The notes under the pieces were generated by a model. It did no database searches, had not been told where the DNA came from, and was given only the letters and a program-made list of their open reading frames with translations. Below are positions 1 to 22,418 of a stretch of DNA of 22,418 bases, in pieces (the first letter of the stretch is position 1; each line of letters opens with the position of its first letter). This DNA is from an uncultured Clostridia bacterium. Its GTDB lineage: Bacteria; Bacillota; Clostridia; Oscillospirales; Acutalibacteraceae. Where the stretch lies: contig CAMHLN010000016.1 of assembly GCA_946186155.1 (NCBI GenBank), positions 1-22,418 of the forward strand, in the 5' to 3' direction. The position numbers were made by a program, and so were the translations under genes.

Positions 1-107
<107 letters not shown>

Positions 108-121
108 GGGAGGGGAGATAT

Positions 122-2203
122 ATGCCTAGACAAGTACCTTTAGAAAAAACTAGAAATATTGGAATAATGGCCCATATTGATGCTGGAAAGACTACTACTA
201 CTGAGAGAGTTTTGTTCTATACTGGAATAAATCATAAGTTGGGAGAGGTCCATGATGGTGCTGCTACCATGGACTGGATGGTTCAGGAGCAAGAACGTGG
301 AATAACTATAACTTCTGCTGCCACGACTTGCTTTTGGAACGGAAACAGAATAAACATTATCGATACTCCGGGACACGTCGATTTTACCGTTGAGGTTGAA
401 AGGTCTCTTCGTGTTCTTGATGGATCAGTCACTTTACTTTCAGCAAAAGAGGGAGTTGAGCCCCAGTCTGAAACTGTTTGGAGGCAAGCAGATAGATATA
501 ACGTCCCCAGGATGGTATATGTTAACAAAATGGACATAATAGGGGCAAATTTCCTTAATGTTGTTGAAATGATGAAAGAACGTCTAAATTGTAATGCCGT
601 TCCTATTCAACTTCCCATCGGAGCAGAAGATAACTTCAAAGGAATAATAGATTTAGTAGAATTTAAGGCTTATATATACTACGACGACTTGGGAAAAGAC
701 ATTCGTTGCGAAGACATTCCCGATGATATGTTGGACATTGCTTCTGAATATAAAGAAAGACTTTTAGAGTCTGCTACTGAATTTGACGATTCCGTTCTTG
801 AAAAGTATCTTGATGGTCAAGATATTTCTGTTTCTGAACTTAAGAGTTGCATTCGCAAGGGAACAATTGAGTGTAAAATGGTTCCTGTTTTGTGTGGATC
901 ATCTTATAAAAACAAAGGAGTTCAAAAACTTCTTGATGCGGTTGTAGATTACATGCCATCTCCGTGCGATGTCCCTGCTATAAAGGGAGTGAATCCTAAA
1001 ACTGAAGAAGAAACAGAGAGAAAATCGTCTGATGAAGAACCTTTTTCTGCTCTTGCGTTCAAAATTGCAACTGACCCATATGTAGGTAAATTGTGTTTTT
1101 TCAGAGTTTATTCAGGAAAAGCTAAAGCAGGTTCTTTTGTTTACAATTCATCAAAAGATTCAAATGAGAGACTCGGAAGAATTGTGCAAATGCACTCTAA
1201 TAACAGACAGGAAATTGACGAAGTTTTTGCTGGGGATATTGCAGCTGCAGTAGGATTAAAAAAAGTCGGTACAGGAGATACTTTGTGCGATGAAAAGCAT
1301 CCTGTTATACTTGAATCAATGCAGTTTCCTGAGCCAGTTATAAGGGTTGCTATTGAGACTAAAACTAAAGATAGCCAAGAAAAAATGGGAATAGCTTTAG
1401 CAAAACTTGCAGAAGAAGACCCCACATTTAAAGCTTATACTGACGAAGAAACAGGGCAGACTATTATTGCAGGAATGGGAGAATTGCATCTTGAGATTAT
1501 AGTTGACCGTCTTCTCAGAGAATTTAAAGTCGAAGCTAATGTAGGCAAACCTCAAGTTTCTTACAAAGAAACAATAAAAAAATCTGCTGACGTTGAAGAA
1601 AAATACATTAGACAGTCAGGAGGAAGAGGACAGTACGGTCATGTTAAAATTAAAATTGAGCCTAATCCTGAAAAAGGATATGAATTTGTTAACAATATAG
1701 TTGGTGGAGCTATACCAAAAGAGTATATCCCTGCTGTTGATAGTGGAGTTCAAGGTGCAATGCTTTCTGGAGTTCTTGCGGGATATAACGTTGTTGATGT
1801 TAAGGTCACTCTTTATGATGGTTCGTTCCACGAAGTCGACTCATCTGAGATGGCGTTCAAAATTGCAGGGTCAATGGCATTTAAATCAGCAATGAGAAAA
1901 GCAAGTCCCGTAATTCTTGAGCCTATTATGAAAGTTTCTGTTACTGTGCCAGATGAGTATTTAGGAGATATAATGGGAGATTTGAGTTCTCGCCGCGGAG
2001 CTATTCAAGGAATGGAACAAATGCCGGGAGCTCAAAGAATAAACGCTATGGTTCCTCTTTCTGAAATGTTCGGATATGCAACTGATATGAGATCCAGAAC
2101 TCAAGGAAGAGGCCAGTATTCCATGGAGCCAAGCCACTATGCAGAGGTCCCGAAATCTATTTCTGAAAAAATTGTTTCTTCTAGAAATAAAAGTTCAGAA
2201 TAA
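122..2203 (+). CDS. fusA: Translation elongation factor G
   Basis: The ORF-track ORF 101..2203 starts at a GTG. The ATG at 122 gives [33 protein letters not shown], a canonical EF-G N-terminus and G1 motif. An RBS AAGGGAGGGG lies at 106-115. Full-length EF-G domains are present. Confidence 0.95.
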
Positions 2204-2206
2204 CTC

Positions 2207-2235
2207 TTGACATTATTTTAATTTATTGGTACAAA
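2207..2235 (+). promoter_or_regulatory. Putative sigma-A promoter internal to fusA-tuf (TTGACA, 17 bp spacer, TACAAA)
   Basis: TTGACA at 2207-2212 and the -10-like TACAAA at 2230-2235 are separated by 17 bp, in the 91-bp fusA-tuf spacer. Confidence 0.3.
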
Positions 2236-2294
2236 ACATTCGTTGCGTGTTGGTTCTTGGTTGCTTATTTTAAAAAATTTAGGAGGTATATTTT

Positions 2295-3494
2295 ATGGCA
2301 AAAGAGAAATTTGAACGTAACAAGCCCCATATAAACATTGGAACTATTGGTCACGTTGACCACGGTAAAACTACTTTAACTGCTGCTATAACCAAGTATT
2401 TAGGTTTAAAAGGACAGGCAGAATTTAAGGATTATTCCAACATTGATAATGCTCCAGAAGAACGTGAACGTGGTATTACTATTAATACTGCTCATGTTGA
2501 GTATGAGACTGATGCTAGACACTATGCTCACGTCGACTGCCCTGGTCACGCTGACTATGTTAAAAATATGATTACTGGTGCTGCACAAATGGACGGTGCT
2601 ATTCTTGTGGTTTCAGCTGCAGATGGTCCGATGCCGCAGACACGTGAACACATCTTGTTGTCTCGCCAGGTTGGAGTTCCTTATATTGTCGTTTTCATGA
2701 ACAAAATGGATCAAGTTGATGATCCTGAATTGGCAGATTTAGTCGAAATGGAGATTCGTGAATTATTGAACGAGTACGAATTCCCAGGAGATGATATTCC
2801 TATAATTAAAGGTTCAGCTTTTAAAGCTTTGGATTCAAAATCTGAGGATGTTTCTGCTCCTGAATATGCATGCATTGGAGAACTTATGGATGCAGTGGAT
2901 AAGTATATACCAACTCCTGAGAGGACTTCAGATCAGCCTTTCTTGATGCCTATAGAGGATATTTTCACTATAAGTGGACGTGGAACTGTTGCTACTGGTA
3001 GAGTTGAGCGTGGTAGATTGAATCTAAACGAAGAAGTTGAAATTGTTGGTATAAGAGAGTCGAGAAAGACTGTTGTTACTGGAATAGAGATGTTCAGAAA
3101 ACTTCTTGATTACGCTGAAGCTGGAGATAATATCGGTGTTTTGCTTCGTGGAATTGAAAGAAAAGATATTGAAAGAGGTCAAGTCGTTGCTAAACCTGGG
3201 ACCATACATCCTCACACAAAGTTTGAGGCACAGGTTTATGTTTTGAAAAAAGAAGAGGGAGGAAGACATACACCTTTCTTCACTAATTACAGACCTCAGT
3301 TTTATTTCAGGACCACTGATGTCACTGGTGTTATTAATCTTCCTGCGGGAACTGAAATGTGCATGCCTGGAGACAATGTTAGCATGAGTGTGGAGCTTAT
3401 TACTCCGATTGCAATTGAAGAAGGACTTCGTTTCGCTATTCGTGAAGGTGGTAGAACTGTTGGTTCTGGTGTTGTTACAAAAATCCAATCGTAG
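2295..3494 (+). CDS. tuf: Translation elongation factor Tu
   Basis: [33 protein letters not shown] and further DCPGHADY and NKMD motifs are present. An AGGAGGT RBS lies 7 nt upstream. Confidence 0.97.
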
Positions 3495-3531
3495 ATTATT
3501 TTTTTGCGCCCGGGATTTTTCTTGGGCGTTT

Positions 3532-3618
3532 GCTGGTATGGCGGAATAGGTAGACGCAAGGGACTTAAAATCCCTCGGTAGCGATGCCGTATCGGTTCAA
3601 GTCCGATTACCAGCACCA
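3532..3618 (+). tRNA. tRNA-Leu (anticodon TAA), CCA encoded
   Basis: Acceptor GCTGGTA pairs with TACCAGC. The anticodon stem-loop is GGGACTTAAAATCCC. A long variable arm (type II) is present. Discriminator A followed by CCA. Confidence 0.85.
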
Positions 3619-3619
3619 A

Positions 3620-3695
3620 AGGGGTATAGCTCAGTTGGTAGAGCAACGGTCTCCAAAACCGTGTGCCGAGGGTTCGAGTCCTTCTACCCCTGCCA
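3620..3695 (+). tRNA. tRNA-Trp (anticodon CCA), CCA encoded
   Basis: Acceptor AGGGGTA pairs with TACCCCT. The D-arm is AGCTCAGTTGGTAGAGC. The anticodon loop CTCCAAA sits in the ACGGT/ACCGT stem. The T-arm is GGTTCGAGTCC. Confidence 0.85.
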
Positions 3696-3702
3696 TTTTT
3701 TC

Positions 3703-3730
3703 ATCCAGAATGTTTGCTGGATTTTGTTTG
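3703..3730 (+). terminator. Rho-independent terminator after tuf-tRNA unit
   Basis: Perfect 6-bp stem ATCCAG/CTGGAT with an 8-nt loop, followed by TTTGTTTG. Confidence 0.55.
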
Positions 3731-3767
3731 TAAAAATTTCAAGATTGTTTATATGTGAGTAGGGTAT

Positions 3768-4328
3768 ATGATTGTACATTCGGGAACGTGTCAAATTCAA
3801 ACTCAGAGGCTTGTTTTAAGGAAGTTTGTTCAGAGTGATGCTGAGCCAATGTTTAATAATTGGGCGGGAGATTGTGAAAATGTTAAGTACGTTAGTTGGA
3901 AAGCTCACAAAAGTTTAAGCGAAACCCAAAAGTTAGTTTCTGATTGGATTCAAGGTTATGACAATTTGGACTATTATCGTTGGGTTATAACTCTTAAGGA
4001 TAGTGGTCACGTTATAGGAGAAATATCCGTTATTGATTTTTCCGATTGTGACGAATGCTGTGAAATTGGATATATTCTTTCGAAAAAATACTGGAATATG
4101 GGATTTATGACTGAAGCATTAAATGCTGTTATTAGATATCTTTTCGAAAAAGTAGGATTTCATCGTGTGCAATTACGCCACGATGTGAACAATCCAGCTT
4201 CTGGAAGAGTTATGCAGAAAAATGGATTAAAATATGAAGGGACGTTGCGCCATTCAAGAAAAAATAATCAAGGCAATTATTGCGATACATCTATTTATTC
4301 GATTTTGAAGTTCGAATTTAAATTTTGA
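3768..4328 (+). CDS. GNAT-family N-acetyltransferase (RimJ/RimL-like)
   Basis: The N-terminal TQRLVLRKFVQSDAEPMF matches the GNAT beta1-alpha1 region. The pattern HRVQLRHDVNNPASGRVMQKNG(L)KYEG is typical of ribosomal-protein acetyltransferase-like GNATs. Confidence 0.8.
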   Translation: MIVHSGTCQIQTQRLVLRKFVQSDAEPMFNNWAGDCENVKYVSWKAHKSLSETQKLVSDWIQGYDNLDYYRWVITLKDSGHVIGEISVIDFSDCDECCEIGYILSKKYWNMGFMTEALNAVIRYLFEKVGFHRVQLRHDVNNPASGRVMQKNGLKYEGTLRHSRKNNQGNYCDTSIYSILKFEFKF

Positions 4329-4391
4329 ATTCTAGAGTGTTTCATATTTCGGTTATTTGGATGTATAAATAAATTTCGTAATATCTTTTAA

Positions 4392-4407
4392 TTGAATTTC
4401 AATTCAA
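4392..4407. other. Perfect 16-bp palindrome TTGAATT-TC-AATTCAA (candidate operator)
   Basis: Read directly from the sequence, about 100 bp upstream of tRNA-Pro. Confidence 0.4.
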
Positions 4408-4508
4408 CATCAGCATATGTGTTTACAGTTAATTTTCTATTTTTTATTGCATTTTTTTACAAAATGTTGTAGAGTGTTCAGCATACCAGATAAGTTTACT
4501 ACTTTAGA

Positions 4509-4585
4509 CGAGGTGTAGCTCAGTTTGGGAGAGCGCTTGGTTTGGGACCAAGAGGCCGCAGGTTCGATCCCTGTCACTTCGACCA
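4509..4585 (+). tRNA. tRNA-Pro (anticodon TGG), CCA encoded
   Basis: Acceptor CGAGGTG pairs with CACTTCG. The D-arm is AGCTCAGTTTGGGAGAGC. The anticodon loop TTTGGGA sits in a CTTGG/CCAAG stem. The T-arm is GGTTCGATCC. Confidence 0.85.
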
Positions 4586-4611
4586 CTCTGGAGTTTTTAT
4601 TGGAGTTAATT

Positions 4612-5541
4612 ATGATTGGATTATTTGTAGTGCTTTTCTTAATTATTGTCATCATTGCAGTCGCTGTTACTTTATTTTCTGGATATTACATTGTTCGTCA
4701 GCAAACAGTTTGCATAATAGAAAGACTCGGTAAGTTTCATAAAATTGCTGATCCGGGATTGCATTTTAGAATTCCTTGGGGAATTGATAGAATTGCAAAA
4801 TGTGTGAGCCTTAAAGTTCATCAAAATAATATCGAAATTGAAACGAAGACGAAAGATAATGTGTTTGTTGTTCTCGATTTGGCAGTTCAATTCAAAGTTG
4901 ATCCAAATAAAGTAACTGATGCTTATTATAAACTTTTGACTCCTACAGCTCAAATTGAATCTTATATTGAAGATGCAATAAGATCTACCTTTTGTAAATT
5001 CCCTCTTGATGAATCGTATGAAAAAAAGGATGACATAGCTCAAGATGTATTTGATACTGTCTCGAGTGAAATGTCAGAATATGGGTATGTGATTATAAAA
5101 ACTCTTATAACATCTATTGAGCCTGACAAACAAGTTAAAGAGGCGATGAATGCCATTAACGCTTCTCAAAGGCAGAAATGTGCAGCTCAAGAACTTGCGA
5201 ATGCTGATAAAATAAAAATAGTCACAGCTGCTGAAGCAGATGCAGAAAAAGATCGCCTACACGGTGAAGGAATAGCGAATCAACGTAAAGCTATCGTGGA
5301 TGGATTAAGTGAGTCATTTAATGAGTTGAAATCAAGTGGACTTAGTGAACAAGAAGTCATGAGTATACTTTTGACAGAGCAATATCTTGATGCTTTACAG
5401 ACTTTTGCAAAATATGGTAACCATGCAATATTTCTTCCTGCAGGAGCATCCGGGGCAGATGATATTAGAACTCAAATTTTGAGTGCTATGCATGCTGTGA
5501 AAAATCATGATGATAACAAAGAAATTGAAAATAGAGTCTAG
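4612..5541 (+). CDS. SPFH/band-7 (stomatin/prohibitin-like) membrane protein
   Basis: N-terminal TM helix MIGLFVVLFLIIVIIAVAVTLF, then an SPFH core (IIERLGKFHKIADPGLHFRIPWGIDRI...) and a C-terminal coiled-coil. GGAG RBS at 4602-4605. The ORF-track extension back to 4525 overlaps tRNA-Pro and was rejected. Confidence 0.85.
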   Translation: MIGLFVVLFLIIVIIAVAVTLFSGYYIVRQQTVCIIERLGKFHKIADPGLHFRIPWGIDRIAKCVSLKVHQNNIEIETKTKDNVFVVLDLAVQFKVDPNKVTDAYYKLLTPTAQIESYIEDAIRSTFCKFPLDESYEKKDDIAQDVFDTVSSEMSEYGYVIIKTLITSIEPDKQVKEAMNAINASQRQKCAAQELANADKIKIVTAAEADAEKDRLHGEGIANQRKAIVDGLSESFNELKSSGLSEQEVMSILLTEQYLDALQTFAKYGNHAIFLPAGASGADDIRTQILSAMHAVKNHDDNKEIENRV

Positions 5542-5556
5542 ATTTTAATTTTGGTA

Positions 5557-5585
5557 TTTATTTTTCTTATTTGTTGTGATATAAT
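5557..5585 (+). promoter_or_regulatory. Putative secA promoter with extended -10 (TGTGATATAATCC)
   Basis: TGaTATAAT at 5577-5585, with a weak -35 TTTATT 17 bp upstream. Confidence 0.4.
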
Positions 5586-5648
5586 CCGAGGAGAGTTTTG
5601 TTTGGGTTTTTGATTTGTTCGAAGCAATCTGTATGTGAGGTGATTTTT

Positions 5649-8345
5649 GTGAATTTCATTAAATTACTATTCGGAAATTATAGCAAAAGAGAACTTAGAA
5701 GGATTCAGCCAATTGTCAATGCAGTTTTATCTAAAGAGCAACAATATATGAATATGGCAGACGAGGAACTTAAGGCGCAAACTCATGTTTTCAAAGAAAG
5801 ATTAAAAAACGGAGAGACTCTTGATAACATTCTTCCTGATGCTTTTGCAGCATGTAGGGAAGCTGCTGACCGTGCTTTAGGAAAAAGGCATTACCCTGTG
5901 CAAATTATAGGAGGGATTGTTCTTCACCAAGGAAGAGTTGCTGAGATGAGAACAGGAGAAGGAAAAACTTTAGTTTTGACTCTTCCTACCTATCTGAATG
6001 CTTTGACAGGGAAGGGAGTTCATGTTGTTACGGTTAACGACTATTTGGCAAAACGTGACTCTGACCTTATGAGCAAAGTTTATTCATTTTTAGGATTAAC
6101 TACGGGATTCGTTGGACATGATATGAGTAATGACCAGCGCAGAGTAGCGTACGCAAAAGATATTACTTATGCCACTAACAACGAGCTCGGATTCGACTAT
6201 CTTAGAGATAATATGGTCACAAAAAAAGAAAGACGAGTCCAGCGAGGACATTATTTTGCTATCGTGGACGAAGTTGACTCGATTCTTATAGATGAAGCAA
6301 GAACTCCTTTGATTATTTCAGGAGAGGGAGATAAATCTACCGAACTTTATGCAGTAGCTGACAGGTTCGCAAGGGGTCTGAGAATGACCAAAGTCAAAGA
6401 GTTGGATGCAAAAGAAGATAATGACGAGCTGTATAAAGATACTGACTATATAGTTGATGAAAAAGCTAAAACTGCTACTTTGACTCCTGAAGGGGTAAAA
6501 AAAGCTGAAGCATTTTTCCATCTCAATAATTTGATGGACCCCGAAAATTTGACTATACAGCACCATATAAACCAAGCTCTGAAAGCGCATGGAGTTATGA
6601 CTGCAGATATTGACTACGTTGTTCGCGGCAATGAAGTTCTTATAGTTGATGAGTTTACTGGTAGAATTATGCAGGGTCGCAGATATAACGAAGGATTGCA
6701 CCAAGCCATAGAGGCAAAAGAACGAGTTGAAATTCAAAAAGAATCTAAAACCCTGGCATCTATAACTTTTCAGAATTATTTCCGTCTTTACGATAAATTA
6801 TCCGGAACCTCGGGAACTGTTGTGACTGAAGAGGATGAATTTAGAGAAATTTACAAGTTGGATATAGTTGAAATTCCTCCGAATAAACCAGTTCAAAGAA
6901 TAGATGAGCCTGATTTGGTTTATAAAACTGAGAGAGGAAAATTCAGAGCAGTTGTGAATGAAATCAAAGAGGCACATAAAACCGGTCAGCCTATTCTCGT
7001 CGGAACCGCTGCTATAGATAAATCTGAAATTTTAAGCAACTTATTGACGCAAGCAGGTCTTGAACACCAGGTTTTGAACGCTAAACACCACGAACGAGAA
7101 GCAGAAATAGTCGCCCAGGCTGGTAAAAAAGGAGCAATAACAATTGCAACTAATATGGCTGGCCGTGGAACTGACATAATGCTTGGTGGTAACCCTGAAT
7201 TTATGGCAAAAGCTGAGCTTCGTCGCATAGGTCTTTCTCCTGAGCAAGTTATTGAAGCTACGAATGTTGACTTAACCGATGACCCAGAAGTTATAAAATT
7301 GAGGCAGCAGTATAGGACGTTTTTGGATAAATATACCGAAGAAATAAAATCTGATGCTGAGGAAGTTAGAAAATCTGGAGGCCTTTACATTATAGGTACG
7401 GAGAGGCATGAATCTAGGCGTATTGACAATCAGCTTAGAGGTCGTGCAGGTAGGCAAGGTGATCCTGGGCGGAGTAGATTTTATTTGTCTCTTGAAGATG
7501 ATTTAATTAGAATTTTCGGTGGAGATCGCATGTCTGCCATTATGTCTAGGTTTAACATAGACGAGGACACTCCTCTTGAGGCTAAAATGCTGACTAGGTC
7601 TATTGAGAATGCTCAGAAAAAGATAGAAATGAGAAATTTTGCATCAAGAAAGAATGTTCTTCAATATGATGATGTTTTGAGTAAGCAGAGAGAGATAATA
7701 TACAAGCAGAGAAACGAAATTCTTGATGGTGCTGATGTTCACGAGGAAATTTTGGGCATGATAGACAGTAGTGTGCAAGGTGTTGTTGCGAGATATCTTG
7801 CTCTCGAAGCTGAAAAGGAAAAGTGGAATTTAGAAGGTCTGAAAGATTACTACCTCAATTGGGCTCTTGATAATGATAGTCTGAATTTTAGCGAAGAAGA
7901 GTTAAAAAACCAGACTATACAATCTATAACTGATTTTATTATTCAAAAATGTAGGGAAAAGTTTAAACTTTTGGCTGATAATTACACTGAAGAATCTGTG
8001 AAAAATTTGGAAAGAACTTCTCTTTTGCAGGTTGTAGACAAGCATTGGATGGACCATATGGATGCTATGGAGGAGCTTAAGAGGGGCATAGGATTGCGTG
8101 CGTATGCTCAGAAAGATCCAATTATAGACTACAGAATGGAAGGATTTGATATGTTTGATGCTATGATATCAGACATAAAAGAAGAAACTGTAAAATCAGT
8201 TCTGTCTTTCTACACGAATCAAGTCAAATCGTCCAATAATAGTTATGAGGATGACGACGACGATGATTTTTCAGATATAGCTCCGTTTTTTGATCAACTT
8301 AGCAGCAAGATATCAGAGTCAGAAAGCACTTCTGTTGGATATTAA
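5649..8345 (+). CDS. secA: Preprotein translocase ATPase SecA
   Basis: Start assigned to GTG 5649, preceded by GAGGTGA. VNFIKLLFGNYSKRELRRIQPIVNAV aligns to the SecA N-terminus (MLGILNKMFDPTKRTLNRYEKI...). Walker A MRTGEGKTL, DEVDSILIDEARTPLIISG and TNMAGRGTDI are all present. The tail ends EDDDDDDFSD... without the CxCxSG Zn finger. Confidence 0.95.
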   Translation: MNFIKLLFGNYSKRELRRIQPIVNAVLSKEQQYMNMADEELKAQTHVFKERLKNGETLDNILPDAFAACREAADRALGKRHYPVQIIGGIVLHQGRVAEMRTGEGKTLVLTLPTYLNALTGKGVHVVTVNDYLAKRDSDLMSKVYSFLGLTTGFVGHDMSNDQRRVAYAKDITYATNNELGFDYLRDNMVTKKERRVQRGHYFAIVDEVDSILIDEARTPLIISGEGDKSTELYAVADRFARGLRMTKVKELDAKEDNDELYKDTDYIVDEKAKTATLTPEGVKKAEAFFHLNNLMDPENLTIQHHINQALKAHGVMTADIDYVVRGNEVLIVDEFTGRIMQGRRYNEGLHQAIEAKERVEIQKESKTLASITFQNYFRLYDKLSGTSGTVVTEEDEFREIYKLDIVEIPPNKPVQRIDEPDLVYKTERGKFRAVVNEIKEAHKTGQPILVGTAAIDKSEILSNLLTQAGLEHQVLNAKHHEREAEIVAQAGKKGAITIATNMAGRGTDIMLGGNPEFMAKAELRRIGLSPEQVIEATNVDLTDDPEVIKLRQQYRTFLDKYTEEIKSDAEEVRKSGGLYIIGTERHESRRIDNQLRGRAGRQGDPGRSRFYLSLEDDLIRIFGGDRMSAIMSRFNIDEDTPLEAKMLTRSIENAQKKIEMRNFASRKNVLQYDDVLSKQREIIYKQRNEILDGADVHEEILGMIDSSVQGVVARYLALEAEKEKWNLEGLKDYYLNWALDNDSLNFSEEELKNQTIQSITDFIIQKCREKFKLLADNYTEESVKNLERTSLLQVVDKHWMDHMDAMEELKRGIGLRAYAQKDPIIDYRMEGFDMFDAMISDIKEETVKSVLSFYTNQVKSSNNSYEDDDDDDFSDIAPFFDQLSSKISESESTSVGY

Positions 8346-8370
8346 AGTATAAATTTAGTTGTAAAAAATA

Positions 8371-8399
8371 TTGACTTTTAAAAAATTGAGTGATAAACT
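8371..8399 (+). promoter_or_regulatory. Putative promoter for tRNA array (TTGACT, 17 bp spacer, TGaTAAACT extended -10)
   Basis: TTGACT 8371-8376 and TAAACT 8394-8399, with a TG at 8391-8392. Confidence 0.45.
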
Positions 8400-8424
8400 A
8401 TGGGGGTAGTTTTGTTCTGGATTT

Positions 8425-8501
8425 GCGCCGGTAGCTCAGCAGGATAGAGCAACTGCCTTCTAAGCAGTAGGTCAGGGGTTCGAATCCCTTTCGGCGTGCC
8501 A
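8425..8501 (+). tRNA. tRNA-Arg (anticodon TCT), CCA encoded
   Basis: Acceptor GCGCCGG pairs with TCGGCGT. D-arm TAGCTCAGCAGGATAGAGC. Anticodon loop CTTCTAA in an ACTGC/GCAGT stem. T-arm GGTTCGAATCC. Confidence 0.8.
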
Positions 8502-8503
8502 GT

Positions 8504-8580
8504 GGTGGGCATAGCTCAGTTGGGAGAGCGCCAGATTGTGACTCTGGAGGTCGCCGGTTCAATCCCGGTTGTCTACCCCA
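8504..8580 (+). tRNA. tRNA-His (anticodon GTG) with encoded G-1, CCA encoded
   Basis: G-1 at 8504 pairs with discriminator C. Acceptor GTGGGCA pairs with TGTCTAC (2 G-U pairs). Anticodon loop TTGTGAC. T-arm GGTTCAATCC. Confidence 0.8.
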
Positions 8581-8582
8581 GT

Positions 8583-8657
8583 TGGGTTGTCGCCAAGTGG
8601 TAAGGCAATGGGCTCTGACCCCATCATTCGCTGGTCCGAATCCAGCCAACCCAGCCA
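8583..8657 (+). tRNA. tRNA-Gln (anticodon CTG), CCA encoded
   Basis: Acceptor TGGGTTG pairs with CAACCCA. Anticodon stem ATGGG/CCCAT with loop CTCTGAC. T-arm GGTCCGAATCC. Resembles the E. coli tRNA-Gln scaffold. Confidence 0.8.
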
Positions 8658-8662
8658 TTCAA

Positions 8663-8737
8663 TGGGATGTAGCCAAGCGGTAAGGCAACGGACTTTGACT
8701 CCGTCATTCGTTGGTTCGAATCCAGCCATCCCAGCCA
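8663..8737 (+). tRNA. tRNA-Gln (anticodon TTG), CCA encoded
   Basis: Acceptor TGGGATG pairs with CATCCCA. Anticodon stem ACGGA/TCCGT with loop CTTTGAC. T-arm GGTTCGAATCC. Confidence 0.8.
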
Positions 8738-9004
8738 TTTTTTGATTTTGATAGATATAGATGTTATATGAATGGGTTCATAGTAGCAATTTTTGCCAAA
8801 GAAAATTTAAATTTTTCTTCTGCCGGTATTTATGGGGTGTTTTTTTGTCCTTTTCAATGTTGAGATGTAGTTGATTTTTTTATTCAATTAATGGAATTTA
8901 GTACTTGACATTTATTGATCATTTTAGTAGCATGGAAAATGTAATATTTTTTTGTTCTCGGGTAATATTATTGTTGTATGATATGAATTGTATGGAGTGG
9001 TTTT

Positions 9005-9445
9005 ATGGGATTTTTTGAAGATTGTTATCTTAATATGAAGAGTGGAATTTCTAGGGCGGCAGAAAAAACTAAGAAAGTTTTAAATATTTCTAAAATAAAG
9101 ATCGAAATGGCTGAAAGAAAAAATTGTATCAATGATAAATATAAGCTGATAGGTAAGTACGTCTATGATATGCACAAAGGGGGGGAGAAGTTTGAGATTG
9201 AAGATATTGCTGATTGGCTTGAAGAGATAGATGCTCTTAGTTCGAGTATAGAAGAATGCGAAGAACGTTTGCATCGCGCTCAGGATAAGGTTTGCTGCCA
9301 TTATTGTAAATATAAGAACGAGTCTGGATCGAAATTTTGCAGCAACTGTGGTAAGAAGATATCTTTTGCCAAAAGAGGAAGCAAATCGTCTTGTGAAAAC
9401 TGTGAGAACGAAGAAAACAATGAAGAAAATGTTGAAATTAGCTAA
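9005..9445 (+). CDS. Hypothetical protein with coiled-coil N-terminus and C-terminal Cys-rich zinc-ribbon (CCHYC...CSNC, CENC)
   Basis: GGAG RBS 7 nt upstream. Cys pairs CHYC-x11-CSNC plus SSCENCENE read like a zinc ribbon. No family recognised. Confidence 0.55.
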   Translation: MGFFEDCYLNMKSGISRAAEKTKKVLNISKIKIEMAERKNCINDKYKLIGKYVYDMHKGGEKFEIEDIADWLEEIDALSSSIEECEERLHRAQDKVCCHYCKYKNESGSKFCSNCGKKISFAKRGSKSSCENCENEENNEENVEIS

Positions 9446-9514
9446 TTTTTAGCAAAAATCTTGACTTGATTTTAATTGTATCGTAATTGCAACGTAGTTG
9501 TTTTTTATCGAAGT

Positions 9515-9982
9515 TTATTTTTCTTGCAATAAGCATATCGCAATAGCTTTTACTCCTTTGATTTCTCCTGTGAATCCTAATTTTTCTTCAGTTTTGAATT
9601 TCACATTAATCTGATTGGGGCTTATTTTGCAACAGTCAGATAATTTTTTTTCTATGCTATATCTATAAGGATTAAGAACAGGAGTCTGGGCCACAAATGT
9701 GCAATCTATATTGATAATTTTAAAATCTGAAATGATTTCAATTGTTTTTTCCAAAAGATTCAAACTACTTAAATCTTTGTATTTATCATCTTCTGGAGGG
9801 AAATGTTGTCCTATGTCTCCTTTACATGTTGCTCCTAAGATTGAATCTATAACAGCATGAGTCAAAGCATCTCCATCACTGTGAGAAATGCATCCGTAAT
9901 TACTTTCAATTTCAACTCCGCCAACTATAAATTTTGCTCCTTTTTTTAATTCATGAACATCATAACCTATTCCTATTTTCAT
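9515..9982 (-). CDS. ispF: 2-C-methyl-D-erythritol 2,4-cyclodiphosphate synthase
   Basis: MKIGIGYDVHEL...GCISHSDGDALTHAVIDSILGA...GDIGQHFP and a C-terminal KTEEKLGFTGEIKGV match the IspF signature regions. The gene is monocistronic and not fused to ispD. Confidence 0.9.
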   Translation of the reverse strand: MKIGIGYDVHELKKGAKFIVGGVEIESNYGCISHSDGDALTHAVIDSILGATCKGDIGQHFPPEDDKYKDLSSLNLLEKTIEIISDFKIINIDCTFVAQTPVLNPYRYSIEKKLSDCCKISPNQINVKFKTEEKLGFTGEIKGVKAIAICLLQEK

Positions 9983-10127
9983 GATATCCCTCTATAAAAT
10001 AGCATATTGAATTATTTTAGTTTTGTTTATATCATAATCACGTGTTATTTTCTATGATATTTTTCATATGAAATTTTTTTATAAGATTTAGTATGACAAA
10101 TTTTGACAATTATTGGGAGTAAAGTTT

Positions 10128-10682
10128 ATGATAAAGTTTCTAAATGGAAACTGCGATTTGTTAATTAGGCACGATAAAAATTCGATTTTATTCAATGAAG
10201 ATTTATTCATTTACTCAGTATCGAAAATAGCTGAGGATATAAAAAAGAATTTTGATATGAGTAAAAAGATAGGTCTTGTTGGAATTGCTCGAGGAGCATT
10301 GCCTTTATTAGTTGCCGTTTCGCATGAATTAGGAATACGAAACGTCAATGTGTTTCAGTTAGTTATGAGTAAGTCTGATAACGAGTTCGATTTTGATGAA
10401 GTAGCGAAGATTTATGATGGGTATGTTGATAAAAGTTGCGATTGCTATATAATATTCGAAGATATAGTTAGTGAGGGACGAAGTGTTAATGTGCTGTTGG
10501 AAGAATTTTTGAAAAAGAAATTGGAGGTTTCTGCTGTTTATTCTTTGTTTGTGAAAGAAGATTTTATCGAATCCGGGAAATTGCTAGGAGATACAGATTT
10601 GAGATATGTCTTTCCTTTCAAAACGGATGAGTGGGTGTATTTTTTCTGGGAAAAGAAGTATAAAATTTTGAAAAATTTATGA
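10128..10682 (+). CDS. Type I phosphoribosyltransferase, Gpt (xanthine-guanine PRTase)-like, with atypical PRPP loop
   Basis: The ORF-track start at 10113 is a TTG. The ATG at 10128 has GGGAG 8 nt upstream. LVGIARGALPLLVAVSHELGIRNVNV parallels Gpt [26 protein letters not shown]. The PRPP motif is YIIFEDIVSEGRS, against canonical VIDDLVDTGGT. The C-terminus DEWVYFFWE parallels Gpt DTWIEQPWD. Confidence 0.7.
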   Translation: MIKFLNGNCDLLIRHDKNSILFNEDLFIYSVSKIAEDIKKNFDMSKKIGLVGIARGALPLLVAVSHELGIRNVNVFQLVMSKSDNEFDFDEVAKIYDGYVDKSCDCYIIFEDIVSEGRSVNVLLEEFLKKKLEVSAVYSLFVKEDFIESGKLLGDTDLRYVFPFKTDEWVYFFWEKKYKILKNL

Positions 10683-10693
10683 AAGGATAAGTA

Positions 10694-11020
10694 ATGTACA
10701 GAGTAATAAAAAGACTGGAAATTTCAGCGTCACATAAATTGAATCTTCCGTATGAAAGTAAGTGTAAAAATCTTCATGGGCACAATTGGATATTGACTGT
10801 TTATTTACAATCTGAAACTTTAGAAAATGGCATGGTTTATGACTTTACTGAAATTAAGAAGTTGGTTAAAAATAGATTAGACCATAAAAATATGAACGAT
10901 TACATAGAACAACCAACGGCTGAGAATATTGCAAAGTACGTTTGTGACATTTTAGGAGAAAAGTGTTATATGGTAGAAGTGCAAGAAAGCGATGGGAACG
11001 TCGCAGTATATGAAAAGTAA
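10694..11020 (+). CDS. queD: 6-carboxy-5,6,7,8-tetrahydropterin synthase
   Basis: At 108 aa it has the PTPS/QueD size. It carries the catalytic CxxxxHGH motif (CKNLHGHNW) and lies 11 nt downstream of the PRTase gene. Confidence 0.85.
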   Translation: MYRVIKRLEISASHKLNLPYESKCKNLHGHNWILTVYLQSETLENGMVYDFTEIKKLVKNRLDHKNMNDYIEQPTAENIAKYVCDILGEKCYMVEVQESDGNVAVYEK

Positions 11021-11720
11021 AAACTTAAGATTGTGTGAAATTTTTAAAAGTATATCAGGAGAAGGATTAAGGCAGGGTGTACCTGCTGTTTTTGTTAGAT
11101 TCAGTGGTTGCAATATGAATTGTGACTATTGTGATACGAAATATCATAAATATGATTTCAAAATGGTTAGTATAGATGATATTTTAGAAAATGAAATTGT
11201 TAAAAAATCGAAATATTTTGTCATAACTGGAGGAGAACCGTTTGTCCAACATGAGGACATATTTGAGTTGATACATCAACTTTCTCTTTTAGGAAAAGTT
11301 GAAATAGAAACTAATGGTTCTAACTTATATTCAAATGTACTTAATCTATATAAAAAAGTAAATCCGTTCAAAGTTTTGTTAACTGTCGATTATAAGATGG
11401 ACCAAGCAAGTGAGTTATATGTAAAAAATTTTGATATGGGATTGGACCTTATTAAAAATAAAATGCAAGAATTAGGTGTAGATGATAGGTGGTTTCCGTT
11501 GTGTTGCATTAAAATTGTAGTAAAAAACAAAAAAGAAATAGATGAATCTTACGAATTGTCTAAAAAATATTCTGGCTTTAAGATTATACTTTCCCCGTGT
11601 TATGGAATAATTTCTCCTACTGAGATGGCAGAGTATATAGTAGATAAAGAGTACGATGATTTAAGAGTTCAAGTTCAATTACACAAATATCTTTGGGAGG
11701 TTAATGCTCGTGGAAAATAA
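10992..11720 (+). CDS. queE: 7-carboxy-7-deazaguanine synthase (radical SAM)
   Basis: The cluster FSGCNMNCDYCDT is a QueE-type CxxxCxxC radical-SAM site, and LCEIFKSISGEG aligns to B. subtilis QueE VLEIFGPTIQGEG. The true start may be ATG 11010. The gene overlaps the queD stop, consistent with translational coupling. Confidence 0.85.
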   Translation: MGTSQYMKSKNLRLCEIFKSISGEGLRQGVPAVFVRFSGCNMNCDYCDTKYHKYDFKMVSIDDILENEIVKKSKYFVITGGEPFVQHEDIFELIHQLSLLGKVEIETNGSNLYSNVLNLYKKVNPFKVLLTVDYKMDQASELYVKNFDMGLDLIKNKMQELGVDDRWFPLCCIKIVVKNKKEIDESYELSKKYSGFKIILSPCYGIISPTEMAEYIVDKEYDDLRVQVQLHKYLWEVNARGK

Positions 11721-12288
11721 TGAATTAGATTTTAAAAATGCGGAAAACTCTATAAAAAAATTGTTCGAATGTTTAAAAATAAATTTGCCAGATGAAACTC
11801 CAAAACGGTACGTTAAAATGATGTACGATATGACTAAATACCAAAATGTTTCAAATCAAGAGATAGCCGATTTTGTAAACAAAACTTTCGAAATCGATAC
11901 TAAAACTGATTCAAGTAATATGGTGTTGGTTAAAGATATAGAAGTATTTAGTTTGTGTGAACATCACATTGCTCTTATGTATGACATGAAGATATCAGTA
12001 GGGTATATTCCCAACAAATTTGTTTTGGGTCTTTCAAAAATAGTTCGTTTAGCTGATATGGTATGTAAAAGATTACAACTTCAGGAAAAAATAGCAGAAG
12101 ATATAATAGAAATAATGAAAATTTTGACTCGAAGTTCTGATATAGCAGTTCATATAAGAGCAAAACATAGTTGCGTGACTGCACGAGGAATCAGAAATAC
12201 TTCATCTGAAACTGTTACGGTGAATTTCAATGGAAAGTTTTTGAATGACAGCTGTTTGAAATCATCATTTCTTAACAGTTTATCTTAA
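11704..12288 (+). CDS. folE: GTP cyclohydrolase I (FolE type)
   Basis: Carries the CEHH motif (SLCEHHIALMY), YIPNKFVLGLSKIVR and HSCVTARGIRN, all matching FolE. It overlaps the queE 3' end by 17 nt. GGGAGG RBS. Confidence 0.88.
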   Translation: MLVENNELDFKNAENSIKKLFECLKINLPDETPKRYVKMMYDMTKYQNVSNQEIADFVNKTFEIDTKTDSSNMVLVKDIEVFSLCEHHIALMYDMKISVGYIPNKFVLGLSKIVRLADMVCKRLQLQEKIAEDIIEIMKILTRSSDIAVHIRAKHSCVTARGIRNTSSETVTVNFNGKFLNDSCLKSSFLNSLS

Positions 12289-12362
12289 GGCTATTGGCTC
12301 ATAACTGTATAAATTGATTGTTTAACTCCTAAAACTTCAAATGATAATTGCGTTGTTTTAAA

Positions 12363-12382
12363 ATCCAAATTTGTTTTTGGAT
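12363..12382. terminator. Perfect 7-bp hairpin ATCCAAA-TTTGTT-TTTGGAT after the folE operon (weak or non-canonical terminator)
   Basis: Read directly from the sequence. It is flanked by TTTTAAA upstream and AAAAA downstream, so it has no 3' U-tract on the plus strand. Confidence 0.3.
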
Positions 12383-12389
12383 AAAAACA

Positions 12390-12418
12390 TTGTAATTATT
12401 GTCATAATGTGATATAAT
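12390..12418 (+). promoter_or_regulatory. Promoter of secreted-protein paralog 1: TTGTAA, 17 bp spacer, TGaTATAAT (extended -10)
   Basis: TTGTAA at 12390-12395 and TATAAT at 12413-12418, with the upstream TG at 12410-12411. Confidence 0.5.
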
Positions 12419-12424
12419 CCCGAC

Positions 12425-12467
12425 GCGCTTTAAGATATTGCGCTTTAAGATATTGCGCTTTAAGATT
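12425..12467. repeat. 15-bp tandem repeat GCGCTTTAAGATATT x 2.9 in 5' UTR
   Basis: Units lie at 12425-12439, 12440-12454 and a partial one at 12455-12467. They sit between the -10 and the RBS of paralog 1. Confidence 0.9.
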
Positions 12468-12486
12468 GTAAATTTTGGAGGTATTT

Positions 12487-13350
12487 ATGAACGAAACTAA
12501 AAAAAGATTGTTATCATGTTTATTACTTGCTATGGGGGGATTAAATTTAGGCACTGGAGTGTCTAATGCTCGATCAAAAGATGTTACCAATATGTCTAAT
12601 GTATCTTCCGAAGAAACTAAGAGAAATTCTAAAATTTCAAGTATTTTTAATTTAAGAAATGGTATAGATATTTTGGGATTATTGACTATAATTTATGGAG
12701 GTAAAAAGCTCCGGAATAATTCGCGAGACATAATTAAGAAAAATTCGGATATTATTAAGTATTACAAAGGACAAACTGATGATTTTAATTTATTGCAAGA
12801 TTTCCAACAGTTGTTTCGTTTTTGTTTGTGCCAGTCAAACGCTGGTTTTATTCATTTGAAAGATTTTACCGAAGAAGACTGCAAAAAGTACGACATCGTT
12901 TGTTTTAATAACGCGCAATACGACAAATCTGATGAATATTTGAGTTATTATTTTATTGTTGAATCGTCAGTAGATAAGAATGAAAAATTTAATTTTGCTT
13001 TTTGTACAAATAACAATTTTATGTCAGTTATAGCTCCTGCTAGTGCTGGTAATATTTCTGAGGATTATTCTGAAGAATATAATAATTTGAAACCATTTAA
13101 AGTAGCTGGGTATAGTATTTCGAAGGAAGTAAAACGAGAAAAATGTGCTAAAATTGTCGGGTTTAAATCATTGTTTCTAGGTATTAAACATCCAAATTTG
13201 TATTTTGGGGGCAAAGAACTGTTGGAAGAACACAAAAAAAAATTTGAAGATTATTATATAGTTTTTGAGATATATAGAGAGGTAGGTGAGGAGTACTACT
13301 CCTTGGATGGAATATACTGTAAAGTTTCATTGGTTAGACCAAAAAATTAA
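12487..13350 (+). CDS. Secreted protein, variable family member 1 (signal peptide, conserved RNG-IDILGLLTIIYGG N-module, Cys-containing divergent C-terminus)
   Basis: ATG 12487 follows GGAGGT. MNETKKRLLSCLLLAMGGLNLGTGVSNA|RS is a Sec signal peptide. The ORF-track 12475 start is a TTG extension. Confidence 0.8.
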   Translation: MNETKKRLLSCLLLAMGGLNLGTGVSNARSKDVTNMSNVSSEETKRNSKISSIFNLRNGIDILGLLTIIYGGKKLRNNSRDIIKKNSDIIKYYKGQTDDFNLLQDFQQLFRFCLCQSNAGFIHLKDFTEEDCKKYDIVCFNNAQYDKSDEYLSYYFIVESSVDKNEKFNFAFCTNNNFMSVIAPASAGNISEDYSEEYNNLKPFKVAGYSISKEVKREKCAKIVGFKSLFLGIKHPNLYFGGKELLEEHKKKFEDYYIVFEIYREVGEEYYSLDGIYCKVSLVRPKN

Positions 13351-13461
13351 ACAAATTAGTACCATTACTGGAATCAATGTAAGACAACGAATAATTTTAA
13401 CGAATTAGTTTGATTTTTAATTTGTGCTTAGTTGTAGTATTAAAGACTTTTGGAGGTATTT

Positions 13462-13518
13462 ATGAACAAAGCTAAAAAAAGATTGTTATCATGTTTATTA
13501 CTTGCTATGGGGGGTTAA
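13462..13518 (+). other. Orphaned start and signal-peptide fragment of paralog 2 (MNKAKKRLLSCLLLAMGG*), terminated by a 1-nt indel
   Basis: Its RBS and start context are identical to paralog 1. After the G6 run, paralog 1 reads GGGGGGATTAAAT and paralog 2 reads GGGGGGTTAAAT. The reading frame therefore hits TAA at 13516-13518. Confidence 0.75.
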
Positions 13519-14342
13519 ATTTAGGCACTGGAGTGTCTAATGCTTCCCCTAGGAGTAGTACTGAAAAATCCGAGAAAAATTCGAAAGTTTCAAGTATTTT
13601 TAATTTAAGAAATGGTATAGATATTTTGGGATTATTGACTATAATTTATGGAGGTAAAAAGCTTCGGGATAAAAATAAATCGTTGGAAGAATTGAATGAG
13701 GACAGATCGTATATCAAGGAGTTTTACGAAAATAAAGTTGATGATATTAACCTCTTTCAAAATTTTCAACATTTGTTTTATCTTTGTTTTAAAGGTGTAA
13801 TGTATTTTAGTGAATATAATTGGCAAGATTTAACAACAGAAGACTGCAAAAATTACGGAACCGTTTGTTTTGATAACAGTAAGTTAGAAGACGACAATTG
13901 TTATCGGAGTTGTTATTTTATTTCAAATAAACGTTTGGACAAGGAAAGTGATAGATTTTCATACATTGAAAAGCCAGAGTTATCGTCAGTTCTAGCTTCG
14001 GCTCCTAGTCAGTACGCCGGTGAATGTGGTAATTTAGAACCATTTACAATGGCTGGATATTCTGTTTGGTACAGTTTACAGAAAAACTTACGTGTTAAAA
14101 TCATCAAGTTTGAAGAACTTTTAAAAAAAGTTGAATATGATAACTTAAATAATTTGTGGAGTAAAGAAAAGTTTGATGAATATAAAGAGAAATTTAAAGA
14201 TTACTATATACTTTGTGAGGTGTATACAAATAGATATAAAAACCCCGAAATTAAAGATGAAGTTTTCTACAAATTTTCATTGGTTAAACCAATAGCACCA
14301 GCACCAATGCCAATACCAGAACCAGTACCGAAAAAAAATTAA
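13491..14342 (+). CDS. Secreted-protein family member 2, frameshifted at N-terminus (possible pseudogene or phase-variable)
   Basis: From the internal ATG at 13491 the protein reads MFITCYGGLNLGTGVSNA...SSIFNLRNGIDILGLLTIIYGGKKLR, 100% identical to paralog 1 across this module and then divergent. It has lost the charged n-region and start of the signal peptide. The C-terminus reads PIAPAPMPIPEPVPKKN. Confidence 0.6.
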   Translation: MFITCYGGLNLGTGVSNASPRSSTEKSEKNSKVSSIFNLRNGIDILGLLTIIYGGKKLRDKNKSLEELNEDRSYIKEFYENKVDDINLFQNFQHLFYLCFKGVMYFSEYNWQDLTTEDCKNYGTVCFDNSKLEDDNCYRSCYFISNKRLDKESDRFSYIEKPELSSVLASAPSQYAGECGNLEPFTMAGYSVWYSLQKNLRVKIIKFEELLKKVEYDNLNNLWSKEKFDEYKEKFKDYYILCEVYTNRYKNPEIKDEVFYKFSLVKPIAPAPMPIPEPVPKKN

Positions 14343-14359
14343 GAACAATCTTTAACAAA

Positions 14360-15376
14360 TCAGTTTGATATATGAACCAAATGAGCTACTCCAGGAATGT
14401 TTTTTCCTTGCTGAAAAGAGGTTGGAGACATTAAGGCTCCCGTGGCCATGAACAAAACGCTGTTTAGTTTGTGTTTTGCCATTTTTTGTAAAACATATGA
14501 GCACAAAATTGAAGCAGAGCATCCGCATCCCGAGCCTCCAGCATGGACATCTTGTTCTTCCTTATGAAAAATCATCAGCCCGCAGTCGTTGTAGTTTTTT
14601 GTGATATCTATTCCTTCTTTCGCTAGAAGTTCCTGAAGAAGTAGTGCTCCTGTTTCTCCTAAATCTCCTGAAAGAATTAAATCGTAATTTTCAGGAGATG
14701 TTTTAGTATCTTCAAAAAATTTTTTAAGAGTTACAAATGCTGCAGGAGCCATAGCTGCTCCCATGTTTGACGAATCAGTTACTCCCAAGTCCTCTATTGT
14801 TCCAGCGGTGAAATGTTTAATGAACGGAGTATTTTGTTTTTCTGTTTTTTGCCCCAAAACTATAGCTCCTGAGCCTGTGACCGTCCACTGAGCATTGGGA
14901 GTTCTTTGGCCTCCATAATCCAAAGGAAATCTATATTGTCTTTCTGCTGCGCAAAAATGAGATGAAGTAACAGATATGCAATTTTTTGCCGCATTAGATT
15001 CCACGAAAATCGATGCTACTATCAAAGTTTGTGCCATTGTAGAACAAGCTCCGAATTGGCCTAAAAATGGAATTTTCAGTTTTTTTAATCCCATCATCGA
15101 GGATATACATTGGTCTAGCAAGTCTCCTGCAAAAACGAAATCTATTTCATTTGAATTCACCCTAGATTTTTCAATTGCTATCCGAACTGCTTCTTTTTGC
15201 AAAATGGCTTCAGATTCTTCCCAAGTTTTTTGCCCAAATCTATTGTCTTTGAATGTTTTATCGAATAAGTTTCCTAGAGGACCTTGAGACTCTTTTAATC
15301 CACAAACTGATGCGAATCCCTTAATTGTTGGGCAATTTTCTAATTTAATAGTGCTTTTTCCTATTCTTATGGCCAT
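14360..15376 (-). CDS. spoVAD: Stage V sporulation protein AD
   Basis: At 338 aa it is the same length as B. subtilis SpoVAD. It shows long collinear identity: EGPLGxLFDK, GDLLxQ, IPFLxxFGACST, TSSHxxxAERQxRxPxxYGGQ, TVTGSGAxVL, GxTDSxxMGxAMAPAA, YDLILxGDL, NDCGLMI, AGGSGCxCSA and ATGALxSPT. Confidence 0.92.
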   Translation of the reverse strand: MAIRIGKSTIKLENCPTIKGFASVCGLKESQGPLGNLFDKTFKDNRFGQKTWEESEAILQKEAVRIAIEKSRVNSNEIDFVFAGDLLDQCISSMMGLKKLKIPFLGQFGACSTMAQTLIVASIFVESNAAKNCISVTSSHFCAAERQYRFPLDYGGQRTPNAQWTVTGSGAIVLGQKTEKQNTPFIKHFTAGTIEDLGVTDSSNMGAAMAPAAFVTLKKFFEDTKTSPENYDLILSGDLGETGALLLQELLAKEGIDITKNYNDCGLMIFHKEEQDVHAGGSGCGCSASILCSYVLQKMAKHKLNSVLFMATGALMSPTSFQQGKNIPGVAHLVHISN

Positions 15377-15517
15377 AAAATCTCCTGTATTTTTTAGGAT
15401 ATCAACTTTATTTTGTCCCGATTTTTTGAAATAATCACTCGGTTGACATCTAGAATGAGTGTTTATATTAAGATAACGAGATTTTTCTTTTTTATTTTTT
15501 GAAATAATGTCTGAACC

Positions 15518-15546
15518 TTCTAATTTTTTTAAAAGAATGGTATAAT
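15518..15546 (+). promoter_or_regulatory. Putative promoter of transporter gene (TGgTATAAT extended -10)
   Basis: TATAAT at 15541-15546 with a TG at 15538-15539, and a weak -35 TTCTAA 17 bp upstream. Confidence 0.4.
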
Positions 15547-15593
15547 GGCTTCGCTTTTATAATCGGACTAATGTTTAGAGGTGTTTAGAAAGG

Positions 15594-16871
15594 ATGTTTA
15601 TGCCAAATTTTTTGAAAAATGAAACTAACAGAATTTTTTTTGCTCTTTTTCTAGGAGTAATTTTTGGAGCAATAATGAAACTTTTGCCTCCATCTTCGTA
15701 TCTGGACGACATATTAGTTAACGGAATACTTAGACTTGTTGGAAACGGATTTATTGAACTTATCAAAATGACTGTAGTTCCTCTTATTTTCACATCAATT
15801 ATATGCGGAGTTTCCTCATTTGGGGATTCAAAAAAATTAGGAAAAATCGGAGCAAAAACCCTGATATTATTTTTTATTACTACCCTCATTGGAGTAATAA
15901 TTTCTTTATTTTTAGCTATGCTTTTCAAACCAGGATACGTTGAAAATCCTTTAGTTTCTGCGGAAATTGGTTCTAGTTCTAGTCAAAATTCGAAAAATTT
16001 TTTCGATGTAATTATCGAAATGATTCCTAATAATCCTTTTAAATCAATGTCTGAAGGAAATTTACTACAGGTATTGATATTTGCTTCATTTTTTGGAGTT
16101 GCCATAGGAAAGATGGGAGAAAAATCAAAAAAAATAGTAGATATGTTCAATCTAATCAACGAATGTATTATGAAAATTGTATCTATGATTATCAAAATTA
16201 CTCCATTTGGAGTTTTCGCATTGGTTTCTATCGCAATGTACTCAACGGGATTAGAATCTTTGATTGGAGTTTTAAAATTGAGCATGGTAGTAATTTCTGC
16301 ACTTTTGGTTCAAGCATTTTTAGTTTACGGTTTGTTCTACAAAATAGGAACTGGGTTTTCTTTTTTTAAATTTTTAAAAAATTATTCAAAAATAGCAAGC
16401 ATAGCGTTCTCAACGTCATCAAGTAATGCGTGTTTACCATATGGAATGAAAATGATGGAAAAAATTGGAGTAGATAAATCTATATATCAGTTTATTTTAA
16501 CTTTAGGATCCACTATAAACATGGCAGGAACAGCTATAATGCAATCTGCAAGCGTTATTTTTATTTCTCAACTCCACGGTATAGAATTATCTCTTAGTTC
16601 TATTACCAGAATAGTATTTACATCTGTTTTGGCTTCTGCTGGAGCTGCGGGAGTCCCGGGAGTTGGAATTATAATGCTTACTATGGTAGTGTCGTCAGTT
16701 GGATTACCTACTGAGGGGATAGCAATGATTATGGGATTCGATAGAATTTTAGATATGCTTAGAACTCCTGTGAATGTCATGGGAGACTGCGTTTGTTCTA
16801 TCATAGTAGCAAAGAGTGAAAATTCCGTAGATATGACCAAATTCAACTCGGAAAGTAGAAATACCAAATAA
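15594..16871 (+). CDS. Dicarboxylate/amino acid:cation symporter (DAACS/GltP-SstT family)
   Basis: Polytopic membrane protein with IKMTVVPLIF and AFSTSSSNACLP hairpin-loop motifs, which are diagnostic of sodium:dicarboxylate symporter family proteins. The start may be ATG 15600, which has AGGA 5 nt upstream. Confidence 0.85.
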   Translation: MFMPNFLKNETNRIFFALFLGVIFGAIMKLLPPSSYLDDILVNGILRLVGNGFIELIKMTVVPLIFTSIICGVSSFGDSKKLGKIGAKTLILFFITTLIGVIISLFLAMLFKPGYVENPLVSAEIGSSSSQNSKNFFDVIIEMIPNNPFKSMSEGNLLQVLIFASFFGVAIGKMGEKSKKIVDMFNLINECIMKIVSMIIKITPFGVFALVSIAMYSTGLESLIGVLKLSMVVISALLVQAFLVYGLFYKIGTGFSFFKFLKNYSKIASIAFSTSSSNACLPYGMKMMEKIGVDKSIYQFILTLGSTINMAGTAIMQSASVIFISQLHGIELSLSSITRIVFTSVLASAGAAGVPGVGIIMLTMVVSSVGLPTEGIAMIMGFDRILDMLRTPVNVMGDCVCSIIVAKSENSVDMTKFNSESRNTK

Positions 16872-16909
16872 TTTACTTATAAAAAATAAAATCGAGAGCT
16901 GTTATCAAT

Positions 16910-18232
16910 ATGAAAAATATGAAATCGAAAAAAGTTATTTTTGTTTGTAATAATTGTGGATACGATTCTGCCAAATGGAGTGGCAAATGTCCATCTTGTG
17001 GAGAATGGAATTCTATGTCAGAATTTTCCGAGAAAAAATTTTCTGGTAATAAAAAATGTTCGAATCCAGTTAGAATGTCGGAAATAAAATTTGACGATAA
17101 TATTAGAATGAGCACAGGAATATCCGAGCTTGACAGAACTCTTGGTGGCGGAATTGTTAAAGGATCATTTGTCTTGCTTAGTGGTTCTCCAGGAGTAGGA
17201 AAATCTACCATACTTCTTCAAATTTCTGAAAAATTTGAAAACATCTTATACGTTTCAGGAGAAGAATCTTATAGTCAAATTAAGATGCGGAGTGAAAGAT
17301 TGGGAATAAAAAATGACAATTTGTTTGTTCTTGCTGAAACTGATATTGATGTGATATCTAAGTGTATAGAAAATTTGAATCCCGGTTTGGTTATAGTAGA
17401 TTCTATCCAAACCATATCAAGTTCTGAAGTTAATTCTATTCCTGGTAGCGTTTCTCAAGTTAAAGAGTGCTCAAATATATTGCTTAAAATTTCAAAAGAA
17501 TTAAATATTGCTACGTTAGCAGTTAGTCACGTGAATAAGGAAGGAGCAATTGCAGGTCCTAAAGTTTTGGAACATATGGTAGATGTTGTTCTTTACTTCG
17601 AAGGAGAAAATAAAAATTCTTACAGAATTATAAGATGCATAAAAAATAGATTTGGCTCCACAAACGAGATAGGAGTTTTTGAAATGAAGACAAAAGGTCT
17701 AGAAGAAGTGAAAAACCCATCTTCAGTAATGTTGGAAAACAAATCTTTTGAATCATCAGGCTCATGTATTGCAGTTGTAACTGAAGGGAGTAGGCCATTT
17801 TTGGTTGAAATTCAAGCATTAGTTGTTCCGTCAAATTTGAGTATGCCCAGAAGAGTTTCAAATGGATACGATTATAATCGTTTGTGCATGATTTTAGCAG
17901 TTCTTGAAAAAAAATCAGGCTTCTATTTTTCAAATTCCGATGTTTACATAAATATTGTTGGCGGAATAAAAATCAATGACCCTTCAGCTGATTTGCCAAT
18001 AGCTATTTCTCTGGTTTCATCTATAAAAGATAAAATTGTCCCCATTGATTTAGCATCTTTTGGAGAAATTGGTCTTTCAGGAGAAATAAGAGGAGCATAT
18101 CGTTCGCAAGAAAGAATAGATGAAGCCAGAAGATTAGGATTATCAGAATTCATAATTCCTGACGTTAGTAATATTGAAGAAAAATCCGCCAAAAAAATTA
18201 AAAATATAAAAAGCATAAATTTTTGCATTTGA
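16910..18232 (+). CDS. radA: DNA repair protein RadA/Sms
   Basis: N-terminal C4 zinc finger CNNCGY...CPSCGEW, Walker A GSPGVGKST, the KNRFG motif and a Lon-protease-like C-terminal domain. Confidence 0.93.
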   Translation: MKNMKSKKVIFVCNNCGYDSAKWSGKCPSCGEWNSMSEFSEKKFSGNKKCSNPVRMSEIKFDDNIRMSTGISELDRTLGGGIVKGSFVLLSGSPGVGKSTILLQISEKFENILYVSGEESYSQIKMRSERLGIKNDNLFVLAETDIDVISKCIENLNPGLVIVDSIQTISSSEVNSIPGSVSQVKECSNILLKISKELNIATLAVSHVNKEGAIAGPKVLEHMVDVVLYFEGENKNSYRIIRCIKNRFGSTNEIGVFEMKTKGLEEVKNPSSVMLENKSFESSGSCIAVVTEGSRPFLVEIQALVVPSNLSMPRRVSNGYDYNRLCMILAVLEKKSGFYFSNSDVYINIVGGIKINDPSADLPIAISLVSSIKDKIVPIDLASFGEIGLSGEIRGAYRSQERIDEARRLGLSEFIIPDVSNIEEKSAKKIKNIKSINFCI

Positions 18233-18237
18233 CAAAA
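18165..18237. repeat. 73-bp direct repeat, copy A (native 3' end of radA including stop)
   Basis: Matches 19386-19458 at 69/73 positions. Confidence 0.9.
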
Positions 18238-18257
18238 ATGTTTAAAGAGTTTAAACT
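18229..18257 (+). promoter_or_regulatory. Putative promoter of paralog 3 built on radA stop region (TTGACA, 17 bp spacer, TAAACT)
   Basis: TTGACA at 18229-18234 overlaps the radA TGA. TAAACT lies at 18252-18257. Confidence 0.4.
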
Positions 18258-18280
18258 ATCCAAATAAGGGGTGATATTTT

Positions 18281-19246
18281 TTGAATAAGTCAAGATTATT
18301 ATCGTGCATAATGTTGTGTAGTACGGCGCTAGGGTTGGGTTTAGGAATAGGAACATCCGCCAAAACATCAAACGCCAAGACGTTAGATGACAAGGTGTCC
18401 CAAAGAAAGTATTCTAGAAATGGTTCAATGTTAAGTTTTCGTACGTTATTGGAATTTATTACCGTTTCTGGATTGTGCCTTAAAATAAAATCAATTTCTG
18501 ATGAAAACTCTGCAAAGGATCTTCGGGTTGGAGAGTTAGAGGAATTGAATAAGAGTTTAGATGAAAAAGTTAAACAATTAGATAGCAAAGTGTTTGGTGA
18601 TACATCCGATATTAATAAGCTTTCAATTACGAATGGCTTTTTAAAAAAAGACAACATTGAATTAAAGAATAAAATTGTTGTTTTAGAAAATAAGTTGGAA
18701 GCTAGTACGGTAGATAATAATATTATTAAAGATTTTGTTTCACGTTTTTTTTCGTTGGAATTAAAAGCAAAAGGTCAATGGGATTCAAGATGGCAGGAAT
18801 TGGAGAAAGATCAAGAATTTGTTTGCAAAAAATTTGGTGAACACTTTTGTTTCGGTGTCATTACAAGTGACTTAGATAGTTATGATTTTGAATCACAATC
18901 ATTGATTGAAAATTTAGGGAAAAATTTTAGCCTTAAATCGAAAGACGGATGGCAAACAAATTTTGATCGTGCATTAGAAATTTTGTGTCAAAAAAATTCT
19001 CAAATGTTTTTAGATGATAAGAGTAATGTGGTTCCAGATAGGAAGGCTTGTTGTTTTGGTGATAAGATTCGACGATTATGTCGAACATTGTATAAAACTT
19101 TTGAAAGTTCATCTGGTGAGAAATTTACAGTTTCTTGTAGTCTGTATGCTAAAACAGATAATTGGAATCGTTTGTGCTCAGTTGTTGTGATTTATGCTAT
19201 TGGTGACGTGGTTGATAAGAATCAGCCGGCTCCTGTTTTGGTTTAA
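18281..19246 (+). CDS. Secreted protein, variable family member 3 (TTG start; signal peptide MNKSRLLSC...TSNA; RNG module; coiled-coil; Cys-rich C-terminus)
   Basis: TTG 18281 has GGGGTGA 6 nt upstream. The N-terminal KxRLLSC...GLG.G.S..SNA and SRNGSMLSFRTLLEFITVSG parallel paralogs 1 and 2 (LRNGIDILGLLTIIYGG). Confidence 0.7.
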   Translation: MNKSRLLSCIMLCSTALGLGLGIGTSAKTSNAKTLDDKVSQRKYSRNGSMLSFRTLLEFITVSGLCLKIKSISDENSAKDLRVGELEELNKSLDEKVKQLDSKVFGDTSDINKLSITNGFLKKDNIELKNKIVVLENKLEASTVDNNIIKDFVSRFFSLELKAKGQWDSRWQELEKDQEFVCKKFGEHFCFGVITSDLDSYDFESQSLIENLGKNFSLKSKDGWQTNFDRALEILCQKNSQMFLDDKSNVVPDRKACCFGDKIRRLCRTLYKTFESSSGEKFTVSCSLYAKTDNWNRLCSVVVIYAIGDVVDKNQPAPVLV

Positions 19247-19385
19247 TTGTTGTGTGTTAAATTATAAAGAAAAATTTCTAGTTTTATGGTTCTAAACGGG
19301 GGTTTGGCGCTTTTTTGCTGGTGTCAACAGAGGTGTATTAATTGCAAAAAATGAAAAAGATAGTAAAATTTTATAATTCTTGATA

Positions 19386-19458
19386 TTAGCAACATTGAAG
19401 AAAAATTTGCCAAAAAAATTAAAAATATAAAAAGCATAAATTTTTGCATTTGACAAAA
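19386..19458. repeat. 73-bp direct repeat, copy B (duplicated radA 3' end, downstream of inserted gene)
   Basis: CATTGAAGAAAAATTTGCCAAAAAAATTAAAAATATAAAAAGCATAAATTTTTGCATTTGACAAAA matches 18165-18237 with 4 mismatches. Confidence 0.9.
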
Positions 19459-19680
19459 TTATTTCTAAATTTAAAAAAAAATTTATGTTACTTGGAGTTA
19501 TGGTTGTAAGGCATCGTTTTTTGTAAATTTACTTTGATTTTTTTGACAAATTTGCTTGCAATTTTTGTTTTAATTTGTAAAAATAGTGCTATTTTGTAGA
19601 AGAGGGGTGGTTGTCAAAGAATATTAGTTTTCTGCGGGCTTTTTATCTGAATTTTATTTTTATTTTGAGAGGTATTTATT

Positions 19681-20457
19681 ATGAGTTTCAAATCTGTTAA
19701 AAAAATTGTTAGCAAATTCGTGTTGGCTATGTTACTTTCATCATCATTTTCACTGAATGGCGATGCCATAGGCAAAGTACAGGAAATGGTAATGAAAGAT
19801 TGGCTTGAACATCAGGGGCTGAATGTCGAAGAAGGAATGAAAAAACTGCAGTACGCTGCTAAAGATGGTACCCCTTGCTATTTGGTTCCTATATATGAAA
19901 ATGACGAGGTTGAAAAGTTTATCGTTGATTTGTATAGTAATCAGGCTTATAAAGATTATATGTATAATTGGTTTGGTGGCAAGGGAATGAGTACCCAACA
20001 AAAAGCTAGATCCTCTAAGTTTGATGTGCCATATCTTAACATGCACAATTCCAAAGATCCCAGAGTGAATGCTCATGAGTATTTTGATGGTTATTTATCT
20101 AGGTCTGTAAACTTCGTAATTTTCTATGGAGATTTTTTAGCAGGACAGCTTTCGATGGGCCCGATGAGAAATTTGGGAGTTCCAAGTGAAGTTGCTGTCG
20201 TGATTCACAAAAAATACAGTGGAAAGGGAATATTCTCTGGGCTTTCTCAAATAGATATGGGATTTTTCATGAACGCTTATAAAAATGGTACTAAGAATGC
20301 AAGCCGAAATTTAAGCAGAATATACACCACACCTTCTAAGCCTCAAGCAACTAGTTTCATGGGTAGAGTGTTATCTGAAAAGTTTGGATTTTATTATGAC
20401 GAAAAATTGACTTCACAGAAAAAAGATGGTTGCAGTTACTACTATAAAGTTATTTAA
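19681..20457 (+). CDS. Hypothetical secreted protein (signal peptide; no recognised family)
   Basis: The N-terminus MSFKSVKKIVSKFVLAMLLSSSFSLNG reads as a signal peptide. GAGAGGT RBS. Its stop overlaps the stop of the convergent gene. Confidence 0.6.
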   Translation: MSFKSVKKIVSKFVLAMLLSSSFSLNGDAIGKVQEMVMKDWLEHQGLNVEEGMKKLQYAAKDGTPCYLVPIYENDEVEKFIVDLYSNQAYKDYMYNWFGGKGMSTQQKARSSKFDVPYLNMHNSKDPRVNAHEYFDGYLSRSVNFVIFYGDFLAGQLSMGPMRNLGVPSEVAVVIHKKYSGKGIFSGLSQIDMGFFMNAYKNGTKNASRNLSRIYTTPSKPQATSFMGRVLSEKFGFYYDEKLTSQKKDGCSYYYKVI

Positions 20458-21872
20458 TAGTTGTTATAAATTTGGCTGCCAGTTTTTTCTGGCAGTTCTT
20501 TTTTGTTAAAATTCACGATTGCTAATGCATATCCTAAATACATCCATATAAGAGCATCAGAAAGAGTTACTCCGGATAAAATTCCGATTTCAAAATTAGC
20601 ATAGGAAAAATATGCCATAATTATTGCAAATAGCTTTGATACGAATTTCGATTCTAATTTGTAAGTCCACACAAATATTTCATATGCCAATTTGTATATT
20701 GCTAAAATTATAAATATCACAAAAAGGGAAAATCCTATCCATCCGTAAGAAACTATCAGTGTTAAATATAAATTATGTAAATCAGGATGCCTACAAGGAA
20801 ATGCCAATCCTCCGTCTATATATATTTTTCCATAATAACTAAGATTTTCTCTTCCTATTCCTATCAGAGGATGAATTTTCGAAAGTTGAACCCCTTGTTT
20901 AAAAAGAAGAATCCTACCACTACTTATCTCGTGATTTCCTCTTCCTATTTTCATGTCTTCATCGAATATTTTATCATCTATGTGTAAACTCTCACTATTA
21001 ATTTGCCTATATTTGATAATTTTATTAACTATCTTCTGGCATGCTACCCTCATTAAAAATGAAGCAGATACGACAACTGTAATACACATAAAAACGAATA
21101 CCATTTCTCTAACAATTTTTATATCTTTAAATTTATTATATTTAGAAAAATTTTCATAAAAAAATCTGGTTACGAGATAAACTGTTATAAAAACAAATGA
21201 TGCATTGGAATCAGTTAGAAATAAAGTTATCAAATTAAATATCATACAAAAATTTAAAATCCAAGAATTGATTTTAAATTTTTCTTTCATATATCTATCA
21301 TTTAGCAGATCACAGGAAAACATAGAAATTACAGATAAAAATCCTAACTGATTTGGATTAGTAGATATCCCGAAAAACCTATTTTGAATTAATCCTAATT
21401 TGTATCCCATAAAATCTATAGACACATGCCTAACAAGAACATATAACCCTAATATTGAAACTAAAAATGAAAAATAAATTATAAATTTAAGTATAAAACA
21501 AACTTCTTTATTGATTTTATCTTCAGAAGTATTTTTCCCCATGCCAAATATTAGAAATATCAATATAAAATTGTTCAATAAAATTACGATGTTCATAATT
21601 ATGTTTGCTGTGAAATTTACACACGACGTGAAAATTCCTAAAATCATAAACGGAATAATTATCTTTTTATTTTCTATATCAAACTTTTCAGGACAACTGA
21701 AAAGGATATGCATGGAAATGATCAGTCCCCAACAAACTACTATTCCGTTAATCCATCCTGCGAGTAATTCTATTGGGGAAATTAACTCGAGCAAAAGAGA
21801 AATTATGTAGCAAATTCTGAAGAGACTTAAATCATAAAATGAGATTTTTTTTTTAAAATTTGAAATTATCAT
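20454..21872 (-). CDS. O-antigen ligase/polymerase-like (Wzy_C domain) polytopic membrane protein
   Basis: About 12 predicted TM segments. A large extracytoplasmic loop carries GIGRENLSYYG and HPDLHNLYLTLIVSYGWIG, matching the Wzy_C H-N-x-[YF]-L motif. The ATG at 21872 overlaps the upstream TGA (ATGA). The ORF-track start at 21899 is a TTG. Confidence 0.7.
   Translation of the reverse strand: MIISNFKKKISFYDLSLFRICYIISLLLELISPIELLAGWINGIVVCWGLIISMHILFSCPEKFDIENKKIIIPFMILGIFTSCVNFTANIIMNIVILLNNFILIFLIFGMGKNTSEDKINKEVCFILKFIIYFSFLVSILGLYVLVRHVSIDFMGYKLGLIQNRFFGISTNPNQLGFLSVISMFSCDLLNDRYMKEKFKINSWILNFCMIFNLITLFLTDSNASFVFITVYLVTRFFYENFSKYNKFKDIKIVREMVFVFMCITVVVSASFLMRVACQKIVNKIIKYRQINSESLHIDDKIFDEDMKIGRGNHEISSGRILLFKQGVQLSKIHPLIGIGRENLSYYGKIYIDGGLAFPCRHPDLHNLYLTLIVSYGWIGFSLFVIFIILAIYKLAYEIFVWTYKLESKFVSKLFAIIMAYFSYANFEIGILSGVTLSDALIWMYLGYALAIVNFNKKELPEKTGSQIYNNY
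20476..20495. terminator. Bidirectional-type hairpin CTGCCAG-TTTTTT-CTGGCAG followed by TTCTTTTTTGTT
   Basis: Perfect 7-bp stem. It lies within the last 14 codons of the minus-strand membrane protein gene and immediately 3' of the plus-strand gene. Confidence 0.5.
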
Positions 21873-22418
21873 ACAATTTCTTTCTTCAGATGAGTGCAAA
21901 CATATTCAACATCTTCTTCATCCATAAGAGTATGAAGAGGCAGGGTAATCTCATTTTCGTACATCTTGAACGCATTTGGAAAGTCACTTATTTTAAATCC
22001 GAGATTTTTATAAGCAGTCATCATCGGAAGAGGTTTATAATGTACATTGGTAGCTATTCCGTTAGATGCCATTTTTTCAATTATTTTATTCCTATCGTTC
22101 TCGTTTCTGCCTAATAATCTTACCATATAAAGATGGACAGTGGAGTTTTGCAATCTAGACTCATTCTGATAGATTTCCACATTACAACCAGACAGCAAAT
22201 CGTTATATTTTCTCGCTAATAATCTTCTTTTTTCTATTAATTTGTCGAATCTCCCAAGTTGTGCCAATCCAATTGCAGCAGAAATATCAGCCATGTTGTT
22301 CTTATATCCAGGGAAAATAATATCATATTCCCAGTTTGATTTTTGCATTTTTGAGAGAGCATCTTTGTTTTGCCCGTGAAGAGAAAGAAGAGAAAGATTT
22401 TTGTACAAATTCTCATCT
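21869..22418 (-). CDS. DegT/DnrJ/EryC1/StrS-family sugar aminotransferase, C-terminal part (N-terminus beyond window)
   Basis: YDIIFPGYKNNMADISAAIGLAQLGRFDKLIEKRRLLARKY matches the C-terminal domain of PLP-dependent NDP-sugar aminotransferases. The region containing the PLP-binding Lys is not in the window. Confidence 0.75.
   Translation of the reverse strand, partial: DENLYKNLSLLSLHGQNKDALSKMQKSNWEYDIIFPGYKNNMADISAAIGLAQLGRFDKLIEKRRLLARKYNDLLSGCNVEIYQNESRLQNSTVHLYMVRLLGRNENDRNKIIEKMASNGIATNVHYKPLPMMTAYKNLGFKISDFPNAFKMYENEITLPLHTLMDEEDVEYVCTHLKKEIV

Follow-up and report, generated by a model that had tools for sequence, protein, structure and literature searches.

What does an operon make when a purine-type phosphoribosyltransferase is placed in front of the genes assigned to the synthesis of 7-carboxy-7-deazaguanine (CDG)? 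The 7-deazaguanines have three known roles: in tRNA, as queuosine and archaeosine; in DNA, in the Dpd system and in phages; and in the nucleoside antibiotics of Streptomyces. The operon described here is carried by one complete 22.4-kb contig (22,418 nucleotides) of a metagenome-assembled genome (MAG) of an uncultured gut Clostridia bacterium. This whole stretch is hereafter called the window; gene absences hold for the window and, on the contigs of its relatives, for ±10 kb. The open reading frames at 10128–12288 of the forward strand form four close-set genes, in the order PRT-QueD-QueE-FolE:

9983–10127, forward strand: leader/promoter region, between the divergent ispF and the operon

10128–10682, forward strand: 184-aa type I phosphoribosyltransferase (PRT) of a rare Gpt-like family, proposed from profiles, alignment, an AF2 model and gene neighbourhoods to be a 7-deazaguanine (CDG) phosphoribosyltransferase

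10694–11020, forward strand: QueD (6-carboxytetrahydropterin synthase), 108 aa, 11 nt past the PRT stop, assigned from Pfam/NCBIfam profiles and its motif

10992–11720, forward strand: QueE (7-carboxy-7-deazaguanine synthase, radical SAM), 242 aa, overlapping QueD by 29 nt

11704–12288, forward strand: FolE (GTP cyclohydrolase I), 194 aa, the last gene, overlapping QueE by 17 nt

The sequence-only reading had described four packed, partly overlapping genes in this order, and the open reading frames lie exactly there. The intergenic spacings of 11, −29 and −17 nt imply that the genes are co-expressed. The leader contains a promoter-like TTGAAT-17-TATCAT element at 10007–10035, the palindromes CACGTG and TTCATATGAA, and a Shine-Dalgarno sequence (GGGAG, 10115–10119) located 8 nt 5′ of the PRT ATG at 10128; it is 95% conserved in the related contigs L001, L041 and L036. 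The first methionine encoded by this ATG lines up with the start of all homologues. The upstream TTG at 10113 is a mechanical extension of the open reading frame, and the Shine-Dalgarno sequence and the homologue alignment both favour the ATG. Across the window, the Rfam matches are seven tRNAs only, among which is a tRNA-His(GTG), a potential Q34 substrate.

A four-gene block of the same make-up occupies the same chromosomal site, with ispF upstream and spoVAD downstream, in the related metagenome contigs L001–L003, and the block itself is also found on the short contigs L036 and L041. The site is conserved between housekeeping genes and is not a prophage. SpoVAD in the window is a full-score family match, which supports the earlier suggestion of a spore-former. 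Within the genus, dN/dS is 0.17–0.23 for the PRT, 0.07 for QueD, 0.07–0.08 for QueE and 0.12 for FolE, indicating purifying selection on all four genes. Pseudogenisation is ruled out by these values (0.07–0.23) together with the intact open reading frames in all relatives. There is also no sign of recent horizontal transfer: the GC content (~30%) is that of the adjacent genes, and the flanks are syntenic.

Is the first gene a housekeeping purine-salvage enzyme? The AF2 model of the PRT (pLDDT 91) has its closest folds in Sulfolobus solfataricus HGXPRT (4Z1O), XGPRTs and UPRT, and the protein contains the fold, the Arg-Gly of the PPi loop, the acidic PRPP-binding pair and the 5′-phosphate loop of type I phosphoribosyltransferases. 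The profile scores are low: 23.7 bits against Pfam PF00156 (cut-off 26.3), 27.2 bits against the NCBIfam HGPRT/Hpt model (TIGR01203, cut-off 150) and 26.1 bits against the XPRT/Gpt model (NF006613, cut-off 138). The best match of the family profile among PDB sequences reaches only E=1.7e-6. Judged from its sequence, the PRT is neither Gpt nor Hpt of the housekeeping kind. The earlier assignment to the Gpt family therefore holds for the Gpt-like fold and fails for membership, as the Gpt/Hpt models are missed by more than 100 bits.

The family to which the PRT belongs is rare. Among 1.84 billion, 63 representatives were found at E≤1e-10 and 23 at E≤1e-30. A scan of the GTDB representative genomes found it in 23 species, a count that leaves out the window's own species, and all of them are MAGs of uncultured gut Bacillota. 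The PRT of the window belongs to a clade on a long branch. The family had no match in IMG/VR, GenBank phages or plasmids (PLSDB), and a phage or plasmid origin was accordingly set aside. In the literature searched, we found no earlier description of the family; it is described neither in a preprint on QueE-centred mining (10.64898/2026.04.15.718813) nor in one on the QueC family (PMC13082051).

Next, we compared the active site with that of Escherichia coli Gpt (PDB 1A95/1A97), which, like other 6-oxopurine phosphoribosyltransferases, shares 20–23% identity with the PRT. In the hhalign alignment, Gpt Arg37, Asp88-Asp89, Trp134 and Asp140 correspond to Arg55, Glu111-Asp112, Trp169 and Glu175 of the PRT, respectively. 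The residues that are invariant in the family alignment fall at these same Gpt positions, of which Asp88-Asp89 form the acidic pair and Trp134 is the stacking residue. With its PRPP and base-stacking residues kept, the PRT is a credible purine-type phosphoribosyltransferase, on both the alignment and the model. In contrast, the N-terminal hood is longer than that of Gpt by about 30 aa, the 5′-phosphate loop DTGGT of Gpt is replaced by S(E/H/K)GRS in the family, and the gene stands among 7-deazaguanine genes rather than purine genes.

A further difference is at Gpt Asp92. This residue, equivalent to Asp137 of human HGPRT, contacts the purine N7. The loop of the PRT reads EDIVSEGRS, which places Ser115 at this position, so the N7-contacting aspartate of Gpt/Hpt is missing. 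Across the family the position is Ser or Tyr: the window and the QueC-linked clusters have Ser, and the Gmk/FemAB type has Tyr. This variation and a WVYFFWE C-terminus are the hallmarks of the family. The missing aspartate fits a substrate with C7 in place of N7, an observation that is suggestive only; distant “FPWE” relatives, whose function is not known, also lack the aspartate. The residue following Ser115 was considered as a determinant of CDG versus preQ0 specificity. It is an invariant His in the QueC-linked clusters and part of a Tyr-Lys pair in the Gmk/FemAB type (with Tyr at the Ser115 position), while within the window's genus it is Glu, Lys or Arg. With this variability it yields no clean rule and does not point to any simple determinant of carboxylate binding.

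The three genes behind the PRT are those of the route to CDG. QueD scores 92 bits against Pfam PTPS and 81.2 bits against the NCBIfam QueD model (cut-off 89.25), contains the CxxxHGH motif as CKNLHGH, and matches archaeal PH0634 and E. coli QueD (4ntm), among others, in the PDB. QueE has QueE models as its best five NCBIfam matches (139.6 bits, cut-off 260) and contains the radical-SAM CxxxCxxC motif, and its PDB matches with E<1e-5 are three solved QueEs only (6nhl, 5tgs and 4njg). FolE scores 164 bits against Pfam and 159.6 bits against NCBIfam (cut-off 162), and matches PDB entries of GTP cyclohydrolase I (E 1e-28), to which its CEHH motif aligns. In sequence identity, QueE falls in a small clade at 55% or more, with the bulk of clostridial QueE at 33–39%. 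The window QueD, QueE and FolE are 73, 65 and 69% identical to their counterparts in another PRT cluster, L098, and QueD is 69–73% identical to the QueDs of the PRT clusters L007 and L098. These identities place the three proteins in a small clade that accompanies the PRT.

How would the four enzymes work together? We propose that the operon by itself encodes all steps that lead from GTP to a 7-deazaguanine ribonucleotide. First, FolE, QueD and QueE, assigned by homology to well-characterised enzymes, would convert GTP into the free base CDG. Then, the PRT would transfer ribose 5-phosphate from PRPP to N9 of CDG, producing the CDG ribonucleoside 5′-monophosphate. Should QueC exist elsewhere in the genome, the product would be the preQ0 nucleotide instead. 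The nucleotide could subsequently be dephosphorylated to a cadeguomycin-like nucleoside, or could be phosphorylated further and tailored by enzymes encoded beyond the window. Considering the analogous TubE route and the sequence evidence, we regard it as reasonably probable that GTP is turned, through CDG, into the ribonucleotide of CDG or of another 7-deazaguanine, in the manner of TubE. The sequence-only reading had also proposed that the PRT ribosylates the operon's 7-deazaguanine. That proposal gains from the membership of the PRT in a rare family that nearly always stands beside deazaguanine genes, from the loss of the N7 aspartate and from the co-travelling QueD, QueE and FolE; its product is a prediction.

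The closest known parallel is the tubercidin cluster of Streptomyces tubercidicus, in which tubA/B/C/E bring together the same four functions, namely GTP cyclohydrolase I, CPH4 synthase, CDG synthase and a purine-type phosphoribosyltransferase of about 190 aa, with no QueC. Encoded alongside the FolE/QueD/QueE homologues, TubE (194 aa) acts as a PRPP transferase specific for CDG, and in vitro it converts CDG and PRPP into the CDG ribonucleotide (PMC6112128). Its authors aligned it to S. solfataricus HGXPRT, printed as “4Z10” in their supplement (PMC6112128), which we take as 4Z1O, among the best fold matches of the window PRT. The link between the two enzymes is indirect: both resemble this HGXPRT, TubE according to its authors. 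Like TubE and ToyH, the window PRT lies in one cluster with FolE, QueD and QueE, and its deazapurine activity is predicted from this context and from the active site. In contrast to the actinomycete cluster, that of the low-GC gut Bacillota host lacks the GMP reductase (TubD), the UbiD decarboxylase (TubF) and the Nudix enzyme (TubG), and tubercidin itself therefore cannot be the product. More broadly, the window holds no tailoring enzymes of the tubercidin/toyocamycin kind: GMP reductase, UbiD decarboxylase, adenylosuccinate synthetase/lyase and Nudix/HAD phosphatase were found neither in the window nor in the syntenic contigs. In the toyocamycin/sangivamycin cluster of Streptomyces rimosus, ToyH is the phosphoribosyltransferase proposed for preQ0 within a FolE/QueD/QueE/QueC cluster, which recalls the QueC-bearing L007 and L098 types; its activity is still unverified (PMC12648386). 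The toy cluster also encodes GMP reductase and adenylosuccinate synthetase/lyase for its further steps, and no PRT cluster seen has any of them.

We then examined the surroundings of the PRT in other lineages. Vut_1, QueC, QueD, QueE or FolE accompanies it in 62 of the 75 fetched loci of at least 4 kb; Tmk-like kinases occur in 55 and Ham1 in 51 of the same 75. Two of these partners clear their NCBIfam cut-offs: Vut_1 with 177 bits for the equivalog “queuosine precursor transporter” (cut-off 51), and QueC with 164.7 bits (cut-off 150.3). The Gmk, Tmk and Ham1 proteins all fall well below the equivalog cut-offs, which marks them as dedicated paralogues. Translational coupling is frequent, for example between QueC and the PRT in L011, and Vut_1 adjoins the PRT in the type B clusters, where a guanylate-kinase-like gene is paired with the PRT. 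The larger clusters of other gut Bacillota thus comprise the precursor transporter, QueC, NMP-kinase-like enzymes, NTP pyrophosphatases, a MoaA-like radical-SAM enzyme and a sugar-type aminotransferase. Linkage of the PRT with FolE, QueD and QueE in one cluster is seen in the window, L007, L098 and L099. L098 reads rSAM-PRT-Tmk-like-aminotransferase-QueC-QueD-QueE-FolE-HD, with the shared genes in the same order as in the window. Every other lineage's cluster has kinases and an NTP pyrophosphatase, whereas that of the window has none, and tblastn with QueC, DpdA-like, Tmk-like kinase, Ham1 and Vut_1 queries from related clusters gave no match in the window. The window cluster looks like a stripped-down form of the larger ones, judging by gene content.

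The same comparison raises the possibility that the cluster may be a remnant or one half of a split pathway. In a split pathway, the four genes would be the front half of an L098/L040-type route to a 7-deazapurine nucleotide or aminonucleoside, with QueC, the Tmk-like kinase, the aminotransferase, the radical-SAM enzyme and Nudix/HD/Ham1 encoded elsewhere, and the PRT would act on preQ0 or another derivative, not on CDG. The nearest outgroup clusters do hold all of these extra genes in a single block, type A clusters have QueC immediately 5′ of the PRT and coupled to it, and the kinship of the window QueD, QueE and FolE with those of L098 (65–73%) points the same way. However, the extra genes are absent from the 22-kb window and from ±10 kb in L001–L003, and they are tightly clustered in all other lineages, so that their dispersal would be unusual. 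Moreover, the His beside Ser115, invariant in QueC-linked clusters, is lost or variable in this genus, which suggests a changed substrate. We consider a split pathway unlikely.

Could the locus instead serve ordinary queuosine synthesis? In that case, queC, queF, tgt and queA would lie elsewhere, and the PRT would be a divergent guanine/xanthine enzyme whose only part, in a purine auxotroph, is to provide GMP and so the GTP that FolE needs. The Bacillota queC-queD-queE-queF operon (ykvJKLM in Bacillus subtilis), usually located behind a preQ1 riboswitch, also has adjacent QueD and QueE that make CDG. The window operon differs from it in the absence of QueC, QueF and the riboswitch, the inclusion of FolE, the first position of the PRT, and a QueE from a separate small clade, unlike the usual clostridial queCDEF type. 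The leader gave no Rfam match in 9900–12600, even at E≤1, and a preQ1 riboswitch was thus not detected. As the sequence-only reading had stated, the window has neither queC nor queF: tblastn with QueC was negative, and no QueC, QueF or TGT/DpdA was found there. On the syntenic contigs, the precomputed Pfam annotation likewise lists no QueC, QueF or TGT. The remaining genome lies beyond the window contig, which leaves room for these genes, and the retained guanine-type residues Trp169 and Glu175, the guanylate-kinase-like partner in type B clusters and the tRNA-His(GTG) would suit queuosine synthesis. Against this, the PRT family is extremely rare and occurs in a few gut lineages only, which is not the pattern of a housekeeping enzyme; it misses the Gpt/Hpt cut-offs by a wide margin, lacks the N7 aspartate, and has its genes beside those of the queuosine-precursor transporter and QueC instead of purine genes. 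The Gmk, Tmk and Ham1 proteins are dedicated paralogues as well. Ordinary queuosine synthesis is, in our view, quite improbable.

A further alternative comes from the next QueE clade, which at 44% identity (sampled in one look-up) belongs to a phage module. In the phage contigs L100 and L101, a DpdA-like transglycosylase lies directly upstream of QueD-QueE-FolE, and QueC is absent. The gene order, the overlaps, the lack of QueC and a base-transferring enzyme immediately upstream are shared with the window, so that the DpdA-like gene fills the slot of the PRT. Phage modules for 7-deazaguanine DNA modification combine DpdA with FolE/QueD/QueE, some of them without QueC (PMC6884629, PMC10516641), and phages in which the pathway stops at CDG have been described (PMC10516641). 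The operon might by analogy supply CDG to a DpdA-type transglycosylase encoded elsewhere, with the PRT accessory or unrelated. We hold this to be highly improbable. The phage enzyme is a DpdA-like DNA transglycosylase, while that of the window is a predicted PRPP-dependent phosphoribosyltransferase at a conserved chromosomal site with housekeeping flanks and no prophage, from a family absent from the viral collections. Moreover, tblastn with a phage DpdA-like protein and the Pfam lists revealed no DpdA/TGT-like gene either in the window or in about 95 PRT loci; such genes were seen in L100 and L101 only. In addition to ribonucleotide synthesis, or instead of it, the operon could feed tRNA or DNA modification with QueC, QueF, Tgt or DpdA encoded elsewhere in the genome.

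Ribonucleotide formation by the PRT is thus the reading that we prefer, and the expanded clusters of other lineages suggest where it might lead. These clusters combine NTP-forming kinases, a radical-SAM or FAD oxidising enzyme, a DegT/PseC-type aminotransferase, Nudix/Ham1 NTP pyrophosphatases and an HD phosphohydrolase. By domain content alone, they can be likened to the pathways of puromycin (Pur10/Pur4/Pur7/Pur3) and 3′-amino-3′-deoxyguanosine (AdgB–E, PMC9239236), with the common logic of NTP 3′-oxidation, transamination and dephosphorylation. This likeness concerns the expanded clusters only, as the window has no puromycin-type pathway genes. Tentatively, then, the PRT may represent an undescribed 7-deazaguanine-specific family at the entry to a pathway restricted to uncultured gut Bacillota. 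Imported or self-made CDG, preQ0 and preQ1 would become free nucleoside mono-, di- and triphosphates. The expanded clusters would tailor these (MoaA-like radical-SAM enzyme, sugar-type aminotransferase, FemAB, methyltransferase) and trim them (Ham1/Nudix/HD), giving aminonucleoside/puromycin-like antimetabolites or antiviral nucleotide analogues. The window would be the minimal, CDG-based version of the cadeguomycin type. This wider scheme is possible but doubtful.

What is new here is the pairing of a rare, undescribed Gpt-like PRT with a CDG-making operon, which, as far as the sequences indicate, most likely gives a free nucleotide. A dedicated phosphoribosyltransferase family in gut Bacillota would provide a fourth setting for 7-deazaguanines, and its ties to a precursor transporter, QueC/QueD/QueE, private kinases and NTP pyrophosphatases imply free 7-deazaguanine nucleotides in commensal anaerobes. 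Such a family bears on the consumption or diversion in the gut of queuosine precursors, which the host uses as micronutrients, and new nucleoside antimetabolites could emerge from it. The gene cluster of cadeguomycin is still unassigned (PMC12648386). If the wider scheme is true, chemistry of this kind would for the first time be known from organisms other than actinomycetes, and from the animal gut. The idea is readily testable, since it concerns one small soluble enzyme and four genes.

Finally, the PADLOC defence-system models gave no match for the PRT, QueD or FolE, and QueE matched generic viperin radical-SAM models only. The Tmk-like kinase of L098 shows a weak match to the viperin-associated kinase VakA, which we record as a lead only.

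The sequence-only reading had placed a four-gene PRT-QueD-QueE-FolE operon at 10128-12288 of this chromosomal low-GC window (about 30-39% GC), and the ORFs lie at exactly those coordinates.

Genes of the operon and of the rest of the window
10128-10682, plus strand: PRT, a type I phosphoribosyltransferase of 184 aa
10694-11020, plus strand: QueD, with the CxxxHGH motif
10992-11720, plus strand: QueE, with the radical-SAM CxxxCxxC motif
11704-12288, plus strand: FolE, with a CEHH zinc site aligned with solved GTP cyclohydrolases I
3′ of the operon: two paralogous secreted proteins, SpoVAD (minus strand), a sodium:dicarboxylate symporter, RadA, and others
Other window genes: IspF (minus strand), EF-G, EF-Tu, GNAT, a Band-7 protein, SecA, seven tRNAs, a zinc-ribbon protein

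The intergenic distances along the operon are +11, −29, and −17 nt. GGGAG precedes the PRT start ATG at 10128, which is Met1 of every homologue. In a sequence search, the PDB matches of QueE at E <1e-5 were three solved QueE structures. QueD, QueE, and FolE score far above the Pfam cut-offs and just to well below the NCBI equivalog cut-offs; judged by sequence, they are divergent yet recognisable. The claim that queC and queF are missing was also borne out within the 22.4-kb window, where Pfam lists, tblastn, and Rfam revealed no QueC, QueF, TGT/DpdA, or preQ1 riboswitch.

The same block lies between ispF and spoVAD in L001-L003, which are metagenomic contigs from a relative with 96% identity, and recurs on the short contigs L036 and L041 of the same genus; the window copy is identical to that of L036. 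Between the window and its genus relatives, dN/dS is 0.17-0.23 for PRT, about 0.07 for QueD and QueE, and 0.12 for FolE, values comparable to those of the adjacent housekeeping genes. Therefore, the four genes form a stable chromosomal operon maintained by selection. A recent insertion or a decaying remnant was rejected, since dN/dS is at the neighbours' level and relatives carry the same block.

What kind of enzyme is the PRT? It shares 14-23% identity with its nearest-fold PRTs (S. solfataricus HGXPRT, XGPRTs, and UPRT), and the best PDB match of the family profile has E=1.7e-6. Against curated models, it scores 27 bits for Hpt (cut-off 150) and 26 bits for Gpt (cut-off 138). The earlier assignment to the Gpt family is thus not upheld: the fold is Gpt-like and the PRPP- and base-binding residues align with those of Gpt, but the scores fall more than 100 bits under both cut-offs. 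We aligned the family profile to E. coli Gpt, the sequence of which was checked against PDB 1A95.

Active-site residues of Gpt and their counterparts in the window PRT
Arg37-Gly38: Arg55-Gly56, PPi loop
Asp88-Asp89: Glu111-Asp112, acidic PRPP pair
Trp134: Trp169, base stacking
Asp140: Glu175, base recognition
Asp92: Ser115, N7 contact

Gpt Asp92, the counterpart of human HGPRT Asp137, acts at the purine N7. In the PRT family, this position is Ser or Tyr. The alignment suggests that the PRPP machinery and the recognition of a guanine-like Watson-Crick edge are kept, while the sole residue needing N7 is lost. The loss would permit a 7-deaza substrate, a suggestive rather than decisive point; some more distant, uncharacterised "FPWE"-type PRTs likewise lack the N7 Asp.

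The PRT is rare. When 1.84 billion cluster representatives were searched with the family profile, 390 proteins came up at E<=1e-3, but just 63 at 1e-10 and 23 at 1e-30. Scanning one genome per GTDB species gave 23 species with the PRT, the window's own not being one of them; every one is an uncultured gut MAG, under the label Clostridia, Bacilli, Erysipelotrichaceae, "Tenericutes", or Candidatus Onthoplasma. IMG/VR, GenBank phages, and PLSDB plasmids contained no relatives. This rarity and narrow distribution make the PRT unlike a housekeeping purine-salvage enzyme.

We called and clustered ORFs across about 95 fetched loci and annotated the cluster representatives with Pfam, NCBIfam, PHROGs, and PADLOC. 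One or more 7-deazaguanine genes accompany the PRT at 62 of the 75 loci that span at least 4 kb.

Genes at the 75 PRT loci (a few contigs are represented twice, which makes the counts partly redundant)
Tmk-like kinase: 55
Ham1: 51
Vut_1 (YhhQ family): 48
FemAB: 32
Guanylate-kinase-like: 31
QueC: 25

Types of PRT locus
Type A: methyltransferase, CYTH protein, Vut_1, Tmk-like, FAD protein, QueC, PRT, Tmk-like, Ham1
Type B: two GreA-like, WYL regulator, Vut_1, PRT, Gmk-like, FemAB, Tmk-methyltransferase fusion, Ham1, unknown
Type C (window; only in its genus): PRT-QueD-QueE-FolE alone
Type D (L007, L040, L098): MoaA-like radical SAM, PRT, Tmk-like, PseC/DegT-type aminotransferase, (Nudix x2), QueC, QueD, QueE, FolE, HD hydrolase

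Vut_1 reaches 177 bits (cut-off 51) with the NCBIfam equivalog "queuosine precursor transporter", and the type A QueC 164.7 bits (equivalog cut-off 150.3). The Gmk-, Tmk-, and Ham1-like proteins fall well under the housekeeping equivalog cut-offs and are therefore private paralogues. Types A, B, and D share one order of steps—a 7-deazaguanine base, imported or made, then PRT, nucleotide kinases, and an NTP pyrophosphatase—and would represent 7-deazaguanine metabolism at the nucleotide level. A neighbour-joining tree without support values gives the window clade a long branch next to types A and D.

Several loci have further features. The type B block (L023-L033 and L062-L083; e.g., L024, about 9200-15700) occurs in many uncultured gut Bacilli/"Tenericutes" MAGs, with an HTH-WYL regulator and two unknown proteins after Ham1; since it holds no que biosynthesis genes, an imported base is implied. 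In type A loci (e.g., L013 2793-3878), a 361-aa protein with an N-terminal CYTH domain lies inside the PRT/QueC/kinase cluster. It scores just over the NCBIfam "class IV adenylate cyclase" cut-off (60.2 versus 57.95), and a cyclic or triphosphate-processing step on the deaza-nucleotide is a possibility. The type D cluster of L007 (1-7407) directly follows genes for a PAPS-reductase domain, a class V aminotransferase/cysteine-desulfurase-like protein, a 1068-aa protein, and a UvrD helicase, a setting that may be dnd-like or a defence island. In L098, the type D PRT cluster is closely preceded by a gene (843-2396, minus strand) for a TLC-family ATP/ADP (nucleotide) translocase. The most divergent PRTs (36-42% identity; L006 3341-11405, L020, L060) occur in a different block, with Vut_1, a B12-binding radical SAM, a glycosyltransferase, a PIG-L deacetylase, a reverse transcriptase, and a 5′-3′ exonuclease; FtsK and DNA methylases nearby make this context mobile-element-like.

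The partner genes link the window to type D. Identity to L098 is 73% for QueD, 65% for QueE, 69% for FolE, and 50% for PRT, with the same QueD/QueE/FolE order and overlaps. In the QueE search, about eleven 90% clusters make up a small clade at >=55% identity; a second clade follows at 41-47%, and the bulk of clostridial QueE, of the ordinary kind, comes only at 33-39%. Of three loci sampled in the first clade and its neighbour, two were informative: the full type D cluster (L098, L099) and QueD-QueE-FolE-HD-Nudix at a contig end (L096). At 44%, the one locus sampled is a phage (contigs L100 and L101) carrying ParB_N, DpdA-like, QueD, QueE, and FolE genes, then terminase and portal. Ordinary queuosine synthesis with an appended Gpt is quite improbable: the PRT family is rare, scores far under the Gpt/Hpt models, has lost the N7 Asp, and is linked to the transporter and QueC, the QueE clade is non-canonical, and no riboswitch was found in the window.

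The phage module (L100 282-4781; L101 253-4728) lacks QueC, and its DpdA-like transglycosylase has 243 aa (phrog_887, E=1.6e-46); by its gene content, it is a candidate for CDG-type DNA modification in a gut phage. In this nearest non-PRT module, the DpdA-like gene is directly 5′ of QueD, so the slot also encodes an enzyme forming a glycosidic bond to a 7-deazaguanine base: a transglycosylase in the phage, in contrast to a predicted PRPP-dependent enzyme in the window. That the operon supplies CDG to a DpdA encoded elsewhere is very hard to credit, as no DpdA-like gene lies near the PRT at any of the fetched loci.

How would the operon work? By homology, FolE would convert GTP to H2NTP, QueD H2NTP to CPH4, and QueE CPH4 to CDG. 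The PRT would then join CDG and PRPP into the CDG ribonucleoside 5′-phosphate. A known case of this reaction is TubE (194 aa), whose gene likewise accompanies homologues of FolE, QueD, and QueE; in vitro, TubE is CDG-specific and rejects 7-deazaguanine (PMC6112128). Its authors aligned TubE with Sulfolobus HGXPRT (PMC6112128), which also tops the fold searches of the window PRT. The operon probably makes a 7-deazaguanine ribonucleotide; CDG as the actual base has slightly less than an even chance. A split pathway, with QueC and tailoring genes elsewhere in the genome and preQ0 as the PRT substrate, is unlikely; it is compatible with the CDG-nucleotide reading, differing only in substrate and end product. 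None of the kinases, reductases, decarboxylases, or hydrolases typical of the tub, toy, and type A/B/D clusters is encoded in the window, and thus the simplest end products would be the CDG nucleotide or its nucleoside, cadeguomycin, for which a 2025 review gives no gene cluster (PMC12648386).

The expanded clusters (L098 3585-9944; L099; L040 520-9346; L037 2722-7515) combine a MoaA-like radical SAM, PRT, Tmk-like, a PseC/DegT aminotransferase, Nudix x2 or an HD_3 hydrolase, and QueC-QueD-QueE-FolE. Their kinases would take the nucleotide up to the triphosphate; the Tmk-like kinase of L098 weakly matches the viperin-associated kinase model VakA (PADLOC). The oxidising enzyme is a MoaA-like radical SAM or FAD protein, and the hydrolases are Nudix or Ham1 NTP pyrophosphatases plus an HD phosphohydrolase; type B adds a FemAB aminoacyl-transferase and a methyltransferase. 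In the puromycin and 3′-amino-3′-deoxyguanosine pathways, an NTP is oxidised, transaminated, and dephosphorylated by Pur10/Pur4/Pur7/Pur3 or AdgB-E (PMC9239236). The expanded clusters, unlike the window, appear to resemble these pathways in domain logic. If so, gut Bacillota would be makers of 7-deazaguanine aminonucleosides, as extrapolated from loci outside the window.

The logic of PRPP-dependent deazapurine nucleotide assembly is already known; the PRT enzyme family, the gut Bacillota hosts, and the minimal four-gene form are new. Our literature searches found no description of this family or these Bacillota clusters. A 2026 QueE-centred mining preprint lists candidate clusters mostly from Streptomyces, with PF00156 named solely in connection with toy and tub (10.64898/2026.04.15.718813), and in a 2026 preprint on the QueC family, PRTs, kinases, Ham1, and YhhQ go unmentioned (PMC13082051).

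The operon leader (9983-10127) is 95% identical across L001, L041, and L036, matches no Rfam family, and has an invariant 34-nt core holding the palindromes CACGTG and TTCATATGAA; it may be a protein operator. Downstream, a perfect 15-nt tandem repeat, GCGCTTTAAGATATT x2.8 (12425-12466), lies between a promoter-like site (12390-12418) and the start of the ORF 12475-13350, where it may serve as an operator or act in phase variation. This ORF and 13491-14342 encode tandem paralogues with a common N-terminal "GGLNLGTGVSNA" motif and no Pfam or NCBIfam match; the 96%-identical relative L001 has a single copy, and thus the pair is a recent tandem duplication. Finally, a tRNA array, Arg(TCT)-His(GTG)-Gln(CTG)-Gln(TTG), lies 3′ of secA (8425-8737), and its tRNA-Gln pair forms an 80-nt tandem repeat.

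Follow-up and report, generated by a model that had tools for sequence, protein, structure and literature searches.

What kind of locus places two genes side by side that begin almost identically and then encode largely different proteins? The question is raised by two tandem genes on the same strand (genes 1 and 2; Table 1) in a stretch of DNA of 22,418 nucleotides from an uncultured Clostridia bacterium, which we refer to as the window. The initial annotation had described the pair as secreted paralogs in which a conserved N-terminal module is joined to recombining C-terminal cassettes. Comparison of the two genes with one another, with alleles in related contigs and with sequence and structure databases allowed us to assess what the module is, how the bodies vary and where the variable part may act.

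Table 1. Coordinates of the features of the locus within the window.
Feature	Position	Strand	Remarks
Predicted sigma-70-type promoter, gene 1	12390..12418	+	TTGTAA, 17-nt spacer, TGaTATAAT (extended -10); consensus scan 10/12 plus TG
15-nt tandem repeat GCGCTTTAAGATATT, 2.8 copies	12425..12466	+	Between -10 box and RBS; TRF, 100% matches
Shine-Dalgarno sequence GGAGG, gene 1	12477..12481	+	5 nt before ATG 12487; identical 5' of gene 2 (13452-13456)
Gene 1	12487..13350	+	287 aa, intact; from ORF list and translation; identical to database protein P0001
Sec-type signal-peptide-like segment, gene 1 residues 1-28	12487..12570	+	n-region MNETKKR, h-region LLSCLLLAMGGLNLGTGV, c-region SNA
Variable linker, type A, Ser/Thr/Lys/Glu-rich	12571..12636	+	From alignments; gene 2 has type B, 7 residues shorter
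Conserved block SSIFNLRNGIDILGLLTIIYGGKKLR (SSIF…KKLR)	12637..12714	+	Hydrophobic helix, then basic cluster; also putative recombination joint
Gene 1 C-terminal alpha/beta domain (variable cassette)	12769..13347	+	Residues 95-287
Gene 2, true start	13462..13518	+	RBS 13452-13456; 18-codon signal-peptide remnant; TAA 13516-13518
Gene 2 body as annotated	13491..14342	+	283 aa, P0003; without signal-peptide n-region or RBS
G6 run in gene 2	13509..13514	+	One base missing relative to gene 1 alignment; G7 would give ATG GGG GGG TTA and a 293-aa protein
Gene 2 cassette, replaced in L001 and L009	13676..14303	+	From identity profile to L001
radA 3' end, left copy of 118-nt direct repeat	18138..18255	+	83% identity to 19359-19476
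Gene 3	18281..19246	+	321 aa, TTG start; distant paralog
radA 3'-end repeat, right copy	19359..19476	+	Non-coding; also in L001

Shared and divergent parts of the gene pair

Two blocks of the genes are nearly identical at the nucleotide level. The first, spanning the ribosome binding site and the signal-peptide codons (12473-12570 in gene 1, 13448-13544 in gene 2), differs by 4 mismatches and 1 indel over 98 nt (96% identity), and the second, encoding SSIF…KKLR, has 1 mismatch in 78 nt, a near-identity at synonymous sites that protein-level constraint leaves unexplained. The linker between the two blocks differs by a 21-nt indel, and outside the shared blocks the DNA of the genes is about 50% identical. 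At the protein level, identity is 44% overall and 31-37% past residue 76, close to the 30% initially estimated downstream of the module, and the motif pairs quoted in that estimate were all found (EDCKKY/EDCKNY, KFEDYYIVFEIY/KFKDYYILCEVY and SLVRPKN/SLVKP…KKN). The claim of a near-identical N-terminal module therefore stands for the DNA, at 96-99% across the RBS, the signal-peptide codons and SSIF…KKLR; it does not stand for the protein as assembled, as the signal peptide of gene 2 is out of frame, a frameshift that the initial annotation had overlooked (see below). Gene 2 is followed by the convergent spoVAD with no ORF between them in the ORF list. Because the stretch 3' of gene 1 repeats the tail of gene 2 together with the 3' end of spoVAD, the pair must have originated by tandem duplication.

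The N-terminus of gene 1 fits a tripartite Sec signal peptide as judged by eye, and its appearance suggests that the proteins are secreted. Residues G17-A28 are invariant in 8 alleles and variability begins directly behind SNA in the alignment, as expected if SNA is the cleavage site. A G6 run (12534-12539, GGG GGA) lies within these codons. Two other types of leader were rejected. A lipoprotein is contradicted by the only cysteine of the leader, residue 11, which is preceded by just 3 hydrophobic residues and is replaced by tyrosine in P0002, P0005 and P0024; a type IV pilin-like leader (G↓IDIL…) would extend over 59 residues, with the acidic residue at +2 and not at +5.

The hydrophobic helix of the second block holds an invariant Arg-x3-Asp pair, and the invariant positions of the block alignment are R57, I60, D61, G71, G72, K73 and L75. 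AlphaFold2 places a helix from residue 53 of gene 1 onward (low confidence). With KKLR behind it, this helix fits a stop-transfer anchor and could instead put the C-domain in the cytoplasm, the signal peptide, whether cleaved or not, and the helix forming an out-and-back hairpin. Only the linker of 22-29 residues would then lie outside, with the coiled coil and the variable domain inside, where the latter would sense or block phage or another invader (as in abortive-infection or exclusion systems) rather than serve as a surface antigen, and the locus would be a small hot spot resembling a defence island. We consider this arrangement possible, if on balance unlikely. Positive charges occur on both would-be cytoplasmic sides (KKR at the N-terminus, KKLR after the helix), and the charges of the Arg57-x3-Asp61 pair, like those of its Arg-x3-Glu counterpart in gene 3, could cancel out inside a membrane helix. 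The hydrophobic core of the helix, however, is only about 13 residues long, and the Kyte-Doolittle peaks over 19 residues (1.0-1.5) fall under the usual transmembrane threshold of 1.6.

The content of the C-domains bears on the same alternative. They carry 4-9 poorly conserved cysteines, which is unusual for exported Firmicute proteins and favours a cytoplasmic location. The length of the coiled-coil stalk varies among alleles, the stalk being nearly absent in both window genes, and the C-termini end in SLV[KR]P-KN or similar. No LPXTG motif or hydrophobic tail was found at the C-termini of the aligned alleles, and no wall-binding domain (CWB2, SLH or LysM) was detected by Pfam. Calling the family antigenically variable surface proteins, as was done initially, thus went beyond these data, which include no lipobox, LPXTG motif or wall-binding domain. 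A defence function, in turn, is disfavoured by the lack of any nuclease, NTPase or other effector domain in the family proteins and of any Pfam, NCBIfam, PHROGs or PDB match by sequence or by fold.

Exchange and divergence of bodies among related loci

Seven related contigs carry one or two family genes between folE and spoVAD. A single copy is found in L001, L007, L009 and L010, and two copies in the window and in L008. Linkers and bodies occur in different combinations: the type A linker is joined to a gene 1-type body in window gene 1 and to a gene 2-type body in L010 and L007, and the type B linker precedes a gene 2-type body in window gene 2 and an unrelated body in L001 and L009. In L010, a promoter, UTR, signal peptide and linker of the gene 1 type all lead into a gene 2-type body. 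At least 5 body types are present among the related strains, and the breakpoints are sharp, with identity to other strains ending at the 3' end of the KKLR block. Against L001, for instance, the segment 13440-13675 is 88-100% identical; over 13676-14303 identity falls to 78% or less (mostly below 60%), and from 14304 it recovers to 80-100%.

The family and gene 3 also differ from their surroundings in rate. Their dN/dS is 0.9-2.3, including in pairs with both genes intact, and exceeds 10- to 20-fold the values of the neighbouring genes (0.06-0.12 for folE, spoVAD, radA, the SDF transporter and Wzy). Because the bootstrap intervals of dN/dS include 1, these values do not prove positive selection, and the comparison draws on about 8 alleles taken from a few samples. 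Together with the linker and body combinations, the sharp breakpoints and the copy number of one or two, these rates bear out the description of the N-module as a conserved unit with recombining cassettes; both copy number and cassettes vary across the related contigs, the identity of the module holds on alignment, and the family is no conserved housekeeping gene.

On this evidence we favour, at roughly an even chance of being correct, a hypervariable folE-spoVAD locus that encodes exported envelope proteins with recombining bodies, diversified by an outside antagonist. Each protein would consist of a Sec-type signal peptide, a variable linker, a conserved hydrophobic helix running to KKLR, and a coiled-coil stalk with a C-domain, the last being a predicted alpha/beta domain of roughly 190 residues without known fold relatives. 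Because the 5' module is near-identical and homology to other strains ends at its 3' end, we infer that it acts as a handle for homologous recombination. Between strains, bodies have undergone exchange, duplication and deletion, which has left one or two genes per locus. The proteins would be exported and kept at the cell envelope by the hydrophobic helix or by an uncleaved signal peptide, with the variable domain exposed to the antagonist (phage, host immunity or competitors) that would drive its diversification, and expression may be modulated by the G-tract, perhaps also by the variable 15-nt repeat of the 5' UTR. Strain-specific presence and absence, replacement of cassettes between housekeeping flanks and high dN/dS are typical of defence loci as well, and to that extent the same observations fit a cytoplasmic defence protein.

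An ordinary orphan family that evolves quickly, with no programmed variation and with bodies drifting under weak constraint, is an unlikely explanation. The N-module would then be conserved only through the demands of export and of the helix, the 15-nt repeat would be a neutral VNTR, and gene 2 would be a duplicate turning into a pseudogene, or would owe its missing G to an assembly error. In keeping with drift, the dN/dS intervals include 1 and the family is very small and has neither a cassette archive nor a recombinase or invertible element close by. Inactivated copies do occur, as shown by L011, in which gene 1 is disrupted by a 137-nt insertion; a mobile element was rejected as the source of this insert, as no other copy exists in the window or the compared loci. 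Three observations oppose drift. Each of the 8 alleles has an open frame of 286-377 codons. At the G+C content of this DNA, about 30%, we estimate that random sequence would meet a stop about every 11 codons, and the bodies are therefore under selection to remain coding. The bodies have dS above 1 and protein identity of 26-30% in a lineage whose core genes have dS of 0.1-0.27, a gap for which drift since the strains split cannot account and which requires old allele classes with exchange among them. Finally, the 78-nt block is nearly identical between paralogs at synonymous sites.

A conserved N-terminus, variable C-termini and recombination at the junction would also be seen in polymorphic toxins, in which a conserved trafficking module delivers variable toxic C-termini to competitors. 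We would nevertheless be surprised if the family proved to be of this kind. The C-domains of all alleles are alignable and have the same predicted secondary-structure elements, pointing to one diverging fold and not to unrelated toxin domains. No candidate immunity gene was identified, and the loci with a single family gene contain nothing else. Neither an LXG, WXG100, Rhs or PT-TG trafficking domain nor a toxin domain was found, and no secretion-system genes lie nearby. The initial suggestion of a polymorphic effector was accordingly not substantiated.

A G-run in the leader and a repeat in the 5' UTR

Translation of gene 2 from its ATG at 13462 gives MNKAKKRLLSCLLLAMGG and then a stop. The annotated 283-codon ORF is in another frame and has neither a Shine-Dalgarno sequence nor a signal peptide. 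The frame is set by a G-run within the signal-peptide codons: with G6 the signal peptide is out of frame and with G7 it is in frame. Both L009 and L010 have an in-frame G7 at the orthologous position, as against the out-of-frame G6 of the window (three observations only); in L001, L007 and L008 the tract reads AT[A/T] GGG GGG. In the neighbouring genes, GGG accounts for only 9% of glycine codons. Gene 2 is thus off in the present assembly through a base missing from a G7 tract, and as assembled its product cannot be exported. Either an error in the assembly or a simple loss-of-function mutation could account for the missing base. Seven G residues would make a short contingency tract, in line with the drift explanation above, and variation in tract length was seen only between contigs from different samples.

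Upstream of gene 1, the predicted sigma-70-type promoter (Table 1) is probably functional as such, judging from its sequence, which is also present 5' of the first gene in L001, L007, L008, L010 and L011. The GCGCTTTAAGATATT repeat makes up the predicted 5' UTR of gene 1. It has 2.8 copies in the window, L001, L010 and L011 and 4.8 in L007; both genes of L008 have a repeat-containing UTR, with 2.0 and 4.0 copies, and window gene 2 has none. The repeat RNA folds no better than shuffled sequences (z = -0.31) and has no Rfam match, and we therefore rejected a structured 5' UTR RNA; the same folding result is compatible with a neutral repeat, as drift would have it.

These features admit a more ambitious reading of the favoured locus, namely a new type of compact contingency locus with an orphan envelope family of new fold, used for evasion of phage or host and varying at three levels. 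The leader G-tract would turn a copy on or off, the 15-nt UTR array would tune expression, and cassettes would be exchanged at the handle of about 80 nt. We regard this combination as rather improbable. Slipped-strand contingency genes are exemplified by Neisseria opa, with CTCTT repeats in the leader. In Gardnerella nanH3, a homopolymer beside the signal-peptide codons has led to annotations without a signal peptide (bioRxiv 10.1101/2020.09.16.300947). In both cases it depends on tract length whether body and signal peptide share a frame, and P0003 is annotated without a signal peptide; the nanH3 tracts, however, range from C8 to C14, with variation demonstrated inside colonies, whereas those described here are G6 or G7 and vary between contigs. 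Public records thus annotate gene 2 without its signal peptide owing to a homopolymer frameshift, the same trap as in nanH3.

An orphan family and its closest parallels

The initial annotation had counted gene 3 as a third member of the family. It is related, although as a distant paralog only: BLASTP aligns the first 63 residues at 33% identity, and profile-profile alignment by hhalign gives 91% probability with E = 1e-6 over about 183 columns. Its layout comprises a signal peptide, a hydrophobic helix with Arg-x3-Glu, a coiled coil and a cysteine-containing C-domain, and the protein P0025 bridges the gene 3 family and that of genes 1 and 2. Gene 3 is bracketed by 118-nt direct repeats of the radA 3' end.

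The family is an orphan, confined to one lineage of uncultured Clostridia. No relatives outside this lineage were found in 5.8 billion proteins or 1.84 billion cluster representatives. The whole superfamily amounts to 11 clusters at 90% identity among the 5.8 billion proteins, and an HMM search of all 1.84 billion representatives, together with a superfamily profile, contributed no further members than P0024 and P0025. Genes 1-3 and two further alleles, scanned against Pfam, NCBIfam and PHROGs, returned only coiled-coil noise. The structure- and profile-based searches proposed initially for the C-domains uncovered no known relatives: no PDB sequence reached an E-value below 0.49 in the profile search, and the fold searches gave no match outside the lineage. 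The family was likewise not found in GTDB species representatives or in the viral contigs of IMG/VR, and a phage origin was rejected as there were no viral matches. JGI metagenomes held no match for the N-module DNA pattern or the 15-nt repeat pattern. The nearest genomes by SpoVAD (82% identity) are Clostridia MAGs from the ruminant gut, which are not syntenic and lack the family; this suggests host association, and the lineage that carries the family is probably gut-dwelling.

Gram-positive surface proteins with a conserved leader or anchor part and strain-variable exposed domains include the emm and emm-like proteins (mrp-emm-enn) of Streptococcus pyogenes, which are recombining tandem paralogs with coiled-coil stalks and a C-terminal LPXTG anchor, and CwpV of Clostridioides difficile, which has phase-variable expression, an anchor of CWB2 repeats and an invertible switch. 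The window family has none of the LPXTG motif of emm, the CWB2 repeats or the invertible switch of CwpV. The Vsp genes of Mycoplasma bovis and the Vpma genes of M. agalactiae are clustered paralogs with a conserved 5' UTR and signal-peptide region and dissimilar mature parts, and their strain variation arises by recombination (PMC2268961). The window pair is similar in that its block of RBS and signal peptide is 96% identical and its bodies about 50%, but there is no sequence similarity between the two groups. Vsp and Vpma are lipoproteins with an AAKC lipobox, whereas Cys11 of the window family is too near the N-terminus and is Tyr in three alleles. Moreover, the mycoplasma clusters have at least 6 genes and use a site-specific recombinase and DNA inversion, whereas the one or two genes here share an orientation and lack both a recombinase and internal repeats. 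Sequence searches found no large gene family or archive of silent cassettes; the window and the syntenic loci contain no recombinase ORF, no invertible element lies nearby, and the flanks show no inverted repeats of note.

Variation of this general kind is well known; here it concerns an orphan family in a poorly sampled lineage. If the favoured reading is true, the locus would be a small and clean example of an uncultured anaerobe diversifying an envelope protein, in which strains exchange, duplicate or lose the exposed part by way of a short, near-identical DNA handle and a simple repeat may turn individual copies off. Loci of this kind show where phage or host selection acts and can be used to tell strains apart in metagenomes; the fold of the C-domain may be one not seen before.

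Shared and divergent parts of the tandem genes

Alignment of gene 1 with its tandem paralog, gene 2, separated a nearly identical 5' module from a divergent remainder. The blocks running from the RBS through the signal peptide differ by 4 mismatches and one indel, the linker that follows carries a 21-nt indel, and the SSIF…KKLR block differs at only 1 of 78 nt. Past this block the DNA is about 50% identical, with islands at the motifs quoted in the initial annotation, and the proteins, 44% identical overall, are 31-37% identical past residue 76. Block alignments and quoted motifs thus bear out the description of tandem paralogs with a near-identical N-terminal module and divergent C-termini; this core observation is right, far beyond chance.

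The 22,418-nt contig is complete and low in G+C (27-41%). Its gene order runs fusA, tuf, tRNAs, secA, ispF, queD/queE/folE, gene 1, gene 2 and the convergent spoVAD, followed by an SDF transporter gene, radA, gene 3, another secreted protein, and Wzy and DegT genes. By SpoVAD (81-82% identity), the closest species representatives are MAGs of uncultured Clostridia, recovered from the rumen of water deer and the reticulum of goat, and both the synteny and the family are missing from these. The genes spoVAC, spoVAD and spoVAE usually form a single operon; here spoVAD is solitary, with neither partner adjoining.

Coordinates of features in the window and related contigs
Feature	Contig	Position	Remarks
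tRNA cluster	window	8425-8734	four genes after secA; last two an 80-nt tandem repeat (85% matches)
Zinc-ribbon protein gene	window	9005-9445	146 aa
G7 in zinc-ribbon gene	window	9179-9185	in frame
Extended -10 promoter, gene 1	window	12390-12418	predicted
15-nt tandem repeat GCGCTTTAAGATATT	window	12425-12466	perfect, 2.8 copies; directly after promoter, fills predicted 5' UTR
RBS-signal peptide block, gene 1	window	12473-12570	
Gene 1	window	12487-13350	287 aa
SSIF…KKLR block, gene 1	window	12637-12714	
RBS-signal peptide block, gene 2	window	13448-13544	
Gene 2 true ATG	window	13462	
Gene 2 annotated ORF	window	13491-14342	283 codons
Gene 2 early stop (TAA)	window	13516-13518	
Gene 2 Pro-rich tail (PIAPAPMPIPEPVPKKN)	window	14292-14342	
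spoVAD	window	14360-15376	- strand
118-nt direct repeats	window	18138-18255, 19359-19476	83% identity
Gene 3	window	18281-19246	
Second orphan family	window	19681-20457	258 aa
Second orphan family	L001	10123-11067, 11290-12063	314 aa, 257 aa
Insertion in gene 1	L011	1187-1323	= window ~13254
P0025	L012	2906-3853	
Cys-rich paralogs	L012	6807-7739, 7761-8663	310 aa, 300 aa

Across related contigs and genes, the 15-nt repeat occurs in 2.0, 2.8, 4.0 or 4.8 copies. The UTR that it fills neither has a significant RNA fold nor matches Rfam, and the repeat was not found in JGI metagenomes. Gene 2 of the window has no such array and no terminator was found ahead of it, which makes co-transcription with gene 1 probable.

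The N-terminus of the family has the look of a Sec signal peptide, and variability starts directly after SNA. The conserved helix comprises a hydrophobic core of ~13 residues, an invariant Arg-x3-Asp pair and the KKLR cluster, with a hydropathy below the usual transmembrane threshold. Judging from sequence features, we consider it about evenly balanced whether the protein is exported with this helix as a peripheral or oligomerisation element, a topology for which the variable stalk length was counted. A hairpin or stop-transfer arrangement leaving the C-domain in the cytoplasm is favoured by the positive-inside distribution of charges and by the abundance of unconserved cysteines, but seems unlikely.

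Reading frame of gene 2

The signal peptide that the two genes were said to share is nearly identical in nucleotides, but gene 2 is frameshifted by an indel that the initial annotation had missed, an important correction to that account. The true ATG of gene 2 is preceded by the same GGAGG as that of gene 1, and where gene 1 reads ATG GGG GGA TTA, gene 2 reads ATG GGG GG-TTA. Because of the missing base, translation ends after 18 codons. The 283-codon ORF lies in another frame, lacking an RBS and signal-peptide n-region, and public records carry only this truncated ORF (P0003).

In L009 and L010, two related contigs, the equivalent tract is an in-frame G7; the remaining contigs have ATA or ATT as the codon before it, and there G6 keeps the frame. 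GGG accounts for only 9% of Gly codons in neighbouring genes. The missing base is a candidate OFF state of a slippage-prone tract, resembling leader-proximal switches such as Gardnerella nanH3, whose homopolymer causes annotations to lack the signal peptide (bioRxiv 10.1101/2020.09.16.300947), as in gene 2; by comparison the gene 2 tract is short, and its length differences were seen between contigs. A fresh null mutation and an assembly error are the other candidates. Besides the gene 1 and gene 2 tracts, the sole G/C run of at least 6 in the window is that in the zinc-ribbon gene.

Orthologous bodies gave Nei-Gojobori dN/dS values of 0.9-2.3 and gene 3 values of 1.1-1.5, compared with 0.06-0.12 across five neighbouring genes; bootstrap intervals include 1. 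Since high values also occurred in pairs with both copies intact, they characterise the family and do not reflect decay in the window. Every allele has an open frame of 286-377 codons in AT-rich DNA, and is therefore maintained as coding sequence.

Recombination among related contigs

Seven related contigs spanning the folE-spoVAD interval were compared for the copy-number and cassette variation that had been anticipated, and both were found. The interval holds one gene in L001 (327 aa), L007 (286 aa), L009 (319 aa) and L010 (286 aa), and two in L008 (359 and 377 aa), as in the window. Core genes have dS of 0.10-0.27 and 94-98% protein identity between contigs; the variable bodies group into five or more classes that share 26-40% identity, with dS exceeding 1.

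The joints between alleles are sharp by sliding-window identity: gene 2 matches L001 at 88-100% over 13440-13675, at no more than 78% and mostly below 60% over 13676-14303, and at 80-100% again from 14304. L010 follows gene 1 through promoter, UTR and signal peptide (95-100%) and through linker and KKLR block (82-95%), past which its match switches to gene 2 (82-98%), just as if genes 1 and 2 had recombined by unequal crossing-over within the conserved block. Each of the two N-module linker types, A and B, occurs with more than one body class. The segment 3' of gene 1 repeats the gene 2 Pro-rich tail and the last spoVAD codons, so the pair arose by tandem duplication. Together, these lines of evidence support recombining C-terminal cassettes, as first proposed, and place the junction at the SSIF…KKLR block.

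The tail DNA of gene 2 is also present in L010 and L001, untranslated because of earlier stop codons; C-terminal tails therefore vary through stop-codon shifts. In L011 (sample ERZ12202736, 3.4x coverage), an otherwise identical gene 1 carries a 137-nt insertion within the KFEDYYI motif, flanked by a 15-nt direct repeat, AAATTTGAAGATTAT. The insertion causes a frameshift, and the last two predicted strands are lost; no further copies of the insert were found in the window or the related loci examined.

Gene 3 and the breadth of the family

Gene 3, initially counted as a third member, is related but not close. BLASTP against the gene 1/2 family gave 33% identity over approximately the first 63 residues only. 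Profile-profile comparison gave 91% probability (E = 1e-6) over ~183 columns spanning the signal peptide, an Arg-x3-acid hydrophobic helix, a coiled coil and the start of the C-domain, and P0025, a protein from a third locus, bridges the two families; gene 3 is therefore a distant paralog.

The radA 3' end (its last ~95 nt plus 23 nt downstream) is repeated beyond gene 3, which is therefore bracketed by 118-nt direct repeats. The region resembles an old insertion of 1.2 kb into the 3' end of radA, with the reading frame restored. No integrase is present, and L001 shows the same arrangement. Downstream lies a second orphan family with a signal-peptide-like N-terminus and no Pfam match, represented by one gene in the window and two tandem paralogs in L001; against its L010 ortholog, dS is 0.60, well above neighbouring genes, and dN/dS 0.22. 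On L012, a contig from the L001 samples, P0025 has as neighbours a PemK toxin gene and a tandem pair of Cys-rich paralogs whose N-termini are signal-peptide-like. Duplicated orphan genes for proteins of this sort seem to be numerous in this organism.

The gene 1/2 family is very narrow, with 6 members among 5.8 billion clustered proteins. Exhaustive HMM searching across 1.84 billion cluster representatives returned 5 clusters and P0025; with a superfamily profile the total was 11 clusters at 90% identity, drawn from a few ENA and Logan samples. No match was found in GTDB representatives, IMG/VR or JGI metagenomes, or to Pfam, NCBIfam, PHROGs or PDB sequences, and homology therefore cannot supply a function.

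The pattern resembles that of the Mycoplasma Vsp/Vpma families, in which a conserved 5' UTR and signal peptide precede divergent mature parts (PMC2268961), but the locus has no lipobox, recombinase or inversion. It also has no immunity gene or toxin domain, which sets it apart from polymorphic toxins, and its proteins have no wall anchor, which sets them apart from wall-anchored proteins; the pair thus belongs to none of these three kinds of system. The feature is real, and represents a new orphan family that evolves in a manner already familiar from other systems and whose function and selective agent we infer.

What the first reader, a model, noticed from the sequence alone, without database searches (positions are those of the whole stretch)
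14360..15376. Orphan spoVAD, uncoupled from spoVAC/spoVAEb, embedded between the variable secreted-protein genes and a transporter
The SpoVAD assignment is very strong, being collinear with B. subtilis SpoVAD at the same 338-aa length. In Bacilli and Clostridia spoVAD is the middle gene of a spoVAC-spoVAD-spoVAEb unit needed for dipicolinate uptake into the forespore. Here it stands alone in a 219-bp divergent intergenic region with its own leader. I could not find a convincing sigma-G or sigma-F promoter by eye. That the organism is a spore-former is itself informative for the whole locus.
Basis: partly seen in the sequence, partly recalled or inferred. Interest (0 to 1): 0.55.

Follow-up and report, generated by a model that had tools for sequence, protein, structure and literature searches.

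The report
Stand-alone spoVAD spore gene, lineage-typical
This is a genuine, well-conserved copy of the spore gene spoVAD sitting on its own, and that layout proves to be normal for a large group of gut and rumen Clostridia (including proven spore-formers such as Ruminococcus bromii) that keep the partner genes elsewhere in the genome, so the finding is real but ordinary.

Summary
The ORF at 14360-15376 (-) is a bona fide, full-length SpoVAD. It scores Pfam PF07451 E=1e-139, exceeds the TIGR02845 and NF006160 cut-offs, and is about 44% identical to B. subtilis SpoVAD (3LM6). No spoVAC or spoVAEb lies in the 22.4-kb window.

The solitary layout is not peculiar to this window. Every sampled SpoVAD locus 63-100% identical to it (11 non-redundant genomic contexts) is also solitary. 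Only 10 of 41 non-redundant related loci have the textbook C-D-Eb arrangement.

Three members of the sister clade have the partners elsewhere:
- Ruminococcus bromii L2-63: C, D and Eb at three loci.
- Ca. Vesiculincola pelomyxae, with endospores seen by EM: C = RUMPE_00233, Eb = RUMPE_00494, D = RUMPE_00536.
- An uncultured species: C and D 34 kb apart on one contig.

The window's gene is under strong purifying selection (dN/dS 0.03-0.06) and keeps the channel-plug loop. It also has a conserved sigma-F/G-like -10 box upstream.

The best reading (about 0.75) is a dispersed but intact SpoVA dipicolinate channel system. SpoVAC and SpoVAEb could not be located for the window's own sub-clade, so a D-only relic (about 0.15) is not excluded. 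Interest is low.

The parts
14360..15376 (-). spoVAD coding sequence (338 aa). It encodes the thiolase-fold cytoplasmic subunit, or 'plug', of the SpoVA dipicolinate channel.
   Evidence: Pfam PF07451 E=1e-139 over the full length. TIGR02845 and NF006160 are both above their cut-offs. PDB 3LM6/3LMA E about 1e-89. dN/dS is 0.03-0.06 against relatives. The plug loop FRFPL(D)YGGQRTP is conserved.
15382..15386 (-). Shine-Dalgarno sequence AGGAG, with 5 nt between it and the ATG.
   Evidence: Read directly from the sequence. AGGAG/GGAG is conserved at the same place in L003, L004, L005 and L012.
15403..15427 (-). Conserved upstream block AAAAAATCGGGACAAAATAAAGTTG. It contains a -10-like box, GGACAAAATA (15409-15418), of the forespore sigma-F/sigma-G type. 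This is a putative promoter of a monocistronic transcript, inferred and not demonstrated.
   Evidence: The core of this block (AAAAA, GG, CAAA, TA) holds the only run of invariant columns upstream of the ribosome-binding site in the alignment of five relatives, whose other upstream sequence and flanking genes differ. A best shared 16-mer test gave 0 of 300 shuffles as good. The box is the single match to GGNCAAAMTA in the window. The generic consensus GGNNANAHTR occurs at chance frequency (19 found, 19.1 expected), so the support comes from conservation and not from the consensus match.
15377..15593 (.). 217-bp divergent intergenic region between spoVAD and the SDF-family transporter gene.
   Evidence: ORF coordinates. 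The scan found no sigma-70-type promoter-like site in this interval on either strand; the two sites it reported lie inside the CDS.
13491..14342 (+). Convergent downstream neighbour. It is an uncharacterised predicted secreted protein and a tandem paralogue of 12475-13350. It is not part of the spoVA system and marks the 3' boundary of the spoVAD unit.
   Evidence: No Pfam or NCBIfam hit. It is 41% identical to the adjacent gene. Its orientation rules out a spoVAEb gene immediately downstream of spoVAD.
15594..16871 (+). Divergent upstream neighbour, a sodium:dicarboxylate symporter family (GltP/DctA-like) transporter. It is not part of the spoVA system and marks the 5' boundary.
   Evidence: PF00375 E=1e-118. 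NCBIfam GltP/DctA hits fall below the equivalog cut-offs. It neighbours spoVAD only in the window's own species (L012, L013) and not in L003, L004, L007 or L016.

Best explanation
The gene is the D subunit of a dispersed but intact SpoVA system. In the established model from B. subtilis and C. difficile, SpoVAC and SpoVAEb form a channel in the inner forespore membrane, and SpoVAD docks on its cytoplasmic face. A flexible loop of SpoVAD (E152/Y153 in B. subtilis) plugs the pore. Cycles of plugging and unplugging drive dipicolinate import during sporulation, and removal of D lets dipicolinate out at germination.

In the lineage that includes this organism, the ancestral C-D-Eb operon has been broken up. 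spoVAD is transcribed alone from its own promoter, probably a forespore sigma-F/sigma-G type. spoVAC and spoVAEb are expected at separate loci with their own promoters.

Shown here:
- The identity of the gene and its integrity.
- Strong purifying selection.
- Conservation of the plug loop.
- A solitary layout across the whole clade.
- Unlinked C (and Eb) in three sister-clade organisms, two of which make endospores.

Inferred:
- That this organism's own genome carries spoVAC and spoVAEb.
- That the conserved upstream box is a forespore promoter.
- That the organism sporulates.
For: 1. The SpoVAD assignment is unambiguous.

2. The solitary layout is clade-wide. There is no PF03862 gene and no jackhmmer C/Eb hit within 10 kb on either side, or as far as the contig runs (2.9-4.9 kb on one side in L004, L016 and L018). 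This holds for the window, L012/13, L003, L004, L007, L016, L018, L019, L010/11, L014, L015 and L017, which have D 63-100% identical and mostly unrelated flanks (groES-groEL lies near D in L007, L014 and L017).

3. Among 41 non-redundant D loci with at least 2 kb of flank on each side, the counts are D alone 14, C-D 12, C-D-Eb 10 and D-Eb 5.

4. R. bromii L2-63 forms heat-resistant endospores. Its spoVAE lies at 620,709, spoVAD at 833,612 and spoVAC at 857,225 (PMC5814915 Data File S2).

5. L015 is Ca. Vesiculincola pelomyxae, whose endospores were seen by EM and whose sporulation genes are highly expressed (PMC10579272).
   - spoVAD is RUMPE_00536 and spoVAE is RUMPE_00494.
   - Its 'hypothetical' RUMPE_00233 is a SpoVAC equivalog (TIGR02838 171 against 164) on another scaffold.
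   - dpaA/B and sigF are present, and spoIVA and sipL lie within 10 kb upstream of spoVAD in L015.

6. In an uncultured sister-clade species, SpoVAC (P0341) and SpoVAD (P0040) lie on the same contig, ERZ17962245 NODE_17. C is at 80.2 kb (-) and D at 115.2 kb (+), 34.4 kb apart, and each is solitary.

7. Solitary spoVAC genes are common in this group: L098, L112, L104-111 and L122.

8. dN/dS is 0.03-0.06 for the window against relatives.

9. The plug loop is almost invariant in 14 sequences of the window's sub-clade (Y153 in 100%, D/E at 152). The residues that co-evolve with SpoVAC are held fixed (residue roles from PMC9186386).

10. A conserved -10-like box of forespore type lies upstream. 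In L004 and L005 a GC-rich hairpin precedes it, consistent with a separate transcript.
Against: spoVAC and spoVAEb were not found for the window's own sub-clade (clade A: window, L003, L004, L007, L016). The genome behind the window could not be searched, because the window is the whole contig and its MAG is not a species representative in genome contigs. Both SpoVAC protein searches list only the best 120 hits and stopped at 65% identity, which is probably above what clade A's SpoVAC would score.

The solitary spoVAC contigs that were recovered resemble sister-clade genomes and not the window in tetranucleotide composition.

No other sporulation gene was recognised in about 100 kb of clade A DNA. 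By contrast, spoIVA, sipL and yabQ turned up in a similar amount of sister-clade DNA.

The promoter assignment rests on a short degenerate consensus that occurs at chance frequency in the window. No convincing -35 element at canonical spacing was seen.
Confidence: 0.75

Rival explanations
1. D-only relic or repurposed protein. Under this reading, the window's low-GC rumen sub-clade has lost sporulation together with spoVAC and spoVAEb. It keeps the thiolase-fold SpoVAD for some other role, such as binding a small ligand.
For: No SpoVAC or SpoVAEb, and no other sporulation gene, was seen in about 100 kb of DNA from this sub-clade. The sub-clade carries its own substitutions in the plug region (F147Y, E152D, T160N). 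Many Clostridia that do not sporulate keep scattered sporulation genes (Galperin et al.).
Against: Purifying selection is as strong as in sporulating relatives. The plug loop and the SpoVAC-contact positions would lose their constraint without a channel partner, yet they are invariant or nearly so across 14 sub-clade sequences that are only 69-86% identical overall. A conserved upstream box of forespore type is present, and no sigma-70-like promoter was found. All three sister-clade organisms that could be checked have the partners.
Confidence: 0.15
2. Recently transferred or mobile spoVAD cassette. Under this reading the gene was inserted by horizontal transfer next to variable surface-protein genes, and so has no operon partners.
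For: The genomic context differs completely between relatives at 71-82% protein identity. Neighbours include variable secreted-protein genes and, in L003, phage-tail-like genes. In L021 a C-D pair sits beside a large serine recombinase.
Against: No integrase, transposase or repeat flanks the gene in the window. Overall GC is close among clade A contigs (window 0.34, L007 0.34), and their tetranucleotide profiles correlate at r=0.98 between window and L007. In a neighbour-joining tree the SpoVAD sequences of the window's sub-clade group together and apart from the others. Synteny is stable within the species across four independent assemblies.
Confidence: 0.05
3. Assembly or binning artefact. 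Under this reading a mis-join or contig break separated spoVAD from its operon partners.
For: The window is a short contig from a metagenome-assembled genome.
Against: Both neighbours are complete genes in orientations that leave no room for partners. The identical arrangement is seen in independent assemblies from other samples, on contigs of 69 kb and 146 kb (L012, L013) and in two short contigs.
Confidence: 0.02

Closest known systems
Canonical spoVA operons: B. subtilis spoVAA-AB-AC-AD-AEb-AEa-AF and C. difficile spoVAC-AD-AE
   Same: The protein is the same family and about the same length. It is 44% identical to B. subtilis SpoVAD. It keeps the thiolase-fold core (Cys110 position conserved), the plug loop (E/D-Y-G-G-Q) and the positions that co-evolve with SpoVAC (PMC9186386).
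   Different: The gene is not in an operon. Neither spoVAC nor spoVAEb lies within the 7 kb upstream or the 14 kb downstream of spoVAD that the contig provides. It has its own upstream region with a conserved -10-like box. E152 is replaced by D, and T160 by N.
Dispersed spoVA genes of Ruminococcus bromii L2-63 (Oscillospiraceae under NCBI, Acutalibacteraceae under GTDB), a demonstrated endospore former
   Same: spoVAD stands alone, while spoVAC (24 kb away) and spoVAE (212 kb away) are at other loci (PMC5814915 Data File S2). This is the arrangement proposed for the window's organism.
   Different: R. bromii and its relatives belong to the sister clade, whose SpoVAD proteins are 61-69% identical to those of the window's sub-clade. 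The partners are documented there but not for the window's sub-clade.
Ca. Vesiculincola pelomyxae (amoeba endosymbiont, 1.4 Mb, 33% GC, endospores seen by EM)
   Same: It has a small, low-GC genome with a solitary spoVAD (L015, 63% identical). spoVAE lies 42 genes away and spoVAC is on another scaffold.
   Different: spoIVA and sipL lie 9 kb from its spoVAD, and sporulation genes are transcribed. No such corroboration exists for the window's organism.
spoVA2mob operon on Tn1546-like transposons in Bacillus
   Same: It shows that spoVA genes can relocate in genomes (PMC5133452, seen).
   Different: That element carries a whole multi-gene spoVA operon on a transposon. Here a single gene sits with no mobile-element features.

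Membership tests
SpoVAD protein family (PF07451 / TIGR02845) | Full-length match to the family profile above the curated cut-offs | tested here: met
   PF07451 scores 465 bits against a cut-off of 22 and covers profile positions 1-328 of 329. NF006160 scores 464.9 against 402, and TIGR02845 scores 415.9 against 411.8.
SpoVAD protein family (PF07451 / TIGR02845) | Colinear homology to the crystallised SpoVAD thiolase-like fold | tested here: met
   3LMA and 3LM6 match at E about 1e-89 over residues 5-334 with only short internal gaps. No structure was predicted, because the sequence evidence is decisive.
SpoVAD protein family (PF07451 / TIGR02845) | Flexible plug loop (B. subtilis E152-Y153) and SpoVAC-coupled surface positions (T160, D200, I242, D245) | tested here: met
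   The window has D-Y at the plug. Y153 is invariant, and position 152 is D or E throughout. Positions 160, 200, 242 and 245 are N, N, L and E and are fixed within the sub-clade. Residue roles come from PMC9186386.
SpoVAD protein family (PF07451 / TIGR02845) | Binds dipicolinate and is needed for its uptake into the forespore | not testable with these tools
   This needs biochemistry or genetics.
Canonical spoVAC-spoVAD-spoVAEb operon | spoVAC immediately upstream and spoVAEb immediately downstream on the same strand | tested here: not met
   The neighbours are a divergent SDF transporter and a convergent secreted-protein gene. No C or Eb homologue exists in the window.
Dispersed SpoVA system of the Ruminococcus bromii / Acutalibacteraceae type | spoVAD is monocistronic, with the solitary state conserved across relatives | tested here: met
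   Eleven non-redundant contexts at 63-100% identity are all solitary. A conserved upstream box is present, and a terminator-like hairpin precedes it in L004 and L005.
Dispersed SpoVA system of the Ruminococcus bromii / Acutalibacteraceae type | spoVAC and spoVAEb present elsewhere in the same genome | not testable with these tools
   The window is the whole contig, and its MAG is not in genome contigs. The partners were shown for three sister-clade organisms but not for the window's sub-clade.
Dispersed SpoVA system of the Ruminococcus bromii / Acutalibacteraceae type | Forespore-specific (sigma-G or sigma-F) transcription | tested here: inconclusive
   The conserved box GGACAAAATA fits the -10 consensuses GGNNANAHTR and cAtnnTA, which are quoted from my own knowledge of the B. 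subtilis literature. The consensus is at chance frequency in the window, and no clear -35 element was seen.
Endospore-forming organism | Core sporulation genes (spo0A, sigF/E/G/K, spoIVA, spoIIIA, dpaAB) in the genome | not testable with these tools
   None was seen in the window or in about 100 kb of sub-clade loci. This is a small fraction of a genome.

The most novel reading that the evidence does not exclude
The window's low-GC rumen sub-clade ('Clostridia bacterium' MAGs such as RGIG9287 and RGIG3258) may have lost SpoVAC, SpoVAEb and sporulation altogether. It would then keep a SpoVAD with sub-clade-specific plug-loop changes (E152D, T160N) under strong purifying selection for a function that does not involve the channel.
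Probability: 0.12. Interest if true: 0.55.

Novelty: new member of a known kind. Interest (0 to 1): 0.2.

Why it matters
The practical lesson concerns annotation. Absence of spoVAC and spoVAEb next to spoVAD is not evidence of an incomplete or repurposed system in Oscillospiraceae-like Clostridia. In this part of the SpoVAD family the textbook tri-gene unit is the minority arrangement.

For predicting sporulation from MAGs, this means the three genes must be scored genome-wide and not as an operon. It also means unnamed SpoVAC genes can be missed. Ca. Vesiculincola RUMPE_00233, annotated as 'hypothetical', is one such case.

The gene is also a modest indicator that this uncultured rumen lineage may form spores. 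That bears on its transmission and cultivation, but the indication needs whole-genome confirmation.

Tried and rejected
1. Looking for SpoVAC or SpoVAEb in the window and in all fetched loci, by tblastn and by iterated jackhmmer. None was found in the window or in any locus at least 63% identical.

2. Exact look-up of the window's SpoVAD. This returned only short contigs and gave no wider context. The 97%-identical P0121 extended the view by only about 3.5 kb.

3. The genome-contig scan.

4. Matching 'longest contig' lengths between the SpoVAD and SpoVAC hit lists. This linked three sister-clade organisms (lengths 341348, 143073 and 12541), one of them confirmed by coordinates. It linked none from the window's sub-clade.

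5. Picking AT-biased SpoVAC hits as candidates for the window's sub-clade (P0225, P0279, P0339). Tetranucleotide profiles and GC place them with sister-clade genomes instead, so the proposed mapping was rejected.

6. Looking up GTDB taxonomy for RGIG9287 and RGIG3258 in the supplements of PMC8199421. The identifiers are not in the held text.

7. Cluster-member look-up for names. None were given.

8. Generic sigma-F -10 consensus scan. It is uninformative on its own, with 19 matches found against 19.1 expected. A CATTCTA heptamer at 15451-15457 (-) fits the sigma-G -10 consensus. It is conserved only within the species and has no -35 partner, so it was not adopted.

9. Viral-contig scan with the SpoVAD alignment. 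It gave two distant hits and nothing from the sub-clade.

10. Pfam and NCBIfam scans of unannotated ORFs in sub-clade loci for other sporulation genes. None was found.

Full report
**Observation.** The minus-strand ORF at 14360-15376 (338 aa, ATG start, AGGAG at 15382-15386) is real. It matches Pfam SpoVAD over the whole profile (E=1e-139). It passes the NCBIfam cut-offs for NF006160 and for the equivalog TIGR02845. It aligns colinearly with the two crystallised SpoVAD proteins (E about 1e-89) and is 44% identical to B. subtilis SpoVAD.

The downstream neighbour (13491-14342, +) is convergent, 17 bp away. The upstream neighbour (15594-16871, +) is a divergent SDF/GltP-type transporter, and the intergenic region is 217 bp. 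No SpoVAC or SpoVAEb homologue exists in any frame of the window. tblastn found none, and neither did an iterated profile that readily finds both paralogues in other loci.

The window is a complete 22,418-bp contig of an NCBI MAG with 34% GC. The same gene order occurs in four independent assemblies, two of them on contigs of 69 kb and 146 kb. An assembly artefact is therefore excluded.

**How unusual is a solitary spoVAD?** The nearest genomes are rumen MAGs labelled 'Clostridia bacterium': RGIG9287, RGIG3258 and an uncultured Clostridia MAG, at 81-82% identity. I examined the surroundings of SpoVAD homologues at decreasing identity:
- L003 and L004, 81-82%
- L007, 71%
- L016, 71%
- L010/11, 66%
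- L014, 65%
- L017, 64%
- L015, 63%
- L018 and L019, 66-67%

All are solitary, with no PF03862 gene within the flanks read: 10 kb on each side, or to the contig end in L004, L016 and L018. Their flanking genes are mostly unrelated; groES-groEL lies close to spoVAD in three sister-clade or clade A loci (L007, L014, L017).

A metagenome scan with a SpoVAD alignment gave 80 further loci at 48-67% identity. After de-replication at 95%, and requiring at least 2 kb of flank on both sides, 41 loci remained:

| Arrangement | Loci |
|---|---|
| D alone | 14 |
| C-D without Eb | 12 |
| C-D-Eb | 10 |
| D-Eb without C | 5 |

The sample is biased towards relatives of the window's protein. Even so, it shows that in this part of the family the textbook unit is the minority.

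A neighbour-joining tree and identity matrices define two groups:
- Clade A contains the window, L003-5, L007 and L016 (69-86% identical internally).
- Clade B, its sister, contains L010, L014, L015 and L017-19 (73-82% internally, 61-69% to clade A).

**Do organisms with a solitary spoVAD have the partners?** Three clade B organisms could be checked.

1. L015 is Ca. Vesiculincola pelomyxae (GCA_030920305.1), assigned to 'Acutalibacteraceae'. It has a 1.4-Mb, 33% GC genome.
   - Terminal endospores were seen by EM, and sporulation genes are highly expressed (PMC10579272).
   - Its expression table lists spoVAD as RUMPE_00536 (flanked by plsC and pglC exactly as in L015), spoVAE as RUMPE_00494, plus dpaA/B, sigF and spoIVA.
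   - No spoVAC is named there. My SpoVAC search recovered 'hypothetical protein RUMPE_00233' from that organism on a different, 501-kb scaffold. It is a TIGR02838 equivalog (171 against 164).
2. Ruminococcus bromii L2-63 forms heat-resistant endospores (PMC5814915). Its gene list places spoVAE at 620,709-621,062, spoVAD at 833,612-834,622 and spoVAC at 857,225-857,680.
3. SpoVAC P0341 and SpoVAD P0040 share the contig-length fingerprint 341,348. Coordinates confirm that both lie on ERZ17962245 NODE_17_length_203300. C is at 80,239-80,769 (-) between queH and arcA, and D is at 115,218-116,234 (+). They are 34.4 kb apart, and each is alone.

Solitary spoVAC genes recur in other conserved contexts: aspC-trpS-spoVAC in L098 and L112, and glycosyltransferase-spoVAC-hpf in L122.

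**The window's gene itself.** dN/dS against relatives is 0.03-0.06, in the comparisons where dS is not saturated. In the Gao et al. model (PMC9186386), SpoVAD docks on the SpoVAC-SpoVAEb channel. Residues E152/Y153 of a flexible loop plug it, and T160, D200, I242 and D245 co-evolve with the SpoVAC N-terminus.

The window has D-Y at the plug. The loop FRFPL(D/E)YGGQRTPxAQWTVTGSG is essentially invariant in 14 clade A sequences that are only 69-86% identical overall. The coupled positions are fixed as N, N, L and E. Constraint on a channel-contact surface argues that a channel partner exists. This is an inference.

**Transcription.** The pattern scan found no sigma-70-type promoter-like site in the intergenic region. 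An alignment of the upstream regions of the window, L012, L003, L004 and L005 shows one conserved island, AAAAAT[TC][GT]GG[AG]CAAA[AC]TA, in otherwise unrelated sequence. In L003 it is retained about 45 nt further from the start codon. No shuffle out of 300 gave as good a shared 16-mer; L004 and L005 are not independent of each other, so this is somewhat optimistic.

In the window the box GGACAAAATA is at 15409-15418 (-), the only match to GGNCAAAMTA. It fits the B. subtilis sigma-F -10 consensus GGNNANAHTR and resembles the sigma-G -10 cAtnnTA. I quote both consensuses from my own knowledge. The generic consensus is at chance frequency in the window, and I saw no -35 element at canonical spacing, so this is a lead and not a demonstration.

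In L004 and L005 a GC-rich hairpin immediately precedes the box, consistent with a separate transcript. By eye, similar GAATA/GTATA-N14-15-GG..A.A.T arrangements precede solitary spoVAD in L007 and solitary spoVAC in L098, L112 and L122. This was not tested statistically.

**What remains open.** I could not find spoVAC or spoVAEb for clade A itself.
- The genome could not be searched.
- Both SpoVAC searches list only the top 120 hits and ended at 65% identity.
- Among linked clade B pairs, SpoVAC is 2-8 points less conserved than SpoVAD. Clade A's SpoVAC is therefore expected at or below 65%, and was probably not listed.
- AT-biased SpoVAC candidates that I looked up resemble clade B genomes in tetranucleotide profile, not the window.
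- No other sporulation gene was recognised in about 100 kb of clade A DNA.

A D-only relic in a lineage that no longer sporulates therefore cannot be excluded. I put it at about 0.15, against about 0.75 for a dispersed intact system.

**Comparison and verdict.** The protein is a member of the SpoVAD family; every sequence-level criterion is met. The locus is not a member of the canonical operon class, because adjacency was tested and is not met. It matches the dispersed arrangement already present, though not commented on, in the published gene lists of R. bromii and Ca. Vesiculincola.

The suggestion that the layout is anomalous is not supported. It is a new member of a known kind, of low interest, with an annotation lesson attached.

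Noticed in passing
window 12475-13350, 13491-14342 (+); also 18281-19246 and 19681-20457: There are two tandem paralogous genes (41% identical) with a near-identical N-terminal segment (GGLNLGTGVSNA...SSIFNLRNGIDILGLLTIIYGGKKLR) and no Pfam or NCBIfam match. The closely related strains L012 and L013 carry a single 286-aa gene at this position, so copy number varies within the species. Two further family-less predicted secreted proteins lie downstream of radA.
   Followed up: partly
L004 8784-9836 (+); L007 9267-9890 (+); L009 173-802 (+): A protein with weak RING-type zinc-finger matches (zf-C3HC4, zf-RING_2) lies immediately upstream of solitary spoVAD, on the same strand, in two different clade A contexts. 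RING fingers are uncommon in bacteria.
   Followed up: no
P0272 (Ca. Vesiculincola pelomyxae RUMPE_00233, on a 501-kb scaffold): The deposited annotation calls this protein 'hypothetical', but it is a SpoVAC equivalog (TIGR02838 171 bits against a cut-off of 164). The published gene table therefore lacks a named spoVAC, although the organism has one.
   Followed up: yes
L021 7572-9212 (+), next to spoVAC-spoVAD at 9326-11008: A 546-aa gene whose sequence I read as a large serine recombinase (not checked against a family library) lies directly upstream of a C-D pair. In a neighbour-joining tree this pair falls inside the otherwise solitary-D clade B. One possibility is that the pair was re-acquired or moved on a mobile element.
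   Followed up: no
L003 12178-16864 (+): An AAA ATPase (644 aa) and a phage tail-sheath protein lie 1-5 kb downstream of spoVAD in RGIG9287. This may be a prophage or a contractile-injection-system cluster.
   Followed up: no
L015 13647-15185 (-): A TLC-family ATP/ADP translocase gene lies 2.6 kb from spoVAD in Ca. Vesiculincola. The published description reports a nucleotide transporter, but a spore-forming energy parasite is a curious combination.
   Followed up: no
window 4525-5541 (+) and tRNA-Pro 4509-4585: The mechanical ORF for the SPFH/Band-7 protein starts inside tRNA-Pro. The homologous gene is called at 309 aa in L012, so the true start is about 29 codons further in. There are seven tRNA genes in the window: Leu and Trp at 3532-3695, Pro at 4509-4585, and Arg, His, Gln and Gln at 8425-8737.
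   Followed up: partly
L098 about 4195-4235; L112 about 4200-4235; L007 about 9935-9970; L122 about 9945-9985: Solitary spoVAC and solitary spoVAD genes in different genomes are preceded by similar GAATA/GTATA-N14-15-GG[ATG][AG]A.A.T motifs. An example is GAATAATAT...GG[AT]AAAATA in both L007 (D) and L098/L112 (C). This hints that each dispersed gene kept a forespore-type promoter. The pattern was seen by eye only.
   Followed up: partly
L031 and L033 (36% GC; contigs of 140 kb and 1.09 Mb): This is another variant arrangement. spoVAC is separated from spoVAD by about 1 kb (room for one gene), and spoVAEb lies 8-9 kb upstream on the opposite strand. L006 (Lachnospiraceae) likewise has C-D adjacent with Eb 6 kb away on the other strand.
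   Followed up: no

What the first reader, a model, noticed from the sequence alone, without database searches (positions are those of the whole stretch)
18165..19458. Family member 3 sits in a ~1.15-kb insertion bracketed by 73-bp direct repeats of the radA 3' end
The last 68 nt of radA plus 5 nt of downstream sequence (18165-18237) recur at 19386-19458 with 4 mismatches, on the far side of the third secreted-protein gene. A duplicated flank this long is not a transposase-type target-site duplication. It looks instead like the footprint of integration by recombination, for example Campbell-type insertion of a circular cassette carrying a radA-tail homology arm, or a duplicative transfer between family loci. 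Copy A also supplies the TTGACA -35 element that overlaps the radA stop, so the inserted gene is driven by a promoter made of radA sequence. No integrase or transposase is nearby.
Basis: seen in the sequence. Interest (0 to 1): 0.75.

Follow-up and report, generated by a model that had tools for sequence, protein, structure and literature searches.

The report
Strain-variable gene flanked by radA-tail repeats
A single orphan secreted-protein gene just after the DNA-repair gene radA sits between two ~95-base copies of radA's end; some strains of this uncultured rumen bacterium lack it exactly as predicted, but it looks like an old recombination scar, not a self-mobile element.

Summary
Window 18165-18237 recurs at 19386-19458 with 4 mismatches. 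The repeat is slightly longer than reported: 18149-18243 vs 19370-19464, 95 nt at 89.5% identity, E=2e-30, against a simulated null maximum of 36.5 bits. Copy B is a 5'-truncated, non-coding radA tail.

Four contigs from four samples of the same species carry radA followed directly by the sequence that follows copy B, with no gene 3. About 14 other loci carry both repeats plus gene 3.

There is no sign of autonomous mobility:
- No recombinase lies within ±6 kb.
- No hairpin or inverted repeats are present.
- Nothing matches in the phage, plasmid or viral collections.
- Gene 3 homologues exist only at this locus in this species.

The empty haplotype nests among occupied ones on both flanks, which favours secondary deletion by A×B recombination. 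Copies A and B show gene conversion. Other strains carry further genes after copy B: a secreted Macro-domain gene, or a paralogue of the 258-aa gene. In the Macro-bearing strain, copy B completes a TTGACA-17-TAAAAT promoter.

Best reading: an old one-off duplicative insertion into a hypervariable secreted-protein hotspot, since reshaped by homologous recombination. It is a known kind of variation and of modest interest.

The parts
16910..18232 (+). radA (DNA repair protein RadA/Sms), intact; its last 84 nt form most of repeat copy A
   Evidence: Pfam hits to Zn-ribbon, KaiC/AAA_25 and Lon_C/ChlI. It is 97-99% identical to nine conspecific proteins.
18149..18243 (+). Repeat copy A: the radA 3' end (to 18232) plus 11 nt downstream
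   Evidence: It is 97% conserved between strains, like the rest of radA.
18229..18257 (+). Promoter-like site TTGACA-17-TAAACT. The -35 overlaps the radA stop codon. A ribosome-binding site AAGGGGTG lies at 18266-18273.
   Evidence: 10 of 12, the best site in 17900-19800. Conserved in all occupied strains. Function is not tested, and the overall count of promoter-like hits is not above shuffles.
18281..19246 (+). Gene 3: a 321-aa orphan protein with an N-terminal signal-peptide-like leader. Species-restricted and fast-evolving.
   Evidence: Only 4 homologous clusters, all conspecific, at 69-93% aa identity, against 97-99% for radA. No Pfam domain above threshold. AlphaFold model at pLDDT 32. 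Frameshifted in L029-L031.
19247..19369 (+). Trailing non-coding DNA of the inserted unit (IGR1), with no significant RNA structure
   Evidence: 88% identity between strains. Fold z-score 0.79. No Rfam match.
19370..19464 (+). Repeat copy B: a 5'-truncated, non-coding radA tail. It evolves at intergenic rates and is patched by gene conversion.
   Evidence: It is 85-88% identical between strains. Difference matrix: L018_B differs from its own A copy at 7 of 100 positions, but from the other B copies at 16-24.
19465..19680 (+). Native DNA downstream of radA: a spacer plus the 258-aa gene's own promoter-like region and ~110-nt leader. In empty-site strains this follows radA directly.
   Evidence: In L030 the first ~75 nt are replaced by a ~1-kb Macro-domain gene segment.
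19681..20457 (+). 258-aa signal-peptide protein gene (g258), present in all strains, hypervariable, unrelated to gene 3

Best explanation
Gene 3 with its trailing 123 nt and one radA-tail copy is a 1,221-bp presence/absence segment in a strain-variable hotspot between radA and a convergent polysaccharide (Wzy) cluster.

Inferred origin: one old recombination event placed [radA tail + promoter + gene 3 + IGR1] next to the resident radA tail. Two routes fit. One is a homologous crossover in radA plus a single illegitimate join ~85-95 nt before the radA stop (homology-facilitated illegitimate recombination). The other, equivalent in outcome, is a Campbell-type single crossover of a circularised fragment. 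Either keeps radA intact and leaves the displaced resident tail as copy B.

Shown since then:
- Copy B has decayed as non-coding DNA.
- Copies A and B have exchanged sequence by gene conversion.
- One lineage lacks the segment precisely, most likely through an A×B crossover.
- Other lineages have acquired further genes just after copy B.

The radA end supplies the -35 hexamer for whichever gene directly follows a tail copy (sequence-level inference only). Nothing indicates a dedicated recombinase or ongoing self-mobility.
For: (1) The repeat is real and is radA-derived.

(2) Empty sites exist. L024, L025, L026 and L027, from four samples and assemblies, have a radA stop, then 230 nt, then g258. 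They carry one tail followed by the B-type flank and give no gene 3 hit by tblastn.

(3) Occupied sites share one junction and a homologous IGR1 in three diverged haplogroups: the window/L029-31 type, the L011 type (19 contigs carry that radA allele) and L018.

(4) Copy B evolves like the neighbouring intergenic DNA, at 0.85-0.88 against 0.97 for copy A. It carries a 1-nt deletion in the L011 type. In the window, the eight differences between 18151 and 18198 are all transitions, six of them GC to AT.

(5) Gene conversion is visible. L018_B shares the L018_A-specific variants TCAAA, TTTGTA and GAT. It differs from its own A copy at 7 of 100 positions but from the other B copies at 16-24. L018_A carries three B-type states.

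(6) The empty haplotype nests among occupied ones on both flanks. On SDF+radA it is sister to L018 (96.5% bootstrap, outgroup L020). On g258 it is closest to the window (94.6% nt).

(7) There is no recombinase, no inverted repeats, no hairpin and no match to any mobile-element collection. Gene 3 occurs only at this locus.

(8) The whole radA-wzy gap is a hotspot. Strains carry 1, 2 or 3 secreted-protein genes there, and the sister species have unrelated genes right after radA.

(9) A tail copy followed directly by a gene completes a promoter: A gives TTGACA-17-TAAACT and L030_B gives TTGACA-17-TAAAAT at 11/12. No such site appears where no gene follows, in window copy B or the empty site.
Against: - The founding event cannot be reconstructed. 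No donor arrangement was found, and no haplotype shows gene 3 without copy B.
- The direction of the polymorphism rests on flank trees in a clearly recombining population, with a distant outgroup (72% aa). A root on the empty branch would make one gain equally parsimonious.
- In the window, the right ~55 nt of copy B is identical to copy A while the left 45 nt is ~80% identical. I attribute this to a recent conversion tract. An identity 'core' of a site-specific att site, or promoter constraint, would look similar.
- All data are metagenome assemblies. One scaffold (L029) has an N-gap inside the radA tail, showing that the repeat troubles assemblers.
- Promoter activity is untested.
Confidence: 0.6

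Rival explanations
1. The segment is the remnant or satellite of a site-specific integrative element. Copies A and B would be attL and attR of an element that targeted the radA 3' end and carried a replacement tail, as e14 and phage 21 do at icd. The element has either decayed to one cargo gene or is mobilised in trans by an integrase elsewhere (CIME-like).
For: - Long imperfect direct repeats made of a housekeeping gene's 3' end, with the gene kept intact, are the classic footprint of such elements (e14: icd / icdC, PMC13626634; CIME definition, PMC5704250).
- An exact empty site exists.
- A block of ~55 nt identical between A and B at the very end of radA in the window could be a core.
- A second gene (Macro) sits right after copy B in L030, resembling accretion at attR.
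Against: - No integrase or integrase remnant is present. Gene 3 fills 966 of the 1,126 nt between the repeat copies (18244-19369).
- No third tail copy follows the Macro gene.
- The A-B identity pattern differs between strains, as expected from conversion rather than a fixed core.
- The arrangement is vertically inherited across about 4% radA divergence.
- Nothing similar was found in 50,697 phage records, 72,556 plasmid records or IMG/VR.
- No literature on radA as an att target turned up.
Confidence: 0.15
2. A tandem duplication of [radA tail + promoter + downstream gene] arose by unequal crossing-over. One copy's coding region then diverged or was replaced, so that gene 3 and the gene after copy B were once paralogues.
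For: - Tandem duplication is active in this region. L018 has a tandem paralogue of g258, and the window has two tandem family members at 12475-14342 where other strains have one.
- In L030 the A/B homology runs through the -10 region, as a duplicated promoter unit would.
Against: - Gene 3 has no detectable similarity to g258.
- tblastn with gene 3 hits nothing in the Macro segment, and the reverse search also finds nothing.
- Homology between the two units stops within ~10-25 nt after the radA stop.
- This model needs a complete gene replacement on top of the duplication.
Confidence: 0.1
3. The polymorphism is an assembly artefact. The four empty-site contigs skipped gene 3 by collapsing repeats A and B, so every strain is actually occupied and the arrangement is simply fixed.
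For: - All the data are short-read metagenome assemblies.
- Several contigs end at repeat A (L016, L017, L031), and L029 has an N-gap there.
- Three of the four empty contigs come from related cattle-rumen projects.
Against: - Four assemblies made with different pipelines (scaffold, k127, k141) give the same junction.
- In known strains A and B share at most ~55 nt of exact identity, which is shorter than the final k-mers.
- The empty haplotype has its own radA allele (43-54 differences in 1,220 nt) and its own spacer and g258 sequence. It is therefore not a chimera of any occupied haplotype seen.
- Occupied contigs assemble correctly in the same projects (L015, L028).
Confidence: 0.07

Closest known systems
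Small variable segments flanked by direct repeats ('r-loci'; Touzain et al. 2010, PMC2884548)
   Same: A segment under 4 kb lies between conserved backbone genes, is flanked by direct repeats, and is precisely absent in some genomes of the species. Deletion between the repeats is the proposed mechanism.
   Different: In that survey 66-94% of such repeats were under 30 bp. Here the repeat is ~95 bp, above the RecA homology threshold quoted there. It is a copy of a gene's 3' end, and it shows gene conversion between copies.
e14 / phage 21 integration in E. coli icd, leaving the icdC C-terminal pseudogene (PMC13626634, citing Hill et al. 1989)
   Same: An intact housekeeping gene whose 3' end is duplicated, imperfectly, as a pseudogene fragment on the far side of the insert. 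Loss of the insert recombines the gene with the displaced tail.
   Different: e14 is a 15-kb prophage with its own site-specific recombinase and SOS-induced excision. Here the insert is one 966-nt ORF with no recombinase and no evidence of induced excision.
CIMEs (cis-mobilizable elements: decayed ICE/IME that keep attL and attR; PMC5704250)
   Same: [quoted passage not shown] Another gene can accrete at the distal repeat.
   Different: A CIME is defined relative to a cognate ICE or IME that uses the same att site. None was found here, and there are no remnants of transfer or recombination genes.
Homology-facilitated illegitimate recombination during natural transformation (de Vries & Wackernagel 2002; Prudhomme et al. 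2002; cited in PMC2884548)
   Same: One homologous anchor (radA) plus one illegitimate joint would generate exactly this structure: intact gene, new DNA, and a displaced truncated tail.
   Different: This mechanism is inferred only. Competence of this uncultured organism is unknown, and no donor arrangement was identified.
Integron gene cassettes
   Same: Single-ORF units at a fixed chromosomal position, with a variable number of units between strains.
   Different: There is no attC-like hairpin, no IntI, and the repeats carry a promoter element rather than a recombination site. The second unit is not followed by another repeat.

Membership tests
Small variable segment flanked by direct repeats (deletion-prone r-locus) | Direct repeats at both boundaries of the variable segment | tested here: met
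   18149-18243 / 19370-19464, 95 nt at 89.5%, E=2e-30
Small variable segment flanked by direct repeats (deletion-prone r-locus) | At least one genome of the species with the segment absent and a single repeat copy | tested here: met
   L024-L027 have one radA tail followed by the B-type flank
Site-specific integrative element (prophage / ICE / IME) | Integrase or recombinase gene inside the repeat-bounded segment | tested here: not met
   Gene 3 is the only ORF, with no Pfam recombinase domain. None lies within ±6 kb in 12 conspecific loci.
Site-specific integrative element (prophage / ICE / IME) | att direct repeats at the 3' end of a conserved target gene, with the gene left intact | tested here: met
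   radA is full length and copy B is a displaced tail
Site-specific integrative element (prophage / ICE / IME) | Excised circular form, or attP junction | not testable with these tools
   Needs raw reads or long reads. No junction contig is among the loci fetched.
CIME (decayed att-flanked element mobilised in cis or trans) | A cognate functional element that uses the same att site | tested here: inconclusive
   No hit for the tail 45-mer in IMG/VR and none for the segment in phages or plasmids. The rest of this species' genome could not be scanned.
Integron cassette | attC imperfect inverted repeat or hairpin at the cassette end, plus IntI | tested here: not met
   Fold of 19235-19480 gives z=0.79 against shuffles. 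No inverted repeat in the region. No integrase.
IS / transposon insertion | Transposase, terminal inverted repeats and a short (2-15 bp) target duplication | tested here: not met
   No transposase, no terminal inverted repeats, and a duplication of ~95 bp.
Tandem duplication unit | The DNA after each repeat copy is paralogous | tested here: not met
   Gene 3 vs g258 shows no similarity. Gene 3 and Macro do not cross-hit.
Window's secreted-protein family (members at 12475-13350 and 13491-14342) | Homology over the mature protein, not only the leader | tested here: not met
   Only residues 3-65 align with member 1 (33% identity, E=6e-6 pairwise). The match to member 2 is not significant.

The most novel reading that the evidence does not exclude
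The radA tail plus promoter is a reusable docking module. Single-gene, promoter-equipped secreted-protein cassettes (gene 3, the Macro-domain gene) would be added to or removed from an array at the radA 3' end by recombination at tail copies, using either an unrecognised trans-acting recombinase or a regular homologous-recombination route. The result would be strains with 0, 1 or 2 cassettes, in effect an integron-like effector array whose repeats double as promoters.
Probability: 0.1. Interest if true: 0.6.

Novelty: new member of a known kind. Interest (0 to 1): 0.3.

Why it matters
This is a clean natural example of how a gene's own 3' end, once duplicated by a single recombination accident, becomes a substrate for later change. 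The repeats have supported gene conversion and precise deletion, and the distal copy marks the spot where further genes were added. The same sequence also donates a -35 element to whatever gene lands behind it. The locus marks the radA-wzy gap as a strain-level hotspot for fast-evolving secreted proteins in an uncultured rumen Clostridia lineage, which may be useful as a strain marker. It does not reveal a new mobile-element type or mechanism.

Tried and rejected
- Genome (GTDB) and JGI metagenome scans with radA found only relatives at or below 67% identity with different neighbours, so they were no use as empty-site tests.
- Exact-protein look-ups of the window's radA and gene 3 found nothing. 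Close strains came only through the protein search.
- Sister species (72-73% radA) have infC-rplT-dprA, or an unrelated 236-aa secreted protein, right after radA. They therefore cannot polarise the event.
- I tested whether the window's spacer after copy B is a deletion remnant of the Macro gene. The gapped alignment scored no better than shuffles, so this was rejected.
- A Macro homologue in a relative lies next to glmS, not radA.
- The AlphaFold2 model of gene 3 reached only pLDDT 32, so no fold search was run.
- An Rfam scan of 18000-19800 gave only chance-level hits.
- An RNA fold of IGR1 plus copy B was not better than shuffles.
- A literature search for radA as an integration target returned only irrelevant matches.
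- No duplicated folE tail was found at the other family locus.
Full report
**1. The observation**

18165-18237 (the last 68 nt of radA plus 5 nt) recurs at 19386-19458 with four mismatches. Tools extend the pair slightly:
- The repeat finder gives 118 nt at 83% with 1,221-nt spacing.
- BLAST gives 18149-18243 vs 19370-19464, 95 nt at 89.5%, 127 bits, E=2e-30.
- The best off-diagonal hit in 40 simulated AT-rich windows was 36.5 bits.

Copy A is part of an intact radA (Pfam; 97-99% identical to nine conspecific proteins). In the radA frame, copy B reads NFIILDISNIEEKFAKKIKNIKSINFCI* behind two stop codons. It is a 5'-truncated, non-coding radA tail. The window has no integrase or transposase.

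**2. The organism and its relatives**

The nearest species-level genomes are uncultured rumen Clostridia MAGs with only ~65% RadA identity and different neighbours. JGI metagenomes gave nothing closer.

The large protein collection did hold nine RadA variants at 97-99% identity.

**3. Occupied and empty sites**

Most conspecific loci have the same order as the window: SDF transporter, radA, repeat A, gene 3, repeat B, a 258-aa signal-peptide gene (g258), then a convergent Wzy/DegT cluster. These are:
- L010-L015, L019 and L028 (the 'L011 type'; 19 contigs carry that radA allele);
- L018;
- L029-L031, which are 96-97% identical to the window.

Four contigs from four samples (L024-L027) are different. 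There, radA is followed after 230 nt by g258. They carry a single tail, no gene 3 (tblastn), and the sequence that follows the tail is the B-type flank.

I consider mis-assembly unlikely for these reasons:
- Four pipelines agree on the junction.
- In known strains A and B share at most ~55 nt of exact identity.
- The empty haplotype has its own radA, spacer and g258 alleles.

Mis-assembly is not excluded, though. The repeat does trouble assemblers: some contigs end at it, and L029 has an N-gap in it.

**4. Age and direction**

The occupied haplogroups differ by 2.6-4.5% in radA. They share the same IGR1 and, for the window and L011 types, the same derived substitutions in the left part of copy B. 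So the duplication predates their divergence.

Identity between the window and L011 falls into two classes:

| Region | Identity |
|---|---|
| radA | 0.96 |
| repeat A | 0.97 |
| wzy | 0.96 |
| gene 3 | 0.895 |
| IGR1 | 0.88 |
| repeat B | 0.88 |
| spacer (IGR2) | 0.81 |
| g258 | 0.82 |

Copy B therefore drifts like intergenic DNA inside a hypervariable island.

An NJ tree of SDF plus radA, rooted with the sister species, puts the empty haplotype as sister to occupied L018 (96.5% bootstrap), with the window basal. On the other flank, g258 of the empty haplotype is closest to the window (94.6%). Being nested among occupied haplotypes on both sides favours secondary loss, that is, a crossover between A and B. 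The caveat is that this population clearly recombines and the outgroup is distant.

**5. Recombination between the copies**

Difference counts over 100 aligned positions:

| Pair | Differences |
|---|---|
| window A vs window B | 14 |
| L011 A vs L011 B | 25 |
| L018 A vs L018 B | 7 |
| L018 B vs other B copies | 16-24 |

L018_B shares the L018_A-specific variants TCAAA, TTTGTA and GAT. Conversely, L018_A carries three B-type states that change RadA from ...SEFI... to ...SKFV....

In the window, the eight differences between 18151 and 18198 are all transitions, six of them GC to AT. The distal ~55 nt is identical to copy A. I read this as decay on the left and a recent conversion tract on the right. 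A fixed site-specific core is less likely, because the pattern differs between strains.

**6. A variable array, and the promoter idea**

The gap between radA and wzy holds different gene sets in different strains:
- g258 alone (the empty haplotype);
- gene 3 + g258 (the window and the L011 type);
- gene 3 + a 314-aa tandem paralogue of g258 + g258 (L018);
- gene 3 (frameshifted) + a signal-peptide Macro-domain gene + g258 (L029-L031).

The Macro segment replaces ~75 nt immediately after copy B. No third tail copy follows it.

In L030 the homology to copy A runs on through the -10 region. Copy B plus its flank forms TTGACA-17-TAAAAT (11/12), the best site in that region. This mirrors TTGACA-17-TAAACT in front of gene 3 (10/12). 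Where no gene follows a tail directly, in window copy B and in the empty site, no such site is found.

It remains a consensus match in AT-rich DNA, where hit counts do not exceed shuffles.

**7. What gene 3 is**

- It has homologues only in this species and only at this locus: four clusters at 69-93% identity.
- It shares only a ~63-aa leader with the 'family' genes at 12475-14342.
- It has nothing in common with g258.
- It has no Pfam domain above threshold.
- It could not be modelled (pLDDT 32).

It is an orphan, fast-evolving, probably secreted protein, and it is already a pseudogene in the haplotype closest to the window.

**8. Mechanism**

Shown:
- a repeat-bounded presence/absence polymorphism;
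- decay of copy B;
- A/B gene conversion;
- further gene turnover beside copy B.

Inferred: a single founding event combined a homologous exchange in radA with one illegitimate joint ~85-95 nt upstream of the radA stop. This is homology-facilitated illegitimate recombination, or equivalently a Campbell-type insertion of a circularised fragment. It was followed by vertical inheritance and RecA-type recombination between the repeats.

Rivals:
- A decayed or trans-mobilised site-specific element (e14/icdC-like or CIME-like). It fits the footprint but lacks any recombinase, cognate element or database match.
- A tandem duplication with gene replacement. The units are not paralogous.
- An assembly artefact, discussed in section 3.

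**9. Comparison and verdict**

The locus belongs to the known class of small variable segments flanked by direct repeats that are precisely absent in some genomes (PMC2884548). Its repeat is unusually long and gene-derived.

It resembles the icd/icdC arrangement around e14 in form, but it fails the defining test for an integrative element because it has no recombinase. It is real, tidy and mechanistically instructive, but ordinary: a new member of a known kind, interest about 0.3.

The more exciting reading is a promoter-bearing repeat that serves as a docking site for an integron-like array of effector cassettes. It is not excluded, but nothing beyond the two-unit array in L030 supports it (probability about 0.1).

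Noticed in passing
window 13462-13518 (compare 12487-12545): Family member 2 has the same start as member 1 but lacks one base after the G6 run (GGGGGGTTA vs GGGGGGATTA). The canonical ATG at 13462 therefore runs into TAA at 13516. The long ORF restarts at ATG 13491 without the charged N-terminus of the signal peptide, so this is probably a pseudogene or a 5'-truncated copy.
   Followed up: partly
window 12425-12467: Three tandem copies of GCGCTTTAAGATATT (the last one shortened) lie in the leader of family member 1, just downstream of a TGnTATAAT-like -10 at 12411-12418. Their function is unknown.
   Followed up: no
window 12475-14342 vs L010-L019 (~2520-3400): The folE-spoVAD gap holds two tandem family genes in the window but one in other strains (286 aa; 327 aa in L018). 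These are only 33-48% identical in protein sequence between strains, so this is a second hypervariable secreted-protein hotspot.
   Followed up: partly
L030 1087-2052; L029 2746-3683; L031 1353-1703: The strains closest to the window carry an extra gene for a signal-peptide plus Macro-domain (ADP-ribose-binding or hydrolase) protein right after repeat B. Homologues at 46-52% identity occur in other rumen Clostridia MAGs at unrelated loci (next to glmS in L032). In the same strains gene 3 is frameshifted near codon 95-100, and in L029 the Macro gene is frameshifted too.
   Followed up: partly
L018 8748-9692: A 314-aa tandem paralogue of g258 (46% aa identity, ~70% nt) sits between repeat B and g258, with its own copy of the g258 promoter and leader region.
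   Followed up: partly
L020 11600-12592 and 13380-13961: The sister species (72% RadA) encodes two proteins with RING-finger domains (PF13639 and relatives). These are eukaryote-like ubiquitin-ligase domains, unusual in Clostridia, and hint at a host- or protist-associated lifestyle for this lineage.
   Followed up: no
window 19540-19680 (also L011, L018, L024, L030): g258 is preceded in all strains by a conserved TTTTTTTGACAAATTTGCTTGCAATTTTTG...TGTAAAAAT promoter-like block and a conserved ~110-nt leader (GAGGTGGTGGTTG...). No Rfam family matched.
   Followed up: partly
window 4509-4585 / 4525-5541: The listed 338-aa ORF (band-7/SPFH-like by its sequence) begins inside tRNA-Pro. Its real start is probably further downstream, so this looks like an ORF-listing artefact rather than a gene overlap.
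   Followed up: no
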